Sequence record: KC801932 | Reading direction: 5' to 3' (one strand) | Source of the DNA: Escherichia phage Lw1 | DNA length: 64,000 nt | In this document: piece by piece, positions 1 through 64,000 of the stretch | How the letters are laid out: each line of letters begins with the position of its first letter | Position numbering within the stretch: the first letter of the stretch is position 1 | Program-made: the position numbers and the translations under genes | The notes under the pieces: generated by a model | Seen by the model: the letters and a program-made list of their open reading frames with translations, nothing else | The model's database searches: none | What the model was told of the DNA's origin: nothing

Positions 1-109
1 CAGTTTCGGGGTTGCGAGTTAACGCCAGCCCCAGCGGGTGCAATATTTCTTTGTTGATTTTCCAGATCAGCCCCATATCGGACAGGGTGTTGAAATCAAC
101 AATTTTCAT
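1..109 (-). CDS. hypothetical protein, N-terminal fragment (gene runs off window start)
   Basis: ATG at 109..107 on minus strand directly after stop of upstream ORF (TAAcATG arrangement); reading frame open to window edge. Confidence 0.3.
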   Translation of the reverse strand, partial: MKIVDFNTLSDMGLIWKINKEILHPLGLALTRNPET

Positions 110-110
110 G

Positions 111-497
111 TTATGCCTTTGGGACAACACCGAATGCCAGAAGACCCATACGATGATCGTTATCTGCCTCTTCACGGAAGAAATAGTATTGTTCATCGGA
201 AATATCGATTACGGTGATACCCTCTTTCAGATACGGCAACAGATATAACGGGATCAGCATCAAATCAGATTCACTGCTCCATTTACGGAAACCCAGATTT
301 TCCATTTCTTCCCGCGTCAAATCATTAGGATCTACCGGAAAGAAATTAGGCGATTTCATCAGGCGACCAGGAAGGTCACGAATATTGCTGATTGCGAATT
401 CCGTTCCCCATGAAGTGTATTCAATAGGTTCGGCGGCACGGGTTGCGGTAGCAACGAGAATCATTTGGCACAGTTGAAAAGTATTTGGATTGCTCAT
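111..497 (-). CDS. hypothetical protein (128 aa)
   Basis: ORF track; start overlaps stop of upstream NUDIX gene (ATGA coupling). Confidence 0.5.
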   Translation of the reverse strand: MSNPNTFQLCQMILVATATRAAEPIEYTSWGTEFAISNIRDLPGRLMKSPNFFPVDPNDLTREEMENLGFRKWSSESDLMLIPLYLLPYLKEGITVIDISDEQYYFFREEADNDHRMGLLAFGVVPKA

Positions 498-907
498 GAT
501 ATAGATCCCACAAGTTTAGTCAGAAGGTGTCCCATAGTCTTACGCGCATGATCGCGGATTTCGCTATAAGGAACATATTTGAAACCATCCATTTCTGTTA
601 TAGTTCGACCATTCTTAACGAAGGTTGACGCACAGAAACATTTTTCGGCTTCGGGGTAAGTATCGCCTTTGTAGACAAACAATGCAAGTTTTTTCTTGTT
701 TGTATAGTCCAAAACACCCAGGCTGATCAGTTGGTCGGGGAACACTTCAAAGCCAGTTTCTTCGAAGCATTCACGAATAGCAGCATCAATATGGGCTTCG
801 CCTTTTTCAACATGCCCCTTTGGGATATCCCAGTGGGGCGTTTCGGTAGCGTGACCCATTAGAATGCTGCCGTTATTCAGAAAGAGAATACCAGCAGACA
901 ATTCCAT
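494..907 (-). CDS. NUDIX hydrolase
   Basis: Nudix box GHVEKGEAHIDAAIRECFEETGF; start moved to internal ATG at 907 (MELSAGILF..., GGAG-like SD upstream) because the ORF-track start at 1057 would overlap the neighbouring gene. Confidence 0.7.
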   Translation of the reverse strand: MELSAGILFLNNGSILMGHATETPHWDIPKGHVEKGEAHIDAAIRECFEETGFEVFPDQLISLGVLDYTNKKKLALFVYKGDTYPEAEKCFCASTFVKNGRTITEMDGFKYVPYSEIRDHARKTMGHLLTKLVGSIS

Positions 908-908
908 G

Positions 909-1136
909 TTATACCCCTTTAGAGGTAAACTGTGCGTCGTATGCTGCAAGTGCATTATCTGCACGTTTTTTCGCTTCGGTATGCCCACGACTATCATTGA
1001 TAGCACGACGATACATTTCGACCCAGAATACGCGACGTGTATCTTCGTTCGCTTCAAACAGTTTAATATCGCGGTATACGTTTTGCTCTTTGATCATTTG
1101 AGCAAGTTGCAGGTCATGTTCGGTTTGGAAAGTCAT
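909..1136 (-). CDS. hypothetical protein (75 aa)
   Basis: ORF track; tightly packed in minus-strand operon. Confidence 0.45.
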   Translation of the reverse strand: MTFQTEHDLQLAQMIKEQNVYRDIKLFEANEDTRRVFWVEMYRRAINDSRGHTEAKKRADNALAAYDAQFTSKGV

Positions 1137-1387
1137 AATTCACCCATTTCTTTCAGTTCAGTTTTGAGTTTTTCGAGCGTAGATTGATATTGAATGCCTT
1201 TCATGTTTGACAGACGGCTATAATACAATGTACGCGTTTCGTTAATTTCTGCCAACACTTCTTGATCTAACTTAGAAGAATCAGCACCGAATGCCATATG
1301 AAACAGCGCTTCGGCTGTAGGGGCAAACCCATGTTGAAAGGCTATACCCAGTTTTGGTTCAAATTGCATCAGGGAAACATTAGCCAT
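1133..1387 (-). CDS. hypothetical protein (84 aa)
   Basis: ORF track 1133..1507 trimmed to internal ATG 1387 (MANVSLMQ...) to avoid 128-nt out-of-frame overlap with upstream ORF. Confidence 0.4.
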   Translation of the reverse strand: MANVSLMQFEPKLGIAFQHGFAPTAEALFHMAFGADSSKLDQEVLAEINETRTLYYSRLSNMKGIQYQSTLEKLKTELKEMGEL

Positions 1388-1673
1388 AATATTCTTCGTA
1401 GTCCTCGCAATCTGGGAGATACGTTTCGCAGAACATGCACAACGTGAAGAAAGTAGGCTGGCGAATCCCTGGATTATCAGGTAGATACATCCAGAACGTG
1501 TTAGCAAACACGATGAAGGTTTTCAGGTTTTCAACGGTTACTTCGCTGATACCATCATAACCGGATTGAGCAATAGCGCGTTCCAGGGGAACATGGTATT
1601 GCTGGCAGTAGTCGGCGTAATGTTCACTCAATACCATTGAGTTAGCCGCTTTTACGAGATCGATAATTTTCAT
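1380..1673 (-). CDS. hypothetical protein (97 aa)
   Basis: ORF track; start overlaps stop of upstream gene. Confidence 0.5.
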   Translation of the reverse strand: MKIIDLVKAANSMVLSEHYADYCQQYHVPLERAIAQSGYDGISEVTVENLKTFIVFANTFWMYLPDNPGIRQPTFFTLCMFCETYLPDCEDYEEYYG

Positions 1674-2008
1674 GCTTTTACATATTCCACTTTAACAGGT
1701 TTGGCGATAAGGTGATCTTTGGTGTAACCTTGTCCGTCGCAAACATCACAAACGATTTTGAAATCTTCCATTTGGTCGACCCATCCATAATCAGGCAATC
1801 CAGAAGGGTACGTGTTGAAGGTTTTAACACTGTATCCTTTCCCATCACACTTAGGGCATTTATACGGGTATTTCGATTTGATCGCACTATACAATTGACC
1901 CAATGTGGTCGAATGATCAAAGTGTATAACAAATGCTTCAATGTCAGCAATACGCAGTTCGTTTGGCTTGATCACAGTAAACACATTTGAAGGTATGTTT
2001 GAGCGCAT
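1670..2008 (-). CDS. hypothetical zinc-ribbon protein (CPKCDGKGY / CDVCDGQGY repeats)
   Basis: ORF track 1670..2140 begins with TTG; ATG at 2008 (MRSNIPS...) preferred; two CxxCxGxG motifs at C-terminus. Confidence 0.45.
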   Translation of the reverse strand: MRSNIPSNVFTVIKPNELRIADIEAFVIHFDHSTTLGQLYSAIKSKYPYKCPKCDGKGYSVKTFNTYPSGLPDYGWVDQMEDFKIVCDVCDGQGYTKDHLIAKPVKVEYVKA

Positions 2009-2018
2009 AATATATTTC

Positions 2019-2159
2019 TCACTTAAAGAATTTTTTGATGAAAGAGAGGAACAATCCACCACCGAACATGATCCAGTATCCCGCGCCGTCACCGTGAAAC
2101 AGGACGTAAACCGCGACACCATAACAAAAGATTTCTGCAATATTCAGTAAGTTTCTCAT
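2019..2159 (-). CDS. small hydrophobic protein candidate (46 aa, MRNLLNIAEIFCYGVAVYVLF...)
   Basis: ATG at 2159 preceded by strong SD (AAGGGAGGGGA); below ORF-track length cutoff; hydrophobic composition. Confidence 0.3.
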   Translation of the reverse strand: MRNLLNIAEIFCYGVAVYVLFHGDGAGYWIMFGGGLFLSFIKKFFK

Positions 2160-2250
2160 AATCCCCTCCCTTTTCTCTACACCAGGTATTTTACCAGAAA
2201 ATAGACTACTGTCAACAACAAAGTTTTATCAACGATACGATCACCAGTCA

Positions 2251-2391
2251 TCAGTAGTCACCCATAGGTTGAGAAGAAGCAACGCTCAATACGAGGAAAG
2301 AGCACTTGTTGATCCGGCAATATTCTTTTGCACAGTGAACACTACCTTTCATCACAAACCCGTTTGAGAACACCAACCAGTAAAGTTTCAT
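2251..2391 (-). CDS. small protein candidate (46 aa, MKLYWLVFSNGFVMKG...)
   Basis: ATG at 2391 preceded by AAGGAGG SD; C-terminal part of ORF-track 2251..2493. Confidence 0.35.
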   Translation of the reverse strand: MKLYWLVFSNGFVMKGSVHCAKEYCRINKCSFLVLSVASSQPMGDY

Positions 2392-2430
2392 GATTACCTC
2401 CTTTGTTTCGACACCCCTAATATAACAAAA

Positions 2431-2458
2431 GCCCCTGCACGAATGCAAGGGCTTTTTC
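2431..2458. terminator. hairpin with T-runs on both strands (bidirectional terminator candidate)
   Basis: gcccctgcacgaatgcaagggc stem-loop followed by ttttt on plus and ttttgtt on minus. Confidence 0.5.
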
Positions 2459-2626
2459 AAATATTTTTCAACATGCGTAGTTGAGGTGGACAATCTGGAG
2501 AAGCAATCAAACGATCCAGGCGAGACATAACGCGACGGTATCCGTCATACTCAAACTTGATTTTAGGCGGTACGTAGTTCACGTTAATTGCGTTGCGCGT
2601 GTTAATGTTCGCTTCGTACTCAGGGA

Positions 2627-3148
2627 TCACGAACTCTCGCCGCGATGTTCGATGTGCTCCGTGATATCCTCAACAGTCTTATCAAGGTCCAGAGATTCAG
2701 CATCTTCCTTGATAATAGTCAAATCTACAGGCAGTGTCAACAGTCTTTTCACTCCGCTGATATCTTCGATACGAGAATCATACGCAAGGGTAACATGCGG
2801 TTTGTAGTTGTCAAAATCGTAAGTCGCTCCGGCATCCATCGCATCATTGAAACGGCTATGCAGATAATCAGACTCCAGAACACCGACGATAGTGTTACCG
2901 TATTTTGTGTCCCACTTCTCTACGTCAACCAGTCGGGCAGGTTCAGAGATACCAGAGGCAGGGAACAAATCAACCGTCTTACGGCTATACACAATCGTTG
3001 TATGAAGTTTTTCAGCAGACACCGGATTCTCTACACCCAGAAGTTTTTGCACTTGTGCAAGCGCTTCACAGGAAGCCTGATCGAACTTCGCACACATATA
3101 GATCCCCGAATCAACTACGGGTTTCGCAACTTCAATAAAACTTTTCAT
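2627..3148 (-). CDS. acb1: 2H phosphoesterase-fold protein, Acb1-like (anti-CBASS cyclic-oligonucleotide phosphodiesterase candidate; T4 gene 57B position)
   Basis: Two H-x-T motifs (HTTIV at His49, HVTLAY at His118) typical of 2H phosphoesterases; lies immediately next to 57A and gene 1 as 57B does in T4; SD GGAG before ATG 3148. Confidence 0.6.
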   Translation of the reverse strand: MKSFIEVAKPVVDSGIYMCAKFDQASCEALAQVQKLLGVENPVSAEKLHTTIVYSRKTVDLFPASGISEPARLVDVEKWDTKYGNTIVGVLESDYLHSRFNDAMDAGATYDFDNYKPHVTLAYDSRIEDISGVKRLLTLPVDLTIIKEDAESLDLDKTVEDITEHIEHRGESS

Positions 3149-3158
3149 GTGTACTCCA

Positions 3159-3181
3159 AATGAAAAAGGGGCCGAAGCCCC
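3159..3181 (-). terminator. rho-independent terminator candidate downstream of 57A
   Basis: ggggccgaagcccc hairpin followed by T-run on minus strand. Confidence 0.5.
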
Positions 3182-3202
3182 TAGTGGTTAAACGCCTAAG
3201 CG

Positions 3203-3454
3203 TTAAGCATCTTTTGTTTCTGCGTCATCGGCTTCCGGCAGAAGTGCTTTGATAGCACCCAGCAGAGCATCAGGGGTTACACCCTGGGAACCGTCGATTT
3301 CCAGCAGACCGCAAATTTGACCGACGAGTTGGCGATGGCTTTGCAGTTCCTGATCTTTACCCTGAATGATTTCGTTCAGATCGAATACACGGGCTTTCAG
3401 AAGCAGGATGTCACTTTGCAGTTGCTGGGTTTGGTTTTTGGTTTGTTCAGTCAT
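3203..3454 (-). CDS. 57A: tail fiber assembly chaperone gp57A-like
   Basis: 83-aa acidic coiled-coil protein (MTEQTKNQTQQLQSDILLLKARV...) resembling T4 gp57A N-terminus; synteny 57B-57A-1-3. Confidence 0.6.
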   Translation of the reverse strand: MTEQTKNQTQQLQSDILLLKARVFDLNEIIQGKDQELQSHRQLVGQICGLLEIDGSQGVTPDALLGAIKALLPEADDAETKDA

Positions 3455-3465
3455 TGTTTACACTC

Positions 3466-4125
3466 TTAAAAGTTAAATACATTCAGCACGTCAGTTTTCA
3501 ATTCACCAAGCGTACCATTATTTAGGATGATAATATCGTTTGGTTGGGGTTTCAATCCTTTCTCAGTTGAATGGCTATCGTCTTCCCCAGTTTCGCGTTC
3601 GATGAATACAAATTTAGTCCCGAACTTGCTCAGGTATTTATATTCATGTTTTTGTCGAACGTCTGTAATGATAAAGTGATCTTTATCGGATTTCAAGATT
3701 TTCTTCAATACAATGTCAGTCCATACAGAATCGTTCTCATTGCAAACGATGTCAGTACCGAAAACCTGCATCAAACGGCGTATTGTCCAGGGATGTTTGT
3801 TTGTTTGGCAAATTTCATACGCGATGATATCAGCATTATTAAGCCAGTACCCGCGTTTAGTCAACGATTCAATGCCATTAGCAAACAGCATACGCGCACC
3901 TTCGTTAGACATCAACAGGGGTGCTTCCCGATCCCCTGAATAGAATGGGTTTGTTTTAGAGAGTTCTCGCAGATAGCGATCCCCTGATGCAGACATTCCA
4001 TTTCTCAGGATACTCTTTATTTCATCAGCAAGCGCGATTGCTTCAACGTTCTGATAGTTATCCAAAACGAATTGAGAAACGGTGTCTTTACCTGTTCTCT
4101 TTTTTCCGCAAATACCATAAATCAT
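3466..4125 (-). CDS. 1: deoxynucleoside monophosphate kinase (gp1)
   Basis: P-loop GKKRTGKDT, RRLMQVFGTD and DVRQKHE motifs shared with T4 gp1; synteny. Confidence 0.85.
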   Translation of the reverse strand: MIYGICGKKRTGKDTVSQFVLDNYQNVEAIALADEIKSILRNGMSASGDRYLRELSKTNPFYSGDREAPLLMSNEGARMLFANGIESLTKRGYWLNNADIIAYEICQTNKHPWTIRRLMQVFGTDIVCNENDSVWTDIVLKKILKSDKDHFIITDVRQKHEYKYLSKFGTKFVFIERETGEDDSHSTEKGLKPQPNDIIILNNGTLGELKTDVLNVFNF

Positions 4126-4661
4126 GATTCTTTTTTCCGTGGAGTCGGCACGAGTACCTTTCCGTCTATCTCAATTTCCATATGTGCGAAGTTGAACATA
4201 GCCATACAGGAAACGGCTTCATCCGAGTCATTAGTGTACATAAGCTCAAGCTCTCCCAGGTTGGAGGGCCAAGCACCATAAAAGCGAAATGTCGCCACAG
4301 TTTTTGATTGCGAGTTATCCAGGATGTGTAAAGCCATTGCCTGTTGTGGTTCACTCCATCGAATTGAATCGAAGGTGTTAAAATCACAGGTTCCAAGCAT
4401 CCACAGGTAAACACCCAGATACGAACGCAATTCTTCATCAACAGCAAAACGGATAGTCAACGGATCGAACTCCATTGCAGATCCAGGGATTTTCCCACGG
4501 ATCATAGGGTTCAATGGTACGTCCGTAATTGGAATGTTGACAGAAGGTAGTGTAACACCCTGAATTTGTAGTTTCAACCCTTTCATATAATCATTATCAG
4601 GAATATCTAACATAAAGTTAGTTGGTGAAATCTGGTTCAGGATCATAGCAGTAGTGTTCAT
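4122..4661 (-). CDS. 3: tail completion / sheath stabilizer protein gp3-like
   Basis: 179 aa, position between gene 1 and gene 2 as in T4; GGAGA SD before ATG 4661. Confidence 0.6.
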   Translation of the reverse strand: MNTTAMILNQISPTNFMLDIPDNDYMKGLKLQIQGVTLPSVNIPITDVPLNPMIRGKIPGSAMEFDPLTIRFAVDEELRSYLGVYLWMLGTCDFNTFDSIRWSEPQQAMALHILDNSQSKTVATFRFYGAWPSNLGELELMYTNDSDEAVSCMAMFNFAHMEIEIDGKVLVPTPRKKES

Positions 4662-4698
4662 TAATGATCTCCATTTTGTAGATATTTATGTAGACCGT

Positions 4699-4860
4699 GA
4701 GCGAAGCGAACACACGAACGAAGTGAGTGTTTTTAACTCAACTACATAATTATATATTTATATTTTATATATAGAGAAAAATGTAGTTTTTGGTATGGTT
4801 TTTAACCAACTGTAAACTATCCGTCTTCGCTTCGCTTGACGGAACTCGCTTCGCTCGTGA
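4699..4860. repeat. ~140-bp dispersed repeat, copy 1 (AT-rich core with internal hairpin aactacat/atgtagtt, flanked by GC-rich inverted repeats gagcgaagcga / tcgcttcgctc)
   Basis: Near-identical to 39685..39849 (core aactacataattatat...agagaaaatgtagtttttggtatggtttttaaccaactgtaaactatccgtcttcgcttcgct) with a few indels. Confidence 0.85.
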
Positions 4861-4885
4861 TCTTGAAAAACTATTTGACCCTTTC

Positions 4886-4893
4886 AATAAATA
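4886..4893 (+). promoter_or_regulatory. late-promoter-like box AATAAATA (7/8 to T4 TATAAATA) followed by 8-bp palindrome ataggtat/atacctat
   Basis: Located ~40 nt upstream of internal-protein ATG 4932. Confidence 0.3.
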
Positions 4894-4931
4894 GGTATAT
4901 CATACCTATACTTTCAAAAGAGATTGAAAAC

Positions 4932-5717
4932 ATGAAATCATTCAAAGAACTACTGTCTGAATCTGTTCAGACCAAAAAATTTGCTAAAACTGTTGATCTG
5001 GTTGACCGTGGTAATGCTTCAAAAGGTCAGATCGGTTTCCTGCACTTTGCACACGGTGCTGATTACGATGTGTATGCGCCGGACTCTCACGATCTCGCCT
5101 ACTTCGGTAAAGGTGTTGTTCGCCTGAAAGGTAAAACCACTGGTAAAACTCAGGCTGCATATGTTGACTGGGCGAAAGGTACGGTTTCTTTCTATAGCGG
5201 CGATCCGGCAGATGACCTGAAATTCGACAAGCCAGCGAAATTCAAAGGCGCTTCCCTGTACAAAGAAGCCGAAGAAAATCTGGATCTGTATAATCAGTTA
5301 GCGGAAGACTTCGAAATTGATGTACCGATGGATGAAGCACTGGTGAAAGGTAAGGTGTACAAGCTCCCAAGCAACGATATGCGCTTGCTGTATACCGGAC
5401 GTACCAAAAACAAGCCTACAGGTGAATACGCTGTGTTTACGGTTGTAGATGCCTCCGGTAAGCCTCGTCTGGTATCGGGTAAACGATTTACCCAGGAATA
5501 CAAAGGCGATATGCTGTCTAAACTGGTTCTCGCTGAATCGGAAGATCTGAACGAGGCCGCTAAAGGCATTCGCGAAAAAGTTATTGCGGTGTTGGTGAAG
5601 CGCGGGTTTAACGAAAAAGATGCAGAAAAGATGGTTGATAAAAACCTAAAAGATGCGATGAAAGTTCGCCCTGGTGCAACTCCAGGAAAACTAGCGGAAA
5701 TCGTGAGCACCTTGTAA
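4932..5717 (+). CDS. internal head protein with capsid targeting sequence (IPIII-like, lysine-rich)
   Basis: N-terminus MKSFKELLSE matches T4 CTS consensus MKTYQEFIAE (gp21 protease-cleaved leader); basic K-rich body; start at ATG 4932 rather than ORF-track 4836. Confidence 0.65.
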   Translation: MKSFKELLSESVQTKKFAKTVDLVDRGNASKGQIGFLHFAHGADYDVYAPDSHDLAYFGKGVVRLKGKTTGKTQAAYVDWAKGTVSFYSGDPADDLKFDKPAKFKGASLYKEAEENLDLYNQLAEDFEIDVPMDEALVKGKVYKLPSNDMRLLYTGRTKNKPTGEYAVFTVVDASGKPRLVSGKRFTQEYKGDMLSKLVLAESEDLNEAAKGIREKVIAVLVKRGFNEKDAEKMVDKNLKDAMKVRPGATPGKLAEIVSTL

Positions 5718-5721
5718 AAAT

Positions 5722-5753
5722 AAAGCCCCTTCCTTTCGGTTGGGGCTTTTTTT
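5722..5753. terminator. rho-independent terminator between convergent genes
   Basis: aaagccccttcctttcggttggggcttt + T-run; identical 28-nt sequence recurs at 40986..41013. Confidence 0.7.
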
Positions 5754-6606
5754 AATATCGGTTCCAAACTTTTTTCGCGCTGTATGGTTTTCCTTTCGAC
5801 TGGAAAGCCTGTGTAGGCAACCAAACTGCTTTCGCCCAGTCTTTTGGGGCTATCTCTGCAAGAGGTGATCGCAGGTGCGCAGGTAAGTATGCTTTGATCA
5901 TTTGATCTGCACCGCGCATCCCTTTCACGTTGTTCCAGTTGATTTTCAATCTGGTTTTGTTTGAAAGGCGATCTGTTGAACCATAACCACGTTTCAACAG
6001 TTCTTCTAAAAACTCTTGACGGGCTTTAGGTGGCGCATAGTGCAAGTTCAAACCGTACAGAACAACGTTACCCGCTTTAGAACGTCCTGAACCCAGGAAG
6101 ATGATTAGCGGGAACCGATCCCAGTATGGTAAGGTGTCTTTATATTTCGCGTCATACACGAACGTATACAGGCGACCTGTTGCTGGTTTCGCTACCCTGT
6201 GCGTTTTGATGCTGGTTTTGATGAAGTCACCAAACCAATCGGTTGAATCCTTTTGACGTTTCGCAGCAGAAACACCAACTGTAATTTTCCGTAAACTATT
6301 TCGGAAGTCGTTGATGATGTCAACTGTATGTTTTTTGCGATAGTCATTGCGTTTTCGTCGGGCTTCGGTTTCTGCTGTACGTCGCGAGATTTCATCATCA
6401 ATCTGCTGTTTATAGCGGTGCATAGACTTTGTGAACGTTGCGTATGCAATCCCGTTTTCGTCCGCGAATTTTTTGGCTGTCATGCCTTTTAATTTTGCGC
6501 GTCTGAATTTAACACCCAGTTCAACCCATTCACCAAGTTTTCGCTTCGGTGGCGGTTTCGGCTTATCTTCTTCTGCGATGATCTCAAACTCAAATATAAA
6601 ACTCAT
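5752..6606 (-). CDS. 2: DNA end protector protein gp2-like
   Basis: 284 aa basic protein in T4 gp2 position (between gp3 and gp4); GGAGGG SD. Confidence 0.6.
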   Translation of the reverse strand: MSFIFEFEIIAEEDKPKPPPKRKLGEWVELGVKFRRAKLKGMTAKKFADENGIAYATFTKSMHRYKQQIDDEISRRTAETEARRKRNDYRKKHTVDIINDFRNSLRKITVGVSAAKRQKDSTDWFGDFIKTSIKTHRVAKPATGRLYTFVYDAKYKDTLPYWDRFPLIIFLGSGRSKAGNVVLYGLNLHYAPPKARQEFLEELLKRGYGSTDRLSNKTRLKINWNNVKGMRGADQMIKAYLPAHLRSPLAEIAPKDWAKAVWLPTQAFQSKGKPYSAKKVWNRY

Positions 6607-6627
6607 AATTCCCTCCGTTTAGGGTAT

Positions 6628-7095
6628 TTATTGCCCTTTCCATCCAAATACACGTTTCAACGTGTCTTCTGTGATGATCTTAAACTCCCAGCCCTTTTGT
6701 TTTGCTGCTGCATTAGCGGCTTTCCATTTGTCAATGTTTACTGCATAAGTATACAGCGCATCAACAAATTTCTTTTTGTTGTGAACGTTGTTATTCGCTG
6801 GTTTCGGTGGTGGCAATGTTTCTTTCATCGGTTTGACTTCCCATAGGTAGGTCACTCCGTTATCCATTTCAACATAAAAATCCATGAAGTAACGCCGTCT
6901 TTTACCGTCTGCGTTGCTGAAATAGGGGATAACAACCTCTTCACTGTTCCAGCGCTTTACATGCGGGTTTCGATCAAGCCAGTTCATAATATATTTTTCC
7001 CAGCTTGAACGATACGTTATCTTTCGGGGATCGCCTTTATATTTTGTGATGTTCTGGGGCATAAAAGACCCCTTGTACGTCTGTCTTCCAGCCAT
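6628..7095 (-). CDS. 4: head completion protein gp4
   Basis: MAGR..YKG N-terminus and size match T4 gp4; synteny next to gp53. Confidence 0.65.
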   Translation of the reverse strand: MAGRQTYKGSFMPQNITKYKGDPRKITYRSSWEKYIMNWLDRNPHVKRWNSEEVVIPYFSNADGKRRRYFMDFYVEMDNGVTYLWEVKPMKETLPPPKPANNNVHNKKKFVDALYTYAVNIDKWKAANAAAKQKGWEFKIITEDTLKRVFGWKGQ

Positions 7096-7138
7096 TTTAG
7101 ATCCTAAATATAGTAAACATTAGATAGGGGAAATTACA

Positions 7139-7693
7139 ATGTTGTTCTCATTCTTCCCGCCTGTTGATTATAAAGGCACACCAACTACTGATATCTACCG
7201 CGATTATCGTTTTTACTTCAATCGCGTAATCAGGAATTATAAGCCCCGCACATATCAACTGACAGGATCATTAAGACCTGAACAATTAGCGGAAACGCTA
7301 TACGGAAACCAACAATACTACTGGGTTATCCTGATGCTCAATGATAATTACGATCCGTTCTATGGATGGATTACAGATCAGGAAACCGCTTATCAATGCG
7401 CTGTTCAGCGTTATTCGAAAGTAGGTGGTGAGCAAGTTCTTTACCATATGGACGGACAAAGCAACCGTTATTATAACCTGGTTGAAGATCCGACTAACCC
7501 CGGTCATTGGTATGACAAGGGTGATAAAGATATGCGTTATTTGCAGTATCAGGGAACTTTAGTCCCTGTAGATATTTATGAAGATGCCGTGTTGCAAAAT
7601 GAAGCACTTCGTACCATTAAAATTATCAATCCCTCTGATATTCAATCGTTTGTAAGCGATTATATCAAGGAAATGGAAAAGGCGAACACATGA
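7139..7693 (+). CDS. 53: baseplate wedge protein gp53
   Basis: Size and position directly upstream of gp5; overlaps gp5 start. Confidence 0.75.
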   Translation: MLFSFFPPVDYKGTPTTDIYRDYRFYFNRVIRNYKPRTYQLTGSLRPEQLAETLYGNQQYYWVILMLNDNYDPFYGWITDQETAYQCAVQRYSKVGGEQVLYHMDGQSNRYYNLVEDPTNPGHWYDKGDKDMRYLQYQGTLVPVDIYEDAVLQNEALRTIKIINPSDIQSFVSDYIKEMEKANT

Positions 7694-9456
7694 GATACGG
7701 TGGAAATGCAAACTCCCCGTTTTTTGATGGGGTTGTTGAAGAAGTTGATGACCCGTTATTTCTGGGACGGGTTCGGGTTCGCGTATTTGGTGAACACCCA
7801 GCACAGAAACAGAAATCTGAAACTATCGGTATTCCTGTTGAGGAATTGCCGTGGATGGTTCCTATCCAGAACATCACCAGCGCTGCTGTATCAGGAGTTG
7901 GGTTCTCTCCGACTGGTATCGTAAGAGGTAGCTTTGTATTCGGCGTATGGCGCGATAAATGGCATCAGGACGGCGTTATACTGGGAACCTATGCAGGGCA
8001 GTATGTTGAGAAGCCCGACACTCAGAAAGGCTTCTGTGACCCGTTTGGTGAGTATCCCCGCTACGTTGGTAACGATGTCAACGTATTGGCTCGTGGTGGT
8101 GTAGAAGGTAGGACATCAAGTAGTGTTGTTATCCGTGATGCAAACAGTTCATTGGCAGTAAACCCAGACGATCGCCCACTGGACGAAATACCGGAAGATA
8201 ACCGACCGGACACTGGCGGTTTCACCATTGAAACAATGATCAAGCAGGATGAAGGTATTCGGTTGACGTGGTATTATGATGTTAAAGGTTATACAATCGG
8301 GATTGGACACTTTTTCTTAACCGCTCCACAAGGTACAGATCCGGCAGTTGTTAACGCAGCGTTATCTAAACAAATTGGTAGAACTGTTACTGGTGTTCCT
8401 GGATCAATCACAGCAGAAGAAGCGGGCGTTTTATTTCAGCAAGATTTAGCTAAAGTTCATAGAGATATTCAGAATAATAGCAAAGTTCGTGAAGTATATC
8501 ATGATCTTAACCGTCCGCGCCAGATGGCTATTGAAAACATGTGCTTTCAGATGGGTGTTGGTGGTGTAGCAAAATTTACAAATGCTCTGGCTGCTATGAA
8601 GAGTCAGGACTGGCAAACCGCCTACAACGAACTGAGAAACTCAACATGGGCTAACCAGACACCAGGACGTTCTTCACGCGTATCTAAAATCGTGCTGACC
8701 GGAAACCTTGAATCATATGGTGTTATGGTTCCAGATCCAGAAGGAAGAAGCCTAAGCGCTGCTTATAACGCTGTAGTTCTGCAAGCCAGTAACCCAGAAG
8801 ACCCTTTTGTTCCTGGTGATACCCGTGTAATGTTCGAGGAACCAAAATCTGCATACGCTGCTGAATATCCTTACAATATGGTGTTTGAATCTCGTTCGGG
8901 ACATATTCAAGAATTCGACGATACACCAGGATTTGAACGTTATAACCGCGTTCACCCGGCAGGGACATATGAAGAAATTCGTCCTGATGGAAGCCGTGTC
9001 GTAAAAATTATGGGTGATGATTATCAGATTGTTATGCAGGGCAGGAAACTGAACGTTAAAGGCAATTTGCAAGTGGTAGTCGAAGGTGATGCGTTCATTT
9101 ACAATATGGGTAACGTTCAACAGACTGTTGATGGAAACGTAACTGAGTTCGTGCGCGGTAACGTAAACCAGACTGTCGAGGGTGAATATGTGGGACGCGT
9201 AAAAGGTAACGCAGAATTAACCGTCGAAAAAGATGCTACTATAAACGTGGATCAGAATTTAATGGCTAACGTTAAACAGAATGCAACTGTTAACGTAACC
9301 GAAGATGCAACTGTTACCGCAAAAAATGCGATGATGGATATTGAACAAGACTTCGATTTAAACGCGAACAATATCACAATGGTTGCCCGACAAAATACAT
9401 TAATAGATTCCGGTTCTCTGACTAAGATAACTGGTGGAACAGTCCAGGTAGGTTAA
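7690..9456 (+). CDS. 5: baseplate hub subunit and tail lysozyme gp5
   Basis: Central T4-lysozyme-like domain (YYDVKGYTIGIGHFFLT), C-terminal VxGxxx beta-helix repeats, 588 aa. Confidence 0.9.
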   Translation: MRYGGNANSPFFDGVVEEVDDPLFLGRVRVRVFGEHPAQKQKSETIGIPVEELPWMVPIQNITSAAVSGVGFSPTGIVRGSFVFGVWRDKWHQDGVILGTYAGQYVEKPDTQKGFCDPFGEYPRYVGNDVNVLARGGVEGRTSSSVVIRDANSSLAVNPDDRPLDEIPEDNRPDTGGFTIETMIKQDEGIRLTWYYDVKGYTIGIGHFFLTAPQGTDPAVVNAALSKQIGRTVTGVPGSITAEEAGVLFQQDLAKVHRDIQNNSKVREVYHDLNRPRQMAIENMCFQMGVGGVAKFTNALAAMKSQDWQTAYNELRNSTWANQTPGRSSRVSKIVLTGNLESYGVMVPDPEGRSLSAAYNAVVLQASNPEDPFVPGDTRVMFEEPKSAYAAEYPYNMVFESRSGHIQEFDDTPGFERYNRVHPAGTYEEIRPDGSRVVKIMGDDYQIVMQGRKLNVKGNLQVVVEGDAFIYNMGNVQQTVDGNVTEFVRGNVNQTVEGEYVGRVKGNAELTVEKDATINVDQNLMANVKQNATVNVTEDATVTAKNAMMDIEQDFDLNANNITMVARQNTLIDSGSLTKITGGTVQVG

Positions 9457-9458
9457 TC

Positions 9459-11531
9459 ATGATCATGGATTATGAAACGATAATTGATGGAATTATGCAA
9501 AATTTTCAGCATCCTTGTGATGCTGAAATACCTGCTGGATCGTACAGACGTATTATCTGGCAGGGACATACAGAAGACTACCCCGCTGTTGGGGTAGAAT
9601 GGGATACTGAAATCATTCCGATCGGGACGCATCTTTACACGCAATCCCCGTTCGGACAGAAAAGCGATCCGCTTCCGGTAGTCAACTCCCCAGGAACCGA
9701 TCCAGGAACTGGGGAAGCAACCGGGATTCTGGTAGAGAAGATTGGTTATTATTTCACCACACAACAGGAAATTGACGATTATATCACTTCTATTGGTGCA
9801 ACGAAACTAACTGGTAACGATTGGTACGGCGCGGATCTGACAAAAGCAAACCTGTTTAAAAATCCGGGGGAACTCGCAATGTATAAAGTCGAGAACTCTG
9901 GTGGTTATCTGATGACTTCTGGACCTCGCTGTGATCCACGTATCAGACAGGCTTATAACGTCGATACAGGGGCGTTTACGAGCATTGATTACGATTGGAA
10001 TGGTAATCGTATTGCTTACATGAAACATGACGACACAGGGGCGCACAATTGCAAATACGTAGGGATGATGGTCAACACCAACGCAGATACGAGCATTCCT
10101 CCGGTTCCTCCGGCTATGCCGTCTGTGTATGGTGCGTTACCGAGCGAAATTTCAATGATGCGATCTGGTTTGGGTTGTGTTCCGGCGACCGTTGGGTTTG
10201 CCTACACAAACATCAGTGATGCGATGCTCGAAGCATGGAACGAAACCAGGAAATCATTCAAACTTGTATTTGACATGCTTTCTGGGATCACTAAATCGGG
10301 TTCTGGTGGTATTTCTACAATGTATGATGGTTTGTGTATCGCGATGGAAGAAATTGCAGCAGGTGCTCTTGCTTTATCCCAGCAAGCATGGCAAGCCGCA
10401 ATGAAAGTGTTTCGTGATGTTATTTCATCAGCATTGAACATTGTAGGTGGTGCGTGGGACATGATAAAAAGTTTTCTGCCTACGGTGACCATTATGGGTG
10501 TGTCGATAAACATATACGATCTGATTTTTGGTGATAACTCTGTTCAGACACTAAAAGACGCATTTCAGGCAATCATTGATTCTGGTGTACAAACATATGA
10601 AGCAATCATAAACGAAATATATGCCACTATAGGCAGTGTTTACAATTATGCGGTAGAATATGTCAAGGCTGGCGCTAGAGACCTCGTAGACGCGTGTAGT
10701 GCGTTATTTGATTGGTGTATTACTATGTTCCAGAATGGTTGTGTGGCACTGGTTGATTTATACGGAAGGATCATGCAGATCTGGTCAATGCCTCCGATGG
10801 TTCCAAACCCGTTATGGGCTGCTGTTTTGGCTATCAGAAACATCCTTATGCAGATCAAACCTCTTGATATAATTTTAAGCGGTAACTTTCCTGGTTTTAC
10901 TGCGATGGACTTGTACCAATGGGCGCAAGAAAAAGTCAAGGAATTTATTGATCAATCATACGAACAGATACGCGGATATTATGAACAGGCTAAAAATCTT
11001 TACAACATGCTAACATCGCAGACTCAGGAAAGGGATGCAATAAAACGTAAATTTGACCAGTATCTTAACTGGATGTGGGGTGCTGTTACTGATGCTGCTA
11101 CCGCTGCATATCAGGCCGCGTTGGACGCTGCAAACGAAGCAATCGAACAAACAAAGGCAATGATAGATGGTGTTAAAGCACAGATAGCCGCTCTACAGGA
11201 CGCGTTGAAAGACACGTACAGTCTCGCAATGGAAGAGTTAAAGAAACTGCCTATCATGCAGCAGATTAACGAATTCTTAGGCTACTGTGGTATTGCTTTC
11301 GATGACTTACTGAAAACGTATGATAACGCGGTTACGGGCGCAAAATCCCTGTATAAAAACTTTGTGGACAGTTCCCGATCGTTCAAGGATACCTGCAAGG
11401 TGATATACAACCAGATATGTACGCTGGCACTAAGTAAGGTGACTCAATACGTGAATAAACTGTTGTCTCTAATCGGACTGATGATCAATTTCGCATCAAT
11501 CAATATTTGCGTTCCGATGATTCAACTATAA
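9459..11531 (+). CDS. large hypothetical protein (690 aa) between gp5 and gp6; helical, hydrophobic segments, C-terminal coiled-coil
   Basis: Long uninterrupted ORF tightly coupled to gp5 stop; no recognisable catalytic motif by eye. Confidence 0.8.
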   Translation: MIMDYETIIDGIMQNFQHPCDAEIPAGSYRRIIWQGHTEDYPAVGVEWDTEIIPIGTHLYTQSPFGQKSDPLPVVNSPGTDPGTGEATGILVEKIGYYFTTQQEIDDYITSIGATKLTGNDWYGADLTKANLFKNPGELAMYKVENSGGYLMTSGPRCDPRIRQAYNVDTGAFTSIDYDWNGNRIAYMKHDDTGAHNCKYVGMMVNTNADTSIPPVPPAMPSVYGALPSEISMMRSGLGCVPATVGFAYTNISDAMLEAWNETRKSFKLVFDMLSGITKSGSGGISTMYDGLCIAMEEIAAGALALSQQAWQAAMKVFRDVISSALNIVGGAWDMIKSFLPTVTIMGVSINIYDLIFGDNSVQTLKDAFQAIIDSGVQTYEAIINEIYATIGSVYNYAVEYVKAGARDLVDACSALFDWCITMFQNGCVALVDLYGRIMQIWSMPPMVPNPLWAAVLAIRNILMQIKPLDIILSGNFPGFTAMDLYQWAQEKVKEFIDQSYEQIRGYYEQAKNLYNMLTSQTQERDAIKRKFDQYLNWMWGAVTDAATAAYQAALDAANEAIEQTKAMIDGVKAQIAALQDALKDTYSLAMEELKKLPIMQQINEFLGYCGIAFDDLLKTYDNAVTGAKSLYKNFVDSSRSFKDTCKVIYNQICTLALSKVTQYVNKLLSLIGLMINFASINICVPMIQL

Positions 11532-11534
11532 ATA
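11527..11534 (+). promoter_or_regulatory. T4-type late promoter box TATAAATA
   Basis: Exact TATAAATA ~20 nt upstream of gp6 ATG. Confidence 0.45.
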
Positions 11535-11554
11535 CCCGATAAAGAGGGGTAATA

Positions 11555-13468
11555 ATGGCTACCGTAAAGAAACAAATTAATCAGATCCCCGATATTTTCG
11601 TCGGGGCTACTTTTGATGAAATCAAATCAGATTTAATTAACTGGCTTCGTGGTCAGGAAGAATTTAAGGATTACGATTTCGCTGGCTCTCGTATGAACGT
11701 ACTGGTTGACCTGCTTTCGTATACTACACTGTACATTCAGCAAATGAGTAACACCGCACTATTCGAATCATTCATTCGAACTGCGGCGCTTCGTAGTTCT
11801 GTTGTACAAAAGGCTCAGGATCTGGGATATATGCCGGACTCTCGCACCGCTGCAAATACCTCGATTCTAATTACTGCAAAGAACCCGCTGAACCCTACGT
11901 CAATTCGTATTCCACGAGGGACGAAGTTTATCGGTACTGTAAAAGAAACAAACAGCTTCCCGTTTGTCGTATCCGATGACGTGGTGATCGTGCGTGACAA
12001 AGACAACAACTATGTTTCTATGTTAAACATTGTCCAGGGGCGTTTAGTTCGTACTGAGGTAATCTACGATGGTTCTACTATCCTGATTCGCGATCCGAAT
12101 ATAGACCGTAACCAGGTGCGTGTGTCTATCAACGGGGCGCAATGGGATGACTGGACAAACGAAAGTATCGTAAACGCAACGGGCGCAAGTACCGTGTTTT
12201 ATATGCGGGAAACCGTTGACGGACACACTGAGGTTTACTTTGGTGAAGGTGAAACCAGTCAACAGGTGGCAGGTGGTGCTCTTACCGCTGACTACATCGG
12301 GGGCTTGAAACCTGCTAACGGTTCTGTCGTTGTTATTGAATATATTTCAACCAATGGCGAAGAAGCAAACGGTGCGGAAAACTTTGTTTACGTGGATACG
12401 TTGACAAATATCAGCATTACAAGTATTGTTGAGAACCCGACCAACTCTCAGGACTACGTAGGTGCTGATGGTGGCGGTGAACCGGAAGACATTGAGCGTA
12501 TTCGTGAACTTGCTCCGATCATGCGTGAAACACAACGTCGTTGTGTTACTGCGTCGGATTATGAATCGTTCCTGTCTCACAGATTCGGTTCGGTGATCCA
12601 AGCTGTACAGTGCTTTACTGACAGTGAAAAACCTGGATATGCGTTTATCGCGGTTAAACCGAAATCAGGGTTGCGCTTAACCTCTGTGCAGAAAGAGGAT
12701 ATGCAAAACTATCTGGCGAAGTATAACCTTGCGACGATCACGCCGTCTATTCTCGACCCTAACTATCTGTATATTGTACAAAACATCAAAGTTACGTATG
12801 ATATCAGTAAATTGATTGAGTCAGAAGAATGGCTTCGTGGTCAGGTAATCAACGAAATCGACAAATACTATACTGATAACGTTGAAATTTTCAACAAATC
12901 ATTCAGTAAGTCCAAGATGTTGACCTATGTTGATAACGCGGACGTGTCGATCATCGGTTCTTCTGCAACGATTAACATGTTGCGTGAACTCGATAACTAT
13001 TACAGTGCTCCGATGTCTGGTATTCATTTCTTAAACCAGGTCGCATCACGATCCATTATATCGAACGGATTCAAGTATACAAATGCTGATGACGATTCAT
13101 ATGATGTGCGTTATGCGTCTACTGATATGGACACTACGACCGGACTTGCTAAAATCGTAATAGGGCCATTTAAAGATGGTGATATCTCAATCACTCCGTA
13201 TGCTGGGGATGATTTCGATAAATACCCTGGGGTGACGGACAGAACGAAATACTATGAGGTCGGTTATGTTGAACATTACAACGACTTCATTAGCTTCGAT
13301 CTGGGTGTTTTAAACGTCCCATCAGAACGCTTTAGCGCTGCTTATATCGAACTGACGGCTAAACCATTAGAGGAAACTATCTTTACCCGTGATGGTTCTC
13401 TGATTGTGTTTGAAAACGATCTGCGTCCTCAATATACCACGTTGACGATGAACCCGATCAGCCAATAA
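11555..13468 (+). CDS. 6: baseplate wedge protein gp6
   Basis: N-terminal ~170 aa closely parallels T4 gp6 (IPDIFVGATFDEIK...YDFAGSRMNVL...LRSSVVQKAQD). Confidence 0.9.
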   Translation: MATVKKQINQIPDIFVGATFDEIKSDLINWLRGQEEFKDYDFAGSRMNVLVDLLSYTTLYIQQMSNTALFESFIRTAALRSSVVQKAQDLGYMPDSRTAANTSILITAKNPLNPTSIRIPRGTKFIGTVKETNSFPFVVSDDVVIVRDKDNNYVSMLNIVQGRLVRTEVIYDGSTILIRDPNIDRNQVRVSINGAQWDDWTNESIVNATGASTVFYMRETVDGHTEVYFGEGETSQQVAGGALTADYIGGLKPANGSVVVIEYISTNGEEANGAENFVYVDTLTNISITSIVENPTNSQDYVGADGGGEPEDIERIRELAPIMRETQRRCVTASDYESFLSHRFGSVIQAVQCFTDSEKPGYAFIAVKPKSGLRLTSVQKEDMQNYLAKYNLATITPSILDPNYLYIVQNIKVTYDISKLIESEEWLRGQVINEIDKYYTDNVEIFNKSFSKSKMLTYVDNADVSIIGSSATINMLRELDNYYSAPMSGIHFLNQVASRSIISNGFKYTNADDDSYDVRYASTDMDTTTGLAKIVIGPFKDGDISITPYAGDDFDKYPGVTDRTKYYEVGYVEHYNDFISFDLGVLNVPSERFSAAYIELTAKPLEETIFTRDGSLIVFENDLRPQYTTLTMNPISQ

Positions 13469-13475
13469 TTTTAAA

Positions 13476-13502
13476 CCCCTGTCATCCGGCAGGGGTTTTT
13501 TG
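13476..13502 (+). terminator. rho-independent terminator after gp6
   Basis: cccctg/cagggg stem followed by tttttt. Confidence 0.65.
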
Positions 13503-13547
13503 TTTCCTAAATATGGGATATAAGTAACGCAAATTTGGAGAAACATA

Positions 13548-16500
13548 ATGATTAAAGCGCCGTCAATTACCAGTTTGCGCGTTGATAAACTGGCTGCTAA
13601 CTTCGTTTATTTGAAGTGGGATAGCGTCGGCATGGATTTTTACTATGTCGTGGAAATGGCTGAAACTCGCGGTGCGGGTGGTGCTGTGATTCCAGATGCG
13701 GATCTAACATGGTTCCAGTTGGGCTATGCGTATGTGAACGAATGGTTCTCTACTGCTGTGCAACCGGATAGCTTTTACAAATTCCGTATTAAGGTTACAC
13801 ATCAGGGATTTGAACCGTCTGATTGGGTTTACAGTGATGAACTCTGGACATTCACCCTTAACGCCTACGCATATTCAACCATGCGCGAATTTACACCAAG
13901 TGACGCATTTATAAACGAAAAATTCGCAAAGAACAATCAGAATTACGTGAATTTTAATACAGATGTGGTAATGGCAGCGTTGATGAAAGAAGACTTCGTG
14001 TTTTCTCCACTGTACACTGACGTATCCCAGATTAGTGATAAGATTCTTACACAGGAAAACTATCACGAGATCCAGGATCACATTGAACACGTTTGTAATG
14101 ACATTAACAGAACTTTTCTGGTAGCGTCAAACGGTTTGTTATATCTGTTTGAACGTTTTCAGAACATGGCTAAGGTATCCAATGACAAGGGGCAAACATG
14201 GCATTACTACAAGGCGTTTAACGACCGCGTAGGAAACCCCGTATCGCGCTCTGTAGCGTACCAAAGCACAAACACAACATATGTACTGGGTTATGACCGG
14301 ATCTTCTACGGGCGCACTTCAACGGATATTCGCTGGTCTGCGGACGATGTGCGATTCTCTGCTGATGACGTTACGTTTGCTAAACTGGGGAACCAGGCAG
14401 GGCTTGATTTCGACGTTGACTCATACAACACATTTGCAAAACTGCCTGGTGATGTATCGAAATATGCAGAAGCAATTGCATGTTCTGATGAATGGCTTTA
14501 TGTTGTAGCAAAAAACGTTATGCGTCGTATCGCTCTGAAACAGACACCGATCGACACCGATCCGAGTTCACCAACGTTCGGGGAAAAGATTTTCGACACA
14601 ACAAGCTATACTGTTGTACCAGGGAATGATAAAATTGTTGTTAAGAAAATGGATGTAATGAACGGTATATTATACGCGCTCGTTTCGGGTGAAGTAAAAA
14701 CAGCTCTACAAGATCCGACAAAACCGGAAAACGTTGTTCCGTCTGATGATTCTGGTGTGTATCAATGGCAAGAAGACACTAAAACTTTTGTTCGCCTGTA
14801 CGGTAATACAGAAGAGGAACGTTTCTTCATTGAACACGAATATACCAATATGTCAACAAACGGGAAAGAGATTTTTATCTCTGTTGCAAATTACAAGTAT
14901 CCTGGGACTTTGCCAGATCCAGAACTGTTGGTCACTAACCCTGAATTAATCAGTGCTGTGAAATATGATTTGCGTCCTGGTTACACTGCCAGCCTGTCGA
15001 TTAACTTCGCAACTATTCGCGCACATATCGACGACCCTACAGTATGGGAGTTCGGGCCGCAAGAATATTACAACGAAGCAAACTATAGCTGGTTTTTCCG
15101 TGATTCCGTTCGTACATGGATCACTAATGACAACCGTCCGTTGGTGGTATATCCGAAAATTGTATATGAACTCGTTACGGATACTGCGGGACCGTCCTCT
15201 ACGTTGCGCGTCAACAAAGAAGTATGGGATCGCGGACATGTTACGATTTACATAAACAACATCAAGTTCACAGGGTTCACAAAGTATACAAACGGCGTGT
15301 TGCTGTATAAAAGTTCCGGTGAAATTATCGGGTTCTTTGAACTGAGTTATCGTGCTCGTGATAGTCTAACGATTTTCTGGAAACCAGACAACACATTGCT
15401 GATTGCTGATTTAATCCAACAGGAACGCGAACAGCCTTACGTACCGGATCTGTCTTCTGGACTGATTGACCCAGATTTAAGCCATATGATTACTCGCTTT
15501 GCACCTCAAAGCTATCTGGATCAGGAATACTTCGAAAAGTTCGGTGAATACTATTTGCAATTCGTTTCTCTGGGTGAAAACACCTACTATAACAAGTTGC
15601 TGAACCTAATCAGGAACAAATACCCACGCGAGAAAAACAGCGTTGAATATCTGTGGTCGGAAGTAAACCGTCGCAATATCTACCTAGATAAAACGAAGCG
15701 TGATCAGGTTGTACGATTCTTTGAATCCCGTGCTAGTGATTTTTATTCTACGAAGGGGATCGAGGCAAGCTATAAATTCCTGTTTAAACTCCTGTATAAC
15801 GAAGATGTGTCTGTAGAGATTGAAAGTTCAAACACCCTCGAATATGATATTTTGGTTTCTTCAACGAATATCAGTCAGGATATTGTAGGACGGACGATCT
15901 ATACACCAACTGCACGAGCAAACGTAACGTACATCGAACGAGATTACAAAGACGGGCAACTGCGTTGGTCGATGACGTTACACAACGTGATCGGTAACTT
16001 CCTGGAAGGGCAGGTCGTTAAGTCTGAAAAGACTAATTTCACAGGTAACATACTGCGTGGTGTTCGTGGTAAGCAAATGGCGAATAACTCGATCGACTAC
16101 TTCAACCGTGGGCGCTCGTATTATGTGATGAAAATCCGTTCAAACCTTCCGGCTTCCCGTTATAAGGATGACGTGTTACGGTTTGTGCATCCGGTAGGAT
16201 TTGGCTTTATCGGTATTACCATGCTTACGGTTTTCATTAACTCCGGTTTATCGATGACGCATAGTGAAACGATAATTGATATCCTTCGAAACTATCGTTT
16301 TGATAGTGGGTATCCTAAGTTCTGGCCCGATCGTGTTGCGCGTCTGGATGGTAACGGAAACCAGACATTTGACCTTGTGACAGGCGAAGCATTGTACGAA
16401 CCTCACCCTAACGCGGGGCAACCGTTCGATGTTCCTCCAGAATACGACATTGACGAACAACCGCTGAATGGTGTATTGCCGTCCGCGCGTAGATTCGATC

Positions 16501-16631
16501 AAAGTCCGCTGTTCGATAGTTCTGCGGTTAAATACTCTCAGTTCCGTAACTTAGTGGAAAAACGATTGAAAGACGACGCGGGTAATCCTCGCGATCCGAA
16601 TCCACCGACTCAGATAAAGGTAGGAAAATAA
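13548..16631 (+). CDS. 7: baseplate wedge initiator gp7
   Basis: 1027 aa, position and size as T4 gp7. Confidence 0.85.
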   Translation: MIKAPSITSLRVDKLAANFVYLKWDSVGMDFYYVVEMAETRGAGGAVIPDADLTWFQLGYAYVNEWFSTAVQPDSFYKFRIKVTHQGFEPSDWVYSDELWTFTLNAYAYSTMREFTPSDAFINEKFAKNNQNYVNFNTDVVMAALMKEDFVFSPLYTDVSQISDKILTQENYHEIQDHIEHVCNDINRTFLVASNGLLYLFERFQNMAKVSNDKGQTWHYYKAFNDRVGNPVSRSVAYQSTNTTYVLGYDRIFYGRTSTDIRWSADDVRFSADDVTFAKLGNQAGLDFDVDSYNTFAKLPGDVSKYAEAIACSDEWLYVVAKNVMRRIALKQTPIDTDPSSPTFGEKIFDTTSYTVVPGNDKIVVKKMDVMNGILYALVSGEVKTALQDPTKPENVVPSDDSGVYQWQEDTKTFVRLYGNTEEERFFIEHEYTNMSTNGKEIFISVANYKYPGTLPDPELLVTNPELISAVKYDLRPGYTASLSINFATIRAHIDDPTVWEFGPQEYYNEANYSWFFRDSVRTWITNDNRPLVVYPKIVYELVTDTAGPSSTLRVNKEVWDRGHVTIYINNIKFTGFTKYTNGVLLYKSSGEIIGFFELSYRARDSLTIFWKPDNTLLIADLIQQEREQPYVPDLSSGLIDPDLSHMITRFAPQSYLDQEYFEKFGEYYLQFVSLGENTYYNKLLNLIRNKYPREKNSVEYLWSEVNRRNIYLDKTKRDQVVRFFESRASDFYSTKGIEASYKFLFKLLYNEDVSVEIESSNTLEYDILVSSTNISQDIVGRTIYTPTARANVTYIERDYKDGQLRWSMTLHNVIGNFLEGQVVKSEKTNFTGNILRGVRGKQMANNSIDYFNRGRSYYVMKIRSNLPASRYKDDVLRFVHPVGFGFIGITMLTVFINSGLSMTHSETIIDILRNYRFDSGYPKFWPDRVARLDGNGNQTFDLVTGEALYEPHPNAGQPFDVPPEYDIDEQPLNGVLPSARRFDQSPLFDSSAVKYSQFRNLVEKRLKDDAGNPRDPNPPTQIKVGK

Positions 16632-17623
16632 TGGCTCAACAAAACATCTACCGTGCGGTCGTAACTGGTAAGTTCCGCACGGAAAACATGATGAACTTTC
16701 GTGATATGATCGGGGATGACCCCGATCACAACTCGATTTATATGTCAATCGGGAGAACAGAACAATGGGCTGATAATGAATCAGATCCTGAGTTTGCTCC
16801 CCCGTATCCGAACGATGATACAGATGGTATTGTTGATATGTGGACGCATATGATCGGCACGACGAAAGTTCCTGGCGAAATGATTGATGCAATCGTTCCG
16901 CGTAAAGACTGGGGCGATACTCGATACCCAAACCCGAAAATATTCTATGTGAATGATATCGTGGTTGTCAACTCCGCTCCTTATAACCGTACTGACTATG
17001 GTAAAGGATGGATGGTATACCGCGTTGTAGACGTTCCTGATATCGGTTCTTGCTCTATCTCCAGTATCACGGGTAAAGTTGAATGTGTGCGCATTGGTGG
17101 CGTTTGGACGCCTACTCATGAATCTGTCGAACCCCCGCGCGGGGAAGCAAACGGGATTGATATGGGTGACGGGTATATTTGGGAATATCTCTATACTATC
17201 CCTCCTGATGTCGTGATCAACCGTTGCACAAACGAACATATTGTCGTTCCATTCCCTGATGAACTTGAAGAAGATCCGGTACGCTGGGGTTACGATAACG
17301 TGATTAAATGGTATCCAGATATGTATGATTTGGTGTTCCGTATGAAGGTACACTCAATGCGATTCCGTGCATATATGGATTCTCTGTTCTTCCCGCAAGC
17401 CTCATTACCTGGCAACCGTGGGTTCCGTCAAGTCAGCGTGATTGTTAACCCTCTGCTCAAAAAGGCGCAACCAACAGATCCAGAAGTGAAAGCAACCGGA
17501 CAATTTTATACACGGGATCAGCTTGAACTTGATTCAGGGCAAATGATCTACATGGAAAACAGACAACCGATTATTCGTTCTCCTGATCAGACCGAAGAAG
17601 TCAGTATTATTTTCGAATTCTAA
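16631..17623 (+). CDS. 8: baseplate wedge protein gp8
   Basis: 330 aa, synteny. Confidence 0.8.
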   Translation: MAQQNIYRAVVTGKFRTENMMNFRDMIGDDPDHNSIYMSIGRTEQWADNESDPEFAPPYPNDDTDGIVDMWTHMIGTTKVPGEMIDAIVPRKDWGDTRYPNPKIFYVNDIVVVNSAPYNRTDYGKGWMVYRVVDVPDIGSCSISSITGKVECVRIGGVWTPTHESVEPPRGEANGIDMGDGYIWEYLYTIPPDVVINRCTNEHIVVPFPDELEEDPVRWGYDNVIKWYPDMYDLVFRMKVHSMRFRAYMDSLFFPQASLPGNRGFRQVSVIVNPLLKKAQPTDPEVKATGQFYTRDQLELDSGQMIYMENRQPIIRSPDQTEEVSIIFEF

Positions 17624-17633
17624 GGAAAACATA

Positions 17634-18497
17634 ATGGCATATCAAACAGGCAAAAAATTAATTGACGTGGGGCAGATCGGCAACCCGTCAACTGGTGACC
17701 CGCTGTATGACGGCGGTGTAAAACTTAACGAAATCATCACCAACGTGTATAACGCGTTTGGTGATGTGCGTTTACTGACTGCAAACGATGGTGTGGGTAC
17801 AATGCTGCTCCACGCTACCGGATATTTTCAGAAGTTACCACGTACCTATTATTCAGGCAATCCGATCGAACTGGGTTCCTTGCATGATATGGATACGTCA
17901 ACAGGACCGATCACGGTTGTTCTTCCTTCTGGCAAAGCGGGTGAAGGATGTTATTTCATAAATAGTAACGGTAGTATTTCTGTTGACCGTCCTCTGGTGT
18001 TCCGTCCTCAAGTTGGCGATAATATCAAAGGTGTCCAGGATCAGCTTTACATCACCTCTCCATACACCCAGATTAAATTGTGGTGTGTTAAGAAAGAGGG
18101 TTCTGTAACCACATGGGATTATTCAGTCGAATCAATGTTCGGCTCTAAAACAATGCCAGTGGATACTACCAAACTAATTCTGAAAGCATCACCGACCGCA
18201 ATTCCTTTATTCGGTTACACTGAATTCAGCGGGGCGAAATTGCTCGTATATGCTGAAAGTATGACAGGAACAGTCAATAAAATGGCTGAAATCCTTCTCG
18301 CGGTAGACCGTATTGCTAAAGGCGTGTATTCAACAGAATATGCTGTTCTGAAAAATAGCGATGACGATATGTACACCCTTACTTTCACTGTCGGCGCTGG
18401 TGATGTGGTATATGCAAACGTACAATCCAAAGTCGAAGATCGCATTAAGTTTTCGATTAAAGCGATTGACACCATTAAATCAGGGATCGCAGCATGA
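17634..18497 (+). CDS. 9: baseplate wedge tail fiber connector gp9
   Basis: 287 aa, synteny. Confidence 0.8.
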   Translation: MAYQTGKKLIDVGQIGNPSTGDPLYDGGVKLNEIITNVYNAFGDVRLLTANDGVGTMLLHATGYFQKLPRTYYSGNPIELGSLHDMDTSTGPITVVLPSGKAGEGCYFINSNGSISVDRPLVFRPQVGDNIKGVQDQLYITSPYTQIKLWCVKKEGSVTTWDYSVESMFGSKTMPVDTTKLILKASPTAIPLFGYTEFSGAKLLVYAESMTGTVNKMAEILLAVDRIAKGVYSTEYAVLKNSDDDMYTLTFTVGAGDVVYANVQSKVEDRIKFSIKAIDTIKSGIAA

Positions 18498-20311
18498 AAC
18501 AAGAAATTATTATAGGTAACGTGGTTGATGACGGCGCTGGCGATTACTTACGCCGTGGTGGTCAAAAAACAAACGCGAACTTTACCGAATTATATGAAAA
18601 GCTGGGTGACGGGGAAATCCCTCACCCAGCGGGTGCGTGGAAAACGCATTCCGCTCCTACATTGAACCCTATTTTTGGTGATTCATGGGCGCTGAATACC
18701 AGTAACAACCGTATTACTGTAAACCTCCCTAAAGGGGGCGTAAGCGATTATAACAAGGTTATTCGTCTGCGTGATGTTTGGAGTAAATGGGCGGTTAACA
18801 ACGTGCGTATCGTTCCGGCAACGGGAGACACCATCAAAGGTTCACCAACTTACAAAGAACTGTACAAAGATTTCATGGATGTTGAACTGGTTTATTGTGC
18901 TCCTGGGCGTTGGGAATACGTCGAGAACAAACAGGTTGACAAAATAACAACTTCGGATCTGGCTACCGTAGCGAAAGAAACCTATATCGCAACTCAGGGA
19001 CAGACAGACTTCCCGAATGTGTTCGGTCCTGGCAACATGTACAACGTTCGTGCTCTCGAAGTCTACTATCGTGGTAACTTGCTGTACATCGACGATAAGA
19101 ACGGCTTTAATGAAGCAAACAGTGATTACGGTTCGCCTGGGGCAACTGCGGGGCAACTCGTAGAACTGGATGGAACCAACATACGCCTTAAACGTCCCTG
19201 TAACGCTGGTGACACGCTTCAATTTGTCACCTATATGGATGGTATAGCAACATGGCGTTCGACGTATGAAGCGCATACAATGCGCGTATACAACACTGGA
19301 GACACTGAACTTGTGAGCGTACCTGGTGAAATCTGGGTTGGCGATCTGGCTAACAAGAAAGAATTCACCACTGCTGAATTTGGTATCAGTTCCCGTGTGT
19401 TGATTAACCCGAATTCATTCGAACTGCTGCTGAACGGTCGTCAGCTTGTAAAAGCAGGTGATGCGGATCTTCCTACGTTTGTTTGTGAAGGTGCGGAAGG
19501 TTATGATGAAGATAGCTGTTTGGCTAACTCCGGTTTATGGGTTCCGTCTGGACAGGATTACAGTCTAATCTTTGTTAACTCTATTGTGACTGGGATTAAG
19601 TTTCATCAGGCACTGGAAACCCGCGATGTGGTAACAATCCGTTGGTTCAATAACGATATCGGAACCGTAATGGAATGGGACGGCGTAGGCGGTATTAAAG
19701 AGCATACGGATAAACTGTATCTGAATAACGAAGACGAATTGACTTTGGTTAATCAGATTGAATATACAGACTACAACAACCCGTCACAAAAAACAATGCG
19801 TAAGGTTGCAGATCCTTTCGTTGGTCGTCTGTTGGATTTGCAAGCGTTTTTCGATGTGATTCACCCTATTGGGACAATTTACGAAAACGCACACAACGAC
19901 GCAAACCCAGGCGATTATATGGGATTTGGTATCTGGACACGATATGCAGAAGGGATGTTTATTGCTGGTTGGACTACCGATGCAGCAGATAGCGATTTTG
20001 GGCTGAACAATAACGATCTGGATGGTTCCGGTCAACCTACACACACATCAGGTGGTACTGGTGGTGAACGCGGCTACGAAATCAAACCGATCAACGTTCC
20101 ACAAATCGAATCTACCGATAAAGTTCTGATTAAGGACGATAACGGGATCATTATCATTGGTGGTTGTCAGGTTGACCCAGATGCAACAGGACCAGGATAC
20201 ACTAAATACCGTGAGGATGTATTGAAAGTAAATCAGGGTAATACTACTCCTGATAAGCTGAAAACGCTCCCTCCGTATATTACTGCACATCGCTGGATAA
20301 GGGTAGCATAA
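18494..20311 (+). CDS. 10: baseplate wedge subunit / tail pin gp10
   Basis: 605 aa, synteny. Confidence 0.85.
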   Translation: MKQEIIIGNVVDDGAGDYLRRGGQKTNANFTELYEKLGDGEIPHPAGAWKTHSAPTLNPIFGDSWALNTSNNRITVNLPKGGVSDYNKVIRLRDVWSKWAVNNVRIVPATGDTIKGSPTYKELYKDFMDVELVYCAPGRWEYVENKQVDKITTSDLATVAKETYIATQGQTDFPNVFGPGNMYNVRALEVYYRGNLLYIDDKNGFNEANSDYGSPGATAGQLVELDGTNIRLKRPCNAGDTLQFVTYMDGIATWRSTYEAHTMRVYNTGDTELVSVPGEIWVGDLANKKEFTTAEFGISSRVLINPNSFELLLNGRQLVKAGDADLPTFVCEGAEGYDEDSCLANSGLWVPSGQDYSLIFVNSIVTGIKFHQALETRDVVTIRWFNNDIGTVMEWDGVGGIKEHTDKLYLNNEDELTLVNQIEYTDYNNPSQKTMRKVADPFVGRLLDLQAFFDVIHPIGTIYENAHNDANPGDYMGFGIWTRYAEGMFIAGWTTDAADSDFGLNNNDLDGSGQPTHTSGGTGGERGYEIKPINVPQIESTDKVLIKDDNGIIIIGGCQVDPDATGPGYTKYREDVLKVNQGNTTPDKLKTLPPYITAHRWIRVA

Positions 20312-20973
20312 TGACACAATTTATTTCAAAGACAAGGGAGGGGGCGAAAGTCCCTTCTCGTGAAGCAGACTTTTTGCAATATGAAATGGGTACGAAAGAA
20401 CCCCTTATTGGTGGTAAACGTACCATCGGCGGTGCAAACGTTGATCAGCTTCGCAAAGGGATAGACTATCCCAACGTACAATCAGCAATCGATGACCTGT
20501 ATTCTCTGACTCAACAGATCCCGATTAACGGGGTTATCATGATGACAGAAGACAGTCCACCGACCGCTGTTCAGCAGGTAGAAACAATCACGTTTGATGG
20601 AACTGTACAAAATCCAGATCCAGACCAAACGAAAGCAACCGTTCATGTTTATGGCTTTCCGTTTGTATTCGATAACACAACGAACGCCTCTACGGTATGC
20701 GAAACAGTATTCAACAAGTTTACTGAATTTGTCAACGACGAAAAATATTTCGATCTGGTTACGCGTAAAGGATTGAACGGGGAAATTCTGGAAGTTCGTT
20801 TTATTGATGCGGTTCCACATCCGGTAACTAACGCAACAGAAAACGGGATCTCTATGGTTGGTGTAATCGACGTACAGGCGCGTTCTGGTTACGGTACGTG
20901 GTCGAAACTGGGTGAGATTGATCTTGCTGTAACTCCACCTGTTCCGATTTATTATTTCAAACGTATTGCGTAA
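20311..20973 (+). CDS. 11: baseplate wedge subunit / tail pin gp11
   Basis: 220 aa, synteny. Confidence 0.8.
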   Translation: MTQFISKTREGAKVPSREADFLQYEMGTKEPLIGGKRTIGGANVDQLRKGIDYPNVQSAIDDLYSLTQQIPINGVIMMTEDSPPTAVQQVETITFDGTVQNPDPDQTKATVHVYGFPFVFDNTTNASTVCETVFNKFTEFVNDEKYFDLVTRKGLNGEILEVRFIDAVPHPVTNATENGISMVGVIDVQARSGYGTWSKLGEIDLAVTPPVPIYYFKRIA

Positions 20974-20982
20974 GGATAACCA

Positions 20983-22374
20983 ATGAGTAACAACACAATT
21001 AACCACGTAAGCGATGCGTCAGTTTACGTGACTTTCGATCCGGCTGGTACGCAATGGCCTTCGACGTTTACCAACGTACAGCAAGCCCTAGCCTCTATAG
21101 GCTCATGGGCGCGTGAAGATGTGGGTTTGCCTAACGCTGCCCCTGGTGTGCGTGGTATCGCTGCTATTGCTACCGAGGCGATGATTGACGCAGGTACTGA
21201 CACCGAAACGATCGTTACTCCAGCGCTGTTGGCATATCGTTTACAGAATCCTCATGCGTCACAAACTGTATGGGGTTATACCCGTTATGCGACCGATGCA
21301 GAAGCAACCACAATCACTAACGATTTGGTTTCTGTAACTCCGCGTTCTGTTGATGTTATTTTCAACACCAGACAAGCAACAGAAACTGTATGGGGTTCTG
21401 CGAAACTGTCAACTACAGCACAAGCAACATCAGGTACTGATGACACAACCGCAATGACTCCATTGAAGGTTAAACAAGCGATCTCCGCTCTGGTTCCGGT
21501 TCAATCTAACGCAACGGAAAGTTCGTTCGGTTTGGTTCAGTTGGCTACGGTTGCAGAAGTCCGCGCAGGTACTATCCGCGATGGATTTGCAATTTCACCA
21601 TATACGTTTATTCGTCTGAATGCAACAGAATCCGATCTAGGTATTATTCGAATAGCTTCACAGGGTGAAGTCAACACAGGCGCTGATGATACAAAAGCTG
21701 TTACCCCGCTGAAACTGGCTAACTTGAAAGGTTCTGGTAGCGCGTTTGGTTTGGTTAAATTATCAACAGATGTAAACACAGGGCTGGCGAACACAGCGCT
21801 TTCTGCTGGTGCTAACGTGGTTCCGAGCAACCGTGATAGTGCAATTACTGGTGGTGCTCTGTATCAGGGTTCAGTTACTGGTGCTAATAAATACCAAACA
21901 CATAGCGACGTTGAAGCAAATATTCCTATTGGGTGTATGATGCTCGCGGCATTCAACTCAGATTACGGAAACCTGTTTATCGCAAACGGTCGCGCGATGA
22001 ATAGAAACGCAAACCCAGAACTATTTGCACGTATTGGCTACGCATATGGCGGTAGTGGTGATATTTTCAACCTCCCAGATATGCGCGGGGTTGCTGCTCG
22101 TGGTTTCGATGCGGGACGTGGGTTAGATCCTGGTCGCGGGTTTGGTACATATCAGGCCGATGCGTTTGCGTATCACGAACATAACCTACAGATGATTTTG
22201 CTGAACGGCGGTAATATTCCATCAAGTCAGGCTGTTTATGAACTGAAATGGGCCAAGAAAAATGACCAACGAATCTATGATTTAGATCCGAACTATAGCA
22301 AAGCTAAGGGTGTTGGTGCTAACGAAACGCGAATGAAAAACGTTGCGGTCAACTATGTAATTCGAGTACGATAA
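20983..22374 (+). CDS. 12: short tail fiber protein gp12
   Basis: MSNNT..HVS N-terminus, repeated TxxxGxxKLxT motifs, C-terminal NLPDMRG...ELIGNETR..YIIRV-like region shared with T4 gp12. Confidence 0.9.
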   Translation: MSNNTINHVSDASVYVTFDPAGTQWPSTFTNVQQALASIGSWAREDVGLPNAAPGVRGIAAIATEAMIDAGTDTETIVTPALLAYRLQNPHASQTVWGYTRYATDAEATTITNDLVSVTPRSVDVIFNTRQATETVWGSAKLSTTAQATSGTDDTTAMTPLKVKQAISALVPVQSNATESSFGLVQLATVAEVRAGTIRDGFAISPYTFIRLNATESDLGIIRIASQGEVNTGADDTKAVTPLKLANLKGSGSAFGLVKLSTDVNTGLANTALSAGANVVPSNRDSAITGGALYQGSVTGANKYQTHSDVEANIPIGCMMLAAFNSDYGNLFIANGRAMNRNANPELFARIGYAYGGSGDIFNLPDMRGVAARGFDAGRGLDPGRGFGTYQADAFAYHEHNLQMILLNGGNIPSSQAVYELKWAKKNDQRIYDLDPNYSKAKGVGANETRMKNVAVNYVIRVR

Positions 22375-22386
22375 AGGGGTTAATCC

Positions 22387-24675
22387 ATGATTTCAAAACT
22401 TAACCCGTTACCAAAGATCCCGTTTGTTGATGGTGTCCCTTCGGACACCACACAAACCCCGATCAGTTGGATTCTTAACGGTGAGACTCTCGACGGGGCC
22501 AAAACAAAGGTCACTAGCGAGGGTTCTTTAAACAGATGCGGCGTTCTGGTTCAAAAGAACGCGGTGCAATTGGAAACAAACACCATTACGCAAACGGCAA
22601 AAATCAACGAAGTTATCGATCAAGTTAACCTCATTAGTGAAAACCTCGCGGCTATTTCTGATGAAAGCGTGATCGAAAAACTGGATCAGGTCGTTGCTGA
22701 TGTGGAAGTGTTAAAAGTCGATATGACTGCGGTTCAAGGTTCTACCGCAAGCAATACCCTGAAAATTCAGGATCTCGATAAAGATATCGGGACATGGGAT
22801 GCTACAACAGATCCAAAACACCGAACCATTCGCAAAGATATTATTTTTCTGAAAGGGGAAATGGGCGCATATCCTGGATTTAATCAGGACGGTGACGTAG
22901 ATCCTACTTCAACTGGCTCTGGAATGAAATACAAAATCATGACGAACGCGCAAGCGATTTCGATTCATGAAGGGCGTATTACCAGACTGGAAGACGATTG
23001 GGCCAACTCAGATGTAGGCCATTTAACTGATGAAGTTACCGACTTGCGTAATGAAATGGGGCCGAAACATTTAGCAACGTTTGAATCGGTGTACGTTCGT
23101 CTGAATAAAATTGGTACGGATATCACTGGGATTAATACCGAACTGACAGAAATCAACCAATATATCGGTCGTACTGGTACAGGTGGTTCTGGAAGTATTT
23201 CTGCTCGAATGACTACGGCAGAAACGAATATTGTTACTCTGCAAACGCAGATGAATGATTCTTCCGTTGGTGTTCTTCCTCGCGTAATTTCTCTTGAAAA
23301 CCAAGTTGGGAATTCGCAGGTTCCGGGTAGTATTCGTTATGATATCAGTAATATCAAACGTGACATTAGCGACCTGAATATGGTTGTTGGTGAATCAAGC
23401 GATGAAGGGCTACGGGGCGAAATGGCTCAGGTTATGTCCGATATCGGTACAGATTCACAACCTACAAGCATTAAAGGCCGTCTGCTTAACGTAGAGAATA
23501 CGCAGCGCGACGATCACCAGCGTTTGATTGATGTCGAATCTATTGTTGGTAACACCTCAAGCGGACTTGTTGCGGCTAACATCGCAATGGGTAAAGCGGT
23601 TTATGGTGATGCAACCAGTTCAGATCCGTTCCTCAAAGACGGTATTCAGAAAACGACTCGCGATAGCAAAACTGCAATTGGTGTCAACACTACAGGTTCT
23701 GAAACTGGAATCTATAAGTTGATTTCCGATCTGACTGCTCGTGTTGCTGCTCTGGAAAGTGGTTCTGGTAGTGATCTCGAACAGCGTGTTTCCGATCTTG
23801 AAGTCAATAAAGCATCGCATCAGGACGTTACAAACGCACTGGTTCCGTATATTACTGAAACTGAGGCCGATATCAAGTACGAACCGAAGAAGATTCCGCT
23901 TGCGTTCACTCAAAACCTCGTTGGTCGAAATGATTATATCGAAGGTGATGACATTTCTCTGATGGTTACTGTATCTGGTGGTAAAGTCCCTTATGCGTAC
24001 CAGTGGAAGAAAGACAACGCGAACGTAGGTACGAACGCATCAAGTTTGATGATCCAGACCATCACATCGGCTAACGCTGGCGTGTATAAGGTTGAAGTAA
24101 CTGACGCAGATAACACGGTTATCACTTCTAACGAATTGACAATTGCTGTTTATCCGGTTCCTCAGTTCGATACTAACCTGGCTGATAAATCAGTGGTTGA
24201 CGGTGATCCTCTGACTCTGGAAGTTGTGTATAGCGGCGGTAAACCTTCGTACACTTACGAGTGGTTCAAAGATAACTCTGTTATCTCTGGGGCAACATCA
24301 GCAACATTTACCAAATCTGCGGTTACAAGTGCCGATGCTGGTGAATACTATGTTTCTGTGACTGACTCGATGAACAACCAAAATGATTCAGTGAAAGCAA
24401 ATGTGACGGTAACACCACGTCCTGCACTGGCATTCACTACGGATCTGAGTTCTACTAAATCATATAGCACAGGTGCTGATATGGACCTTGCTGTTGTCGT
24501 AACTGGTGGTAAAACACCATATACGTACAAATGGTTTAAAGACACTGCGGAAATTTCCGGTCAGACAGGCGCAAGCCTTACCACTGTAGCAGAAGATGGA
24601 GTGTATAAAGTCGAAGTGACTGATGCACTAACGACTAAAATCACATCAACTGAATGCACGGTAACTGTTGCATAA
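22387..24675 (+). CDS. wac: fibritin (wac) with three C-terminal Ig-like repeats
   Basis: N-terminus (LPKIPFVDGVPSD..ISWILNGETLDG) like T4 fibritin; long coiled-coil; C-terminal ~230 aa made of three repeats (GGKxPYxYxWxKD...GxYxVxVTD). Confidence 0.8.
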   Translation: MISKLNPLPKIPFVDGVPSDTTQTPISWILNGETLDGAKTKVTSEGSLNRCGVLVQKNAVQLETNTITQTAKINEVIDQVNLISENLAAISDESVIEKLDQVVADVEVLKVDMTAVQGSTASNTLKIQDLDKDIGTWDATTDPKHRTIRKDIIFLKGEMGAYPGFNQDGDVDPTSTGSGMKYKIMTNAQAISIHEGRITRLEDDWANSDVGHLTDEVTDLRNEMGPKHLATFESVYVRLNKIGTDITGINTELTEINQYIGRTGTGGSGSISARMTTAETNIVTLQTQMNDSSVGVLPRVISLENQVGNSQVPGSIRYDISNIKRDISDLNMVVGESSDEGLRGEMAQVMSDIGTDSQPTSIKGRLLNVENTQRDDHQRLIDVESIVGNTSSGLVAANIAMGKAVYGDATSSDPFLKDGIQKTTRDSKTAIGVNTTGSETGIYKLISDLTARVAALESGSGSDLEQRVSDLEVNKASHQDVTNALVPYITETEADIKYEPKKIPLAFTQNLVGRNDYIEGDDISLMVTVSGGKVPYAYQWKKDNANVGTNASSLMIQTITSANAGVYKVEVTDADNTVITSNELTIAVYPVPQFDTNLADKSVVDGDPLTLEVVYSGGKPSYTYEWFKDNSVISGATSATFTKSAVTSADAGEYYVSVTDSMNNQNDSVKANVTVTPRPALAFTTDLSSTKSYSTGADMDLAVVVTGGKTPYTYKWFKDTAEISGQTGASLTTVAEDGVYKVEVTDALTTKITSTECTVTVA

Positions 24676-24681
24676 TTTAAC

Positions 24682-24702
24682 AAGGGGCGCAAGCCCCTTT
24701 TG
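24682..24702 (+). terminator. rho-independent terminator after wac
   Basis: aaggggc gcaa gcccctt hairpin + tttt. Confidence 0.6.
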
Positions 24703-24710
24703 AGGATCAT

Positions 24711-25634
24711 ATGATTACGAACAACCCTGAACAATTGAAGGATGAAATTCTTCGTCGTCTGGGCGCACCAATCATCAAAATCGAAATCACACAAGACCAG
24801 ATTTACGATTGCATTCAACGCGCACTGGATCTGTATGCGGAATATCATTACAACGGAACAAACAAAAGCTATATTATTCTGACACTGGGCGAAGATAACC
24901 CACGCAACGTATTTGATTTGAGCAAAGAACACATTTTCGCGATCACAAAAGTATTGCGTACAAATATCGGTTCCCTGGTTTCTATGGATGGTACAGCGGT
25001 TTATCCGTGGTTTACCGATTTCCTGATGGGGCTTACTGGTGGTTCATTGGGCGGTCGCTGTTCATCCAGTGTATACGGTATGAACGCATACGGTGCGGAT
25101 CTGGGGTATTTTACACAGATGATGTCCTATCAGCGCTCGATGCAAGATTTGCTGGCTCCGTTGCCTGATTACTGGTACAACGATGACACTGGTCAATTTT
25201 GCGCATGGGGTAAAGTCAACTACGGTGATATCATTGTTATTGAAGCGATGGTCCGTTCTTTCGTTGACGTTCCTAGTGCCGTAGGAAGCGTTGCAGGATA
25301 CGCTACAGCGGGTTCTAACGCAGTAGAAGACCAATCTATAGCCGACATCTACGATAACCCTTATAACGCGGTTGTGGGCGGTGTACGTGCGGGGCAGGGA
25401 ACAACTGTTACTGGTGGAACCTCTGCATATAACAACCGTTGGGTAAAAGACTACTCGACCGCGCTGGTAAAAGAAATCAACGGACAAATTCTGGCTAAGT
25501 TCCAGGGTATGCAATTGCCTGGTGGTGTTGCTCCTGATGGAACGCGACTGATCCAGGAAGCAGAAACCAAATTACAAGGATTGCGCGACGAACTGATTTC
25601 TATGTCTGACGCAGTTCCTATTATTATGGTGTAG
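24711..25634 (+). CDS. 13: neck protein gp13
   Basis: N-terminal region (PEQLKDEILRRLGAPIIKIEITQDQIYDCIQRALDLY) nearly identical in pattern to T4 gp13. Confidence 0.9.
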   Translation: MITNNPEQLKDEILRRLGAPIIKIEITQDQIYDCIQRALDLYAEYHYNGTNKSYIILTLGEDNPRNVFDLSKEHIFAITKVLRTNIGSLVSMDGTAVYPWFTDFLMGLTGGSLGGRCSSSVYGMNAYGADLGYFTQMMSYQRSMQDLLAPLPDYWYNDDTGQFCAWGKVNYGDIIVIEAMVRSFVDVPSAVGSVAGYATAGSNAVEDQSIADIYDNPYNAVVGGVRAGQGTTVTGGTSAYNNRWVKDYSTALVKEINGQILAKFQGMQLPGGVAPDGTRLIQEAETKLQGLRDELISMSDAVPIIMV

Positions 25635-25642
25635 GGGGAATA

Positions 25643-26389
25643 ATGCAAAACTGGGATGAAAGTTTATTCGCTCAGTTGTCAACGGGAGAGGGAGTTGATC
25701 GCAACTTAAAGGATCAAGTTACTAACCCGTATGTAAACTGGTACAAATATAACCCGACACAACAGCTACACGATTCACTGACAGCAGAATCCATACAGAT
25801 GAAATCACCTGATATGTATTATGTCAGACGTGAATTTGTGAATATAGATAAAATACTGGGTGAAGACCGAGAATCTAAATTTACGAAATCGTGGAAGATT
25901 GCGGCATATATTGAATCATACGCCAACTACGAAGGACAGCGGGACTTCTTTAGCAAATTTGGGTTGAGTTCTAACGACGAAATGACGCTGGTACTGAATC
26001 CGCGTTTATTTGCACATCAAACTGATGGTGGTATTCCTGTGTTGGGGGATTTGATTTATTTCCCTATGGACAACAGCCTGTTTGAAATTACATGGGTGGA
26101 AGCAGATCCGTTCTATCAGTTCGGTGATCGTCCTCAACGTAAAATCAACCTGGCTAAATTCATCTACACGGGCGAAGAATTGGCTCCTGAATTGCAGCGA
26201 AACGAGGGAATCCATATTGAACCTGATGCAGAACTGGATCTTGAACCTATTCGAAATCTCGACGGGCTGGCAGATATCAACATTGAACAGTACGAAGAAG
26301 ACAAAGAATTTGAAAAAGAAAGTGACGAGTTCATCGATTCTTTTGATGTTGTCAACGGACGCGGATCTCCATTCGCAACGTTGCCCTAA
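25643..26389 (+). CDS. 14: neck protein gp14
   Basis: 248 aa, synteny. Confidence 0.8.
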   Translation: MQNWDESLFAQLSTGEGVDRNLKDQVTNPYVNWYKYNPTQQLHDSLTAESIQMKSPDMYYVRREFVNIDKILGEDRESKFTKSWKIAAYIESYANYEGQRDFFSKFGLSSNDEMTLVLNPRLFAHQTDGGIPVLGDLIYFPMDNSLFEITWVEADPFYQFGDRPQRKINLAKFIYTGEELAPELQRNEGIHIEPDAELDLEPIRNLDGLADINIEQYEEDKEFEKESDEFIDSFDVVNGRGSPFATLP

Positions 26390-26446
26390 ATAGTTTATAT
26401 GGGTATAGGCGAAAGTCTGTACCCTCTTCGAAGAGGATTTTATGAT

Positions 26447-27172
26447 ATGGTTGCAAAAATCTCTATAGAACAAAGAGAACATCAATTAAAAGAACGTTGT
26501 GCGGAATTAGAACTATCTTTTGATGGATGGGTAGACCAATCAGCGATCACAAAATATTCAAAGTTTTATGTTGTTTGCAGTAAAGGACATAGAACAGAAA
26601 AACAGATCAAACCATTTGTCAACAAAAGTCGTCCAAACGGATGTTATTTGTGTTCCCCTAAGATGAAAATATCAAAGGAAAACAGAATCGAGGAAATCAA
26701 AACTCTTGCAGATTCAATTGGATATACATTCGTAGATTTCGTTGGGGTGTATAAAGATGCACACACAAAAATATCAATGGTTTGCGATAAAGGCCATAAT
26801 TGGGATGTAAGTATAGTTGCTTTTCTCAATCAAGGTCATCGCTGTAAAAAATGCGCAACGTCTGGGTTCAATCCGAACAAACCAGCATACGTATACGTAC
26901 AATCACTATCTGGAAAATTTCTGAAATTTGGGATAACCAACAGAACACCAAAGAAAAGAATGTGTGCGCAATCAAATAAATCCGTTTATAAACACGAACT
27001 GGTTTATCAAAAATTATTCGATAAAGGTATTGATGCAATGAGTATTGAACAGAAGATCAAACAATCTCTTGTTTGTGGCGTAGTCGATAAATCAGATATG
27101 ATGGATGGATATACAGAAACAACAGATATATCCAATTACGATAAACTGTTGAATATTATAGAAGGAGTATAA
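26447..27172 (+). CDS. tandem zinc-ribbon protein with C-terminal GIY-YIG-like (T5orf172-type) motif; putative freestanding homing-endonuclease-like insertion between gp14 and gp15
   Basis: Two C-x-KGH...C-xx-C modules; motif YVYVQSLSGKFLKFGITNR; absent from this position in T4; start set at ATG 26447 with SD, palindrome cctcttcgaagagg just upstream. Confidence 0.5.
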   Translation: MVAKISIEQREHQLKERCAELELSFDGWVDQSAITKYSKFYVVCSKGHRTEKQIKPFVNKSRPNGCYLCSPKMKISKENRIEEIKTLADSIGYTFVDFVGVYKDAHTKISMVCDKGHNWDVSIVAFLNQGHRCKKCATSGFNPNKPAYVYVQSLSGKFLKFGITNRTPKKRMCAQSNKSVYKHELVYQKLFDKGIDAMSIEQKIKQSLVCGVVDKSDMMDGYTETTDISNYDKLLNIIEGV

Positions 27173-27174
27173 AA

Positions 27175-27992
27175 TTGTTTGGCTACTGGTATAATAGCTC
27201 ACTGCGTAACTACATTGTTCTTATGGGACAATTGTTTAACCATGTTCAGGTTAAAAGAGTTCGCGGCGACCAAGAAAAATTTATTAAGGTTCCAATTACC
27301 TACGCATCGAAAGAGAAATTTCTTGCTTCCATGAATAAACTCAACTATGCGTATAGTCAGGAAAACGTAGCAAAGACGGAAACCATTTTACCGCGAATGA
27401 ACTTATCACTGGTCGATCTGCAATATAACGCAATTCGTAAAACCAGCATCGCGGTCAACCAAAAAATGACGCAATTGCAATCACCCCGCAAGACGATCAC
27501 GCAGTTTAACCCTGTGCCTTATCGTTTAATTTTTGAACTGGGTGTGTATACGCGATATGAAGACGACATGTTTCAGATTGCAGAACAGATTTTACCGTAT
27601 TTTCAACCACATTTCAACTGCAAGATTACCGAACTGCATAAGAACGAAATCACAGTTGACCGAGACATCAAAATCAGTCTCCAGTCGGTTGCACCAGATA
27701 CAACGTTTGAGGGCGAAGCATCACAGCGCCGACATGTTGAATGGTCTTTCATGTTCGAATTGCAGGGTTATCTGTACCCGCCTGTTACTGACGTTAAGGG
27801 CGAAATCAGAACAGTATACACGGATTTCTTTGCCAATATGAACCCATTGGATAAAGATAACTTTGAATCCGTTGATAGTCAAGCCGATCCGGTAGATCTG
27901 CCTTTGCAGGATTACACGGGCGAAGAATATATTCAGACGTATTCGCACGATAAGCCGATCCCGTCTGGTGATGAACCTCCTAAGCCGAGGGA

Positions 27993-27996
<4 letters not shown>
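27175..27996 (+). CDS. 15: tail sheath stabilizer / completion protein gp15
   Basis: 273 aa, synteny; apparent TTG start at 27175 preceded by GAAGGAG SD. Confidence 0.85.
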
Positions 27997-30336
<2,340 letters not shown>

Positions 30337-30354
30337 ATTAGAGGAAATTCTATA

Positions 30355-32346
30355 ATGGCTTTACAATCTCCAGGTATTGAAACCAAAGAAACATCGGTAC
30401 AATCTACCGTTGTTCGAAATTCAACTGGTCGCGCTGCCATTGTTGGTAAATTTTCATGGGGGCCAGCTTATCAGATCCGTCAGATTTCTAACGAAGTCGA
30501 ACTGGTAAACTATTTTGGTTCCCCAGACAACCTAACCGCTGATTATTTCATGAGTGCTGTTAACTTCTTGCAGTACGGTAATGATCTCCGTGTGGTTCGT
30601 GTTGTCGATAAAGATGCCGCAAAAAACGCAAGCGCAATTTTTAACCAGATCAAAACAACCATTGCTTCGCAGGGTTCCAACTACACCGTTGGCGACGTAA
30701 TTAAGGTAAAATATAGCAACAACGTAGTTGAAGAAAATGGTAAAGTGTCAAAAGTTGACAGTAACGGCAAAATCCTTGCGGTAGTCATCCCAAGCGAAAA
30801 AATCGTTGCTCGTGCAAAACAGATCGGGACTTATCCAGATATTTCTACTGGCTGGACTACTGAAATCGTTTCTCAGTCTTCTGGTGTGTCTGCGTCAATC
30901 ACGATCGATGGTATCGAAAGCGATTCTGGTATCACTCTGCTGAACCTGGATATTGCTAAAGAAACCATTCAAGGAACTGCGTTCCAGACACTGACCCAGA
31001 AATACCAGATCCCATCTGTTGTGGCTCTGTATCCTGGCGAACTGGGTTCTACTGTAGAGGTGGAGATTATCTCCAAAGCTGCTTACGATTCTGGCGCTAT
31101 GATTTCCGGTTTCCCTTCTGGGATCTCCGTTAAAAACAGCGGTCGCTCTGTGATGACTTATGGTCCACAGACCGAAAACCAGTACGCTTTTGTTGTGCGT
31201 CGTGGTGGTATTGTACAAGAATCTTTCATCGTGTCAACAGAAAAAACCGACAAAGATATCTACGGCGTAAACATCTATATGGATGACTTTTTCGCTAACG
31301 GTGGTTCACAGTACGTATTCGGTACTTCTATGAACTGGCCTAAAGGCTTCTCCGGTATTCTAGAATTTGGTGGTGGTTTGTCCTCAAACGACACCGTAGG
31401 CGCTGATGAACTGATGACTGGTTGGGATATGTTCGCTGATCGCGAAGCCCTTCACGTCCCGCTGCTGATTGCTGGTGCTTGTGCTGGTGAAACCGTAGAA
31501 GTAATGTCTACTGTTCAGAAGCATGTTATCTCGATCGGTGACGAACGTCAGGATTGTACTGTGTTTGTATCGCCTCCGCGTTCTCTTCTGGTGAACATTC
31601 CTCTTGCTCAGGCAGTGGATAACATCGTTGAATGGCGTATGGGATATACAATCAGTGGTAACACTCCGGTAGACAACAACCTGAACGTAAGTTCAAGCTA
31701 TGGCTTCCTGGATGGTAACTATAAATATCAGTATGATAAATACAATGACGTGAACCGCTGGGTTCCGCTGGCAGGTGATATCGCTGGCCTGTGTGTTTAC
31801 ACTGATAGCGTTGCGCAACCGTGGATGTCTCCGGCTGGTTACAACCGTGGTCAGATCCGTAACTGCATTAAACTGGCTATTGAACCGCGTACTGCACACC
31901 GTGACGCGATGTATCAAGTTCAGATTAACCCGGTAACAGGTTTTGCAGGTGGCTCTGGTTTCGTTCTGTTCGGTGATAAAACACTGACTAATGTTCCGAG
32001 TCCGTTCGATCGTATCAACGTTCGTCGCTTGTTCAACATGATCAAGAAAGACATCGGGGATAACGCGAAATACAAACTGTTTGAAAACAACGACGATTTC
32101 ACCCGTGCTTCGTTCCGTATGGATACTGGTCAGTACATGACGAATATTCGTGCGCTGGGTGGTTGCTATGATTACCGTGTAATCTGCGATACCACGAACA
32201 ACACGCCGGATGTAATTGATCGTAACGAGTTTGTAGCGACCATTTACGTGAAACCGCCACGTTCTATCAACTACATCACTCTGAACTTCGTAGCAACGTC
32301 TACAGGCGCAGATTTCGATGAATTGGTAGGGCCACAAGCCGTATAA
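30355..32346 (+). CDS. 18: tail sheath protein gp18
   Basis: 663 aa, strong similarity pattern to T4 gp18. Confidence 0.95.
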   Translation: MALQSPGIETKETSVQSTVVRNSTGRAAIVGKFSWGPAYQIRQISNEVELVNYFGSPDNLTADYFMSAVNFLQYGNDLRVVRVVDKDAAKNASAIFNQIKTTIASQGSNYTVGDVIKVKYSNNVVEENGKVSKVDSNGKILAVVIPSEKIVARAKQIGTYPDISTGWTTEIVSQSSGVSASITIDGIESDSGITLLNLDIAKETIQGTAFQTLTQKYQIPSVVALYPGELGSTVEVEIISKAAYDSGAMISGFPSGISVKNSGRSVMTYGPQTENQYAFVVRRGGIVQESFIVSTEKTDKDIYGVNIYMDDFFANGGSQYVFGTSMNWPKGFSGILEFGGGLSSNDTVGADELMTGWDMFADREALHVPLLIAGACAGETVEVMSTVQKHVISIGDERQDCTVFVSPPRSLLVNIPLAQAVDNIVEWRMGYTISGNTPVDNNLNVSSSYGFLDGNYKYQYDKYNDVNRWVPLAGDIAGLCVYTDSVAQPWMSPAGYNRGQIRNCIKLAIEPRTAHRDAMYQVQINPVTGFAGGSGFVLFGDKTLTNVPSPFDRINVRRLFNMIKKDIGDNAKYKLFENNDDFTRASFRMDTGQYMTNIRALGGCYDYRVICDTTNNTPDVIDRNEFVATIYVKPPRSINYITLNFVATSTGADFDELVGPQAV

Positions 32347-32368
32347 GTCAAAGGGGCTTTTCAGCCCC

Positions 32369-32376
32369 TATAAATA
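32369..32376 (+). promoter_or_regulatory. T4-type late promoter TATAAATA upstream of gp19
   Basis: Exact TATAAATA preceded by aggggc/gcccct hairpin. Confidence 0.5.
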
Positions 32377-32390
32377 ATCCGAGGTTAAAA

Positions 32391-32876
32391 ATGCTTACTG
32401 ACATTTTACGCGCCTTTGAATCCGGTGATTTCGCACGTCCGAACTTGTTCGAAGTAGAGATCCCGTATCTGGGCAAAAACTTTAAATTCAAATGTAAAGC
32501 GGCAACAATGCCAGCGGCTACAGTTGAAAAAGTCCCTGTAGGCTACCAGAACCGCAAAATTAACGTTGCTGGCGACCGTACCTATGATGACTGGACAATC
32601 ACAATCTATAACGATGACGCGCACAATACGAGAAACGCACTGGTAGCATGGTCAAATATGCTGCACGGTATGGGTGATCAAATTAGCGGTGATATTCCAG
32701 CGAACTACAAAAAAACTGCTACGGTGAAACAGAAAAACCGTAACGAAGAGATAACCGCTGAACACACCATTCATGGTTTATTCCCGACTAACGTTGGTGA
32801 GGTTACTTTGGACTGGGATTCGAATAATGAAGTATCAACTTTCGAGTGTACCTTTGCGCTGGACTGGTGGGAATAA
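32391..32876 (+). CDS. 19: tail tube protein gp19
   Basis: AFESGDFARPNLF..KINVAGDRT..DDWT..LDWDSNNE motifs shared with T4 gp19. Confidence 0.95.
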   Translation: MLTDILRAFESGDFARPNLFEVEIPYLGKNFKFKCKAATMPAATVEKVPVGYQNRKINVAGDRTYDDWTITIYNDDAHNTRNALVAWSNMLHGMGDQISGDIPANYKKTATVKQKNRNEEITAEHTIHGLFPTNVGEVTLDWDSNNEVSTFECTFALDWWE

Positions 32877-32881
32877 AGAGT

Positions 32882-32889
32882 TATAAATA
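32882..32889 (+). promoter_or_regulatory. T4-type late promoter TATAAATA upstream of gp20, followed by 7-bp stem hairpin aggggta-gcaa-tacccct
   Basis: Exact TATAAATA ~40 nt upstream of ATG 32931. Confidence 0.5.
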
Positions 32890-32930
32890 CAGGGGTAGCA
32901 ATACCCCTATCATTATTTTTCGGAGTTACT

Positions 32931-34505
32931 ATGAACTTTTTGGGCTTTGGCAATGTACTTAGCTTTTTCAAGAATTTCGCCCGTGAGGATGAAATTGAAC
33001 TTGAACAGCAATTAAAAAATGATACAGGTTCGGTCGCGCCTCCTAAAAATAATGATGGTGCTTACGAGATCGAAACCGATCTGAATAACCAGAAATATGC
33101 TGGCGTATTCCAACAATTTTATTCTGGACAAGATCCAGCGATCCAAAACAAAGAACAATTAATTAATACGTATCGCGGTATTATGTCTTATCCAGAAGTT
33201 GAAAACGCAGTGTCGGAAATTATCGACGATGCGATCGTTAACGAACAGGGTAAAGATATCATCACCCTGGATCTGGCTAAAACGAATTTTAGTAAGGCTA
33301 TTCAAGATAAGATCGTTGAAGAGTTCGACAACGTTCTAAATATCTATGACTTTGATAACATGGGCGCACGTCTGTTCCGTGATTGGTATGTGGATTCCCG
33401 TATATACTTCCATAAAATCATGCACAAAGACGAAACCAAAGGTATCCGCGAACTGCGTCAACTTGACCCGCGTTGCATGGAACTGATCCGAGAATCTATC
33501 ACAGAAACCCTTGATGGTGGCGTGAAAGTATTCCGGGGTTATCGCGAATTTTTCGTGTATAGCGCTCCTAAAGCTGGCTATACATACAACGGACAGATCT
33601 ACCAGGCAAACCAGAAGATTAAGATCCCGCGCTCCGCTATCGTGTACGCTCATTCCGGTCTGGAAGATTGCAGCAACAATATTATCGGATATCTTCACCG
33701 CGCTGTCAAGCCTGCAAACCAATTGCGTTTGCTTGAAGATGCGATGGTGATCTACCGTATTACCCGTGCTCCTGAACGCCGTGTGTTCTATATCGACGTT
33801 GGACAGATGGGCGGTAACAAAGCGACTCAGTACGTGAATAACATTGCACAGGGCTTAAAAAACCGTGTTGTGTATGATGCCCGTACAGGTACTGTTAAAA
33901 ACCAGCAGAACAACCTGTCAATGACAGAAGATTACTGGTTGATGCGTCGTGACGGTAAAGCGATTACAGAGGTTTCTACGCTTCCAGGCGGTCAGAACTT
34001 CTCTGATATGGATGATATCAAATGGTTTAACCGTAAGCTCTATGAAGCCCTGCGTGTGCCATTAAGCCGTATGCCTCGCGATGACGGGGGTATGCAAATT
34101 GGTGGTGGTGGTGAAATCACCCGTGATGAACTCAAATTTAACAAGTTCATACGCACACTGCAAATTCAGTTCAGTCCTGTTCTGTCAGATCCGTTAAAAA
34201 CGAACCTGATTGCGAAAAAAGTCATCACCGAAGATGAATGGGACGAGAACGTTAGCAAAATTTCGTTTATCTTCCAGCAGGATTCATATTATGCGGAAGT
34301 AAAAGACATCGAGATCATGGAACGCCGTCTAACGTTGATGTCTCAGGTCGAGGGTGTAGTTGGGAAATATGTCTCCCATAAATACATCATGAAAGAGATT
34401 CTTCGAATGTCCGACGAGGATATTGACGAACAAGCGAAATTGATCGAAGAAGAATCTAAAGAAGAACGTTTTAAAAATCCAGAAGCGGAAGAGGAAAACT
34501 TTTGA
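32931..34505 (+). CDS. 20: portal vertex protein gp20
   Basis: 524 aa (same as T4 gp20), synteny. Confidence 0.95.
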   Translation: MNFLGFGNVLSFFKNFAREDEIELEQQLKNDTGSVAPPKNNDGAYEIETDLNNQKYAGVFQQFYSGQDPAIQNKEQLINTYRGIMSYPEVENAVSEIIDDAIVNEQGKDIITLDLAKTNFSKAIQDKIVEEFDNVLNIYDFDNMGARLFRDWYVDSRIYFHKIMHKDETKGIRELRQLDPRCMELIRESITETLDGGVKVFRGYREFFVYSAPKAGYTYNGQIYQANQKIKIPRSAIVYAHSGLEDCSNNIIGYLHRAVKPANQLRLLEDAMVIYRITRAPERRVFYIDVGQMGGNKATQYVNNIAQGLKNRVVYDARTGTVKNQQNNLSMTEDYWLMRRDGKAITEVSTLPGGQNFSDMDDIKWFNRKLYEALRVPLSRMPRDDGGMQIGGGGEITRDELKFNKFIRTLQIQFSPVLSDPLKTNLIAKKVITEDEWDENVSKISFIFQQDSYYAEVKDIEIMERRLTLMSQVEGVVGKYVSHKYIMKEILRMSDEDIDEQAKLIEEESKEERFKNPEAEEENF

Positions 34506-34750
34506 TGAAAGAATTTATCGAAGCAATCAAAAGCGGCGATCTGGTGGAGGCTAAGAAGCAATTCTACTCCATCATGGAAGACCGTACCGAAGCCCTTCGC
34601 CAAGAAATGCGCGTTGAAATTGCAGAAGCAGTCCGAATCGAAGGTGAAACCGACGAAGACGACAGCGACGATGATAAAGACGACAAAGACGGCGAAAAAG
34701 GCGAAAAAGACAAAAAGCCGTCTGAAAAAGACGACAAAGCCGACGAATAA
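34502..34750 (+). CDS. 67: prohead core protein gp67
   Basis: 82 aa with acidic D/E/K-rich tail; synteny. Confidence 0.8.
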   Translation: MMKEFIEAIKSGDLVEAKKQFYSIMEDRTEALRQEMRVEIAEAVRIEGETDEDDSDDDKDDKDGEKGEKDKKPSEKDDKADE

Positions 34751-34762
34751 GAGGTGTAAATA

Positions 34763-35170
34763 ATGCAACTCGAACTCGAAGATATTAGTACCGAACTTAT
34801 CGAACCCCATTTAACCGAAGCGAAAGCCCGTGTTGATATTCTGGGGATTGATGAAGGTACAATTAAAATTATCGAAAATTTGGCGGTCGATGAACCTCAT
34901 TTGGCCCTGGCGATGATGTCCATTGTTGAGGGTTTGAGTTTAGATGAAGTCATTGTTAAACACGTCGATTCTCGCGGTAATGTGGAACGTAAAAAGGACC
35001 GCAAAACCCGTGAACGTAACGCGTATCAAACAACTGGTCTTACTAAATCTCAACGTCGCCAGATCGCGCGTCGTGCGATGAAAACAAAACGTGCGAATCC
35101 TTCTATTACAACCCGCGCACAACGTAAGCGCAAAAAAGCGCTCCGTAAACGCGCCGCATTAGGGCTATAA
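34763..35170 (+). CDS. 68: prohead core protein gp68
   Basis: 135 aa, basic C-terminus; synteny. Confidence 0.8.
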   Translation: MQLELEDISTELIEPHLTEAKARVDILGIDEGTIKIIENLAVDEPHLALAMMSIVEGLSLDEVIVKHVDSRGNVERKKDRKTRERNAYQTTGLTKSQRRQIARRAMKTKRANPSITTRAQRKRKKALRKRAALGL

Positions 35171-35172
35171 AT

Positions 35173-35820
35173 ATGAATGAATCCCAACTCAATGAAAACG
35201 GCGATATGCTGCTAATCGAGGAATGGGGTTTACCTTGTGCGGATATTTCCGATTCGATTTTAGAATCGGTCGGTGCGTCTAAAGACGGTAAACTTCGGAT
35301 TGAAGGTATTTTCCTACAGGCTGAAAAAGTAAACCGTAATAAACGACTGTACCCGAAAAAAGTATTAGAAGAAGCAGTAAATGATTATATCAGAACTCAA
35401 GTTAATACCCGTCAAGCACTGGGTGAAATGAATCACCCTCCGCGCCCGAATGTGGACCCGCGAAATGCTTGCATCCTCATTGAAAAAATGTGGTGGAAAG
35501 GTAATGACGTTTGGGGCCGTGCGGTTGTTGTCGAAGGTGACAACGCGGATGGTGATAAACTTGCGGCGTTAATTCGTGCTGGTTGGGTTCCTGGTGTTTC
35601 TTCTCGCGGACTAGGTAAACTTGCCGATTCCGGTAAAGGTTACGGTATCGTACAAGAAGGGTTTAAATTGGCTGTAGGTGTTGATGTAGTTTGGGGGCCA
35701 AGCGCTCCAGATGCTTACGTTAAACCAATAACCGAATCTCAGCAGACGAAACCGCTTGTTGAGAATATTAGTGCTGATGACGCTTTCAGAAAATTATCTG
35801 AACGTTTGAAAGGTCTATAA
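35173..35820 (+). CDS. 21: prohead core scaffold protease gp21
   Basis: 215 aa, synteny directly before gp22. Confidence 0.9.
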   Translation: MNESQLNENGDMLLIEEWGLPCADISDSILESVGASKDGKLRIEGIFLQAEKVNRNKRLYPKKVLEEAVNDYIRTQVNTRQALGEMNHPPRPNVDPRNACILIEKMWWKGNDVWGRAVVVEGDNADGDKLAALIRAGWVPGVSSRGLGKLADSGKGYGIVQEGFKLAVGVDVVWGPSAPDAYVKPITESQQTKPLVENISADDAFRKLSERLKGL

Positions 35821-35850
35821 ATAATATCATATCAAACAGGAAACTTAGAA

Positions 35851-36642
35851 ATGCTAAAAGAACAACTGTTGGCAGAAGCCCAGAACCTGGATACTCCAGT
35901 TGAGTTAGACAGCATTTTCGAATCAGTTGAACTTTCTGATGAAGTGAAAGCGAATTTCACCACTGTATTCGAACAAGCTGTAAAAGCTAACGCTGTAAAA
36001 CTCGCAGAATCCCATATCAATCAGATCGCGGAACGTTCCGATGAACTGGTTGAAGCCCAGGTTGCCGAAAAAGCTGGCGCAATCGAAACACAACTGTACG
36101 AAGATGCAAATAAATACTTCGACCACATCGCACAAGAATGGCTCTCAGAAAACAAAGAAGCCGTATCCCGCGATATTAAGGCCGACTTATTCGAATCTCT
36201 GGTTGCTGGTATGAAAGAATTGTTCGTTGATCACAACGTAATTATTCCAGAAGCCCAGGTTGATGTTGTTGCAGAACTCGAAGATGAACTGACCGAAAAT
36301 CAGCAGGAAGTTAAGCGCCTGTTTGAAGCGAATCAGGCTCAGGCTAAAGAGATCGCCAACATGAAACGCGATACAATCGTTTCAGAAAAAACCAAAGATT
36401 TAACCGAATCCCAGGTTGAGAAAGTTCAGAACCTGATCGAAGGTTTGGAATATTCCGACAAGTTCGAATCCAAACTGACCGCAATTGTCGAAATGGTAGC
36501 GACTAAAGCGGAAAAACAGGTTGACGAGAGTACAAATACTCAGACAACCACTAAAGACGATTTTGTTCCGGTAAATGAAAATGCTCCGGCAGAGAAATCG
36601 AAGATCAATAAATATGTTGAAGCGGCTAAACGCCTTTCCTAA
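35851..36642 (+). CDS. 22: prohead core scaffold protein gp22
   Basis: 263 aa acidic helical protein, synteny. Confidence 0.85.
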   Translation: MLKEQLLAEAQNLDTPVELDSIFESVELSDEVKANFTTVFEQAVKANAVKLAESHINQIAERSDELVEAQVAEKAGAIETQLYEDANKYFDHIAQEWLSENKEAVSRDIKADLFESLVAGMKELFVDHNVIIPEAQVDVVAELEDELTENQQEVKRLFEANQAQAKEIANMKRDTIVSEKTKDLTESQVEKVQNLIEGLEYSDKFESKLTAIVEMVATKAEKQVDESTNTQTTTKDDFVPVNENAPAEKSKINKYVEAAKRLS

Positions 36643-36663
36643 TCTTTTATAAGGTAAGAAACA

Positions 36664-38244
36664 ATGTCTAAGAAAAACGAATTGATGGAAAAATGGAACG
36701 ATCTTCTGGAATCTCAGGAAGGTTTACCGGATATCGCTACCAAATCCAAAAAACAACTGGTCGCTGCCATTCTGGAAGCACAGGAAAAAGACGCTGAAAC
36801 CGATCCGGTTTATCGCGACGAAAAAATTGTGGAATCCTTCGGTGGTTTCCTGGCAGAAGCAGAAATTGCTGGCGATCATAACTATGACCCGACCAACATC
36901 GCTTCTGGTAAATCCAGCGGTGCTATCACCAACATCGGTCCTGCTGTAATCGGTATGGTTCGCCGTGCGATCCCTAACCTGATTGCGTTCGACATTTGCG
37001 GTGTTCAGCCTATGACTGGTCCTACTGGTCAGGTGTTCGCTCTCCGTGCTGTCTACGGTAAAGATCCTCTGGCTGGCGGTACTCCGGCAGATGTTCGTGA
37101 AGCATTCCATCCGATGTTTGCCCCGGATACCATGTATTCTGGTCAGGGTGCTGCACCAAGCAACGGTTTCGCGAAAATCACTACTGGTACTGCAATTGCA
37201 ACTGGCGCTATCGTTTACCACTTCTTCGAAGAAACTGGTATTGCGTACTTCCAGAACGTAACTTCTGGTAACGTAACCGTAACTGGTGCTACTCCGGCAG
37301 AACTGGACCTGGCTGTTACCGCAGAGAACGAAAAAGGTACTCTGGCTGAAATTTCTCAGGCTATGGCTACCAGTGTAGCAGAACTCCAGGAAAACTTCAA
37401 CGGTTCCAGTTCTAACCCGTGGAACGAAATGGCTTTCCGTATCGACAAACAGGTTATCGAAGCCCGTAGCCGTCAACTGAAAGCACAGTATTCCGTTGAA
37501 CTGGCACAGGATCTCCGCGCTGTTCACGGTATGGACGCTGACGCAGAACTGTCTGCAATCCTGGCAACTGAAATCATGCTGGAAATCAACCGCGAAATCG
37601 TTGATCTGATCAACTTTACCGCGCAGATTGGTAAAACTGGTTTCACCAAGACTGTAGGCTCTAAAGCTGGTGCGTTTGACTTCCAAGATCCGGTAGATAT
37701 TCGCGGCGCTCGTTGGGCTGGTGAAAGCTACAAAGCTCTGTTGATTCAGATCGACAAAGAAGCGAACGAAATCGCACGTCAAACAGGCCGTGGTGCTGGT
37801 AACTTCATCATCGCTTCCCGTAACGTGGTTTCCGCTCTGGCTCGTATCGACAGCGGTATTACTCCGGCAGGTCAGGGCTTGCAGAAGTCTCTGAACGTTG
37901 ACACTACCAAAGCGGTATTCGCTGGTGTTCTGGGTGGCACTTACAAAGTGTACATCGACCAGTACGCTCGTAGCGATTACTTCACCGTTGGCTTCAAGGG
38001 TGATAACGAAATGGATGCTGGTATCTACTACGCTCCATACGTTGCGCTTACCCCGCTGCGTGGTTCTGATCCGAAGAACTTCCAGCCAGTAATGGGCTTC
38101 AAAACTCGTTACGGTATCGGTATCAACCCGTTTGCGAACTCTCGCACTCAGGCTCCGGCAGATCGTATCACCTCCGGTATGATCACTAAAGACATGGTCG
38201 GCAAAAACGCATACTTCCGTAAAGTATACGTTAAAGGTCTGTAA
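36664..38244 (+). CDS. 23: major capsid protein gp23
   Basis: Long stretches matching T4 gp23 (GPAVIGMVRRAIPNLIAFDICGVQPM, NPWNEMAFRIDKQVIEA, GIYYAPYVALTPLRGSDPKNFQPVMGFKTRYGIGINPFA). Confidence 0.97.
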   Translation: MSKKNELMEKWNDLLESQEGLPDIATKSKKQLVAAILEAQEKDAETDPVYRDEKIVESFGGFLAEAEIAGDHNYDPTNIASGKSSGAITNIGPAVIGMVRRAIPNLIAFDICGVQPMTGPTGQVFALRAVYGKDPLAGGTPADVREAFHPMFAPDTMYSGQGAAPSNGFAKITTGTAIATGAIVYHFFEETGIAYFQNVTSGNVTVTGATPAELDLAVTAENEKGTLAEISQAMATSVAELQENFNGSSSNPWNEMAFRIDKQVIEARSRQLKAQYSVELAQDLRAVHGMDADAELSAILATEIMLEINREIVDLINFTAQIGKTGFTKTVGSKAGAFDFQDPVDIRGARWAGESYKALLIQIDKEANEIARQTGRGAGNFIIASRNVVSALARIDSGITPAGQGLQKSLNVDTTKAVFAGVLGGTYKVYIDQYARSDYFTVGFKGDNEMDAGIYYAPYVALTPLRGSDPKNFQPVMGFKTRYGIGINPFANSRTQAPADRITSGMITKDMVGKNAYFRKVYVKGL

Positions 38245-38259
38245 GACTTTACACAAGAA

Positions 38260-38286
38260 AGGCAACCTACGGGTTGCCTTTTTTTA
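38260..38286 (+). terminator. rho-independent terminator after gp23
   Basis: aggcaacc tacg ggttgcct hairpin + ttttttt. Confidence 0.8.
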
Positions 38287-38336
38287 TGGTGTAAATAGAT
38301 ACAGGATAAAAGCCCTCTAATTCAGGAACCAAAGAA

Positions 38337-39635
38337 ATGAGTGAAAAACATTACACAATTCACAAGTTGATGCGTCAGTCTACGCTTCCCCCTGGTAAAC
38401 GCGAAAAGGTTATCAACGAAGCAACTGGAACGACCGACATCAACGTACAGAACACGCGCCCAGAACTGGTTTCTTTGACTCGCGCTGTTAACAACCTGAT
38501 CTATCATGAACTGGTTGCTGTACAAGAAACAAATTTACCCGTAGCAACTCTGTTTGGTGTTCGCTATCGTAACCCTAACGGCGACATGACTTTCTCCAGC
38601 GCTGCAACCTATTCAGGCCGCATATCTGGACGTACAGACATCGACGATATCGATCTGGCTAAGGCATACGTCAAAGGCGATTTATTCAAGCACGATGTCA
38701 CTGACGTTGTGTATGAGGTCATCGAACCTGTAACGCTAAACGCGCTGGATACTGATAAAGACACCGCAATCATGAAAGCTGTGTTCCAAAGTAAAATTCG
38801 TTTGGTTAGCGAAGCCGCAGACACTTCAAAATATGAAACCAGTGAAGATATCGCATCAACCTCTTTCCAGATGGATCGCTGGAACATTCCGGTTCGTTCA
38901 CGTAAGTTTAAAACTGAAATGACCGTGGAATTGATGCAGGATCTGGAAGCAAACCAGTTTGAAGCCGATGGGGTAATTGAAGATATCCTGGGTACGGTTG
39001 CAAGCGAAGAAGTCAACAAAGATATTATTCAGACGCTGATCACCGTTTCCAAACGATATAACGTTGATGGTGTAGTTGTCGATGGTATTTTTGACGGTAC
39101 AACCGCATACACTGCGAAGGATGCTCCAGCATTGGGCCGCATACTCTATCAATTAGCGTGTGAAATGGGTCAAGAAATGAATAGAACGACTTCATTTGAT
39201 GCAACCTACGTCCTCGCTAGTGCTCGCGTTGTAGGCGTTCTGGCTGCGTCTGGTTGGATGACCGAAACCGACGAACAACACCCGCTGGCAACTGGTAAAC
39301 TTCAAAACGGTTATTATGTCTATACCGACACGAATACACCGTTTGATTATCTGCTTACCGGATGCAAATACGATCTGGGTGATATGGATCACGTAGGTTC
39401 TCTGTTCTTCACTCCGTACACCGAAGCGGATGAAGCAGGTTCAATCAAGGTATCCGTAGATCCTGCATCACTGCAACCGAAAGTTGCTATTCTGATGCGT
39501 TACGGTTTATCTGTGAACCCATACACAACGGAATCCGACTCTGAACGGTTGACCAAAGGCGATGACTGGTCGAATCTGGCTGGTAAATCCAAACTCAGTC
39601 AAATCGTAGGTATTAAATTACCTAAGCTGGGTTAA
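38337..39635 (+). CDS. 24: capsid vertex protein gp24
   Basis: 432 aa; motifs LVSLTRA, SRKFKTEMTVELMQDLEAN, TLITVSKRY, LQP..A.L.RYGLS.NPYT shared with T4 gp24. Confidence 0.95.
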   Translation: MSEKHYTIHKLMRQSTLPPGKREKVINEATGTTDINVQNTRPELVSLTRAVNNLIYHELVAVQETNLPVATLFGVRYRNPNGDMTFSSAATYSGRISGRTDIDDIDLAKAYVKGDLFKHDVTDVVYEVIEPVTLNALDTDKDTAIMKAVFQSKIRLVSEAADTSKYETSEDIASTSFQMDRWNIPVRSRKFKTEMTVELMQDLEANQFEADGVIEDILGTVASEEVNKDIIQTLITVSKRYNVDGVVVDGIFDGTTAYTAKDAPALGRILYQLACEMGQEMNRTTSFDATYVLASARVVGVLAASGWMTETDEQHPLATGKLQNGYYVYTDTNTPFDYLLTGCKYDLGDMDHVGSLFFTPYTEADEAGSIKVSVDPASLQPKVAILMRYGLSVNPYTTESDSERLTKGDDWSNLAGKSKLSQIVGIKLPKLG

Positions 39636-39684
39636 TCAAGTTTTGAGAAGACCATTATAATAACAAAGATCAAGAAGGTCAAAC

Positions 39685-39849
39685 GAGCGAAGCGAGTTTT
39701 CACGAACGAAGTGAGTGATGGGTACTACTAACTACATAATTATATTTTTATATTTTATATATAGAGAAAATGTAGTTTTTGGTATGGTTTTTAACCAACT
39801 GTAAACTATCCGTCTTCGCTTCGCTCATTCATGTACTCACTTCGTTCGT
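39685..39849. repeat. ~140-bp dispersed repeat, copy 2 (same core and GC-rich inverted flanks as 4699..4860)
   Basis: Direct comparison with copy 1; flanking inverted repeats acgaacgaagtgagt / actcacttcgttcgt. Confidence 0.85.
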
Positions 39850-39853
39850 AGAT

Positions 39854-39881
39854 TTGACTTCTTGATCATGATGGTTATAAT
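39854..39881 (+). promoter_or_regulatory. sigma70-type promoter for uvsY (TTGACT - 16 nt - TATAAT)
   Basis: Consensus-like -35 and exact -10 ~25 nt upstream of uvsY ATG. Confidence 0.5.
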
Positions 39882-39904
39882 ACTACTTTGTTTTGAGGTG
39901 ATTC

Positions 39905-40327
39905 ATGGCTGAACTAAAACTTGAAGATTTACAGGCTGAACTCGAAAAGGATATGTTGATCGACCCTCTGAAACTACAGAGTGAATCAGCAGACATTCCT
40001 AAGATTTGGTCTAAGTGGCTTCGATATCATTCGAATGCTAAGAAAAAACTGATCCAGCTACAGGCCAGGAAAGAAGCAGAAGTGAAAGAACGGCTTCTGT
40101 ACTATACTGGAAGACACGAAACCGAAATGACTGATGTCATTTACACGGGTTCAGGTGAAATCAAGATCGCGATCAACGGTGATCCGAAAATTGTTGAGGT
40201 TAACAAACTGATTCAGTATTTCGAACTGATTGCGGAATTCACCAGTAAAGCCCTGGACATTGTTAAGAACAAAGGATATTCTATCAAAAATATGTTGGAA
40301 ATCCGAAAACTTGAAAGTGGTGCATAA
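39905..40327 (+). CDS. uvsY: recombination mediator UvsY
   Basis: 140 aa; LEDLQ.EL.KD..ID..KLQ...A...K..SKWL..HS pattern like T4 UvsY. Confidence 0.85.
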   Translation: MAELKLEDLQAELEKDMLIDPLKLQSESADIPKIWSKWLRYHSNAKKKLIQLQARKEAEVKERLLYYTGRHETEMTDVIYTGSGEIKIAINGDPKIVEVNKLIQYFELIAEFTSKALDIVKNKGYSIKNMLEIRKLESGA

Positions 40328-40328
40328 A

Positions 40329-40511
40329 ATGGCAGAATTACAAGAAGACTGTAAATGTGTGGTTTGCAAAAGACCGATGGTGACTGCTACTGGTTTTGTT
40401 ACTGAATCTGGTCCCGTGTGTGGCCCTATCTGTGCGCAGTATTTGATTGATCGCAACAAATCCGGTCTGAATGAAGCTGACGATCTGAACGAAGTTCAGA
40501 TGTTGCTATAG
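40329..40511 (+). CDS. small Cys-rich protein (60 aa; CKCVVCKRP...CGPIC)
   Basis: ATG immediately after uvsY stop; C-terminal part of ORF-track 40230..40511. Confidence 0.5.
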   Translation: MAELQEDCKCVVCKRPMVTATGFVTESGPVCGPICAQYLIDRNKSGLNEADDLNEVQMLL

Positions 40512-40519
40512 GTGGAAAT

Positions 40520-40657
40520 ATGAACGACTATTCGAAAATCGACTTTAACGAAGTATTTCGTTTGCTGGGATTGATGGAAGAATGTGTGAACCATGTTCAT
40601 TCACTTCGAATTAAATTTGAAAGTGGTTGCAATGAAGATGAACATCCATATTTTTAG
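40520..40657 (+). CDS. small protein candidate (45 aa)
   Basis: AGGTGG SD before ATG 40520; below ORF-track cutoff. Confidence 0.35.
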   Translation: MNDYSKIDFNEVFRLLGLMEECVNHVHSLRIKFESGCNEDEHPYF

Positions 40658-40659
40658 GG

Positions 40660-40980
40660 TAGGTAAAAAGTTGCCATAGGCAAGACAAATCAAACTATAG
40701 GACAAACTTACGGATAGCCTAACGCCGAGGTGAGAACGTTAACTTTTGTCCGAGGCGGGTTTGAGTTCGAAACGCAAGGATCGGACGCTCTAAATACTGG
40801 TGTACCCCTTGTGGGGCTTGGGCTTGCCGTGTGGCGTACCCTTTTGCGCCGTCCGATAGAGTTTACTTTCGGCGGGGTGATTGGTAAGATACCTTCGAGT
40901 AAAGGCCAGTTAATTGTAATTCAGAATAGTACAGCACTGAAATAAAATAAATGTATGTGTCGGAACAAACGGTTTCCGAA
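40660..40980. other. GC-rich non-coding region with multiple short inverted repeats; candidate structured RNA
   Basis: No convincing ORF (71-aa ORF 40730..40945 has atypical composition); local GC-rich segments such as ccccttgtggggcttgggcttgccgtgtggcgtaccc unlike surrounding AT-rich phage DNA. Confidence 0.3.
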
Positions 40981-40985
40981 ATTAA

Positions 40986-41017
40986 AAAGCCCCTTCCTTT
41001 CGGTTGGGGCTTTCTTT
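40986..41017. terminator. rho-independent terminator between convergent genes (same sequence as 5722..5749)
   Basis: aaagccccttcctttcggttggggcttt + T-rich tract. Confidence 0.7.
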
Positions 41018-41248
41018 TTAAAACTTCTCTTCTTCTCCGGTTTCGAGTTCGGCTTTCAGTTCTTCTCGCCGTCCCTTGATCGCGTCACGCATTGAAATAT
41101 CATCGGATGCTGCGACCTCGACTTCTTTCACGCGTGTGTTGTAATACTTTTCAAGTTCTTTCAAACCGTCCAGTGTCCGGCACGAAGCAACCTTATTCAT
41201 GAAATCATCAATCGCGGCTTCGTTTACAAATTTGGTAAAACTTTTCAT
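41018..41248 (-). CDS. uvsW.1: UvsW.1 small helicase-associated protein
   Basis: 76 aa directly downstream of uvsW on the same strand. Confidence 0.75.
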   Translation of the reverse strand: MKSFTKFVNEAAIDDFMNKVASCRTLDGLKELEKYYNTRVKEVEVAASDDISMRDAIKGRREELKAELETGEEEKF

Positions 41249-41257
41249 TGTAACCTC

Positions 41258-42757
41258 TTAAATGTCTACTTGTTTGATCACGTAGTCGAATCGTTCTTCG
41301 TTGTAGATCCGCACACGTTCGATCGCATGTTTCATGCCGTAGTTCGTCGCACTGTATTTATTTTTAGCTGTTTTTGACTTCGACAGCGTAGCCAGGTTAT
41401 CGACGATATCCCATACAGTTGCAAGCAGTTTCGAACCATGCTTACGAAGAACACGTCCGATTGACTGTTTCACAACAACAGCGGATTTGCAAGGATGTGC
41501 AAAAATGATGTGATGCAGGTTCTTGATTGAAATACCTGTACTCAGTACCCCGATCGAACCGATGACGATTAAACCTTTCGTCGATTCTGCAATCTTCTTC
41601 ATTTCGTTACGATCGTCAATCCCTGTATCACCGTTAATCAGTACAACGTTATCGTAAACCTTGCTCAACTGCTCGTATAGCCATTTTCCGTGTTCTTTGT
41701 ACCGGAACATCACGAATGTGTTTTCGTTCTTCTCACGGGACAGTTTAAGGGCTAATTTAAGAATCCATGAGTTGCGCCTTGTATGGCTCGTAACGTATTT
41801 GATTTCGGTCTGGTAGTCCGCACCTTTTAACTTCTTAACCTCTTCTTCTTTGTATCGAAGAAAGATTGTGTTAATTTTCAGGTTGGTGACTTGTCCATCA
41901 TCCATCAGACGACGCGTATCAACTGGTTTAAAGACTTTACCGAACGCACCGATGTATTGCATCATGTTTGTTTTCCCTTCTTTCAGGGAACCGGATAAGC
42001 CCAGTTTGAAGATACATTGATCCATCGTGTCGATAATCTTTTTGATGCTCATACCTGTTGAGAGGTGGCATTCATCAACCATCAAGCACATGAACTGTTG
42101 GAACCATTCGGCAGGCATTTTAACCGCTGATTGCCAGGTTGAAACGTAAATCAACGCGTTACTGTTTTTTGCTGTGCCGGAACGGATACCAAGCATTGCC
42201 GATTTCGGGAACAGTCGATAGTTTGCGATGTCTTCGATCATTTGGTCAACAAGTGCGGTAGTCGGAACGATAATCAACACCTTTCCGCTGTAATGTTCCA
42301 GACACCAACGAGAGATAAGCCCCTGAATCAGAGATTTACCTGCTGATGTTGGCAGGTTCAGGACACCGCGACGGTTTTTGATACCGTGGAATACCGATTC
42401 TCTTTGATACCAGTACGGATCTATTTGTTTGTCACCGTCATAAACTGGATGGTCTTGAATCCACTTGTCAAAACTTTCCTGCGTGATATCCTCAGTTTCA
42501 TGGATTTTTGGATCAACCCAGATTGAATACCCGCGAGACTCTGCAAATTTTGATACCAGATAGGCTAACCCATACGGAAGTTTACCGTTGTAGTCCATCA
42601 GGTAGATATACCCGTTCCATCCACCATATTTGTATTTGGCTTGATACTGATAGCCTGGGGGCTGGAATGAAAAATAGTCACGCAGTTCATAGACTATGTT
42701 AGCGTCTGCCTGAATCTGTACGTGGCTTGTGTTTAAATATTTGACTTCAATATCCAC
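41258..42757 (-). CDS. uvsW: UvsW RNA-DNA and DNA-DNA helicase
   Basis: 499 aa; LNLPTSAGKS (Walker A), MVDECH (DExH box), IGRVLRKHGSK, ATVWD motifs as in T4 UvsW. Confidence 0.95.
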   Translation of the reverse strand: MDIEVKYLNTSHVQIQADANIVYELRDYFSFQPPGYQYQAKYKYGGWNGYIYLMDYNGKLPYGLAYLVSKFAESRGYSIWVDPKIHETEDITQESFDKWIQDHPVYDGDKQIDPYWYQRESVFHGIKNRRGVLNLPTSAGKSLIQGLISRWCLEHYSGKVLIIVPTTALVDQMIEDIANYRLFPKSAMLGIRSGTAKNSNALIYVSTWQSAVKMPAEWFQQFMCLMVDECHLSTGMSIKKIIDTMDQCIFKLGLSGSLKEGKTNMMQYIGAFGKVFKPVDTRRLMDDGQVTNLKINTIFLRYKEEEVKKLKGADYQTEIKYVTSHTRRNSWILKLALKLSREKNENTFVMFRYKEHGKWLYEQLSKVYDNVVLINGDTGIDDRNEMKKIAESTKGLIVIGSIGVLSTGISIKNLHHIIFAHPCKSAVVVKQSIGRVLRKHGSKLLATVWDIVDNLATLSKSKTAKNKYSATNYGMKHAIERVRIYNEERFDYVIKQVDI

Positions 42758-42829
42758 TATGATTACCCTATGTACATTGTATATAGGTATTTATGCAATA
42801 AATATTGGATAAACCCACTGGAGATACCA

Positions 42830-43483
42830 ATGAAAATTGATTACGAATTAGTAGAAGGGTTCCGTGCTCTGTCTACAAAAGAACAAAAAGGCGCACTGGC
42901 TGACTATGCGCAAAGCACCTTCGATGTAAAACTGAACAAACAGAAATCATTCGATAACATGCTGGCTGATCTGGAAGCTGCTGTACCAGCGGAAGAAGAT
43001 AAACCAGAACTGTTGATTGATTCGCCTGAACCGGAAATTCTGATTAAAGTTGGTGATATAACAGTCACTTCTGACGCAATGAAAGTTGAGATTGATTCGC
43101 CTGTTGATCTATCTGGTGACTTCATGCAATACGTTAAAGACGTTGCTCCTTGTGTCGCTGATCAGATCACGCTAGTTACCGATGATGTAGAACCTCCTGT
43201 AAGCGATTCTAACGAGTCCAAACCCGATATGGCATGGTTGGATTGTTTTAGCCCTACAATCGTTCTGATGGGGCGTAGCGCTCGTTCTAATGGGTATTAC
43301 ACATGCCCCTGGTGGATCTACGATTGGATTAAGAAAAATCCAGATTGGCACAAAGATCCTGACCAGTGTCCGCACTACAGCGCACGGGATACTCTCAAAT
43401 CGCTGGTGTACTACATCAAGCGTGATGGACAAGTTACGGTGCGTGAAACCCGCAACAGTAGTTTCGACACCTTCAAATTTTAG
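42830..43483 (+). CDS. hypothetical protein (217 aa)
   Basis: ORF track trimmed to ATG 42830 with GGAG SD; shares a YxxPWWI(Y/F)D motif with ORF 44534..45037. Confidence 0.55.
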   Translation: MKIDYELVEGFRALSTKEQKGALADYAQSTFDVKLNKQKSFDNMLADLEAAVPAEEDKPELLIDSPEPEILIKVGDITVTSDAMKVEIDSPVDLSGDFMQYVKDVAPCVADQITLVTDDVEPPVSDSNESKPDMAWLDCFSPTIVLMGRSARSNGYYTCPWWIYDWIKKNPDWHKDPDQCPHYSARDTLKSLVYYIKRDGQVTVRETRNSSFDTFKF

Positions 43484-43583
43484 CACTTTTTGCTAATAAA
43501 ACTTGTTGACCGTTACCCTGCTTTCGCGTATATTTGTATTCGAAGGCGGGGGAAAGGCTCTCGCAGTGAAGAAGGAAAGCAAA

Positions 43584-43901
43584 ATGAAAAACGAAATGAT
43601 GAAAAACGCTTACTATCCAGTTCTGTTTGTTTGGGGTGATGGGAAAGTTAAGAAAGTCGTCAATTCAAAAGCTCCTTATTACACTGTTGGAGAAGCTCTC
43701 CGTCATGCTGCTGAGGCTAATTATCCGGTAGCTTTCGAACCTGGTTATGCTCGTTGGAACGGTTCTAAATGGGTTGCTGATAGTTGGGATAATTACGAAG
43801 AAGAAAGAATGGAATGTGATCCTGATTACGTTTCTCGTCAGATGGAAGCACATATGATTGCAGATCGCCGTCTTGATAACGAAGCTCGCGGTTTCTACTA
43901 A
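43584..43901 (+). CDS. hypothetical protein (105 aa)
   Basis: ATG 43584 with GAAGGAAA SD; followed by terminator. Confidence 0.5.
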   Translation: MKNEMMKNAYYPVLFVWGDGKVKKVVNSKAPYYTVGEALRHAAEANYPVAFEPGYARWNGSKWVADSWDNYEEERMECDPDYVSRQMEAHMIADRRLDNEARGFY

Positions 43902-43909
43902 AATTTGAA

Positions 43910-43931
43910 AGGGGCTACGGCCCCTTTTTTC
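43910..43931 (+). terminator. rho-independent terminator
   Basis: aggggc tacg gcccct + ttttttt. Confidence 0.75.
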
Positions 43932-43942
43932 ATAGGTGAATT

Positions 43943-44506
43943 ATGTTGAACCATGAATGTTTGAAAGATTTAAGTGACGGTAAAGAGATCGGGAACGTTA
44001 TATTTCTCGATATTGATGGAGTTCTAAATAATATGCGGTCTATGAAATTCGGTGAACATATGGACATCGAATGTGCGCGACACTTGCGCCGGATCGTGAA
44101 CCATGCAGATTGTGATATCGTTGTTTCTTCAACATGGCGTATAGGAAACACGACACACAACCTACGTGAAATTCTGTACCCCTGGGGGCTTTATCGCGTT
44201 ATCGGTCGAACTTGTAGTAATATGCAGGGTGCTTACCAACGTGGGGATGAAATCAAGGCATGGATCGACGCTTTCGGATGTAAGAATTATCTTATTCTGG
44301 ATGATGATCGCGACATGTTACAGGAACAGAATGAACACTTCATTCGAACCGATCCTTACATTGGGTTGACAGAAGAACAATCAACCTTTGCGATCCGTAA
44401 TATATTTGGAATAACGACCCCGTTTTGTCCTGAATGCAATGGCTACGGGCGCGTGAATGAATATGATAAATGCGGTAGCTGCAACGGTAAAATTTTACGT
44501 CTATAA
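43943..44506 (+). CDS. HAD-superfamily hydrolase with C-terminal zinc ribbon
   Basis: Motif I FLDIDGVL, motif ILDDD; C-terminal CPECNGYG...CGSCNGK. Confidence 0.6.
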   Translation: MLNHECLKDLSDGKEIGNVIFLDIDGVLNNMRSMKFGEHMDIECARHLRRIVNHADCDIVVSSTWRIGNTTHNLREILYPWGLYRVIGRTCSNMQGAYQRGDEIKAWIDAFGCKNYLILDDDRDMLQEQNEHFIRTDPYIGLTEEQSTFAIRNIFGITTPFCPECNGYGRVNEYDKCGSCNGKILRL

Positions 44507-44533
44507 ATATAGAAAAATTAAGAGGTTTCAACA

Positions 44534-45037
44534 ATGGCTACTGAAAAATGGACTACGGTTCACCCTATCCCGTGGCGTAATACCAGTTTTACCTATCTCC
44601 CGTGGTGGATCTTCGATATTATCGTTGCTGCTAATACGGCTGGTGATGACTGGCGAGGTTACGCCGAAGAAAAATATGCGAAAGAATTCGACACTCTGAA
44701 ACAGGCATACATCGATTATACCGATGTTGATTTCATCGAATCTCGCAACGGTTATCTGTATAAACTGAGTGATTTTACTCCTGCTGATCCTGTCGTAACA
44801 ATTACACCAAAAACCGCTCCTGCTGATTTCAAAGTAGGTGATGCTGACCTAGCTGCAACTGATCTGTTTACCATCGATCCTTCTGGTACAGCAATGACTC
44901 TGAGTGTTGACTCTTCCGGTCATGGTTCTATCGTTGGTGGTAAACTCCATGCGGTTAGTGAAGGTGATGTTGTCGTAACAGCAACCTCTGGATCTGTTAC
45001 TGCAACTCTGACGGTAAACGTTAAACCTGCACTATAA
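44534..45037 (+). CDS. hypothetical protein with C-terminal Ig-like (Big_2-type) region
   Basis: C-terminal beta-rich segment (VVTITPKTA...SVTATLTVNV); N-terminal YLPWWIFDII motif. Confidence 0.55.
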   Translation: MATEKWTTVHPIPWRNTSFTYLPWWIFDIIVAANTAGDDWRGYAEEKYAKEFDTLKQAYIDYTDVDFIESRNGYLYKLSDFTPADPVVTITPKTAPADFKVGDADLAATDLFTIDPSGTAMTLSVDSSGHGSIVGGKLHAVSEGDVVVTATSGSVTATLTVNVKPAL

Positions 45038-45054
45038 CAACTAAGAAGGTAAAA

Positions 45055-45555
45055 ATGCTGCTATTTGAATTCAATGATGTATTCGCAAAATTCAGCGATG
45101 CAATCGAAGCTAAATTTGGCAAACGTCCACAAAACATGACAGAAACAGAATATAACGATGCTGTTTCGTCCCTGGTTCGTACAGATTTCTATGAAAAGCT
45201 GGCGATCGAGGTTTTGGGCTGGGATATGATGAAATGGGGTATGACTTATCGCGATCGCGAAGTCGGTTTTATTCTCGTCAACGAAGTCAAAAGCCCGTCC
45301 TGGGTGAATAACCAGAAAATAGCATATATGGATAAAGTATGTGCGGAAATGGGGATTGTTCGACTGGACTTCTGGACTTGCCGTGATCTGAACGAACTGA
45401 AAGGTCACGCGTACCGTTGCCCGTTGATTTCTCGCAATGAGAAACACCGTCAAGCATGGGATAGCGCTGGGAAATATCGTAGCGTGTTCCTGAACGACGA
45501 CATTAACATCACTATTCAGGACGTGAATCGAGCGTTCACTGAATACCATCCATAA
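45055..45555 (+). CDS. NT5C/HAD-like protein with degenerate motif I
   Basis: Parallels the convergent neighbour 45588..46055 (shared TDFYE.L and LNDD/LIDD) but motif I reads FEFNDV instead of FDMDGV. Confidence 0.5.
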   Translation: MLLFEFNDVFAKFSDAIEAKFGKRPQNMTETEYNDAVSSLVRTDFYEKLAIEVLGWDMMKWGMTYRDREVGFILVNEVKSPSWVNNQKIAYMDKVCAEMGIVRLDFWTCRDLNELKGHAYRCPLISRNEKHRQAWDSAGKYRSVFLNDDINITIQDVNRAFTEYHP

Positions 45556-45560
45556 TAAAA

Positions 45561-45586
45561 AAGGGAACCGCAATGGTTCCCTTTCT
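45561..45586. terminator. hairpin terminator between convergent genes
   Basis: aagggaacc gcaat ggttccctt; T-run on minus strand side. Confidence 0.6.
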
Positions 45587-45587
45587 T

Positions 45588-46055
45588 CTAGGCTATTTTT
45601 CTTATTTCTTTCAAGGCTTCTTCTTTGCTTCCAACGAAGAGGATCGCTTTACCTCCGGCTTTTCTGAATGGCAACACGGCTTTTGCTCTGTCGTCTATCA
45701 GTATGCCCTGGCTCGCGTAGGCTGCTTTGTCTTTGCTGCTTTTGGTGTAGTGGAATTCAGGTAAGTATCCCAATTCTCTCAACAGCGCTTTTTTCTTCTG
45801 TTCTGCTACTTCTTCTGAATCATACTTCCCAACACTGGTCAAGATCGCAACCTGTCCCAATGTTTTCAGGTGGTGGAACAATTCAAACCCTTCTTTTAAA
45901 GGTTTCAGGTTTTCGTAGAAGTCGGTTTTTGCGATTGCTTGTTTAGCCTTTTTCAGTTCTTCTTCTGGCATTCTCGCCGGATCACCATACATCGGTATGA
46001 AAGAACCTTCCCAATCAAACAGTACACCATCCATATCAAAGAAAAACTTATTCAT
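45588..46055 (-). CDS. HAD-superfamily 5'(3')-deoxyribonucleotidase-like hydrolase
   Basis: Motif I FFDMDGVLFDW, motif ILIDD; start at ATG 46055 (MNKFFF...) with GAGGAA SD. Confidence 0.6.
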   Translation of the reverse strand: MNKFFFDMDGVLFDWEGSFIPMYGDPARMPEEELKKAKQAIAKTDFYENLKPLKEGFELFHHLKTLGQVAILTSVGKYDSEEVAEQKKKALLRELGYLPEFHYTKSSKDKAAYASQGILIDDRAKAVLPFRKAGGKAILFVGSKEEALKEIRKIA

Positions 46056-46104
46056 ATCAATTCCTCGCCTTGTGTGTGCATAATATTCATATATGTTCTC
46101 ATTG

Positions 46105-46938
46105 TCAACCCCATGTATCGGTTTTAGGTGCGTATGCTGCAACTTTAGCCACTAATTCCTTATCAAGCTGATCAATGGATTTCTGCGGTTTGCCTTTTGC
46201 CTTAACTTTGATGTAATTAGACTTGACAACGAACATACCGCCTTTGTCGGATTTCTTAACTTCGCTATCAATACCAACTTTGTTAAAGCTGATCCAGATG
46301 TCACCATCCATGTACTGTTTCAGAGAATCGCCCATGTTAAGGATCTTAGCCATAGTAAGCGCGGCCCCTTCGTGGGTATCCATGAGGATCTCTTTTGGAA
46401 CAACACGGTCGCGTTTCAGGTTCTGCTGCATGGCAATATGAACATCGTTCATTACCCAAACGATATGGATGTTTTCTTTCTTGTACCCCAGCGCTTCAAC
46501 ATCACGGGCGATACTTGCCAGTTTGCTCATGCTTTTCAGGGTTACGTCAAAAATCAGGTTTGGTTTGCGATCTTCCGGTGCTGCTGCGATACCAGCATAA
46601 ACACGCGCCTGGTTTTTGTTTGATACGTTGAAAACGTCTGCGATCACATGGTGAAGTGTTGCAACGTTATCAGGGTTTTTCAGGTTCATTGTTTTAACGT
46701 CATGACCTGTTTTTGCTTTAATTTCTGCTGCTAGTTTGGTGCTACCCATTACCAGCTTTTTCAATGCGTCAACGTCCAGTGTGATCCCTTCGATGCCTAA
46801 CAGCTTTTCGAGAGTGAAGCCTTTACCGGAACCCGCACCGCCAGCCAGGATCACGACCTGACCGAATTTCTGATAAGCCTTACCGCCGAAGGTAATCAGC
46901 GCTTCATCAAGGCTCACAAAGTCTTTGAATGATTTCAT
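46105..46938 (-). CDS. protein with CTS-like N-terminus and glycine-rich nucleotide-binding loop (candidate packaged P-loop enzyme)
   Basis: N-terminus MKSFKDFVSLDEA resembles capsid targeting sequence; VVILAGGAGSGKGFT loop; GGAG SD. Confidence 0.6.
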   Translation of the reverse strand: MKSFKDFVSLDEALITFGGKAYQKFGQVVILAGGAGSGKGFTLEKLLGIEGITLDVDALKKLVMGSTKLAAEIKAKTGHDVKTMNLKNPDNVATLHHVIADVFNVSNKNQARVYAGIAAAPEDRKPNLIFDVTLKSMSKLASIARDVEALGYKKENIHIVWVMNDVHIAMQQNLKRDRVVPKEILMDTHEGAALTMAKILNMGDSLKQYMDGDIWISFNKVGIDSEVKKSDKGGMFVVKSNYIKVKAKGKPQKSIDQLDKELVAKVAAYAPKTDTWG

Positions 46939-46970
46939 TTTAGAACTCCAGGGTTATTTTAATATATTTA

Positions 46971-47000
46971 TTGACATCGTTTTGCTGATGGATTTATAGT
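46971..47000 (+). promoter_or_regulatory. sigma70-type promoter (TTGACA - 18 nt - TATAGT)
   Basis: In divergent intergenic region upstream of ORF 47051. Confidence 0.45.
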
Positions 47001-47050
47001 GAAGATGTTCGACGGATAGGCCGGAAGAACTTTAACCATAAGGTGACATT

Positions 47051-47944
47051 ATGAAACTTGAATTAAACCGCTTCATCAAAGCCGCTGCTGCTGGCGACCA
47101 GTCAAAATATACATCACGCCGCAACCACACATTGTCAAACGATTTCGCTGACCTGCTTGGGTTCAAGCGCTGGCATACTCCGGTTATGCGTCCCGACTGC
47201 GATCCTAAATGGGATTACTTTCGTTGGAGTATTCCCAAACATGCCATTGTGAAAAAGATCCGTGTGATGTCTTTCCGTTTTCTGTATCCTAACTGTATCA
47301 TCGAAATCGCAAAAGAACGAGATATCACCCTCCCTAATGGTTGGAAACTTGCTGACCTGATGGAAACACTGATCCAGATGCGTAGAGAATACAAAGCTGG
47401 ATACATCCGTTCCTTTGATAAGTTGGGTGATTACTCAGACAGCGATAATTACAAAGAATGGCAAATGATCGCAAAGTACCTGTTAAACAGCATATGGATT
47501 ATTATTTGCGGCAAAGGTTCTGCGATCAACCTGGGAGGTCATGAAATTATTGCCCGTGCTCGCGAAAAGGTTTGTGATGCGGTAAACAAAATCATTTCTT
47601 CAGGTGGCGTTGTTCTGCATGTAAACGTTGACGAAATCGTGTATTACGGCGAACAGGTGGAAGTTGATAATGTCCATCATGAAAAACACTGGAAAGCTAT
47701 TTTTACTGGTGGCGGTGCTGCATGGGGTGATAATATGATAACAAGTGGCCCCATTCCAACGATTAAATTTGACCTTGATGACTGGGAACCGCAAAACAAC
47801 GGTATTCGTTCGGTCGAGGAACAACGCGCAATGGCTGAACGTATGGCTGCAACGCGAATCAAACGTTTCACCAATGAAATCATAGAGTATATGAACCGCA
47901 CAAAAGAAGACGTGTTGAAAGATGTTGACTTGTCCGGTGAATAA
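47051..47944 (+). CDS. hypothetical protein (297 aa)
   Basis: ORF track; promoter upstream. Confidence 0.6.
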   Translation: MKLELNRFIKAAAAGDQSKYTSRRNHTLSNDFADLLGFKRWHTPVMRPDCDPKWDYFRWSIPKHAIVKKIRVMSFRFLYPNCIIEIAKERDITLPNGWKLADLMETLIQMRREYKAGYIRSFDKLGDYSDSDNYKEWQMIAKYLLNSIWIIICGKGSAINLGGHEIIARAREKVCDAVNKIISSGGVVLHVNVDEIVYYGEQVEVDNVHHEKHWKAIFTGGGAAWGDNMITSGPIPTIKFDLDDWEPQNNGIRSVEEQRAMAERMAATRIKRFTNEIIEYMNRTKEDVLKDVDLSGE

Positions 47945-47980
47945 CTGTAAGCTGTAATCACTGAAAACAAGGAGATAACC

Positions 47981-48298
47981 ATGAAAACGATTCACTGCCG
48001 CGAAGAACACGTTGTTTATTACCACGGATCTTGTACTGCTGCTGGGATTGAGAGCATGTTGTTGCCTCCTTGTGCTTCTGAAACTCTGTCTGAAAAAGGC
48101 AGAAAGAAAAATCTGGATCGTGTTTTCTTCACTGCTGACATCGGACTTGCTCGGATCTATGCTGGAAGGGCTGCACGTTCTATAGGTGGTGATCCGGTAC
48201 TGTATCGGGTTGTGTGTCCGGTTGATGCTGTATGTATGAACGACGACAAAGGCGCGAGCGTTTACCATGCTGCATGGGCTTTCTGTGAGGAAGTATGA
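47981..48298 (+). CDS. small Arr-like ADP-ribosyltransferase-fold candidate (105 aa)
   Basis: VYYHGS ... RVFFTADIGLARIYAG ... LYRVVCPVD resembles H-G-S/T, Y-F-S/T and hydrophobic beta-strand elements of rifampin ADP-ribosyltransferase (from memory, not searched). Confidence 0.45.
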   Translation: MKTIHCREEHVVYYHGSCTAAGIESMLLPPCASETLSEKGRKKNLDRVFFTADIGLARIYAGRAARSIGGDPVLYRVVCPVDAVCMNDDKGASVYHAAWAFCEEV

Positions 48299-48462
48299 AT
48301 GACCGTGTTTTAGCAGTTCTCGTTTTCCTTCTGGGTTATCGAGTTGAAGTAATGGGTGGTATCATGGCGATGGACGGTGACCTGACCGCAATTTGGGTTA
48401 CTGCTTTAGGTGTGATGTTCACGTTTCTTTCTTTTGCGATTGTTAACGAGGCAAACAAATGA
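48295..48462 (+). CDS. small membrane protein candidate (55 aa)
   Basis: ATGA overlaps with both neighbours; hydrophobic segments LAVLVFLLGY and IWVTALGVMFTFLSFAIV. Confidence 0.35.
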   Translation: MNDRVLAVLVFLLGYRVEVMGGIMAMDGDLTAIWVTALGVMFTFLSFAIVNEANK

Positions 48463-48785
48463 AACTATTTCATGTAGTGTATGGCGGTATACGTAATCTT
48501 GATGTACCATTGCTTGCTGCGGGAACAGTTGATACACTTGAAGGTAAGATCGGGAAGCGTTTTAAAACTACCGTATCCGAAATCAAAACGGTGTTTGTTG
48601 ACCATCCGTCAGATATGGAAAATTTAATCAATACTCTGGATGACTTGATGATTCCGTTTGCGGAAGAATTTCATTATCAATCAGGACTGTATTTGATTGT
48701 GACATTTGTTCTAAAAAATGTTGACAATCGAAATCCAGAAGTGTTAGATTTTGTAAGAAAAATCGATTCAATTAAAGGAAAGTGA
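48459..48785 (+). CDS. hypothetical protein (108 aa)
   Basis: ORF track, translational coupling. Confidence 0.5.
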   Translation: MKLFHVVYGGIRNLDVPLLAAGTVDTLEGKIGKRFKTTVSEIKTVFVDHPSDMENLINTLDDLMIPFAEEFHYQSGLYLIVTFVLKNVDNRNPEVLDFVRKIDSIKGK

Positions 48786-49126
48786 TTATGAAAATCGTTC
48801 AGCGTAATATCAGCGAAGTTAGCCAGGAAGAAAAAGTTCAGATTCATTTCAAATTTAATGATCTGAAACGTGGTTATGCAGAAATTGCCCGTGTTCATGG
48901 GCTGGACAATGGGGATATTTATATGATTGTCCAAGAAATTGAGCGAATTCGTGCTTTCCGTGCGGAGAACCCGAAAGTAAAACGCGTTCTGCGTCGTGTA
49001 TATGTCAACAAACACCGCAAAGCGGCGAAACAAGTTAAAACCAAACGCGAACCGCGTCCAGATAACAAACGTAAAGCAATCAACGGTGCTATGGCGCTGG
49101 CTTTCCAGGAAGCGGGTTTAGTGTAA
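48782..49126 (+). CDS. hypothetical basic protein (114 aa)
   Basis: ORF track; K/R-rich C-terminus. Confidence 0.5.
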   Translation: MIMKIVQRNISEVSQEEKVQIHFKFNDLKRGYAEIARVHGLDNGDIYMIVQEIERIRAFRAENPKVKRVLRRVYVNKHRKAAKQVKTKREPRPDNKRKAINGAMALAFQEAGLV

Positions 49127-49135
49127 GGGGCTGAC

Positions 49136-49666
49136 ATGAGTCGTAGACAAAATATGGAACGTTGGACTGGTGTTGTAACCAGCAGTGTTAAACCAGTTAC
49201 CGCTGTAGTGAAAGAAGTTGTTGAAGAAACTCCGGTTAAAACTCAGATGGTTATTTCTCTGAGTGATGAAGAGTTAGAGCATCGTCGCCGTGCGAATCAA
49301 ATTGAATTCGATCTGCGTATCGCTCGTTCATACAACAGCAAAAATGATGATGCTCGTAGCCGGAATCTGCAATTTGCTCTTACGTTGAGTGATTGGACCT
49401 CTTTAATGAGTCAACCAACTTGCTTGTATTCTGGGAAGGTGTTTAGTTCTCGTGGAGATAGCCCGAATTCTCGAACGATGGAACGAATTAACCCGATGCT
49501 GGGTTACACTCCAGAAAATACGATCGCAGTGACAAAAGCCGCTAACAGTGAAAAATCATCACTTGATGCGTTTATGAAGGGTTCGGTAATCCTTCCAGAA
49601 GTAAAACTGAAACTGTTACGCAAAGCCGCGTATCAAATTGAAAAACAATTGAAAATCAAAGGTTAA
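49136..49666 (+). CDS. hypothetical protein with degenerate HNH-like C-terminal motif
   Basis: ERINPMLGYTPENTIAVTKAANSEKS resembles HNH_3-type motif lacking the canonical His pair. Confidence 0.4.
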   Translation: MSRRQNMERWTGVVTSSVKPVTAVVKEVVEETPVKTQMVISLSDEELEHRRRANQIEFDLRIARSYNSKNDDARSRNLQFALTLSDWTSLMSQPTCLYSGKVFSSRGDSPNSRTMERINPMLGYTPENTIAVTKAANSEKSSLDAFMKGSVILPEVKLKLLRKAAYQIEKQLKIKG

Positions 49667-49670
49667 TATT

Positions 49671-50717
49671 ATGTTTGTGAAATATTCTTCTCTTACTAAC
49701 CATTACGAAGGTAAGTTCATTAATGGCGTGATCATGAATGGCCTTACTGGTGGTGTGTGGTGTGCTCGTGAAAAGATACACGGTACAAACTTTAGTCTGA
49801 TTACTTCGGACGGTGAAAAAGTCATTCCAGCAAAACGTAGCGGTGAAATCCTTCCTACTGAACAGTTTTACGGTTGTGAACCTGTCGTTGCAAAATATTC
49901 TAATGCTGTGCGCGAGTTGTGGGAAACCCTCGCAAATACCTGTGAATATAAGGAATACGCTGATATCGGTTCTCTGGTTGTACAGGTATACGGCGAATTT
50001 GCGGGGCGTGGTGTTCAAAAAGATGTTGATTACGGAGAAAAAGATTTCTATGTATTCGATATCCGTGTGAATGATAAATTTTTACCAGATAACATTGTTG
50101 CATCGGCTGCTGTTTGTGTTGGTTTGAAAATGGCTCCATTGCTGGCATATGGTACGTTTGAAGAGATCCGCGAACTGCCTATCACGTTTGATTCTGTTGT
50201 CAACCTGGCTAATTCCGGCGCAATTGTTGCGCAAAATGGCGTTGAACCTGCGTTCAAAAACTTCATGACTCTGAAAGATGGTGAAGGTGAAAACATCGCG
50301 GAAGGTTTCGTGATGAAGCCCGTCGAACCTGCTTTCATGCCGAACGGTGAACGCGTTGCGATCAAATGCAAAACGACGAAGTTCACAGAGAAGAAGAACA
50401 AGCAAGCGAACCGCTTCAATGCTCCTGTTGAACTGTCTGAAAATGATAAAGTTAAACTGGATGTGTTTACCTGTTACCTGAACGAAAACCGCGTGAAAAA
50501 TGTTTTGTCTAAAATTGACAGCGCAAATCTCACTGCAAAAGATTTCGGTCGCGTAATGGGCCTGACGGTACAGGATGCGCTGGAAGAAATCGAACGTAAT
50601 TATGGCCCGTTCCTGGAACAGTTCGAGAATCCAACGCTGGCGAAGAAAACCTTCACTAACGAAGCGTCAAATCTGGTTCGTGAGAACTGGGGCGCAATCC
50701 TGAACAATGAATTTTAA
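49671..50717 (+). CDS. rnlB: RNA ligase 2 (RnlB)
   Basis: MFVKYSSLTNHY..., REKIHGTNFSL (ligase KxHG-type motif I), GEFAG.GVQK, RVAIKCK, GRVMGLTVQD closely parallel T4 Rnl2. Confidence 0.9.
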   Translation: MFVKYSSLTNHYEGKFINGVIMNGLTGGVWCAREKIHGTNFSLITSDGEKVIPAKRSGEILPTEQFYGCEPVVAKYSNAVRELWETLANTCEYKEYADIGSLVVQVYGEFAGRGVQKDVDYGEKDFYVFDIRVNDKFLPDNIVASAAVCVGLKMAPLLAYGTFEEIRELPITFDSVVNLANSGAIVAQNGVEPAFKNFMTLKDGEGENIAEGFVMKPVEPAFMPNGERVAIKCKTTKFTEKKNKQANRFNAPVELSENDKVKLDVFTCYLNENRVKNVLSKIDSANLTAKDFGRVMGLTVQDALEEIERNYGPFLEQFENPTLAKKTFTNEASNLVRENWGAILNNEF

Positions 50718-51291
50718 AACGGTTCTGGACAACGCGAAGACGGCTACCCTGATCGGTAGCCGTGAACCCCCCGAACGTATCGCAAACCTCGCAATCAAGA
50801 TCGGACGCGCTTTAAGTGATCGGGAAATATTCGCTTACTCTGGTGGTGCTCCAGGAATGGATAGTCATTTTTTATTTGATTACTCACCAGAAAGACGGCG
50901 TATAATTCTTCCTGAGAACGGTTTTAACGGGTTGTACTCAAATGGTAAGGATATCATCGACTATACAGAATACGACACGTACAAAGCCGCTGACGAAGCG
51001 AGAAAGGTAGCTGGACACTTCGACAACCAAAACGAATGGACACAGCGCCGATATGCTCGAAATTCCATGCAGGTGCTAACCGAACATCTGGATACGCCTA
51101 CGGATTTTGTGTTATTCTGGGCTGTTGAAAAAGAGTTTTGTGTGAAAGGCGGTACTGCGATCGCAGTAAGATTGGCCCGACTGTATGGCATACCCTGTTT
51201 CAATCTCTGGAATGAACGGGTATTAAATGAAGTTTGCGACACTTTGGGGATTAATACTAAACCTCCAACTTTGGATTTTCTCTGGTGCTAA
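50707..51291 (+). CDS. SLOG/DprA-like Rossmann-fold protein
   Basis: YSGGAPGMDSHF motif reminiscent of DprA/LOG-type nucleotide-binding fold. Confidence 0.45.
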   Translation: MNFKTVLDNAKTATLIGSREPPERIANLAIKIGRALSDREIFAYSGGAPGMDSHFLFDYSPERRRIILPENGFNGLYSNGKDIIDYTEYDTYKAADEARKVAGHFDNQNEWTQRRYARNSMQVLTEHLDTPTDFVLFWAVEKEFCVKGGTAIAVRLARLYGIPCFNLWNERVLNEVCDTLGINTKPPTLDFLWC

Positions 51292-51357
51292 CTCCTGAAC
51301 AATCACGTAATTACGAACGCCTCGCAGTTGAAGAGGCATTAAAAAAGGCGGAATATA

Positions 51358-51786
51358 ATGGTAGAAATCAATGGGATCGGGGTAGTCGGTGTAACCCCCG
51401 CAAATCGCAGTCAAAAGGATGATCCGCGCTGTGGGCGTAGTCCAACACTGGCAGAACGTGCGCGTAAGCTGGTAGACGACATGAACGCGAAGATGGTCGA
51501 AGAGTCGCGGAACGATATCACGGCGTATGTTCTGAAATATGCGACAAAACAATCATATACATTTGATATGAAACGTTTTGTTGGTGCTAATTTAGGTCAA
51601 GAATGCACACAAAAAGCATACGATGATCTGGGTGAATGGCTGAAATCAGAAGGGTTGACTTTTGATACTATGGCGAACCGTCTGAATGCGTATTCGAATT
51701 ATCCGAGTGGAATCCGTTCTCGTCGTATTCAGACGAGTAATGATCGCGACGTGTACAGCGAATTCACTTACTTCATCACTTGGTAA
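51358..51786 (+). CDS. hypothetical protein (142 aa)
   Basis: ORF track. Confidence 0.5.
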   Translation: MVEINGIGVVGVTPANRSQKDDPRCGRSPTLAERARKLVDDMNAKMVEESRNDITAYVLKYATKQSYTFDMKRFVGANLGQECTQKAYDDLGEWLKSEGLTFDTMANRLNAYSNYPSGIRSRRIQTSNDRDVYSEFTYFITW

Positions 51787-51805
51787 AAATAATTCGAAAT
51801 AGTTG

Positions 51806-51833
51806 TTGACGGGAGTTGTGAGTGTGGTAATAT
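51806..51833 (+). promoter_or_regulatory. sigma70-type promoter (TTGACG - 16 nt - TAATAT, TG at -14) embedded in inverted repeat acgggag/ctcccgt
   Basis: Upstream of ORF 51874; stem arms at 51809-51815 and 51837-51843. Confidence 0.45.
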
Positions 51834-51873
51834 AGCTCCCGTAGATAAGACACTAACCCAAAAGGAAAACATC

Positions 51874-52143
51874 ATGGAAATCAGATTAATCCCTACTTGC
51901 GCTGGTTACTGCTTGGCCCTGAACGGCGTAGCAAACAACGGCAAAGGCTTACGGGCTAACGTTGAAGCAATGCTGAACGAATTAGCGTTGCGGAGTGAAC
52001 CAGGGATGCAGTATGAGTATGATGACGTTGCAACCAGCGTTAAAATCTCTAATTTGGTTTTGGACGGTGTTGACTGTGCGGGTTGGTGGGACTGTTACAT
52101 CGACTACACTGACAACCGGGTTTTCTTATTGACCAGCAATTAA
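51874..52143 (+). CDS. hypothetical protein (89 aa)
   Basis: ORF track. Confidence 0.5.
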   Translation: MEIRLIPTCAGYCLALNGVANNGKGLRANVEAMLNELALRSEPGMQYEYDDVATSVKISNLVLDGVDCAGWWDCYIDYTDNRVFLLTSN

Positions 52144-52151
52144 GGAATATC

Positions 52152-52565
52152 ATGAAAGATTATATTTCAGAAGCTGAGGCTCTTGAACAAAGCGGTTATT
52201 GTGTCAACGTCGAAGATGAAGACGAAGATGACGGCTATGATGGTGGTGTTATGTGGGGGCTTAAACGTCCTCAACGCAAAACCCCAGTTCAGTATTCCGA
52301 TGGTTCGGTAAGATACGAAACGGTTGTCAAAGAAGTAAACGGGCGTGTCATTACGTCCGAGCGACAGAAGGACATCAAACAGTTGTATGATGTTGCGAAA
52401 GCCGCTAAAGTGGGAACCATGATTGTTTGCCCTACGTGCAAAGAGTTGCACAATAAGACGACTTATCACAAGGTGTTCTGCTCTAATGGCAAAAAATCCA
52501 GGAAAGACTGTAAGAGTAAATACTGGAACACGATCCATCCAGAACGGTTAGATCGTATCTTTTAA
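52152..52565 (+). CDS. hypothetical protein with C-terminal Cys cluster (137 aa)
   Basis: ORF track; CPTCKELH...C..G. Confidence 0.5.
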   Translation: MKDYISEAEALEQSGYCVNVEDEDEDDGYDGGVMWGLKRPQRKTPVQYSDGSVRYETVVKEVNGRVITSERQKDIKQLYDVAKAAKVGTMIVCPTCKELHNKTTYHKVFCSNGKKSRKDCKSKYWNTIHPERLDRIF

Positions 52566-52588
52566 ATCAAAACGTGGAGTACGTTTAA

Positions 52589-54022
52589 ATGCAAAAATTT
52601 ACTGAACTGAATAGCCTGATCACCTCAACTGATTCCTACAAAGTGTCTCACTGGATGCAGTATCCACAAGGCACTGATGCAACGATGTTCTATATCGAAT
52701 CTCGTGGTGGTAAATTTGATGAAGTCGTAACTGCTGGCGTTAACTACGTTGCGCGGGTACTGGCTGAACCTGTTACCATGAAACAAGTTGAGTTGGCGCG
52801 GGTGCTTTACCGTAAGCACTTCGGGAAAGAAATTTTCAACTATGAAGGATGGAAAGAGATCGCAGAACTGGGTTACACCCCTGTGATTTTCCGTTCTATT
52901 CCAGAAGGTACAGTTGTTCCGGTTAAAAACGCCGTTGCGACCGTGTTCTCTGAGAATCAATTCTCCTGGTTGGCTGGTTGGTTGGAAACAATGACGATTC
53001 GCGGTATCTGGTATCCGTCATCTGTTGCGACTCTATCCCGTGAGTGTAAAAAGGTTCTGGCTCAGTACCTGAATATGACTTCTGACCTGACTGGCGAAGC
53101 ATATAATGTTACACTGGGTACACGTCTGCATGACTTTGGGGCGCGGGGCGCGACCTCTGCTGAGTCTGCGGGTATTGGTGGGCTGGCGCACCTTTACAAC
53201 TTCGTTGGAACTGATACCGTCGAAGGGATGATTATGGCAATCAGCCTGTTTGCGGATCATCAGACTCTGTTTGATGAACTGGAAAATGTCGAAGCCGCTG
53301 GCATTTCGATTCCTGCTCGCGAACACTCAACGACGATTTCCTACGGTAAAGAAAACGAAGAAGACGCATACAAAAACAGCATCAAAATGTTCGGTACTGG
53401 GTTCTACGCTTGTGTGTATGACTCATGGGACTATAAAGCCGCTGTTGATCGCATTGCTGAGTATAAAGAGAAAATCATTGCTGCGGGTGGTACTCTGGTA
53501 GTTCGTCCAGATTCAGGGGATATGATCGATAACATCATGTATACCCTTCGTAAATTGGCGCAAATTTTCGGATACACCGTAAACAGCAAAGGTTATAAAG
53601 TTCTGCATAACGCAGTTCGTATCATCCAGGGCGACGAGATCCACGGGCCTGAGACAATCAACCGTGTGTTAAGCTGGATGGAAGCGAACAAGTGGTCAAG
53701 CGAGAATATCGCGTTTGGTATGGGTGGAGGTTTGCTGCAAGAAGTTACCCGCGATACTCAAAAGTATGCCGAAAAGCTGTGCGCTATCCGTGTGAATGGT
53801 AAGTGGACAGGCGTTTACAAATGTCCGAAAGGTTCTGAGTGGAAAAAGAGTAAAAAAGGTTTGCTGATGACCATCACTAACGGTATGGAATTCAAGACCA
53901 TTGATATTCTGGAAGACTCAATTCCTGACGGTTGGTTCGATGCGATGGTGACTTATTACGATAATGGTTACTTGAACACCGACGACACTTTAGGGGAAAT
54001 TCGTGAGCGTAGCCGGATTTAA
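52589..54022 (+). CDS. nadV: nicotinamide phosphoribosyltransferase (NAMPT/NadV family)
   Basis: 477 aa; N-terminal TDSYKVSHW motif and overall length typical of NAMPT; GGAG SD. Confidence 0.8.
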   Translation: MQKFTELNSLITSTDSYKVSHWMQYPQGTDATMFYIESRGGKFDEVVTAGVNYVARVLAEPVTMKQVELARVLYRKHFGKEIFNYEGWKEIAELGYTPVIFRSIPEGTVVPVKNAVATVFSENQFSWLAGWLETMTIRGIWYPSSVATLSRECKKVLAQYLNMTSDLTGEAYNVTLGTRLHDFGARGATSAESAGIGGLAHLYNFVGTDTVEGMIMAISLFADHQTLFDELENVEAAGISIPAREHSTTISYGKENEEDAYKNSIKMFGTGFYACVYDSWDYKAAVDRIAEYKEKIIAAGGTLVVRPDSGDMIDNIMYTLRKLAQIFGYTVNSKGYKVLHNAVRIIQGDEIHGPETINRVLSWMEANKWSSENIAFGMGGGLLQEVTRDTQKYAEKLCAIRVNGKWTGVYKCPKGSEWKKSKKGLLMTITNGMEFKTIDILEDSIPDGWFDAMVTYYDNGYLNTDDTLGEIRERSRI

Positions 54023-54311
54023 TATCCGCGCCAACGATAACGGATCTGTAATCTTCTATAACAATCAGCCCCTTGTTGCTCGCAAGGGGTTTTTTTGTAA
54101 GCTGGTTGGTTACGGGTTCAAGTTGGAGGAAGTGGATAATTCAACTCTGAAAGAGATAGTGCGAATAGCCTATCTCCTGAAAGACAAAAAAGATGAACAT
54201 AAAGCGGTTGCAATGTTGGAGAAATTAGGCGAAACTCATTGCTTCATTATCAATCGTGGGTACAAATATGACACGATCGCTTTATTCGAAAAGGGGCTTT
54301 GTGAATTATGA
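54003..54311 (+). CDS. hypothetical ORF, start uncertain
   Basis: ORF track; 5' part contains the terminator hairpin so real start, if any, is probably further downstream. Confidence 0.25.
   Translation: MSVAGFNIRANDNGSVIFYNNQPLVARKGFFCKLVGYGFKLEEVDNSTLKEIVRIAYLLKDKKDEHKAVAMLEKLGETHCFIINRGYKYDTIALFEKGLCEL
54067..54097 (+). terminator. rho-independent terminator after NAMPT
   Basis: agcccctt...aaggggt hairpin + ttttttt. Confidence 0.65.
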
Positions 54312-55159
54312 ATTATTTGGGTGTGATTCCCTATACGGGCAACAAGCAGAATTTATTGCCTAAGTTGTTTGAACTCTTTCCAGATCGCAGACATTATCAT
54401 CGATTCGTTGATTGTTTTTGTGGTGGATTGAGTGTGTCGCTAAACGTCCCCAAACCCGTTCTAAGCAACGATTACGATAAGACACTGATTGATGTGTATA
54501 AGATGCTTAAACGCGCTCCTGATCTCTCTGAGGTGCGAGAATTGATTGCTAAGAAGGGACTGAACAAAGAAAACAAGGAAGCGTATCTGGCTTTTCGTGA
54601 AGAATACAACCAGCATCGTGATCCGTTGTGGCTATACGTTCTGATCCTTCATTCGTTCAGCAATGTCAACCGCACCAATGAGAAAGGGGAGTTTAACGCG
54701 CATTTCGGATACCGGACGATAAACACATCGACCGTGAAGAGGTTCGAACACTTCAAAAATAACGTGGCTGGAATTGAGTTTCGTTCTGGTTCATACTCTG
54801 ATATTGAAATCAACGATAACGATTTTGTTTATTGCGATCCTCCGTACCTGATAACCGATGCGGTGTATAATAAATTCTGGAACGCAGATCGCGAACGCGA
54901 GTTATATGCTTTCCTTGACTCCCTGCATGAGCGGGGCATTTGGTTTGGTTTGTCTAACGTGACGCACCATGCCGGAAAACAAAACGATATCCTGATTGAA
55001 TGGATGAAGAAATACACCGTTCATAACCTGGATAAAAAGTATCTGTTAGGGCAACACACAGAATCCTATGAGCAAAACAAAACACAGGAGGTGTACGTGT
55101 GCAACTACCAGAAACGAGAAGTAAATACATTCCCACAAACACTAGATGATTTAATGTAG
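54308..55159 (+). CDS. dam: DNA adenine methyltransferase (Dam)
   Basis: DPPY motif (CDPPYL), N-terminal SAM-binding region, size as phage Dam. Confidence 0.85.
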   Translation: MNYLGVIPYTGNKQNLLPKLFELFPDRRHYHRFVDCFCGGLSVSLNVPKPVLSNDYDKTLIDVYKMLKRAPDLSEVRELIAKKGLNKENKEAYLAFREEYNQHRDPLWLYVLILHSFSNVNRTNEKGEFNAHFGYRTINTSTVKRFEHFKNNVAGIEFRSGSYSDIEINDNDFVYCDPPYLITDAVYNKFWNADRERELYAFLDSLHERGIWFGLSNVTHHAGKQNDILIEWMKKYTVHNLDKKYLLGQHTESYEQNKTQEVYVCNYQKREVNTFPQTLDDLM

Positions 55160-55165
55160 GTTAAC

Positions 55166-55438
55166 ATGTTTAAAATTTATGGCTATATCCCTTCCGTATA
55201 CAATTGCGCTCCGTGCCTGAACTCGAAACGACTGCTGGACGCAAAGAAACATGAATATGAATTCGTATCTGTTGCTGATTCCAAAGGCGAAGACGGCAAA
55301 CCGATCCTGAATGAAAAAGTGATTGACGAACTCGAAGGTCTTTTGGGTACTCGCAAAATGACCATGCCTCAGATTTTCCACGATGGGAAACACATTGGCG
55401 GGTTCGACCAACTTCGTGAGTATGTCCGCACCCTGTGA
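55166..55438 (+). CDS. nrdC: glutaredoxin/thioredoxin NrdC
   Basis: MFKIYGY...CAPC...TMPQIF..G.HIGGFDQLREY pattern as T4 NrdC. Confidence 0.85.
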   Translation: MFKIYGYIPSVYNCAPCLNSKRLLDAKKHEYEFVSVADSKGEDGKPILNEKVIDELEGLLGTRKMTMPQIFHDGKHIGGFDQLREYVRTL

Positions 55439-55470
55439 TAAATAATGACACCTTACTGAATGGTGTTATT

Positions 55471-55953
55471 ATGCTGACGAAACGAATTACCAAAAAAGAT
55501 TACCCAACAATCAAGCAAGCTCTCTTTGACAAACAAGGGGGCTGCTGTGCTCTCTGTAAACGTCCTCTTGAGGGTGATATAGAGAAACATCACCTTGACC
55601 ATGACCATGCTTTAGACGGCGAAAACGCCGGACGTGTGCGCGGGCTTCTGTGTAACCTATGCAACGGTACAGAAGGTATTGTAAAGCACAAATTCAATCG
55701 ATCCGGTCTGGTTTCCCGTGATGTTTATTACATCGCCTGGTTAGAGAATCTGCTTGCATATCTCAAGCAAGACTATTCCGAAAACCGTATTCATGACAAA
55801 TTCATACCAGATAAGGTAAAATGGTTTTCAAGACTTACCAAACCTGATATGATTGCCGAAATGGTTTCTATGGGCTTCGAGTACGCCGACAAAGACGAAC
55901 GCAAAGCCTTAACCGCAAAATATAGAAAGCAATTAATGAAGGCAACCAAATGA
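55471..55953 (+). CDS. 49: recombination endonuclease VII (gp49)
   Basis: CCALCKR...HLDHDH..G..AG.VRGLLCNLCN..EG..KHKFNRSGL...Y..WLENLL.YLK.DY pattern as T4 endo VII; start set to ATG 55471. Confidence 0.9.
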   Translation: MLTKRITKKDYPTIKQALFDKQGGCCALCKRPLEGDIEKHHLDHDHALDGENAGRVRGLLCNLCNGTEGIVKHKFNRSGLVSRDVYYIAWLENLLAYLKQDYSENRIHDKFIPDKVKWFSRLTKPDMIAEMVSMGFEYADKDERKALTAKYRKQLMKATK

Positions 55954-58079
55954 AAGTAGAAAAGCGCGACAATACAATTGTCGATTTCGACAAAGAAAAA
56001 ATCCGTAATGCAGTGTATAAAGCTGGAGGAACATCAGACGATGCTGATGCGGCTGTAGAATCTGCTATCGGTTCGTATCACCTGGATGGTAAACCAAACA
56101 CAATTGCACGTATTCAAAGTGCTGTTGAAGAATCCTTGATGAAAACGAACCCAGCGGTCGCCCGTTCATACATTGAGTATCGCCACGATCGCGACATTGC
56201 CCGTGAACAGAAAAGCAAGCTGTTCTCTGATATCTCCGGCATGGTGAACCTGTCCAACAAAGAGATCACCAACGAGAACGCGAACAAAGATGCAAGGGTA
56301 TTCCCGACACAGCGCGATTTGCTGGCGGGTATCGTAGCGAAGCATTTCGCCCGTAATCATATCCTCCCGAAACATATCGTAGAAGCGCATGATTCCGGTG
56401 ACATCCACTATCACGATCTGGACTATAGCCCGTTCACCCCTTACACTAACTGCTGTCTGGTTGACCTGAAAGGTATGCTGGAGAACGGTTTTAAAATGGG
56501 TAACGCGGACATTGAACCGCCTAAATCGATCGGTGTTGCTACCGCTCTCATGGCGCAGATCACCGCACAGATTGCCTCTCACCAGTACGGCGGGACAACC
56601 TTTGCGAACGTGGATAAAGTGCTGGCTCCATACGTCGAAATGACATTCTTCAAACATCTGCACGATGCTGAACATTACGGTATCGAACACTATAATGATT
56701 ATGTGTATGCGATTGAAAAGACTGAAAAAGATGTGTATGATGCGTTCCAGTCCTATGAGTATGAAGTAAACACCCTACATACTGCCAACGGACAAACCCC
56801 GTTTGTTACCATCACTTTCGGTACTGGTACGAGCGATTATGAACGCATGATCCAGAAAGCGATCCTGAAAAACCGTATTCGCGGCCTTGGTAAAGAGGGT
56901 ATTACTCCGGTATTCCCGAAACTGGTTATGTTCATGGAAAAAGGAATTAACCTTGATCCAGAGGATCAAAACTATGACATCAAACAACTTGCCCTGGAAT
57001 GTGCTTCGAAACGCATGTACCCAGATATCATTAGCGCATCTAATAACCGCCGTATCACTGGTTCTAGCGTTCCTGTATCTCCTATGGGTTGTCGCAGTTT
57101 CCTTAGCGTGTGGCATGATGATAACGGTAATGAAATTCTGGATGGACGTAATAACCTTGGTGTGGTGACAATCAACCTCCCGCGCATTGCGATCGAAGCT
57201 GAAGCACAGGAAGATGAAGACGCACACGACGCATTCTGGCGCATCCTTGATGAACGTCTGGATCTGTGCTTTGAAGCCCTGATGACTCGTATCGAAAGCC
57301 TACGCGGTGTTAAAGCCAGTGTTGCGCCGATCCTGTACACAGAAGGTGCTTTTGGTGTCCGACTGAAACCGGATGATGAAATTCTGGAACTGTTCAAAAA
57401 TGGGCGTAGCTCTATCAGCCTTGGTTATATCGGACTACATGAAACACTGTTGATGTTCGGATCTGGACAACACCCATTCGATCGGGTTGGCTCCCAGAAT
57501 TTCGGTAAACATGTTCTGGAACACCTGAAAAACAAAACCGAACGTTGGAAAGCCCAAACAGGCTTTGGATTCAGCCTGTATTCAACCCCTGCTGAATCTC
57601 TCTGTCACCGTTTCTGCAAACTTGATTATCAGAAGTTCGGAAGCATCAAAGGGATCACTGATAAGGGTTGGTATACAAACAGTTTCCATCTTGACGTTGA
57701 CCGCAAGGTAACACCGTTCGAGAAAATCGACTATGAAGCCGATTATCATTACATTGCGACTGCTGGACATATCAGCTATGTAGAATTTCCTGATATGAAA
57801 AACAACCTGGAAGCACTTGAAAAAGTCTGGGATTACGCGATGGAAAAACTGGACTACTTCGGAACTAACCTTCCGGTCGATAAGTGCTTTGTATGTGGCT
57901 CTGATGACGAGTTCACGCCTACAGAAGACGGTTTCCACTGTAAGCACTGCGGTAATCACGATCCGGCTAAAATGAGCGTCACGCGCCGTACATGCGGTTA
58001 TTTGGGTGCTCCTGCTGTTCGTGGATTCAACGAAGGTAAGAACAAAGAAATGATGCACCGAACTAAGCATCAAAATTAA
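55950..58079 (+). CDS. nrdD: anaerobic ribonucleoside-triphosphate reductase NrdD (no intron evident)
   Basis: 709 aa; C-terminal CxxC...CxxC zinc site and glycyl-radical-type C-terminus (RTCGYLG). Confidence 0.95.
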   Translation: MKVEKRDNTIVDFDKEKIRNAVYKAGGTSDDADAAVESAIGSYHLDGKPNTIARIQSAVEESLMKTNPAVARSYIEYRHDRDIAREQKSKLFSDISGMVNLSNKEITNENANKDARVFPTQRDLLAGIVAKHFARNHILPKHIVEAHDSGDIHYHDLDYSPFTPYTNCCLVDLKGMLENGFKMGNADIEPPKSIGVATALMAQITAQIASHQYGGTTFANVDKVLAPYVEMTFFKHLHDAEHYGIEHYNDYVYAIEKTEKDVYDAFQSYEYEVNTLHTANGQTPFVTITFGTGTSDYERMIQKAILKNRIRGLGKEGITPVFPKLVMFMEKGINLDPEDQNYDIKQLALECASKRMYPDIISASNNRRITGSSVPVSPMGCRSFLSVWHDDNGNEILDGRNNLGVVTINLPRIAIEAEAQEDEDAHDAFWRILDERLDLCFEALMTRIESLRGVKASVAPILYTEGAFGVRLKPDDEILELFKNGRSSISLGYIGLHETLLMFGSGQHPFDRVGSQNFGKHVLEHLKNKTERWKAQTGFGFSLYSTPAESLCHRFCKLDYQKFGSIKGITDKGWYTNSFHLDVDRKVTPFEKIDYEADYHYIATAGHISYVEFPDMKNNLEALEKVWDYAMEKLDYFGTNLPVDKCFVCGSDDEFTPTEDGFHCKHCGNHDPAKMSVTRRTCGYLGAPAVRGFNEGKNKEMMHRTKHQN

Positions 58080-58085
58080 TCAAAA

Positions 58086-58115
58086 AGCCCCTTGCGAAAG
58101 TGAGGGGCTTTTGTT
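58086..58115 (+). terminator. rho-independent terminator after nrdD
   Basis: gcccct...aggggc hairpin + ttttgtt. Confidence 0.7.
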
Positions 58116-58150
58116 ATATTGCACATACCTAAACTATGAGGTATTGAAAA

Positions 58151-58633
58151 ATGATGTACTGGACAAAAGATTATTTTGAATTTCGTGATGAAGAAAGTTT
58201 TGGGACGGTGTACCGCAACTTAGCTTTGCGTGGTAGTCCTCTGTCGCCTAATCAACTATCATCTGTCGTGTTTCCAATCAAGGTAACGCACTGTGATCGG
58301 AAAGGTGTCAATGGGATCGTTGATGCCAATGGCACAACCTGGTATTCCGAAGATTCATATCTGTTTGACAACGAGGATCGCGGATTCTTTAAAAAGTTTG
58401 TCGCGCTTAAACCTGCTGTTGAAAAAGCAGACGCACAACAACTGCTGGACTGTTCGCATCTTCTGGGACGAATCTACGTAGATGGTAAACTGGTGACGAA
58501 ACCTGGTGATCTGGAAAAATTCTTGCGTAAGGCGCGGGAAACTACCCTGAAAGACACCGAAAAACGACACGTCACAGCAACCGCCGATCTACAGCGTTTA
58601 TCTGGTGAACTGAAAGTTCTGTGGGGTGAATGA
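58151..58633 (+). CDS. hypothetical protein (160 aa)
   Basis: ORF track. Confidence 0.5.
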   Translation: MMYWTKDYFEFRDEESFGTVYRNLALRGSPLSPNQLSSVVFPIKVTHCDRKGVNGIVDANGTTWYSEDSYLFDNEDRGFFKKFVALKPAVEKADAQQLLDCSHLLGRIYVDGKLVTKPGDLEKFLRKARETTLKDTEKRHVTATADLQRLSGELKVLWGE

Positions 58634-59133
58634 TGTTCGAGAAAATCCTTGATACTCTGTTTCCCTCCCGTGTACGCGCACGGGTAGAGCGAGAAAACCG
58701 ACTCGAAGAAATCCGTTTTAACAAGTTCCTTGAGGACAAGAAGAAGCGCGAAGACGAGAAACACCCAAACGCGGTAATGGCTGAGGGTGTATCGAAATGT
58801 TCTGTCGGGCGGTTCTGGGTTGAAAAGGATTATCTTGATCTGATAGGTGCAATTGCACCTGGTGTTACGCTGGAGGACTTATCCCGTGCAACAGGACGTT
58901 CGTATACAGGATGTATAAATCGTCTCCGTATGTTGTCTATAGTGGTGCGTGGTGCGCATTTTGGCTATCGTGACGTTATCCTTCCGGTGATCCCAGTAAG
59001 CAGATTAAAAATTCACCTTGCAAACGGAAAAAGAATTGACTTAACCGAAGAACTATGTAGAATAGGCTATATCAGAGAGGGGAAATTCGTGAAAGCCCCT
59101 GAATGGTTCATCAAACAATTTGAAATCAAATAA
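58630..59133 (+). CDS. hypothetical protein (167 aa)
   Basis: ORF track, ATGA coupling. Confidence 0.5.
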   Translation: MMFEKILDTLFPSRVRARVERENRLEEIRFNKFLEDKKKREDEKHPNAVMAEGVSKCSVGRFWVEKDYLDLIGAIAPGVTLEDLSRATGRSYTGCINRLRMLSIVVRGAHFGYRDVILPVIPVSRLKIHLANGKRIDLTEELCRIGYIREGKFVKAPEWFIKQFEIK

Positions 59134-59142
59134 GGTAATATT

Positions 59143-59739
59143 ATGTTTAAGAAACTGATGTCTTTCATTAACAATAAAGCAGAAACCGCCATCGAAAAGA
59201 ACACTTCCCCAGAAGACGCATGGCGTAGTGCTGGACGTATTCTGATCAAAGAGATCGACCGTCTGCGACATACTCGCATTACCGCTGCACACGAAATCAA
59301 GAAGCTGGAGAAGAAGGTCGCGGAACATAAAGCGCACCATGAGAACAAAGAAGCAGAAATCAAAAAACTGCTGGCGGCTAATCAGGAAGTTTCGAACAGC
59401 CATTACATCCTGGCGCTGCAACATCGCAATATCTGGCAAGGGTTGCAGGACAAGATTGAAGATCTTCGCAGCATGAATGTTCAGATCGACCTTTCGGTTG
59501 TCGAACTGGATAAGAAAATGGCTGAGGTTAAAATCAACCTTGACATTATCGAACTGAACAAAGAAACCGAAAACATGGGCCTGACAATACCGGAAGATGT
59601 GATCGCCAGCGTGGGACATACCACTGTGAACGTCGATACAATCGTAACGAAAATTGATGTGTTGCTGGGTGGCAAGAACGCCGCTTCCGTAACCTCTGCC
59701 GATGTCAGCGCGTATATCGATGCCCTAAAAGCAAACTAA
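59143..59739 (+). CDS. PspA/IM30-like coiled-coil protein
   Basis: N-terminal amphipathic helix (MFKKLMSFINNKAETAIEKNTSPED) and long heptad-rich coiled-coil like PspA family. Confidence 0.5.
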   Translation: MFKKLMSFINNKAETAIEKNTSPEDAWRSAGRILIKEIDRLRHTRITAAHEIKKLEKKVAEHKAHHENKEAEIKKLLAANQEVSNSHYILALQHRNIWQGLQDKIEDLRSMNVQIDLSVVELDKKMAEVKINLDIIELNKETENMGLTIPEDVIASVGHTTVNVDTIVTKIDVLLGGKNAASVTSADVSAYIDALKAN

Positions 59740-59744
59740 GAGGA

Positions 59745-59766
59745 AGGGGCGAAAGCCCCTTTTTTC
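59745..59766 (+). terminator. rho-independent terminator
   Basis: aggggc gaaa gcccct + tttttt. Confidence 0.75.
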
Positions 59767-59769
59767 ATT

Positions 59770-60657
59770 ATGTATAGTATTGAGAAAGATTATGGCGGTG
59801 GTTGCTGGGTAGTAGATCATGTTACTCTTGTAAAAGAAAAACTTCCTGATAACTGGGAATTTTTATCTACATCCACGAAAAATCGTATTGCTGATACTGT
59901 TTACCGTACAGCAATGGAACGACATAAAAATGATATTCATCGACGAAAAGCACAGATGTTGAAATCTCGTAATATCGATGTTAGTCATTTGGATATAATA
60001 GGAACTCAACCGATGACGCTTTCAAGCATCACCAACGCTTACGTGAATGGCGAAACCCGCGAGGAAGAAAAAATGATGTGGGAACCTGGATTATCAGAAC
60101 CGGATAATGGATATAAAAAGCAAATGCAATCTCTTGATTTTAATGAGAAAATCAATAATTTGCTTAATTATTGCGCATCGAGCGTTTCGTCGTGGGAATA
60201 TCATGGCCCGATTGATATAGCAGGTTTTACTGCTCGTGGTGTTGAGGTTTTTAACTTCGAAAAACTGATGAATGGTATCATGTCTTCTGACTATATCGTT
60301 TCTGTGAATGTCCCTGTTGTTGCGACATCCCGTTTTTCATCTCCTTGTAACGTTGTTACGGATAAACTTAATATTGTTGCTGTCGATAATAGCGATGTTA
60401 ATATTAGCGATGGTGATAGAATCGGAAGCATCCTGGTTGCCCTAGAACTGACTTGCGAAGACGGCTATACTTGTAGTATGTTTGTTGTTTCTTGTGTTGA
60501 TGATGCCGTGAACTCAGTGTTTACTAATTTCAGCAAGAAATTAAATGCTCTGCATATTGAAAAATTTATACACAAATGTAAAAAGAACGTGATGGGGAAT
60601 TATGATCCGTCATTAACATACACGAAAATTGATGAAAACATGGTGGACTTATGCTGA
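59770..60657 (+). CDS. hypothetical protein (295 aa)
   Basis: ORF track. Confidence 0.5.
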   Translation: MYSIEKDYGGGCWVVDHVTLVKEKLPDNWEFLSTSTKNRIADTVYRTAMERHKNDIHRRKAQMLKSRNIDVSHLDIIGTQPMTLSSITNAYVNGETREEEKMMWEPGLSEPDNGYKKQMQSLDFNEKINNLLNYCASSVSSWEYHGPIDIAGFTARGVEVFNFEKLMNGIMSSDYIVSVNVPVVATSRFSSPCNVVTDKLNIVAVDNSDVNISDGDRIGSILVALELTCEDGYTCSMFVVSCVDDAVNSVFTNFSKKLNALHIEKFIHKCKKNVMGNYDPSLTYTKIDENMVDLC

Positions 60658-60941
60658 TTAATACGGCGCAATGTAAAGCCCTGAACTTTCTGATTCATGA
60701 ACTGGTTGAATACGATATTCCTTTTGAGTTCGTCGATCCGATAAACTCAGAATACAACTATACGTTTTTCTGGTCGTCTGGTGATGACAGTATCGACGCG
60801 GTGGATAAAATCGTTAGAAGTGCTCTACGTAATAATAGCATGGTGATGATCGGAAGCGTAAACGCTAACACCTGGAACGGTGCTGATGCGTATTTCATCG
60901 GCTATCGGACTATGTTTGATACGGTAGTAGAAATATGTTGA
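60651..60941 (+). CDS. hypothetical protein (96 aa)
   Basis: ORF track. Confidence 0.45.
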   Translation: MLINTAQCKALNFLIHELVEYDIPFEFVDPINSEYNYTFFWSSGDDSIDAVDKIVRSALRNNSMVMIGSVNANTWNGADAYFIGYRTMFDTVVEIC

Positions 60942-60966
60942 CAGCGGATTCATGAACGCGTACTAT
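60938..60966 (+). promoter_or_regulatory. sigma70-type promoter (TTGACA - 17 nt - TACTAT) followed by hairpin gcccctgtag...ctataggggc
   Basis: Upstream of ORF 61001. Confidence 0.4.
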
Positions 60967-61000
60967 GCCCCTGTAGACAACAAACTATAGGGGCTAAATC

Positions 61001-61237
61001 ATGAAAATCAAAAATACTGCTACTGAAAATCTTTGCAACGAAATCGCGGTGACTTACTGGAAAGAAGGTCACGCAAAAGCAATGAAGGATTTTCAACACT
61101 GGAAAGAAGGTCACGCAAAAGCAATGAAGGATTTTCAACCGTGGTGTGATACCCAGAAGTTAGCCAAATGGGAATACATCGTAATCGTGGAACGGATCAA
61201 AGAACTGATCCTTGAGAAGAAAGGCACTATAAAATGA
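61001..61237 (+). CDS. hypothetical protein (78 aa) containing in-frame 14-aa duplication
   Basis: ORF track; WKEGHAKAMKDFQ repeated. Confidence 0.45.
   Translation: MKIKNTATENLCNEIAVTYWKEGHAKAMKDFQHWKEGHAKAMKDFQPWCDTQKLAKWEYIVIVERIKELILEKKGTIK
61057..61140 (+). repeat. perfect-to-near-perfect tandem duplication, 2 x 42 bp
   Basis: ctggaaagaaggtcacgcaaaagcaatgaaggattttcaac repeated head-to-tail, one mismatch at unit end. Confidence 0.9.
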
Positions 61238-61295
61238 TTCAACTGAAATTAGACACCTATACGCTGAACAATCTGTTCCCAGAGGCAAAAGGCTG

Positions 61296-61787
61296 ATGAA
61301 CTTTGACCGCATCTACAACATGGATGTGGTCAACGGTAAAGGAATCCGTGTAGTGTTGTTTGTCACTGGCTGCAATCATAAATGCGAAGGTTGCTACAAC
61401 AAATCAACATGGAATCCCCGCAACGGTACACCATACACCGAAGAGACTGAAAACGAGTTGATTAAACTCCTTTCAAATCCTTATGTGGACGGATTGACGC
61501 TTACAGGTGGCGATCCGTTTTACCGCACCAATCATCCAACACTGTTAAACCTGCTCCAGCGCGTTCGTGCTGAGTTGCCGGATAAGAACGTATGGGTTTG
61601 GACAGGCTACACACTGGACGCCTTACAAAGCGATACAGAACGTTCTAAGCTACTTCCGTTTATTGATGTTCTTATCGACGGGAAGTATGAAAAAGATTTG
61701 CCGACTAAGAAACCGTTTCGCGGTTCTGATAATCAGCGATTGATTGAGTTTCAGAAAGATTCAATAGAAATTAAAAATATCGCTTGA
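61296..61787 (+). CDS. nrdG: anaerobic ribonucleotide reductase activating protein NrdG (radical SAM)
   Basis: CNHKCEGC cluster (CxxxCxxC), GGDPF motif. Confidence 0.9.
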   Translation: MNFDRIYNMDVVNGKGIRVVLFVTGCNHKCEGCYNKSTWNPRNGTPYTEETENELIKLLSNPYVDGLTLTGGDPFYRTNHPTLLNLLQRVRAELPDKNVWVWTGYTLDALQSDTERSKLLPFIDVLIDGKYEKDLPTKKPFRGSDNQRLIEFQKDSIEIKNIA

Positions 61788-61853
61788 CCTGGTTGGTGAT
61801 TCTGATAAGATGTAGCACGTAACGAAACATAAACTTTAATTGAGAGAAACATT

Positions 61854-62801
61854 ATGATCCTGAATTTCAAAACCCGTAATGAAGCCCGTAAGTATTGCTG
61901 GAAGTGGAACATTCCGCCGAAAAACATCAAAAAGCATAACGATGGTTCAAACCATCCGTGGCGCGTAACAACCGAAGAAACCATGTTCAAAGTAGGACGT
62001 GATTATAAACTGGTTGATGTTGAAGGTTTTACCGAAGGTGGTAAAAATCGCGCAAATAAAGTACAGGCAGAACAAATCAATGCTCATTTGAATGGCGTGA
62101 TCTCCCTGGTAAGCAAAGACGGCGACAAGTTCCGTTTTAAATCTCCGGCTAACGTAGCAATGGACGTTGTGCGTCCGTGGGAAGCGCGTTTCTTCAAAGA
62201 AGTTGCATCAGTTGTCAACGCAAAGCCGAAGAAAGCCGCTGCTGCTAAAAGACCAACGAAAGTAACACCAGTGAAGCCTGAAATCAAACCTGCTCCGGTT
62301 GAAGATCTGGACGCGGTGCTTGATGGTGGTGTTAACCTCGCTCCGGTTGAAGAAAAAACGTTTAGCGAAGCATGGCCTGGTATTTTTGTAACCAATACAC
62401 CTTACGTTCTGGTTGACGAAGATGGTTTCATTGCTGCACATCACGGCGATGCAAATAAAATCATTGTCGATTACATGAAATCGAACAATAATGTTCTCGT
62501 GTTCGACTTTTTTGACCAAGACGGTGACGCTATTATAAAAACCAACGGGCAACGTCTACCGTATGTTATGAAACGTGAGCGTAAATTCTTCCGCGAACTG
62601 GGTACTGGTAAAGCTCCAGAAACTCCAGCAGTACAGGCGGTTGATATCGAAGCTCAGAAACGTGATCAAGAAATCATCGCTGCTGCTCAGAAAGTAGAAG
62701 ACGCACTGGCAGAACACCAGAAAGCAATCGAAATCGTACAGAAAGCCGCTCGCGCTGTTCGCGAAGCTGCACAAGAACTTGCGCTCCTGGCACGTAAGTA
62801 A
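61854..62801 (+). CDS. hypothetical protein (315 aa) with Ala/Lys/Pro-rich linker
   Basis: ORF track; terminator follows. Confidence 0.55.
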   Translation: MILNFKTRNEARKYCWKWNIPPKNIKKHNDGSNHPWRVTTEETMFKVGRDYKLVDVEGFTEGGKNRANKVQAEQINAHLNGVISLVSKDGDKFRFKSPANVAMDVVRPWEARFFKEVASVVNAKPKKAAAAKRPTKVTPVKPEIKPAPVEDLDAVLDGGVNLAPVEEKTFSEAWPGIFVTNTPYVLVDEDGFIAAHHGDANKIIVDYMKSNNNVLVFDFFDQDGDAIIKTNGQRLPYVMKRERKFFRELGTGKAPETPAVQAVDIEAQKRDQEIIAAAQKVEDALAEHQKAIEIVQKAARAVREAAQELALLARK

Positions 62802-62809
62802 TACAATTT

Positions 62810-62837
62810 GGGGATGCTGAAAAGCATCCCCTTTTTA
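62810..62837 (+). terminator. rho-independent terminator
   Basis: ggggatgc tgaaaa gcatcccc + ttttt. Confidence 0.75.
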
Positions 62838-62850
62838 TTTGAGGTATATT

Positions 62851-63567
62851 ATGGAATTGTTAGCTGGAAAAACTTACGGGTTGACCGTATCCCCAGAAGT
62901 GTTTGCTGAAAAGACCTGGAAAACTGGTATCGCTGGAATCCTTCGTGATAAAGGTTATATTACTGTTGACAGAACTTCTATTGGTGAATTTGAAGACCGC
63001 GCATTTATTGTCGATGGTGGATATGAATACGAAATTCCATCTTCTGAATGGAAATGGTTTAAAGAAGTAACCCCGCAAGATGGTGAATTCGTGGAACCTA
63101 CACAGGAAGTTCAGTCTGATACGCGAGAAATGGATGGTTTCGTTGCTCAGAATATAGAAAAACTGGACATCCCTTCTTTTACGTTTCAGGATTCAGACGG
63201 TTTTAAAACGATGCCACTCGCACCGTACAACCCGATTAAAAATCTGGACATCCACACCACTTTCGGAAAAGAACTGGAAGAGATCCGCATCGTTCCTGAT
63301 CCCTGCAACAAATCTGGACTGCATTTGCGTTTCGCGTTGCAACATCTTTTCAATGGTGGTAGCATCTATCAAATCGATATGGAAAGCTCGCTGAAAACTC
63401 AGGAAGAAGAGATCGAAAAACTTTTCAATCTTCATGCCCGATTAGAAGCAGTTGAACACATCGAAAAACTGTTAGGCAAAGAGAAAGCGCGAATTGTGCA
63501 AGAACTCGCGCCATACGGAAAGAAAGATGAAAGTAGAAATTTACGGAATTCCCGAAAACGTTCATAA
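62851..63567 (+). CDS. hypothetical protein (238 aa)
   Basis: ATG 62851 with GAGG SD; 3' end overlaps next gene by ~40 nt. Confidence 0.5.
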   Translation: MELLAGKTYGLTVSPEVFAEKTWKTGIAGILRDKGYITVDRTSIGEFEDRAFIVDGGYEYEIPSSEWKWFKEVTPQDGEFVEPTQEVQSDTREMDGFVAQNIEKLDIPSFTFQDSDGFKTMPLAPYNPIKNLDIHTTFGKELEEIRIVPDPCNKSGLHLRFALQHLFNGGSIYQIDMESSLKTQEEEIEKLFNLHARLEAVEHIEKLLGKEKARIVQELAPYGKKDESRNLRNSRKRS

Positions 63568-63805
63568 GTGTTATGGATGTATAGAGGCGCAAAAGTTACT
63601 TAAAGAAAAGGGAATTGAATACGTATTCTACCCTGTTCTGAAAGAAGCAAAGAATGACCTGGGCTTTGAGTACGATCGTCCACGAATTCAGGAATTAGCA
63701 AAGAGGGCGCGACAACGTAGTTTAGCGTTCCAGTACCCTCGAATTTTTGTCGATGAAAAACTCATTGGCGGTTATCTGCAATTGAAACAACTTATTGGTG
63801 ATTAA
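63527..63805 (+). CDS. glutaredoxin-like protein (NrdH-like)
   Basis: MKVEIYGIP...CYGC active-site-like motif ... IFVDEKLIGGY; start set at ATG 63527. Confidence 0.65.
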   Translation: MKVEIYGIPENVHKCYGCIEAQKLLKEKGIEYVFYPVLKEAKNDLGFEYDRPRIQELAKRARQRSLAFQYPRIFVDEKLIGGYLQLKQLIGD

Positions 63806-64000
63806 ATGAGCCGTGAAATTTTACTCCCTGCTGCAAACGCGATCCACGCTGAAACGATGGAATACATGGAAAATTTTGTTGAACGTGATAACACCGCGAT
63901 CATCACTCCTATTCACTTGGACGCGCTTGAAGATAGTCTTCATAAGCAGATTAAAAATCAATTCCCTGAAAAAGTTAGTCGCAATTTTGTTCGTCAGGAA
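63806..64000 (+). CDS. hypothetical protein, N-terminal fragment (runs off window end)
   Basis: ATG directly after upstream stop; open to window edge. Confidence 0.4.
   Translation, partial: MSREILLPAANAIHAETMEYMENFVERDNTAIITPIHLDALEDSLHKQIKNQFPEKVSRNFVRQE

Follow-up and report, generated by a model that had tools for sequence, protein, structure and literature searches.

Acb1, the founding anti-CBASS nuclease, is widely carried by T4-like phages. In phage T4 it is the product of gene 57B (NP_049750.1), a protein of the 2H fold in which H44, T46, H113 and T115 are catalytic, Y12, W74 and F107 stack on the nucleobases, E141 reads the adenine N6, and W147 forms a C-terminal lid that stacks on the base (Hobbs et al. 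2022, PMC9117128). T4 Acb1 and nine further homologues, all that were assayed, cleaved 3'3'-cGAMP and cAAA (PMC9117128). The solved Acb1 of Erwinia phage FBB1 (7T26, 7T27) likewise has a C-terminal Trp lid, which closes over cGAMP. PDE-9 of Burkholderia phage BCSR5 (9Q2G, 9Q2Y) is a viral 2H phosphodiesterase of the same structural group, and its lid is N-terminal (10.1101/2025.08.21.671373). That study also reported that deletion of the lid from T4 Acb1 led to loss of activity in a Panoptes activation assay, and argued that it is the core, and not the lid, that sets substrate preference (10.1101/2025.08.21.671373).

We examined a minus-strand gene of 173 codons in the 64,000-nt stretch of DNA analysed here, referred to as the window. 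The gene is very probably the acb1 orthologue of an RB16-like Pseudotevenvirus, encoding an active cyclic-oligonucleotide phosphodiesterase that serves as an anti-CBASS factor, in an allele derived by deletion. At the sequence level, similarity to the Acb1 family was confirmed to lie far above chance. The Pfam profile Acb1 (PF23474) matched residues 15-158 over positions 2-142 of its 144 (163.5 bits, cut-off 27, E=3.3e-48), phrog_755 matched with E=2e-52 under the family label 'RNA ligase', and the best match among solved structures in a phmmer search of the PDB was FBB1 Acb1 (7T26, E=4e-25). Alignment gave clear similarity both to FBB1 Acb1, with ~38-41% identity, and to the 57B protein of the T4-type phage RB32, T4-type 57B proteins being ~41-42% identical to the window protein. 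A tblastn search of phage genomes found relatives in 1,467 records, headed by RB16 gp57B (ADJ55485.1) with 100% protein identity; the coding sequence agrees with RB16 57B at every nucleotide.

An AlphaFold2 model built from 24 sequences showed a mean pLDDT of 84.5 and a confident core, with values below 50 only at residues 1-7 and 159-173. Foldseek comparison of this model with the PDB ranked 7T27 and 7T26 first (E ~1e-13, TM 0.79-0.81 by target length), followed by BCSR5 PDE-9 (E=1e-8 to 8e-10), which is a marginal match by sequence (E=0.15), and by LigT-type 2H enzymes (E ~1e-4, TM ~0.43-0.55). The protein therefore joins a profile match above threshold to a 2H fold bearing an HxT/HxT tetrad, as expected of an Acb1 family member.

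The surrounding gene order agrees with this assignment. RB16 and RB32 share the order gp3-gp1-57A-57B, and the window 57A is 31% identical to RB32 57A by BLASTP (E=3e-5). The initial annotation had proposed an Acb1-like 2H phosphoesterase from paired HxT motifs 69 residues apart and from a location beside 57A and gene 1, taken as the T4 position of 57B. The call is borne out by sequence, predicted fold and kept gene order; re-reading of the translation recovered both motifs at H49 and H118, and the slot was verified by the RB16 and RB32 annotations, the Pfam DNMK match and the RB32 57A match. The Acb1 call as such is already known: since RB16 carries the gene under the name 57B, and Acb1 is the product of T4 57B, it is implicit in public annotation. 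Coordinates of the features are collected in Table 1.

Table 1. Features of the acb1 locus in the window and of the corresponding loci in relatives
Feature	Position	Strand	Basis
acb1 / gene 57B coding sequence, 173 aa, TGA stop at 2627-2629	2627..3148	-	ORF list, Pfam PF23474, RB16 identity, AlphaFold2 model
ATG start of acb1	3146..3148	-	sequence reading
Shine-Dalgarno GGAG of acb1, 5 nt before ATG	3154..3157	-	sequence reading
First catalytic HxT, H49-T50-T51 (HTTIV), equivalent to T4 H44/T46	2996..3004	-	sequence reading
Second catalytic HxT, H118-V119-T120 (HVTLAY), equivalent to T4 H113/T115	2789..2797	-	sequence reading
Lid-equivalent tail L155-T163 (LDLDKTVEDIT), K157 at the T4/FBB1 lid-Trp position	2660..2686	-	alignments A1, A2
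Vestige of the lost module, E164-G170 (EHIEHRG, first β-strand), with junction-derived E171-S173	2630..2659	-	207-aa relatives
Deletion junction	2631..2637	-	blastn against Taquito/Miro, junction sequences
57-aa remnant ORF, GTG start overlapping the acb1 stop as GTGA	2457..2630	-	identity to Taquito_0191
Strong terminator-like hairpin, 13 bp stem, closing the gp3-gp1-57A-acb1-remnant run	2427..2456	-	terminator scan
Hairpin GGGGC-UUCG-GCCCC then U5, between 57A and acb1, just before the acb1 RBS	3160..3182	-	terminator scan
Gene 57A (tail-fibre chaperone), upstream neighbour	3203..3454	-	RB16 annotation; BLASTP against RB32 57A
Gene 1, dNMP kinase	3466..4125	-	Pfam DNMK E=3.3e-49; RB16 annotation
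57A-acb1 hairpin in relatives	L003 about 1465-1490; L004 about 1466-1490		
Module loci in relatives	L003 2013-2124; L004 2013-2124; L005 1450-1626; L006 2486-2610		

The window differs from T4-type phages in the interval between 57A and acb1. The two genes abut or overlap in phages such as RB32, whereas here they are separated by a 54-nt spacer containing a terminator-like hairpin, which is kept in RB16 (UUCG loop), in Taquito (GAAA loop) and in Miro (UUCG loop; annotated as a terminator). Since no room for a promoter is left after the hairpin, acb1 is presumably expressed by read-through, unless the hairpin acts as an RNA-stability element. Miro also has an annotated terminator at the site equivalent to the hairpin that closes the run in the window.

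To assess the active site, the window protein was compared with RB32 57B and FBB1 Acb1, and then with 25 further homologues. The catalytic tetrad of T4 is conserved as H49, T51, H118 and T120, and these residues are invariant across alignments A1-A3; the 69-residue spacing of H49 and H118 equals the H44/H113 spacing of T4 Acb1 (PMC9117128). The base-stacking residues Y12, W74 and F107 of T4 are conserved as Y17, W79 and F112, and the adenine-reading E141 as E151. Three of the four stacking aromatics are thus kept; the fourth, the lid residue W147 of T4, is not conserved and is replaced by Lys157. By alignment, the window protein lacks the stacking-Trp lid of Acb1, which constitutes a real difference from T4 near the predicted active site.

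The same position is Lys in the sampled close relatives (P0001-P0018, Taquito and Miro), or Ser in two of them. The surrounding segment LDLDKxxxDIT is kept within the clade and resembles the T4 sequence LDWAEDLK, without its aromatic residue. It has low pLDDT in the AlphaFold2 model, and where FBB1 Acb1 has its Trp lid the window protein has this Lys and a longer acidic tail that is predicted to be disordered. Distant Acb1 members detected by Pfam (P0022-P0025) terminate directly behind the final core strand, with no lid at the C-terminus, so the Trp lid marks the T4/FBB1 subgroup and not the Pfam family as a whole.

The initial annotation had further noted that the protein is longer than T4 57B, and had suggested from this that its substrate range may differ. 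The length difference holds (173 aa against 152 aa), but it does not support the suggestion, because the additional ~21 residues comprise ~5 at the N-terminus, a 5-residue insertion after residue ~132, one residue in the lid segment and, at the C-terminus, 11 residues left over from a lost module. None of them points to a larger substrate pocket.

The origin of the C-terminal vestige was revealed by the nearest metagenomic and phage homologues, which are mostly 207-208 aa long. After the shared '...DITEHIEHRG', the 207-aa relatives continue with 'DKWV[IV]LNxDRTKELGEYDSKEAAEKRLRQIEYFK'. Taquito (Pseudotevenvirus) and Miro (Slopekvirus) each encode a 207-aa 57B homologue followed by an intact 179-aa gene of unassigned function. 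The deletion was mapped by blastn of the window against these two loci. Against Taquito, the window matches through position 2012 of the Taquito locus (L003) and again from 2511, so that ~498 nt (L003 2013-2510) are absent; acb1 thereby loses its final 37 codons, and the gene downstream loses roughly its first 122. The junction reads ...CGCGGCGA-GAGTTCG-TGATCCCTGAG..., and a new stop follows three junction-derived codons (ESS).

The downstream gene has been reduced to the 57-aa ORF that follows acb1. This ORF shares 84% identity with Taquito_0191 over residues 123-179 of the latter, which identifies it as a remnant of the C-terminal third of the 179-aa gene; among PHROGs it matches phrog_35735 (57 positions, full length) and phrog_7718. 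The phrog_7718 179-aa gene is intact beside acb1 in Taquito, Miro, RB43 and others. In RB16 the remnant is annotated as 'conserved hypothetical phage protein'. Taken together, the comparison indicates that the window allele is a deletion derivative and that the clade ancestor was a 207-aa protein with a ~40-aa β-β-β-α C-terminal module. The 207-aa Acb1 proteins of RB43, Taquito, CfP1 and Miro are 79-97% identical to the window protein over residues 1-170, and their phages share with the window the LDLDKxxxDIT segment, the upstream hairpin and the neighbouring genes. They keep the complete module (GDKWVvLNhDRTKELGEYDSKEAAEKRLRQIEYFK) and the intact 179-aa gene, whereas in the window and RB16 a single deletion has taken both away. 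The 207-aa proteins are annotated as 'RNA ligase' or 'hypothetical protein'.

To determine how widely the truncated allele occurs, a 191-nt query across the junction was searched against phage records, and the best 30 records were listed. Among these, the match was contiguous across the junction only in the two RB16 records (GenBank and RefSeq). The other 28 gave matches split into two pieces spanning 658-680 nt, and include RB43, CfP1, IME-CF2, Miller, and Cronobacter, Enterobacter and Klebsiella phages. Consistent with this, a collection of 153 billion gene positions listed the exact 173-aa protein for the RB16 assembly alone. The truncated allele, which two closely related genomes have in common, is derived and rare. 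The window is nevertheless distinct from RB16, with a block at 500-1750 of 68-90% identity between flanks of 96-100%, a pattern that points to mosaic exchange among RB16-like phages.

We next examined the segment that the deletion removed. In the AlphaFold2 model of a 207-aa relative (P0001) it consists of strands at 165-169, 172-176 and 183-187 and a helix at 190-206, with pLDDT 78-90, and is thus predicted to be a compact β-β-β-α module of ~40 aa. The window protein retains only the first of these strands (EHIEH), and its own model predicts disorder at this place (pLDDT <50 in AlphaFold2). The module follows the consensus GDKWVvLNxDxxKxLGxYDSKEeAexrLrqIEyFK and was found by tblastn in 485 phage records. 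Three contexts were seen. In Pseudotevenvirus, Slopekvirus and related phages the module is fused to Acb1; it also forms a protein of 58-62 aa by itself (P0026; Klebsiella phage Menlow gp215, Ackermannviridae); and in Skatevirus PJN025 it sits right at the N-terminus of a DUF2213-domain protein whose gene lies beside head genes. A word-index protein search with the 47-aa module returned P0026 alone, a limit of that method rather than a sign of rarity, given the 485 records found by tblastn. Clade members of 163-168 aa (P0003, P0007, P0012, P0014, P0015) lack the module, so a full-length family member can do without it.

Searches for relatives of the module gave a match to positions 143-186 of phrog_3684 (E=3e-9), a family with no assigned function. 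Pfam returned only sub-threshold matches, to DUF7336 (E=0.09), DUF2188 (E=0.015) and DUF6723 (E=0.005), while NCBIfam and a single-sequence search of the PDB gave no match. Within the 64-kb window, tblastn for a second copy gave chance-level matches only (best E=0.015). A profile search of the PDB produced a weak match to WRI1 AP2 domains through 'LGxYDSxEEAA' (E=0.008); hhalign against the AtERF1 AP2 domain, using an approximate sequence, gave a probability of only 2%, and AP2 kinship is therefore not claimed.

In analogy to T4 and FBB1 Acb1 (PMC9117128), we infer by homology the activity, substrates and anti-CBASS role of the window protein. Its substrates would be adenosine-containing cyclic di- and trinucleotides, namely 3'3'-cGAMP and cUA as well as cAAA. 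These would bind in a U-shaped β-sheet pocket between the stacking aromatics, with Glu151 reading an adenine. The two HxT motifs would provide metal-independent acid-base catalysis, in which a 2'-OH attacks the 3'-5' phosphodiester bond lying 3' of an adenosine; a 2',3'-cyclic phosphate would form as the intermediate of this cleavage, and the linear product would carry a 3'-phosphate. Destruction of the signal would keep CBASS effectors inactive during infection. The searchable literature yielded no biochemical or genetic test of this protein or its clade, and no paper linking Acb1 with RB16, RB43, Pseudotevenvirus or Slopekvirus. Hobbs et al. 2022 listed 273 homologues and tested 9; the searchable part of their supplements contained no match to RB16, RB43, Miro or the accession numbers.

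The deletion raises the question of whether the gene is a decaying relic, encoding a misfolded or inactive Acb1 that gives no CBASS protection. Several observations would fit this: the deletion is confined to RB16 and the window among the best 30 records, it also destroyed the neighbouring gene, the tail at residues 159-173 has pLDDT below 50, and there are zero post-deletion substitutions from which constraint could be judged. The dN/dS against Taquito is 0.055 over the 170 retained codons but reflects mostly history before the deletion, and because not one nucleotide of the gene differs between RB16 and the window there is no sign of selection since. Decay is nonetheless quite improbable in our judgement, as the 2H core is complete (Pfam positions 2-142 of 144) with no catalytic residue missing, the frame closes cleanly three codons past the junction with RBS and start codon preserved, and natural relatives of 163-168 aa, which have no module, stop not far beyond the same lid-like segment. 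With both the 2H core and the lid-like tail intact, the truncated enzyme is probably still active. A further candidate is a LigT-like 2',5' RNA ligase or an RNA-end-healing 2H enzyme acting on RNA 2',3'-cyclic phosphate ends, a reading we regard as extremely unlikely. It would account for the 'RNA ligase' label of RefSeq and of phrog_755, for the LigT structures in the fold search, and for sub-threshold Pfam matches to 2_5_RNA_ligase2 (15.2 bits) and LigT_PEase (13.1 bits). These scores fall under the cut-offs of 27 and 23.3 and far below the 163.5 bits for Acb1, so that neither LigT/2'-5' RNA ligase profile (PF02834, PF13563) is matched at threshold; TM to LigT is ~0.43-0.55 against ~0.8 to Acb1, and the likeness is that of the generic 2H fold. 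The label, moreover, is older than the characterization of T4 57B as Acb1 (PMC9117128).

Assignment as an active Acb1 leaves room for variation in what the enzyme prefers. The Lys-for-Trp lid could have shifted the substrate spectrum, for example by weakening activity on 2'3'-c-di-AMP, and so avoiding a Panoptes trigger, or by favouring trinucleotides. The replacement of the stacking Trp by K157 (Lys, or Ser in two of the sampled close relatives) and the clade-wide 5-residue insertion after residue ~132 are compatible with such a shift, as is the difference in preference between PDE-9 and T4 Acb1 within one group of viral 2H phosphodiesterases (10.1101/2025.08.21.671373). The same work places specificity in the core rather than the lid, and the core base contacts, including the adenine-reading Glu, are conserved here; we therefore hold a shifted spectrum to be an unlikely, though not negligible, possibility. 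Bolder, and in our view improbable, is the proposal that the Acb1 of Pseudotevenvirus and Slopekvirus forms a distinct functional subfamily, marked by a Lys lid and a portable module, and that the RB16-type truncation is adaptive rather than a neutral laboratory deletion. If so, the module might anchor or direct the nuclease, for instance to DNA or to a virion that is being assembled or has been injected, or might adjust the range of its substrates, and its truncation would amount to altered handling of cyclic-nucleotide defences, such as avoidance of the decoy-sensing Panoptes.

Recognition of acb1 in the window adds nothing new to biology, being a known kind of gene in its expected place, but it corrects a common mis-annotation, as RefSeq and PHROG carry these genes as 'RNA ligase'. 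The non-trivial additions are the clade-specific Lys lid, the portable module of the relatives and its deletion in this lineage; neither the module nor the missing lid Trp is described in the searchable literature. RB16 and the window offer a natural module-less allele, a ready comparison for studies of module function.

Several minor observations concern other parts of the window. Across all 64 kb, ARAGORN detected no tRNA genes, and none of the Rfam families scored up to its gathering threshold. Where compared with the RB16 annotation, the window aligns with the RB16 virion structural gene block. The block at 500-1750 holds a NudE-like Nudix ORF (494-1057, minus strand) and small neighbouring ORFs. 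An ORF at 1670-2140 (minus strand) gave a weak match to a DnaJ-type CXXCXGXG zinc finger (Pfam E=5e-4, under the cut-off); its RB16 annotation begins further in, at 112 aa, and its Miro homologue is annotated with a DnaJ cysteine-rich domain. In RB16, a 690-nt Seg-like GIY-YIG homing endonuclease gene (RB16p187) lies between gp2 and gp4. In the window, gp2 (5752-6606, minus strand) is followed directly by an ORF at 6628-7095 (minus strand), which indicates that the Seg-like mobile element is absent at this position. Finally, residues 484-591 of the portal protein of cyanophage Pam3 (PDB 8HDS chain A) matched the window Acb1 with E=4e-4, covering both HxT/HxS motifs, which suggests that an Acb1-like 2H domain is fused to the portal protein in this cyanophage.

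Follow-up and report, generated by a model that had tools for sequence, protein, structure and literature searches.

An intergenic element with mini-hairpin arms around an easily melted core, repeated at three fixed sites in RB16/RB43-type phages

The window analysed here is a stretch of 64,000 nucleotides from Escherichia phage Lw1 (KC801932), which belongs to the genus Pseudotevenvirus and over this stretch shares 100% identity with Citrobacter phage KKP_3664 and 99.4% with phage RB16. It holds two copies of one element in the same orientation. Copy A (4697–4858) lies between gene 3 (minus strand, 4122–4661) and an ORF without assigned function (plus strand, 4932–5717), and copy B (39683–39849) lies between gene 24, which ends at 39635, and uvsY (39905–40327). 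A preliminary description had reported a pair of near-identical direct repeats at these positions, and both alignment and a shuffle test of a flank motif bear this out. The central ~97 nt of the two copies are ~98% identical, with 59 nt free of any difference (4778–4836 and 39767–39825) and a second shared stretch of 41 nt at 98% identity (4740–4780 and 39730–39770); column identity over the alignment including the flanks is 84%. The flank motif ACGARCGAAGYGAGT occurs five times in the 64-kb window, every time within copy A or B, against a chance expectation of 0.31, and five or more occurrences were reached in 0 of 100 shuffles, so the similarity is not a chance one. The 8-bp hairpin AACTACAT/ATGTAGTT in both copies, the conserved tract TTTTTGGTATGGTTTTTAACCAACTGTAAAC and the inverted flanks of GAGCGAAGCGA type were recovered as described, and both copies are intergenic with sigma-70-like promoters directly downstream. 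The count of two holds for the window, but the genome has three copies, the third of which (copy C) occupies the divergent interval between rnh and gene 55 in RB16. Similarly, the repeats had been said to bracket the entire late structural block; they do enclose gene 2 to gene 24, but gene 3, the hub genes 25–29/48/54 and the tail-fibre genes lie outside.

From left to right, the element consists of two 15-nt boxes, a short lineage-specific repeat, an almost pure A+T tract of 32–43 nt, the short repeat again in inverted form, a conserved TTTTTAAYCA tract and two boxes in opposite orientation. The right half of the A+T tract (ATATTTTATATATAGAG) is conserved, and the core is closed by an inverted repeat of 6–11 bp. 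The left arm of copy A carries GTGAGC-GAA-GCGAAC as box 1 (4697–4711, plus strand), in which the outer pairs are G:C and T:A instead of the A:T and C:G of other boxes, and ACGAAC-GAA-GTGAGT as box 2 (4714–4728, plus strand). Its core (4740–4788) places AACTACAT (4740–4747) and ATGTAGTT (4781–4788) around 33 nt of A+T, and is followed by the conserved tract (4789–4819, plus strand), which includes a small TGGTT/AACCA inverted repeat. The right arm, read on the minus strand, consists of a CCGTC/GACGG stem around AAGCGAAGCGAA (box 1, 4821–4842), which covaries in other copies as CCGT/ACGG, TTCATC/GATGAA and TCGGC/GCCGA, and of ACGAGC-GAA-GCGAGT (box 2, 4844–4858). Copy B has the same layout, with ACGAGC-GAA-GCGAGT (39683–39697) and ACGAAC-GAA-GTGAGT (39702–39716) on the plus strand, AACTACAT (39730–39737) and ATGTAGTT (39770–39777) around a 32-nt A+T tract in the core (39730–39777), and ATGAGC-GAA-GCGAAG (39814–39828) and ACGAAC-GAA-GTGAGT (39835–39849) on the minus strand. 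An iteron-type origin, which needs at least three direct repeats of 17–22 bp and a cognate initiator nearby, does not describe this arrangement, since the core contains lineage-specific 6–8-mers only, two direct and one inverted. A DnaA-box reading of (T)TATCC ahead of the right arm was also set aside, the match being too weak.

The boxes share the consensus 5′-ACGARC-GNA-GYGAGT and are predicted to fold with pairs 1:15, 2:14, 5:11 and 6:10 and tandem G·A/A·G at 3:13 and 4:12. They contain the C-GNA-G motif as defined in a 2026 review, according to which DNA mini-hairpins of the GCGAAGC type melt at 76.5 °C, as against 39 °C for the related GCGAAAGC as RNA, have little affinity for SSB and are known from the G4 origin, RSF1010 ssiA (CCGAAGG) and the N4 hairpin promoters (PMC13037366). 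Covariation was assessed in 39 distinct box units in a 19-nt alignment, with 500 shuffles and a slid partner as controls. Paired cells made up 83% (65 ± 2 in shuffles), double-change cells numbered 44 (15 ± 4 in shuffles, with 0 of 500 reaching that count) and the covariation score was 0.578 (0.205 in shuffles and 0.01–0.12 with the partner slid), figures that overstate independence because the units were selected partly by pairing, which inflates two of the five pairs, and because the sequences are related, which inflates the shuffle statistics. The variety of pair types at a single position is independent of the choice of units: pair 7:13 is GC in 28 units, AU in 8 and CG in 3 and is never unpaired, and pair 4:16 is CG in 21, UA in 12, AU in 3 and GC in 2. 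C8, G9, A11 and G12 are invariant in 39/39 units, the closing pair is always C:G, and the loop is always GNA, as GAA or GTA and, in an island copy, GCA. In some boxes Watson-Crick pairs replace the G·A pairs (CCGACC-GAA-GGTCGG, TTCGC-GAA-GCGAA and TCGGC-GAA-GCCGA). Judged by the covariation, the box mini-hairpins are under selection.

The orientation of the boxes is equally regular. Boxes in the purine-loop (GNA) sense lie on the plus strand left of the core and on the minus strand right of it, mirror-symmetrically in 20/20 elements examined, and the stable hairpins therefore stand 5′ of the core on either strand. The energy model prefers a long-range stem or cruciform between the two arms, yet we reject this as the selected structure: covariation within the boxes destroys arm complementarity, as in copy A, where box-internal changes make the left (GTGAGC..GCGAAC) and right (ACGAGC..GCGAGT) arms non-complementary. 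It is the local hairpins, then, that selection keeps.

The element is widespread among relatives of the phage. Queries with copy A or C match about 60 genomes of the genus, the copy C query at three places in nearly every record, and the element is unannotated in every matched record. The same three sites (gp3|ORF, gene 24|uvsY and rnh|gene 55) are occupied in each lineage read, namely RB16, RB43/CfP1, a GAP161-like genome, Yersinia phage JC221 and metagenomic relatives with 70–80% protein identity. An exact 15-mer scan of viral contigs returned mostly chance matches and was useful for four reference genomes only. The boxes are conserved exactly where gp3 is 70% and UvsY 74% identical, and neither empty or polymorphic sites among the genomes examined nor target-site duplications flanking the arms were found. 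The element is real, ancient in RB16/RB43-type phages and under selection, and as far as could be found it is undescribed: a literature search returned no earlier description in RB43, RB16 or Pseudotevenvirus. In the sister genus Slopekvirus, the same three sites hold another repeated module, an A+T stretch of 300–400 bp in which GATC sites cluster and early promoters stand in tandem.

Bacteria carry complete copies too, at 82–88% identity, in four contexts: on plasmid pTR_1_35, in a malX island of E. coli CX12 and CX08, on Citrobacter freundii p6_C and on a MAG contig. These copies keep the arms and the core but lack the flanking promoter pair. Each lies downstream of a gene or remnant named 'inovirus-type Gp2 protein' by NCBI, at a conserved spacing of about 200 nt. 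In Pfam this Gp2-type gene is assigned to the YagK/YfjJ C-terminal domain, with matches to Rep ORF2/G2P below threshold only. The phage collection contained no homologue of this gene II-like (YagK/YfjJ) island protein, and no initiator gene was found in the phages.

The cores are the most easily melted sequences of these genomes. In nearest-neighbour calculations over segments of 30, 40 and 50 bp, the cores of copies A and B are the least stable duplex segments of the window, ranking first and second. No other 40-bp segment of the ~177-kb RB16 genome is as unstable as the three cores, which have dG values of −36.4 (A), −36.5 (B) and −38.6 kcal/mol (C), against −41.6 kcal/mol for the next least stable 40-bp site and a genome mean of −53.9 kcal/mol (sd 3.5).

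Promoters flank the element but lie outside the conserved unit. Copy B stands between two outward predicted sigma-70 promoters, each matching at 11 of 12 positions, which mirror one another and share TTGACyTTCTTGATC: a rightward one towards uvsY (TTGACT-16-TATAAT, 39854–39881, plus strand) and a leftward one (TTGACC-17-TATAAT, 39654–39682, minus strand) that runs antisense into the 3′ end of gene 24, has no ORF behind it and is kept in all lineages. The earlier placement of the repeats just upstream of a promoter is accurate, but it left out this strong leftward promoter on the other flank. RB16 copy C has the same outward predicted pair, serving rnh and gene 55. At copy A, a sigma-70-like promoter directed rightward to ORF 4932–5717 (TTGACC-17-TATCAT, 4875–4903, plus strand) is matched on the left by a late-promoter-like box for gene 3, CATAAATA (4683–4690, minus strand), which sits in the gene 3 leader pointing left, away from the element, is the exact TATAAATA at the same position in RB43 and is probably a late promoter. 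All flanking promoters of the sigma-70 type have a −35 of TTGAC. Conservation stops before them, and hexamers, spacers and distances vary among copies A, B and C, the distance from box to −35 hexamer ranging from 4 to about 40 nt. Internal promoter candidates (TTGGTA-17-TAAACT on the plus strand and a GTTTAC type on the minus strand) were rejected, since both are weak and neither is maintained in the GAP161-like, JC221 and metagenomic lineages. ORF 4932–5717 has no domain match and was dismissed as a trans-acting specificity factor, being 96% identical across different core types.

This arrangement does not fit the mobile promoter/stem-loop cassettes (PeSLs) of T4-type phages that the preliminary description had offered as one possibility. 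The likeness to PeSLs (Arbiol 2010; Comeau 2014) is real in that both are intergenic repeats with an A+T-rich part and stem-loops beside sigma-70 promoters, and in both the copies recombine with each other and provide homology for recombination. However, PeSLs number dozens, occupy hyperplastic regions and accompany variable ORFans, whereas the present element has three copies at conserved core positions, and its neighbours are conserved genes rather than the variable cargo that had been suggested. The promoter of a PeSL lies within the repeat and that of the element outside it, at variable distance, and in place of a G-run/C-run (GGGG/CCCC) terminator stem the element has C-GNA-G mini-hairpins and an A+T-core stem.

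To our knowledge, replication origins of T4-like phages are known for T4 only, where they have no common motif and are MotA-dependent. In the T4 record, oriF sits at the uvsY 5′ end, and oriE and oriG lie within genes 5 and 34, at 3.4 kb from the start of gene 3 and 2.2 kb from that of rnh, respectively; gene 3 and rnh are the genes beside copies A and C. At both oriE and oriG, the annotated primer RNA runs antisense to late genes. T4 oriF and oriG, about 100 bp each, consist of a MotA promoter and a downstream unwinding element, origin fragments let plasmids replicate in infected cells, and oriE, oriF and oriG lie at transcription-direction switches (PMC3016281). The present element is similar in being a module of ~100–170 bp that joins an A+T-rich core of unwinding type to a neighbouring promoter; like oriF, copy B lies on the 5′ side of uvsY, and the leftward promoter at copy B recalls the antisense primer RNAs of oriE and oriG. 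Copies A and C agree in position with oriE and oriG to within 2–3 kb only, and every one of these sites is also just a transcription-direction switch. A T4-type MotA/R-loop origin is a poor fit. The RB43 group lacks MotA, RB43 has no middle-promoter consensus (PMC1524935), and the element has no MotA box. Its predicted promoters all point away from the extreme A+T core, not through it, so the R-loop mechanism of oriF and oriG, in which a transcript passes through the unwinding element, does not appear to be reproduced. The T4 origins share no motif (PMC3016281), whereas the three copies here are homologous; the mini-hairpin arms have no T4 counterpart, and the T4 sequence upstream of uvsY showed no similarity to the element.

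A parallel to the arms exists outside the T4-like phages. In RSF1010 oriV, unwinding exposes the inverted repeats ssiA and ssiB, which lie on complementary strands (PMC8567376), and the element resembles such single-strand initiation signals in layout and motif: like them and the G4 complementary-strand origin, it has hairpin-forming inverted repeats on complementary strands beside an unwinding region. The C-GAA-G motif is that of ssiA, whose CCGAAGG recurs in boxes of phage JC221 and of metagenomic relatives. In contrast to the 40-nt ssi signals, the element's boxes are 15 nt long and stand two per arm, and T4-like phages have no RepB′-type primase. The virion-RNA-polymerase promoters of N4 likewise contain a DNA hairpin of 5–7 bp that supercoiled DNA extrudes and whose GNA triloop has C:G as closing pair, but T4-like phages lack such a polymerase, and in the element four boxes are mirrored around a melting core.

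We favour the interpretation of the element as a cis-acting module for unwinding and priming, akin to a replication origin and recombinogenic as well, and we put its probability at about one half. An origin-like unwinding role was one of three offered in the preliminary description, and it is the best supported of them on account of the most meltable cores, the position of copy B at the site of T4 oriF, the strand-specific mini-hairpin arms and the gene II-like neighbour in bacteria. In this model, divergent transcription would load the interval with negative supercoils and thereby open the core. As the opening spread, the arms would form hairpins that keep the bubble from closing, are poorly coated by single-strand binding protein and mark each strand for entry of primosome or primase, as ssiA and ssiB do in RSF1010 oriV, and synthesis would then leave bidirectionally. 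The 6–8-mer repeats of the core would probably be read by a putative lineage-specific phage factor. Three homologous copies of ~170 bp would bring gene conversion and occasional inversion between copies as side effects, and the element would also be exchanged with defence islands that carry it, plausibly letting the islands be replicated or packaged by an infecting phage. A homologous, three-copy and easily recognised candidate origin would make the start of replication in MotA-less relatives directly testable and, if the model is true, would provide a natural use in a dsDNA phage for the very stable GNA DNA mini-hairpin.

The promoter setting invites another explanation, a regulatory spacer that separates back-to-back promoters and responds to supercoiling. 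Such a spacer would absorb or pass on the negative supercoils from divergent transcription, or bind a phage regulator through the 6–8-mers of the core, and so fine-tune how uvsY, gene 55, rnh and ORF 4932–5717 are expressed early or in a 'middle' phase in the absence of MotA. Outward promoters do flank every phage copy, in an orientation constant relative to the right-hand gene, the core has short lineage-specific repeats, two direct and one inverted, an arrangement common in transcription-factor sites, MotA is absent in the RB43 group, and extreme meltability would also suit a site of stress-induced duplex destabilisation. The GATC-rich early-promoter clusters that Slopekvirus carries at the same three sites fit a promoter-region reading as well as they fit an origin. 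We nevertheless consider the spacer unlikely. The gap between box and −35 varies from 4 to about 40 nt, the promoters are no part of the conserved unit, the covariation indicates single-stranded hairpins rather than duplex binding sites, and the plasmid and island copies retain arms and core but not promoters.

How the copies have evolved bears on a further alternative. Between sites within one genome, core identity is 0.88, against 0.72 for the same site in different lineages; for the right arm the order is reversed, with 0.54 between sites within a genome and 0.69 at the same site across lineages. The cores evolve in concert within a genome, and the arms stay site-specific. Copy A of RB16 and copy A of the GAP161 type, for example, have arms that are identical or 96% identical around cores that are 72% identical. 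The core stem changes in a compensatory manner, with the types AACTACAT/ATGTAGTT, ATGTACTG/CAGTACAT, ATGTCC/GGACAT, ATGTC/GACAT and ATGTCTAC/GTAGACAT, and one stem type is common to all copies in one genome; column-wise pair counting was dropped for this stem in favour of a per-sequence search because its register shifts between lineages. Copy B of the window differs from copy B of RB16 at 8 positions, of which 7 lie within 39787–39814 and all match copy A of the window. This clustering, together with the identity to copy A, marks 39787–39814 (plus strand) as an A-to-B conversion tract, and ongoing gene conversion is thus visible between sites 35 kb apart.

On a larger scale, Pectobacterium phage POP12 has the gene order uvsY | gene 2 ... 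gene 24 | gene 3, which is the RB16 order with the A–B interval inverted and both breakpoints at copies of the element, and an identical 43-nt arm is present at both junctions and at the rnh|55 site. (POP12_055 has no similarity to ORF 4932–5717 and was discarded as its homologue.) Whatever its function, the element explains this large inversion between related genomes. A role as recombination substrate, able to excise or invert the structural module, had been suggested beforehand; it is upheld on the evolutionary scale by the conversion tract and the inversion, but no excision was seen, and excision of the A–B block would be lethal. It is a stronger claim that recombination is the main role of the element, which would be a linker or hot spot kept for recombination-dependent replication, conversion, module inversion and cointegration with bacterial mobile elements. 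The conversion tract, the concerted cores, the POP12 breakpoints and the core types common to phages and islands all speak for it, yet homology alone needs no covarying hairpins, C-GNA-G rule, mirrored strand asymmetry or most meltable cores, and site-specific arms that are nearly unchanged across lineages imply that exchange is limited. We regard a primary recombination role as distinctly improbable, and recombination is compatible with an origin-like module as its consequence rather than as an alternative to it.

The terminal inverted, hairpin-forming arms, the adjoining gene II-like gene in four bacterial contexts and the failure to find a phage homologue of that gene would also suit a selfish, non-autonomous mobile element, mobilised by the island YagK/YfjJ protein (gene II-like, possibly HUH), that inserted three times into an ancestral phage and has no phage function. 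Such a MITE-like history is quite improbable, since the same three sites are occupied in every genome examined, with no empty or polymorphic site and no target-site duplication, the boxes are exact where gp3 and UvsY have diverged, and covariation denotes continuing selection in the phages.

We think it very improbable that the element acts as a structured RNA, whether as a processing site, a small RNA or a leader transcript of the element. Single-strand folds are indeed more stable than shuffles (z −3.5 to −4.6), and read-through from gene 24 can reach the left arm of copy B. Against this, a search of Rfam with the whole window gave 0 matches at the gathering score, and relaxed thresholds yielded nothing of note. 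The promoters beside copies A and C diverge, so that neither copy is entered by a known transcript; for the stable hairpins to form, transcription would have to run inward on either side; as RNA, GNA mini-hairpins are far less stable; and no internal promoter is conserved across lineages.

Returning to the origin-like module, the bacterial copies add a more speculative extension. The four contexts share a conserved backbone but have differing core types that match different phage lineages, from which we infer that cores have moved between phages and islands more than once. It is a tentative proposal, well short of the confidence we attach to the module itself, that the phages carry three homologous origins of a kind undescribed for T4-like phages, each a highly meltable site between strand-specific mini-hairpin priming signals with a fast-evolving core read by a lineage-specific phage factor, and that defence islands have copied them, re-matching the core to local phages. 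If so, islands with a copied origin might be amplified or transduced by the infecting phage, or the copy might act as a decoy for the phage replication machinery; the presence of the element in defence islands would then point to a possible satellite or decoy relation with a virulent T4-like phage, a little-known class of helper. There is a precedent in islands with a Gp2-like core gene and defence cargo that are transduced as phage satellites (Zhao et al., bioRxiv 10.1101/2024.08.29.610337). The likeness lies in the Gp2-like gene and the anti-phage cargo. Those islands involve Pseudomonas and a jumbo phage, with no common cis element reported, whereas in the contexts described here the link is a ~165-nt stretch in common with T4-like phages. 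The genes next to the element in the four bacterial contexts encode, among others, a Ppl defence protein, a CBASS cyclase, a large serine recombinase and resolvases.

Copies A and B of the RB16-type element, an A+T core flanked on each side by two 15-nt mini-hairpin boxes, each head a unit with a common start and a common end, because the terminator hairpins that close these units are near-identical. The two hairpins (repeat family D1 of the window self-comparison) lie 3′ of ORF 4932-5717 at 5722-5753 and 3′ of the uvsY operon at 40986-41017, and share 97% identity across 32 nt, AAAGCCCCTTCCTTTCGGTTGGGGCTTT. ORF 4932-5717, downstream of copy A, encodes a 261-aa product of unknown function (phrog_7322) in which no Pfam domain was found. 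The ORF separates gene 3 from gene 2, which in T4 have nothing between them. Its level of conservation is 82% in the sister genus Slopekvirus and 69% in Yersinia phage JC221, and a counterpart is missing from Pectobacterium phage POP12. The distance from copy A to copy B is 34,990 nt in the window versus about 37,000 in RB16, some 2 kb less. Comparison of the gene 2/gene 4 region (window 5752-7095, RB16 101848-103825) places a Seg-like homing endonuclease gene between gene 2 and gene 4 in RB16, and the window lacks it.

The right arm of copy B differs in its arrangement among relatives, with the boxes ordered X′-Y′ in the window and RB16 versus Y′-X′ in RB43, CfP1 and GAP161-like phages. The reversed order in RB43-type relative to RB16-type copy B therefore shows that a box swap has taken place inside one arm.

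In Slopekvirus, all three syntenic sites hold A+T-rich regions of 300-400 bp with clustered GATC (900-1200, 700-1000 and 1090-1510 in comparison sequences L135, L158 and L160, respectively). Early promoters are tandemly duplicated at these sites, with the form TTGAAT-17-TATAAT and a GATC immediately 5′ of the -10. The Slopekvirus module is also triplicated and positioned as the RB16-type element is, but it is a different module. In POP12, the interval between uvsY and gene 2 contains a 700-bp non-coding region with at least four tandem repeats of 21 bp containing TTTTTGGTATA (L163 5280-5480), together with a run of four TTATC and a GC-rich repeat, CGCTGCGC. The RB16-type element shares the motif TTTTTGGTAT with this region and has it in its conserved tract.

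Among bacterial copies, plasmid pTR_1_35 and the MAG contig carry a second, partial left arm 3′ of the element, GAAGCGAAGGACACGAACGTAGTGAGTGT or a decayed form of it (L165 4950-4990 and L168 about 2300-2360), which may be a recombination scar. In C. freundii p6_C, a CBASS cyclase lies 3′ of the element. The annotated ‘hypothetical protein’ at 5581-5799 (L167) is what remains, at the C-terminal end, of a gene II-like gene of the CX12 type; upstream of it lies a second, full copy, 40% identical.

Further repeat families occur in the window. Degenerate short repeats in the prohead-core gene region at 34651-34751 (family D2), GACGAAGACGAC and GACAAAGACGGC, would encode an acidic/lysine-rich run, and a 42-bp unit, ACTGGAAAGAAGGTCACGCAAAAGCAATGAAGGATTTTCAAC, forms a perfect tandem duplication at 61056-61139 (family D5).

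Follow-up and report, generated by a model that had tools for sequence, protein, structure and literature searches.

A candidate internal head protein with a putative T4-type capsid-targeting leader encoded between genes 3 and 2 of an RB16-like phage

The locus between genes 3 and 2

The window analysed is a stretch of 64,000 nucleotides (64 kb) of Escherichia phage Lw1 (KC801932) and belongs to an RB16-like Pseudotevenvirus. Over the 2.6 kb surrounding the gene under study, identity was 99.3% to Escherichia phage RB16 and 99.5% to Citrobacter phage KKP_3664. The gene is a 261-residue open reading frame (hereafter the ORF) on the plus strand at 4932-5717, with an ATG at 4932, a TAA at 5715-5717 and an N-terminus reading MKSFKELLSE, in agreement with the initial annotation of this DNA. 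Its product is identical to RB16p185 (HM134276, 101028-101813), annotated there as "conserved hypothetical phage protein". A TTG start at 4836, present in the list of open reading frames, was dropped; the ATG at 4932 agrees both with the RB16 annotation and with the conserved leader described below. The features of the locus are as follows.

3466-4125, minus strand: gp1, dNMP kinase
4122-4661, minus strand: gp3
4697-4862, no strand assigned: palindromic intergenic repeat of ~165 bp with GC-rich inverted arms (GAGCGAAGCGA / TCGCTTCGCTC and CGAACGAAGTGAG) and an AT-rich core
4755-4762, minus strand: late-promoter consensus TATAAATA, inside the repeat and facing gp3
4875-4903, plus strand: sigma70-like promoter, TTGACC-17 nt-TATCAT, 10 of 12 matches in the scan
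4887-4894, plus strand: late-promoter-like element AATAAATA, matching TATAAATA at 7 of 8 positions, within the spacer of the sigma70-like promoter
4891-4909, plus strand: small hairpin (ATAGGTAT-ATC-ATACCTAT) centred on the -10 box
4932-5717, plus strand: coding sequence of the ORF, 261 residues, 28.9 kDa precursor; RB16p185, member of PHROG 7322 (function unknown)
5722-5749, no strand assigned: bidirectional intrinsic terminator common to the ORF and the convergent gp2, with a T-run on each strand
5752-6606, minus strand: gp2, DNA end protector, convergent with the ORF
6628-7095, minus strand: gp4
further neighbours, plus strand: gp53 and gp5

Between gp1/gp3 and gp2/gp4, all on the minus strand, the ORF is the sole plus-strand gene, and it is framed by the repeat at 4697-4862 and the terminator hairpin at 5722-5749; both points had been made in the initial annotation and were borne out. 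The same annotation held that T4 has no gene at this junction, and indeed genes 3 and 2 of T4 are adjacent, with a gap of 106 bp and nothing encoded in it. The ORF lies within the head/tail morphogenesis block and adjoins gp2, which binds and protects the DNA ends. It is within about 2 kb of the position of T4 ipI (T4 order ipI-57B-57A-1-3-2), with genes 57A, 1 and 3 separating it from 57B, and it is outside both T-even ip loci, one beside 57B and the other between e and denV. The ip-locus position belongs to the T-even gene arrangement and is no element of the mechanism.

Homologues were found with tblastn in 177 phage records, nearly all labelled hypothetical. The carriers include Pseudotevenvirus, Slopekvirus KP15/KP27, Yersinia phage JC221, Pantoea phage Phynn and many Klebsiella, Enterobacter, Cronobacter and Citrobacter phages. 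Wherever a genome or metagenomic contig was examined, the slot between gp3 and gp2 held the gene on the same strand, and the gene goes back to the ancestor of the entire clade made up of RB43/RB16, KP15/KP27, JC221 and Phynn. It is consequently not "inserted", as had been proposed, and the accompanying term "novel" applies to its annotation only. The family has few members: 11 representatives were returned when 1.8 billion representative proteins were searched with a profile. No paralogue was present within the 64-kb window, and the second match seen in many genomes was merely a 37-residue match of the C-terminal module (module C, below) to RB16p016.

Two further copies of the intergenic repeat were located, one between gp24 and uvsY at 39683-39850 of the window, whose central 97 bp are 98% identical, and one at RB16 31162-31305 between rnh and gp55. 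Every copy is then followed by a sigma70-like promoter. In T4, uvsY and gene 55 are pre-replicative genes. The sharing of the repeat with these two genes points to a co-regulation signal and to pre-replicative expression of the ORF, which is compatible with internal proteins of the T4 type and equally with a protein that is never packaged.

The -35 (TTGAyC/TTTACC) and -10 (TATCAT/TACTAT) boxes of the ORF promoter have retained their positions in two metagenomic relatives as well as in RB43 and KP27, even though the spacer region has otherwise diverged. Upstream of the gene, the depositors of KP27 marked both a sigma70 consensus promoter and a middle promoter. TAAATA occupies exactly the same place in the spacer in all five lineages compared, with a perfect TATAAATA in L013. 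An exact-match scan for TATAAATA gave 10 sites in the window against 2.8 expected. In RB16, CATAAATA stands ahead of both gp3 and gp24, which are late genes, at a distance of 29 nt from the start in the case of gp3, and so does NATAAATA; AATAAATA precedes p227, a second leader-bearing gene considered below. Judged by these motifs, the promoter of the ORF may be read as an overlapping early and late promoter. The T4 genes ipI, ipII and ipIII share the layout of the ORF, with a GTTTAC box at -35 and, after it, an inverted repeat spanning the -10 region. The Shine-Dalgarno sequence is weak (GAGA). The terminator hairpin folds on both strands (-17.7 and -16.4 kcal/mol, z about -3.2 and -3.6), and a both-strand terminator was annotated at the same place by the KP27 depositors. 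With a promoter of its own and a bidirectional terminator, the ORF stands as a self-contained unit.

In codon adaptation to the major virion genes the ORF ranked 28th of 248 open reading frames, beside gp22 and wac. The description of the product as lysine-rich stands as regards its composition (13% K), although the mature form, of 27.7 kDa, is just mildly basic (net charge +4, pI 8.9). A secreted or membrane protein was ruled out; the N-terminus is hydrophilic and has no hydrophobic stretch resembling a signal peptide.

The leader and domains of the protein

Within the coding sequence the following parts were distinguished, ↓ marking a gp21 cleavage site or candidate site here and below.

4932-4961, plus strand: putative capsid-targeting propeptide MKSFKELLSE, residues 1-10, with a predicted gp21 cut after E10 (L-S-E↓S)
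4962-5306, plus strand: domain A, residues 11-125, the family's conserved core, with seven to eight beta strands and a C-terminal helix
5307-5537, plus strand: domain B, residues 126-202, a disordered acidic linker followed by a small beta barrel; ends in L-A-E↓S
5538-5714, plus strand: second linker, residues 203-208 (SEDLNE), and module C, residues 209-261

The resemblance of the N-terminus to the T4 capsid-targeting sequence, pointed out in the initial annotation, proved to be a good match at residues 4, 7, 8 and 10. Compared with the leader of T4 IPII and IPIII (MKTYQEFIAE), M1, K2, E6 and E10 are identical and S3/T, F4/Y, L7/F and L8/I are conservative; compared with that of IPI (MKTFKEF), five of seven positions are identical. 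The catalogue of ip leaders is said to originate with Repoila et al. in 1994. For IPIII the first ten residues are enough for capsid targeting, which according to mutagenesis depends mainly on residues 4 and 7, whereas processing depends on residues 8 and 10, and Asp at position 10 blocks cutting while targeting is kept (PMC9026906). The targeting residues are F4 and L7 in the ORF, Y4 and F7 in IPII and IPIII, and F4 and F7 in IPI. The gp21 protease cuts after the Glu of L/I-x-E, and the corresponding motif in the ORF is L8-S9-E10. Calling ip genes by their leader is accepted practice (PMC12373910).

In an alignment of 16 homologues, F4, K5 and E10 were invariant and position 7 was L, F, Y or M in nearly all, while residues 11-17 were variable and contained indels. 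The AlphaFold model had a pLDDT below 50 at residues 1-3 and 5-14, with the fold beginning at about residue 20. With F4, K5 and E10 invariant and the stretch behind them variable and disordered, the leader forms a conserved island which the model places outside the fold as an appended peptide, as expected of a propeptide. The Slopekvirus orthologues have three additional residues ahead of the leader (MTHLKKFKEFLTE), and their Shine-Dalgarno sequence is positioned for that earlier ATG.

The specificity of the leader was examined by pattern searches. With a strict ten-residue pattern the ORF was the sole match in the 64-kb window and one of two matching open reading frames in the whole 176.8-kb RB16 genome, where chance alone would give about 1e-3 matches per ~270 proteins (a rough figure from residue frequencies). 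A looser scan additionally returned p227 and a few enzymes. The second strict match is UvsW.1, which begins MKSFTEFVNE (MKSFT(E/K)FVNE). Since this start segment is internal in the fused T4 UvsW (residue 516), the resemblance of UvsW.1 to a leader is coincidental, and at least one of the hits of the pattern in this genome is therefore false. NAPRTase likewise begins MKTFNEL. Because of the UvsW.1 look-alike, the leader of the ORF is regarded as good evidence for capsid targeting which falls short of proof. The other look-alike, p227, argues in the other direction:

46105-46938, minus strand: p227, zeta-toxin-like P-loop protein with the N-terminus MKSFKDFVSLDE

The first 17 nt of p227 and of the ORF are identical, AATAAATA lies 34 nt upstream of the p227 start, and the codon adaptation of p227 is high (rank 19 of 248). 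Its family (2,419 proteins) nearly always begins M-x-S-F-K-x-F...L-x-E. The same conserved start on two unrelated proteins of one phage is the outcome expected of a shared targeting signal.

The machinery that such a signal would address is present, RB16 encoding gp21, gp22, gp67 and gp68, with 62% identity to T4 for gp21 and 56% for gp22. The gp23 maturation site is FLAE↓AEIAG in RB16 against FLTE↓AEIGG in T4, and the site at the N-terminus of RB16 gp22, MLKEQLLAE↓A, is also conserved.

The AF2 model of the ORF product (mean pLDDT 72) has three domains, with disordered segments at residues 124-135 and 203-210. Domain A ends in the linker motif L-A-E↓D, and the second linker carries an additional L-N-E↓A site. 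Four of the six [LI]-x-E motifs of the protein lie in or beside the three segments with pLDDT below 50, where about 0.24 would be expected (Poisson P about 1e-4), and by our reading of the sequences and alignment the module junctions of all family variants have one or two L/I-x-E motifs each. This concentration of L/I-x-E at module junctions and in disordered segments suggests that gp21 may cut the protein into its modules. If cut at the linkers, the pieces would be A of 12.6 kDa (pI 6.8), B of 8.7 kDa (pI 8.9) and C, a basic three-helix bundle, of 5.7 kDa (pI 9.9).

The modules occur in the family in the combinations A, A+B, A+C, A+D, A+E, A+B+C, A+B+D, A+B+D+C and A+B+E. The RB43 protein is A+B only, and P0018 has A+B followed by a different C-terminal tail. 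All variants that were located share one locus, and modules C, D and E have been swapped in situ among close relatives; this turnover of the C-terminal modules suggests an arms-race function. Module E was found in three Klebsiella phages only. Module C also exists free-standing as the 53-residue RB16p016, among small minus-strand open reading frames near dexA, and module D has free-standing homologues of ~60 residues in T1-like siphoviruses, one of which, rtp75, is the terminal gene in a run of small open reading frames of phage Rtp. These free-standing homologues of modules C and D are without a leader.

Structure prediction and family searches gave no fold or family match that names a function. 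Sequence searches of Pfam, NCBIfam and the PDB with the ORF product, the family alignment and the module D and E variants returned nothing above threshold. The PHROGs matches were the families 7322 and 9411, both of unknown function, and BFVD returned orthologues only, plus one uncharacterised protein of Vibrio phage nt-1. A reading of domain A as an enzyme was dropped; its H/D-rich, metal-site-like cluster (H38/H41/D44/D51/H53/D54) is lost in distant members, being replaced in P0018 and P0020.

Probable packaging of the protein and alternative roles

The reading that best accommodates these observations, and which we consider probable, is that the ORF product is an internal head protein of the T4 type, led by a capsid-targeting sequence, in a different clade and at a different locus. 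On its side are the match to the targeting sequence, the conserved machinery, the L-x-E motifs, the late-type TAAATA and the codon adaptation, together with the position in the morphogenesis block, the RB16 annotation, which lists no internal protein, and p227 with the same start. The promoter layout common to the T4 ip genes, the proximity to where T4 has ipI, the in-situ swapping of the C-terminal modules and the precedent of the injected T4 proteins speak for it as well. Transcribed from its own sigma70-like and late-type promoter, the ORF would probably be expressed before and during head assembly. The T4 internal proteins are likewise made both before and during head assembly. The precursor would then dock through MKSFKELLSE on the gp22/gp67/gp68 scaffolding core as the prohead forms, and gp21 would remove the leader after L-S-E10 and probably also cut after E125, E202 and E208, giving the pieces A, B and C of 12.6, 8.7 and 5.7 kDa. 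Up to this point the scheme has its basis in the sequence; by analogy with T4, the pieces may be retained in the head with the DNA, enter the cell together with it and act there on host targets, domain A supplying a constant part and the exchangeable C-terminal modules the variable part of an arms race, in anti-defence or in host take-over.

The searchable literature was examined for virion mass spectrometry of RB43, RB16, KP15, KP27, phiEap-3, vB_EcRAM-01, slopekviruses and karamviruses. It yielded no virion proteomics for a Pseudotevenvirus or Slopekvirus; what was found covers other genera (Jiaodavirus, Karamvirus), which lack the ORF gene.

The most serious competitor, somewhat unlikely in our judgement, is that the ORF encodes a non-packaged, pre-replicative accessory protein of the cytoplasm, expressed from the sigma70-like promoter for host take-over or anti-defence, and that the likeness to a targeting sequence is incidental, many proteins of these phages supposedly beginning M-K-x-F-x-E-hydrophobic. 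The conserved position of the sigma70-like promoter, the sigma70 consensus and middle promoters annotated in KP27 and the repeat common to gene 55 and uvsY all fit such a protein. So do the homology of modules C and D to the free-standing small open reading frames RB16p016 and rtp75 and the occurrence of the start motif on UvsW.1 and NAPRTase, proteins not expected in heads. However, early expression is no argument against packaging, since the T4 ip genes also have sigma70-type promoters, and the TAAATA conserved in the spacer is not needed by a sigma70 promoter alone. The motif in UvsW.1 belongs to the fold, unlike the leader of the ORF, whose invariant F4, K5 and E10 are split from the fold by a variable, disordered stretch. 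An incidental likeness would also leave the L-x-E at every domain junction, the location in the morphogenesis block and the virion-gene-like codon adaptation to be accounted for.

Several properties of the locus sit uneasily with an internal protein. The promoter is of a mainly sigma70-like kind, and uvsY and gene 55 have the upstream repeat too; the Shine-Dalgarno sequence (GAGA) is weak; the leader has look-alikes in UvsW.1 and NAPRTase and is preceded by three residues in the Slopekvirus orthologues; the leaderless free-standing modules C and D would equally fit a cytoplasmic role; and the mature protein is larger and less basic than the T4 internal proteins.

A more elaborate form of packaging, put forward tentatively and on balance unlikely, would make the ORF product a capsid-loading carrier polyprotein, in which the constant, leader-bearing domain A takes the interchangeable small effector modules C, D and E into the prohead and gp21 releases them at L-x-E linkers. 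Small effectors that the same or other phages produce from separate genes would therefore arrive ready-made with the DNA at time zero.

It is improbable that the protein is packaged through its leader mainly as a morphogenetic or DNA-condensing component of the core, the role proposed for T4 IPIII, with no effector role after injection. Mutants of T4 IPIII do show aberrations of head assembly and the internal proteins co-purify with gp22 (PMC9026906), RB16 has no other annotated internal proteins so that the ORF product could be its bulk internal protein, and domain A is strongly conserved. Yet a net charge of just +4 would make a poor counter-ion for DNA, the Shine-Dalgarno sequence is weak, and some variants lack domain B, the C-terminal modules having been exchanged or lost altogether (as in the A+B protein of RB43), which is typical of accessory and not of structural parts. 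That the protein is a tail completion protein, the label given to the region in the records of vB_EkoM5VN and HK6 instead of the usual "hypothetical protein", is scarcely credible, since the true tail completion/sheath stabiliser gp3 is the neighbouring gene, so that the label looks misplaced, none of the tail families in Pfam, PHROGs or NCBIfam proved homologous, and the fold searches gave no neighbour among tail proteins.

If the internal-protein reading is correct and the ORF family and p227 are packaged, they would be the first candidates for cargo injected by the RB43/RB16 and KP15/KP27 phages. Leader-bearing internal proteins are known as a polymorphic class in T-even phages, and the RB43/RB16 and KP15/KP27 phages, many of them phages of Klebsiella, Enterobacter and Cronobacter, have no annotated internal proteins. 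Injected proteins are a front line of the arms race between phage and host, given that all three T4 internal proteins inhibit distinct GmrSD restriction enzymes (PMC12373910). The swapping of C-terminal modules in situ marks the parts under diversifying pressure; these are candidate determinants of host range. If instead the protein is not packaged, the rule of calling ip genes by their leader yields false positives outside the T-evens. Were the carrier polyprotein to prove correct, T4-type phages would possess a modular, protease-released cargo system for injected effectors, and the apparently unmodified cytosine DNA would imply targets other than type IV restriction.

Comparison with known systems

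One comparison concerns module C only, which was set against the RuvA domain III/UBA-like three-helix bundle; its matches to RuvA_C (hhalign probability 30%, NCBIfam E-value 0.078) are both weak, and RuvA domains I and II are absent here. Three-helix bundles recur widely.

The packaged ADP-ribosyltransferase Alt of T4, which is processed at both ends (PMC9026906), resembles what is proposed for the ORF product in that it is multi-domain and of larger size, joins the prohead core, undergoes trimming by gp21 and is expelled together with the DNA. The ORF product differs in having no ADP-ribosyltransferase or other enzymatic signature.

The layout of the locus recalls the PeSL or moron-type cassettes (Arbiol et al. 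2010, PMC2839356) in that a promoter with a stem-loop, one open reading frame and a terminator form an insulated unit that runs counter to the neighbouring genes, with a repeat upstream. In contrast to those cassettes, the ORF holds one and the same locus in all 177 genomes with only its 3' end shuffled, and the 165-bp repeat is far larger than a PeSL. Shuffling of the whole ORF as a cassette was not seen among the relatives examined, every one of which has it at the same locus with the 3' modules alone varying.

The initial annotation drew an analogy to T4 IPI* and the inhibition of GmrSD, a type IV restriction system, and this part of it is weak. Gene 42 (dCMP hydroxymethylase) is missing from the RB16 annotation, as are the alpha- and beta-glucosyltransferases, though it does list a-gt.4 and a-gt.5 open reading frames and several methyltransferases. 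Thus RB16 probably has no glucosyl-hmC DNA that needs protection and, given the absence of the hydroxymethylase and glucosyltransferases from the annotation, a GmrSD-type enzyme is an unlikely target of the ORF product.

The closest parallel remains the T4 proteins Ip1-3 (IPI, IPII and IPIII), injected anti-restriction proteins whose common part is the leader alone (PMC12373910). Unlike their genes, the ORF lies between genes 3 and 2 and not next to 57B or between e and denV. Its product is a larger, three-domain and less basic protein (27.7 kDa and pI 8.9 when mature, against 8-20 kDa and pI 9.0-9.7 for the T4 proteins) with internal L-x-E linkers, and its packaging is a prediction. What the two have in common is a ten-residue leader with an aromatic residue at position 4, a hydrophobic residue at position 7 and an L/I-x-E ending at position 10, carried by an accessory gene that looks non-essential and has a sigma70-type promoter of its own, whose -10 box is covered by a hairpin. 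Beyond the leader no sequence similarity of the ORF product to Ip1-3 was found, and in this too it resembles them, for the mature parts of Ip1-3 are as dissimilar among themselves and the family is polymorphic.

A second candidate capsid-targeted protein

The target ORF, encoding the 261-aa candidate internal head protein, and a second gene of the window share their initial 17 nt:
46105-46938, minus strand: zeta-toxin-like P-loop protein of 277 aa (p227, corresponding to RB16p227 of the related phage RB16), Pfam PF06414.

The PF06414 match scored 32.6 bits against the Pfam cut-off of 22.3. The p227 protein begins MKSFKDFVSLDE, with AATAAATA found 34 nt 5' of the gene, and its codon adaptation ranks 19/248. 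The p227 family comprises 2,419 proteins of T4-type phages, in which the start M-x-S-F-K-x-F..L-x-E is almost universal. p227 is a candidate for a second, kinase-like capsid-targeted protein besides the product of the target ORF.

A look-alike of this leader, itself a putative T4-type capsid-targeting sequence, was found elsewhere:
41018-41248, minus strand: UvsW.1, a separate ORF of 76 aa.

UvsW.1 starts MKSFTKFVNE in the window and MKSFTEFVNE in RB16. Because the same segment is internal in T4, lying within the fused 587-aa UvsW, UvsW.1 serves well as a negative control when internal proteins are identified from their leader.

Domain A and neighbouring genes in relatives

Domain A, the conserved core of the target protein family (residues 11-125), occurs outside that family, and one ORF of a metagenomic relative (L013) carries a Pfam Acb1 domain:
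L010 (Aeromonas phage avDM6, Ishigurovirus) 1958-2875: 305-aa protein, PHROG 18967.
L013 1739-2230: Acb1-domain ORF, two genes past gp1, at about the 57B position.

In the avDM6 protein domain A forms the C-terminus and is preceded by another N-terminal part and linkers rich in L-x-E; a structural match places it in a 118-aa Vibrio phage nt-1 protein as well. This distribution makes domain A an older module of the T4-type phages. The Acb1 domain takes its name from anti-CBASS nuclease proteins, and the position of this ORF indicates that counter-defence genes gather around genes 57B-1-3-2.

Gene content from gp2 to gp6

9459-11531, plus strand: 690-aa ORF immediately 3' of gp5, in its own family, PHROG 5296, of unassigned function.
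6607-6627: Seg-like GIY-YIG gene absent; RB16 has it between gp2 and gp4.
About 11532-11554: Mob-like HNH gene, before gp6 in RB16, absent.

The window lacks these two homing-endonuclease genes of RB16, so the phage it comes from is distinct from RB16. Leaving PHROG 5296 aside, the 690-aa ORF gave weak matches to tape-measure-type PHROG families (best E 1.4e-12); T4 has no counterpart at the position directly after gp5.

A palindromic repeat at three sigma70-like promoters

A palindromic, AT-cored repeat of ~165 bp is present in three copies per genome, each directly 5' of a sigma70-like promoter:
4697-4862: target ORF copy, ~165 bp.
39683-39850: uvsY copy, ~165 bp.
RB16 31162-31305: gene 55 copy.

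The repeat may act as a regulatory cassette, bind a middle-mode activator or serve as an origin; the uvsY copy matches the T4 replication origin oriF in position.

Follow-up and report, generated by a model that had tools for sequence, protein, structure and literature searches.

Between the genes for the cell-puncturing spike (gp5) and the baseplate wedge protein gp6, phage T4 carries small ORFs only (5.1, segC, 5.3 and the PAAR gene 5.4). In the 64,000-nt stretch of Escherichia phage Lw1 DNA analysed here (record KC801932; hereafter the window), this junction is instead occupied by a 690-aa ORF. What is its product, and does it take the place of the missing tip protein? A preliminary description had placed the ORF at 9459-11531 on the + strand, tightly coupled to the gp5 stop codon and just ahead of the gp6 late promoter, with small ORFs at the T4 junction and no PAAR-like small ORF in the window; all of this was borne out. 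The elements of the locus are the following, gp5 being the proposed binding partner of the ORF product:

7139-7693, + strand: gp53, baseplate wedge gene (Pfam Phage_gp53, E 4.6e-63), which opens the gp53-gp5-ORF block.
7690-9456, + strand: gp5, cell-puncturing spike, with an OB fold, a lysozyme domain and a C-terminal β-helix (Pfam Gp5_OB, E 1.6e-64; Phage_lysozyme; Gp5_C).
9247-9453, + strand: C-terminal 69 aa of gp5, the tip-type-specific end of the β-helix, ending in ...DSGSLTKITGGTVQVG.
9459-11531, + strand: 690-aa ORF with an ATG start, ortholog of RB43 orf205w (PHROG 5296), a putative non-PAAR spike-tip protein.
11527-11534, + strand: T4-type late promoter motif TATAAATA, an exact match upstream of gp6 that overlaps the ORF stop codon.
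11555-13468, + strand: gp6, baseplate wedge gene and downstream neighbour (five Gp6 Pfam domains, E 1e-19 to 1e-42).

The gp5 TAA (9454-9456) and the ATG of the ORF (9459) are separated by a 2-nt spacer, and gp6 is followed by gp7, as identified with Pfam. The ORF is a real gene under strong purifying selection, since dN/dS between the window and RB43 is 0.046 and its homologs form 54 clusters (35-91% identity), nearly all of 664-717 aa. The phage itself is an RB43-like T4-type phage, with a best DNA identity of 85%. When T4 gp5.4, 5.1 and 5.3 were used as tblastn queries, no homolog was detected, either in the window or across the whole RB43 genome. Elsewhere in the window, the ORFs at 49-55 kb correspond to srd, rnlB, a DprA-like protein, NAMPT and dam, and an assignment of these ORFs to the gp27-gp29 hub cluster was rejected.

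Exact late-promoter motifs are found 10 times in the window (2.78 expected). On the + strand between 6900 and 11351, no other match was observed with up to one mismatch, and hence the ORF is probably co-transcribed with gp53-gp5. Its product would be synthesised late, the gp53-gp5 transcript being its most likely template, with translation coupled to that of gp5.

The ORF belongs to the RB43 orf205w family. It matches phrog_5296 over its full length (E = 0; aa 3-689 aligned with positions 1-684 of the 685 in the profile), shares 91% identity with RB43 ORF205w, a protein of the same length, and lies in the gp5-adjacent slot, next to a divergent gp5 tip and without gene 5.4. The preliminary description had implied that the gene was a novelty, and this did not stand: the gene is routinely found at the same position in ~214 related genomes of many genera, with conserved length, and the RB43 ortholog has already been proposed as a spike tip. 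The RB43 orf205w product was put forward as a non-PAAR spike tip in a 2025 preprint (Mattenberger et al., PMC12407873), and the RB43 orf205w/Helios gp203 family as a putative non-PAAR Straboviridae spike tip in 2026 (Viruses, PMC13611949). According to both, a large cap would sit on the cell-puncturing spike in place of the small PAAR tip of T4. The cryo-EM map of RB43 at 17.7 Å revealed an enlarged tip density on a T4-like baseplate; the map is C6-symmetrised and too coarse to identify the tip protein, and its authors describe the tip as "possibly encoded by orf205w" (PMC12407873). In an AF3 model of the Helios gp5 trimer with gp203, a three-helix core sits on the gp5 prism (PMC13611949). Neither paper contains mass spectrometry, genetics or a high-resolution structure. 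With RB43 orf205w and Helios gp203 (PHROG 5296), the ORF shares family, position, partner gp5 tip and the predicted three-helix core, and differs in nothing material.

To learn how the family is distributed relative to the PAAR tip, 50,697 phage records were searched. The ORF family is present in 215 of them and T4-type gp5.4 in 1,422, and the two were never found together; this holds for tblastn with the T4 gp5.4 query at E ≤ 1e-3, a test that a very divergent PAAR-like protein (DUF4150/DUF4280 type) could escape. With a concatenated ORF-family and gp5.4 query the counts per genus were exactly additive (Escherichia 603, Klebsiella 275, Shigella 83, Enterobacter 56); the 6 surplus places were those already seen with gp5.4 alone, and no record exceeded 88% coverage. 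By this measure, the ORF family and gp5.4 are mutually exclusive. Exclusivity with gp5.4, itself a structural tip protein, argues for functional replacement.

The spike protein itself differs at its end. The window gp5 is 51% identical to T4 gp5 overall, with just 19-25% identity across the last ~70 alignment columns. It terminates in ...GSLTKITGGTVQVG, following the tip-type ending pattern ...TGGTV.VG*, which also closes gp5 in the distant loci L013 and L014. A tblastn search with the C-terminal 69 aa found this gp5 tip type in 214 phage records, with per-genus counts equal to those of the ORF family. The sole difference, of one in Klebsiella, is due to a spurious 36-aa ORF-family match. As judged from these counts, the ORF family pairs one-to-one with one gp5 C-terminal tip type.

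The gp5-ORF-gp6 arrangement is common to the window, RB43, Bp7, PM2, SG1, KP27 and PD112, and the distance between the gp5 stop and the ORF start is -1 to +6 nt in the window, Bp7, PM2, SG1, KP27, LPCS28, L013 and L014. Adjacency to gp5 is kept in rearranged or very distant loci; in LPCS28, where the locus is rearranged, the gp5-ORF pair is intact although gp6 no longer lies downstream. An apparent natural deletion of the N-terminal domain in phT4A was rejected, as the loss corresponds to a 100-N assembly gap.

A direct view of the linkage is provided by the tequatroviruses SG1 and PD112, which are T4 except for one exchanged block at the end of gp5. Their DNA is 96-97.5% identical to that of T4 up to gp5 codon ~502, and the identity resumes, at 95-96%, 10 nt ahead of the gp6 start. 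The intervening 2.3 kb comprise the last ~88 gp5 codons and a 678-aa ORF, and are Bp7-like (85/95 aa in the gp5 tip; 73% in the ORF). Displaced are the T4 gp5 tip together with 5.1, segC, 5.3 and 5.4. From these alignments, the gp5 tip and the ORF moved together as a recombination cassette.

The architecture of the ORF product (76 kDa, predicted to be mostly α-helical) was analysed with AF2. The model is compact and multi-domain (mean pLDDT 86.1, pTM 0.77), agrees with the BFVD model of a 46%-identical family member (TM 0.86), and shows the same three core helices as the published Helios gp203 model. Its parts are:

9501-10073, + strand: N-terminal α/β domain (aa ~15-205), with 26 of the invariant residues, including C20, R30-R31, W122-Y-G-A-D126, E138, E145-N146 and C198.
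10341-10445, + strand: core helix 1 of the three-helix core (aa 295-329; AF2 helix H295-329).
10671-10784, + strand: core helix 2 (aa 405-442; AF2 helix H405-442), whose counterpart in Helios gp203 is Glu398-Trp440 (PMC13611949).
10785-10901, + strand: the part of the C-terminal region in which invariant residues are densest (aa 443-481; PP.VPNPLW ... LSGNFPGFT), with 9 of 39 columns invariant and a mean entropy of 0.96 bits.
10902-11204, + strand: long helical hairpin predicted by AF2 (aa 482-536 and 545-582), with the apex loop NWMWGAVT (aa 537-544).
11370-11471, + strand: core helix 3 (aa 638-671; AF2 H638-654/H656-671), the most conserved helix (mean major-residue frequency 0.77), whose counterpart in Helios gp203 is Lys631-Ile670 (PMC13611949).
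11472-11528, + strand: hydrophobic C-terminal tail (aa 672-690; Kyte-Doolittle peak 1.88; AF2 strand E681-689), with the family pattern F-P-x-I-S-x-C-x-P.

Conservation is highest in the core helices, in aa 443-481 and in the N-domain, and lowest in the exposed hairpin (aa 482-582), which has the highest column entropy (2.1-2.3 bits). The Ala/Gln-rich segment that had been read as a coiled coil can be found in the translation at aa ~542-585, where it makes up one arm of the hairpin. The hydrophobic helical segments described at the same time are also there, but they are moderate only: the 19-residue Kyte-Doolittle peaks reach 1.53 (aa 339-357) and 1.88 (aa 667-690) and lie in buried strands or helices of the AF2 model. 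With such modest peaks (1.5-1.9) in buried segments, a transmembrane protein was rejected.

The product has no PAAR match in Pfam at E ≤ 0.1 and lacks the conical β-structure fold of PAAR tips; no metal-site motif was identified in it. Foldseek against BFVD returned family members and no significant match outside the family among viral proteins, the N-terminal domain has no fold neighbour in the PDB, and the PDB holds no entry for any family member or for an RB43-type gp5 tip. When the three core-helix segments were compared with hhalign, the best P value was 0.017, no better than that of control segments, so a pseudo-threefold adaptor would lack the support of an internal triplication.

These results suggest that the ORF product is the spike-tip protein of the RB43 orf205w-family T4-like phages, capping the trimeric gp5 β-helix (probability about 0.72). 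The earlier proposal of a spike-associated protein in the slot of the missing PAAR gene thus finds support in several independent lines of evidence, namely the exclusivity with gp5.4, the tip pairing, the cassette swap, the adjacency to gp5 and the published RB43 tip density. The spike-tip role is the most likely one, and is strongly supported by comparative genomics rather than proven by experiment. The role had already been proposed; what we add is the exclusivity, the one-to-one tip pairing, the cassette swap, the adjacency and the rejection of a tape measure. Co-variation, the cassette swap and the published AF3 model suggest that the product may bind the C-terminal face of gp5 as a monomer. 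We infer, or take from the literature, that the product is attached to gp5 and present once per virion, how the hairpin is oriented, and any interaction with the membrane or LPS. A single copy would sit on the gp5 trimer and close the blunt C-terminal end of its β-helix, at the position held in T4 by the 97-aa PAAR protein gp5.4 (perhaps also gp5.1). A core that continues the threefold axis of the spike would be formed by three helices lying apart in a single chain (aa 295-329, 405-442 and 638-671); the variable hairpin would project from this core, and the conserved N-terminal α/β domain would complete the architecture. When the sheath contracts, no other part of the virion would reach the outer membrane before the cap, which would pass into the periplasm together with the spike.

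Such a cap would resemble the T4 gp5.4/PAAR tips (PF05488; PDB 4KU0, 4JIV), which are encoded beside the spike gene and upstream of gp6 as the ORF is, and of which a single copy sits on the blunt β-helix end, as proposed here. In contrast to gp5.4, the ORF is seven times larger, has no PAAR motif and shows no similarity in sequence or fold; unlike the PAAR β-cone, its product is largely α-helical. The P1 UpfB tripod on the PAAR protein UpfC (PDB 9VZK), which we compared from its description in PMC13611949, is likewise an α-helical extension beyond the spike tip of a contractile tail, with a distal loop; P1, however, places three copies of a separate helical protein on a PAAR protein, whereas in the ORF family one chain would give all core helices and no PAAR is involved. 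The P2 gpV and phi92 gp138 spikes, which have a fused apex domain, and the 'evolved' PAAR/VgrG proteins of T6SS, which bear extension domains, share with the ORF family a modular, exchangeable tip able to carry extra domains, a modularity that the SG1/PD112 exchange parallels. Those tips are β-structured, metal-binding, or PAAR proteins with added effectors, whereas the ORF has no PAAR, no HxH apex and no recognisable effector domain.

The spike cap could also be more than a tip. A tentative and rather unlikely extension is that it is delivered as a module with several functions, comparable to the 'specialised effector' on a T6SS spike, with an enzymatic or ligand-binding N-domain and a hairpin that engages or inserts into the membrane. 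The N-domain is the most invariant part, and its strictly conserved residues include acidic and aromatic ones as well as Cys (WYGAD126, E138, E145-N146, C20/C198); candidate targets are conserved components of the envelope, such as the LPS core, peptidoglycan or a periplasmic protein like PpiD. If this were true, gp5.4-type and orf205w-type cassettes would set different requirements for envelope penetration or different host ranges, and phages would exchange tip cassettes by recombination within the gp5 β-helix.

Tight linkage, co-transfer with the gp5 tip and one-to-one co-occurrence would also be expected if the product were a non-structural, tip-specific assembly factor that acts in folding or trimerisation of the gp5 tip and is absent from the finished virion. 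Such a factor would be comparable to gp57A or the intramolecular chaperones of fibres. A complex of the orf205w product with a gp5 β-helix fragment could not be produced by co-expression (PMC12407873), and our locus-tag and keyword searches of the literature found no mass spectrometry or other virion proteomics for any member of the ORF family, which is also consistent with an assembly factor. The one mass spectrometry dataset found is from a Jiaodavirus of the gp5.4 type, and not from an ORF-family phage. However, the RB43 tip density is enlarged with no PAAR gene to explain it, T4 gp5 needs no such factor, and the exclusivity with a structural tip protein speaks for replacement and against a chaperone. 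In addition, the product has a confident globular model and a strongly conserved N-domain, and at 76 kDa it is large for a protein that would help ~90 residues to fold. We consider an assembly factor improbable.

It is about as doubtful that the product is an ejected, membrane-acting virion protein (a pilot or channel) carried elsewhere, for example in the hub or the tube lumen, and that the RB43 tip has another origin. Its long amphipathic helices resemble the helical regions of tape measures, IpaB, YaxB and apolipoproteins, its C-terminal tail is hydrophobic, and there are aromatic residues in the hairpin apex loop (NWMWG).

Some GenBank and pharokka annotations make the family a tail length tape measure, or a second one, and family members in PP889503.1 and PQ657798.1 bear this label. 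The ORF is similar in length to T4 gp29 (590 aa) and, like T4 gp29 and other tape measures (PF25671, PF10145, PF20155), it is long and helix-rich, with weak PHROG matches at aa ~250-675 to more than 10 tape-measure families (phrog_1272 being the best, at E 1.4e-12). The hairpin region accounts for these weak matches as well as for the apolipoprotein-like ones; in an exhaustive search, true tape measures matched the ORF solely via apolipoprotein-like helical stretches outside the PhageMin_Tail/TMP_3 domains. Unlike tape measures, which have signature domains and a place in the hub cluster, the ORF has no Pfam tape-measure domain (T4_Tape_measure PF25671, PhageMin_Tail PF10145, TMP_3 PF20155), adjoins gp5 outside the hub cluster between gp28 and gp48, and is predicted to be compact (pTM 0.77) rather than extended. 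It has no BLASTP similarity to T4 gp29 (E 0.65) or RB43 ORF103w (E 5.9), and in Foldseek tape measures appear at E > 1. Moreover, it coexists with a genuine gp29 ortholog: in RB43 the canonical gp28-[gp29]-gp48 slot holds ORF103w and ORF104w (PHROG 7361, 579 positions), a family related to that of T4 gp29 (PHROG 1283; E 3e-10; BLASTP 2e-5). With the gp29 ortholog elsewhere, no signature domain and a similarity confined to helices, a tape-measure identity is effectively refuted. The product is neither a PAAR nor a tape measure protein, and several GenBank records mislabel the gene as 'tail length tape measure'.

A selfish or accessory insertion without a tail role, comparable to the homing endonuclease segC that T4 carries at this same recombination-prone junction, where horizontal replacement clearly occurred, is hardly credible given that Pfam and PHROG reveal no nuclease or mobility domains, that dN/dS is 0.046, that length and position are conserved in ~214 genomes of many genera, and that the swap always takes along the gp5 tip, which such an insertion would not need.

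At least 214 sequenced T4-like phages have a wholly different tip candidate, of 76 kDa, mostly helical and with no structural relatives. Therapeutic candidates against Klebsiella, Enterobacter, Cronobacter, Citrobacter and Proteus are among the phages that carry it. In SG1 and PD112, nature provides nearly isogenic counterparts of T4 in which the function of the tip cassette can be compared, and the function of the ORF family would tell if PAAR-type sharpening is dispensable and if tip cassettes affect host range.

The preliminary description placed a 690-aa ORF on the + strand between gp5 and gp6, and this location was confirmed exactly. The genes at this locus are:

7139-7693, gp53, upstream of the ORF
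7690-9456, gp5 (the cell-puncturing spike), complete, with OB, lysozyme and Gp5_C repeats, upstream of the ORF
9459-11531, + strand, the 690-aa ORF, with an ATG start
11555-13468, gp6, downstream of the ORF, with gp7

Only two bases lie between the gp5 stop codon (TAA, 9454-9456) and the ATG of the ORF. An exact copy of the T4 late-promoter motif, TATAAATA, is present at 11527-11534, overlapping the stop codon of the ORF. No further match with one mismatch or less was found on the + strand at 6900-11351, so expression of the ORF from the gp53-gp5 transcript is probable. In the whole window this motif occurs 10 times, against 2.78 expected and with no count as high in 100 shuffles; most copies are on the + strand and upstream of structural genes. 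As the preliminary description stated, T4 carries small ORFs at this junction, namely 5.1, segC, 5.3 and 5.4, the last coding for the PAAR spike-tip protein.

The DNA of the ORF is 82-85% identical to that of Citrobacter phages KKP_3664 and Miller and of Escherichia phages RB43 and RB16, so the window comes from an RB43-like T4-type phage (Pseudotevenvirus). Three other regions of the window were also recorded. A 257-aa ORF between gp14 and gp15 (26399-27172, +), which matches the CapR homology domain (PF21817, E 9e-18), falls in the 2-kb bin of lowest GC (0.395); since RB43 has the mobE homing endonuclease in this slot, it looks like a variable insertion site. A 277-aa ORF (46105-46938, -), the counterpart of RB43ORF241c, has a P-loop kinase domain of the Zeta-toxin type (PF06414, E 6e-8; PHROG 5268). 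Finally, a 513-aa ORF (36724-38265, -), probably a chance ORF, is antisense to nearly all of a 526-aa ORF (36664-38244, +) that, by its position in the RB43 gene order, is the major capsid gene gp23.

The RB43 ortholog, RB43ORF205w, is 91% identical and annotated as 'hypothetical protein'. The 690-aa ORF matched the unannotated PHROG family 5296 over its full length, and no significant domain was found in Pfam. By tblastn, the family was detected in 215 of 50,697 phage records, comprising RB43-like phages, the Cronobacter/Enterobacter GAP161 group, Klebsiella Slopekvirus, Dhakavirus (Bp7), SP18, Proteus Bragavirus, Nanhuvirus LPCS28, and Salmonella SG1 and KM16. All of its 54 clusters in a 5.8-billion-protein collection are named 'hypothetical', and when 1.84 billion representatives were searched exhaustively with a profile, only two more distant full-length relatives were added. 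In these searches the family is restricted to T4-like phages. The 485-aa 'truncated' homolog of phT4A (KX130727.1) is not a deletion of the N-terminal domain, but an artefact of a 100-N assembly gap.

Comparison across T4-like genomes revealed that the order gp53-gp5-ORF-gp6 is conserved in Bp7, PM2, SG1, KP27 and PD112. In Cronobacter phage LPCS28 (L012 811-4658) the family member still adjoins a gp5 homolog, although gp6 is no longer downstream; a row of small reverse-strand ORFs follows the pair in its place, so the baseplate gene order is rearranged in this Nanhuvirus. Both distant metagenomic relatives are directly 3' of gp5-type genes. One of them, P0056 (743 aa), is preceded on contig Ga0620835_007198 (L014) by a gp5 of 389 aa (219-1388) that has an OB domain and a beta-helix but no lysozyme domain, and that ends in ...FTGGTVVVG like other partner gp5 proteins. 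All gp5 partners of the family end in ...(S/G)G.L.K(I/V).GG.VQVG or ...FTGGTV.VG, whereas T4 gp5 ends in ...TIDGSRIDIG. The final 69 aa of the window's gp5 matched 214 records, with no T4-type phage among the matches listed. The per-genus counts equalled those of the family except in Klebsiella (113 vs 114), where the surplus family record is a spurious 36-aa match; this gp5 tip type and the family thus pair one to one.

Homologs of T4 gp5.4 were found in 1,422 phage records, as far out as Campylobacter and Rhizobium phages. The T4 gp5.4 query detected nothing in the complete RB43 genome or in the window, where no obvious PAAR-like small ORF had been seen by eye. For co-occurrence, gp5.4 was joined to the ORF as a single query, and per-genus counts were compared with those of the separate searches. 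The counts were exactly additive (Escherichia 578+25=603, Klebsiella 161+114=275, Shigella 80+3=83, Enterobacter 36+20=56), places still outnumbered records by six, and coverage was ≤88% in every record. By this search, gp5.4 and the family are mutually exclusive, with no record containing both.

The AF2 model asked for in the preliminary description, built from a 28-sequence alignment, was confident (mean pLDDT 86.1, pTM 0.77), exceeding the 'low' confidence stated in a preprint (PMC12407873). The predicted features are:

N-terminal, alpha/beta domain
SIPPVPP, Pro-rich linker
aa 282-293, disordered loop
aa 295-329, 405-442 and 638-671, three long helices
aa 482-536 and 545-582, very long helical hairpin with apex loop NWMWGAVT
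aa 681-689, hydrophobic C-terminal strand

The Ala/Gln-rich stretch noticed earlier spans aa ~542-585, and the segments described as hydrophobic helices proved to be of only moderate hydrophobicity (Kyte-Doolittle peaks of 1.53 and 1.88). For the ORF, dN/dS was 0.046 when the window was compared with RB43. Most conserved are core helix 3, the segment aa 443-481 (PNPLW...GNFPGFT), the other two core helices and the N-domain; the hairpin varies most. This pattern fits a conserved core, the putative gp5-binding part, from which an exposed part projects. The N-domain has 26 invariant positions, including WYGAD, E138, E145-N146, C20 and C198, a conservation beyond what a purely mechanical role explains, and no known fold was found for it.

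The absence of gene 5.4 from RB43, RB16 and Lw1 has been reported by the Leiman and Belin groups in the same preprint, of 2025, in which orf205w (~690 aa) fills the T4 5.1-5.4 locus, residues 1-220 are mixed alpha/beta and the rest helical, and co-production with a gp5 beta-helix fragment was unsuccessful (PMC12407873). The homolog Helios gp203 was modelled on its own gp5 trimer by AlphaFold3; its 'triple coiled-coil core' (Phe287-Ile327, Glu398-Trp440, Lys631-Ile670), with a loop at the distal end, agrees with our three helices, and its function has 'not been established experimentally' (PMC13611949; 2026). Hence, the gene family, its position, the gp5.4 absence and the spike-tip hypothesis had all been published for the 91%-identical ortholog, and the spike association proposed in the preliminary description is a published, unproven hypothesis that we favour. 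New here are statistics on exclusivity and pairing across the database, the conserved gp5 C-terminal signature, the SG1/PD112 cassette swap, the explicit tape-measure rejection and an N-domain without known fold.

The best-supported reading, with a probability of about 0.7, is that the ORF codes for an orf205w-type spike-tip protein. One chain would cap the gp5 beta-helix, replacing gp5.4 and possibly gp5.1; the three core helices would follow the axis of the spike, and the hairpin and N-domain would make up the enlarged tip visible at low resolution. The product's attachment to gp5, its copy number and any activity on membrane or LPS, or as an enzyme, are putative. No virion proteomics of a family member turned up in a literature search. 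A tip-specific assembly factor is an unlikely alternative to a structural tip, and we doubt to the same degree that the product is ejected from some other place in the tail to act on the membrane.

Much less probable still is a tape measure. Residues ~250-675 gave weak PHROGs matches to numerous families of tape measures (lowest E 1.4e-12), and several Klebsiella phage records (PP889503.1, PP889462.1, PQ657798.1, PQ657829.1) carry the label 'tail length tape measure protein'. The hub cluster is outside the window's reach; in RB43 its order is gp27, gp28, ORF103w (457 aa) and ORF104w (105 aa), gp48, gp54, gp51, gp26, gp25. ORF103w and ORF104w jointly span one 579-position PHROG, 7361 ('baseplate hub'), a relative of the T4 gp29 family (PHROG 1283, E 3e-10; BLASTP to T4 gp29 2e-5). 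The canonical slot of these phages is thus already occupied by a gp29-type tape measure of normal length. In RB43 it is annotated as two ORFs (L005 10894-12267 and 12308-12625; RB43 60894-62625), mapping to consecutive positions 1-459 and 476-579 of the PHROG, which a frameshift, an error in the sequence or a gene that is really split could explain. No BLASTP similarity was observed between the 690-aa ORF and T4 gp29 or ORF103w. Genuine tape measures among the weak matches of the exhaustive search (E 1e-9 to 6e-4) align only via apolipoprotein-like helical stretches outside the PhageMin_Tail/TMP_3 domains, and with Foldseek against viral models tape measures appear at E > 1. For these reasons the tape-measure identity is a compositional and helical artefact, and the GenBank labels are contradicted. 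An equally slight chance is left for a selfish insertion between gp5 and gp6.

The spike-tip reading can be set beside Salmonella phage SG1 and E. coli phage PD112, both classed as Tequatrovirus. SG1 gp53 and gp6 are 100% and 98% identical to the T4 proteins, and gp5 columns 1-500 are 98-100% identical per 50-column block. In contrast, the last 95 residues of SG1 gp5 share 85/95 identities with Bp7 vs 31/80 with T4, and the 678-aa ORF that follows is 73% identical to its Bp7 counterpart. DNA similarity to T4 (97.5% in SG1, 96.0% in PD112) ends at gp5 codon ~502 and returns 10 nt before the gp6 start (95.4% and 95.7%). The swapped Dhakavirus-like block consists of ~88 C-terminal gp5 codons and the 678-aa ORF (2334-4628 in both L010, from SG1, and L016, from PD112); outside it, both phages are T4. 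Since the breakpoints are the same in both phages, one recombination event exchanged the gp5 tip, 5.1, segC, 5.3 and 5.4 for an alternative gp5 tip and the big ORF. Such a cassette swap would be expected if the ORF product must match the gp5 tip that it binds and substitutes for the 5.1-5.4 module. SG1 and PD112 thereby provide a near-isogenic natural comparison of both spike-tip types.
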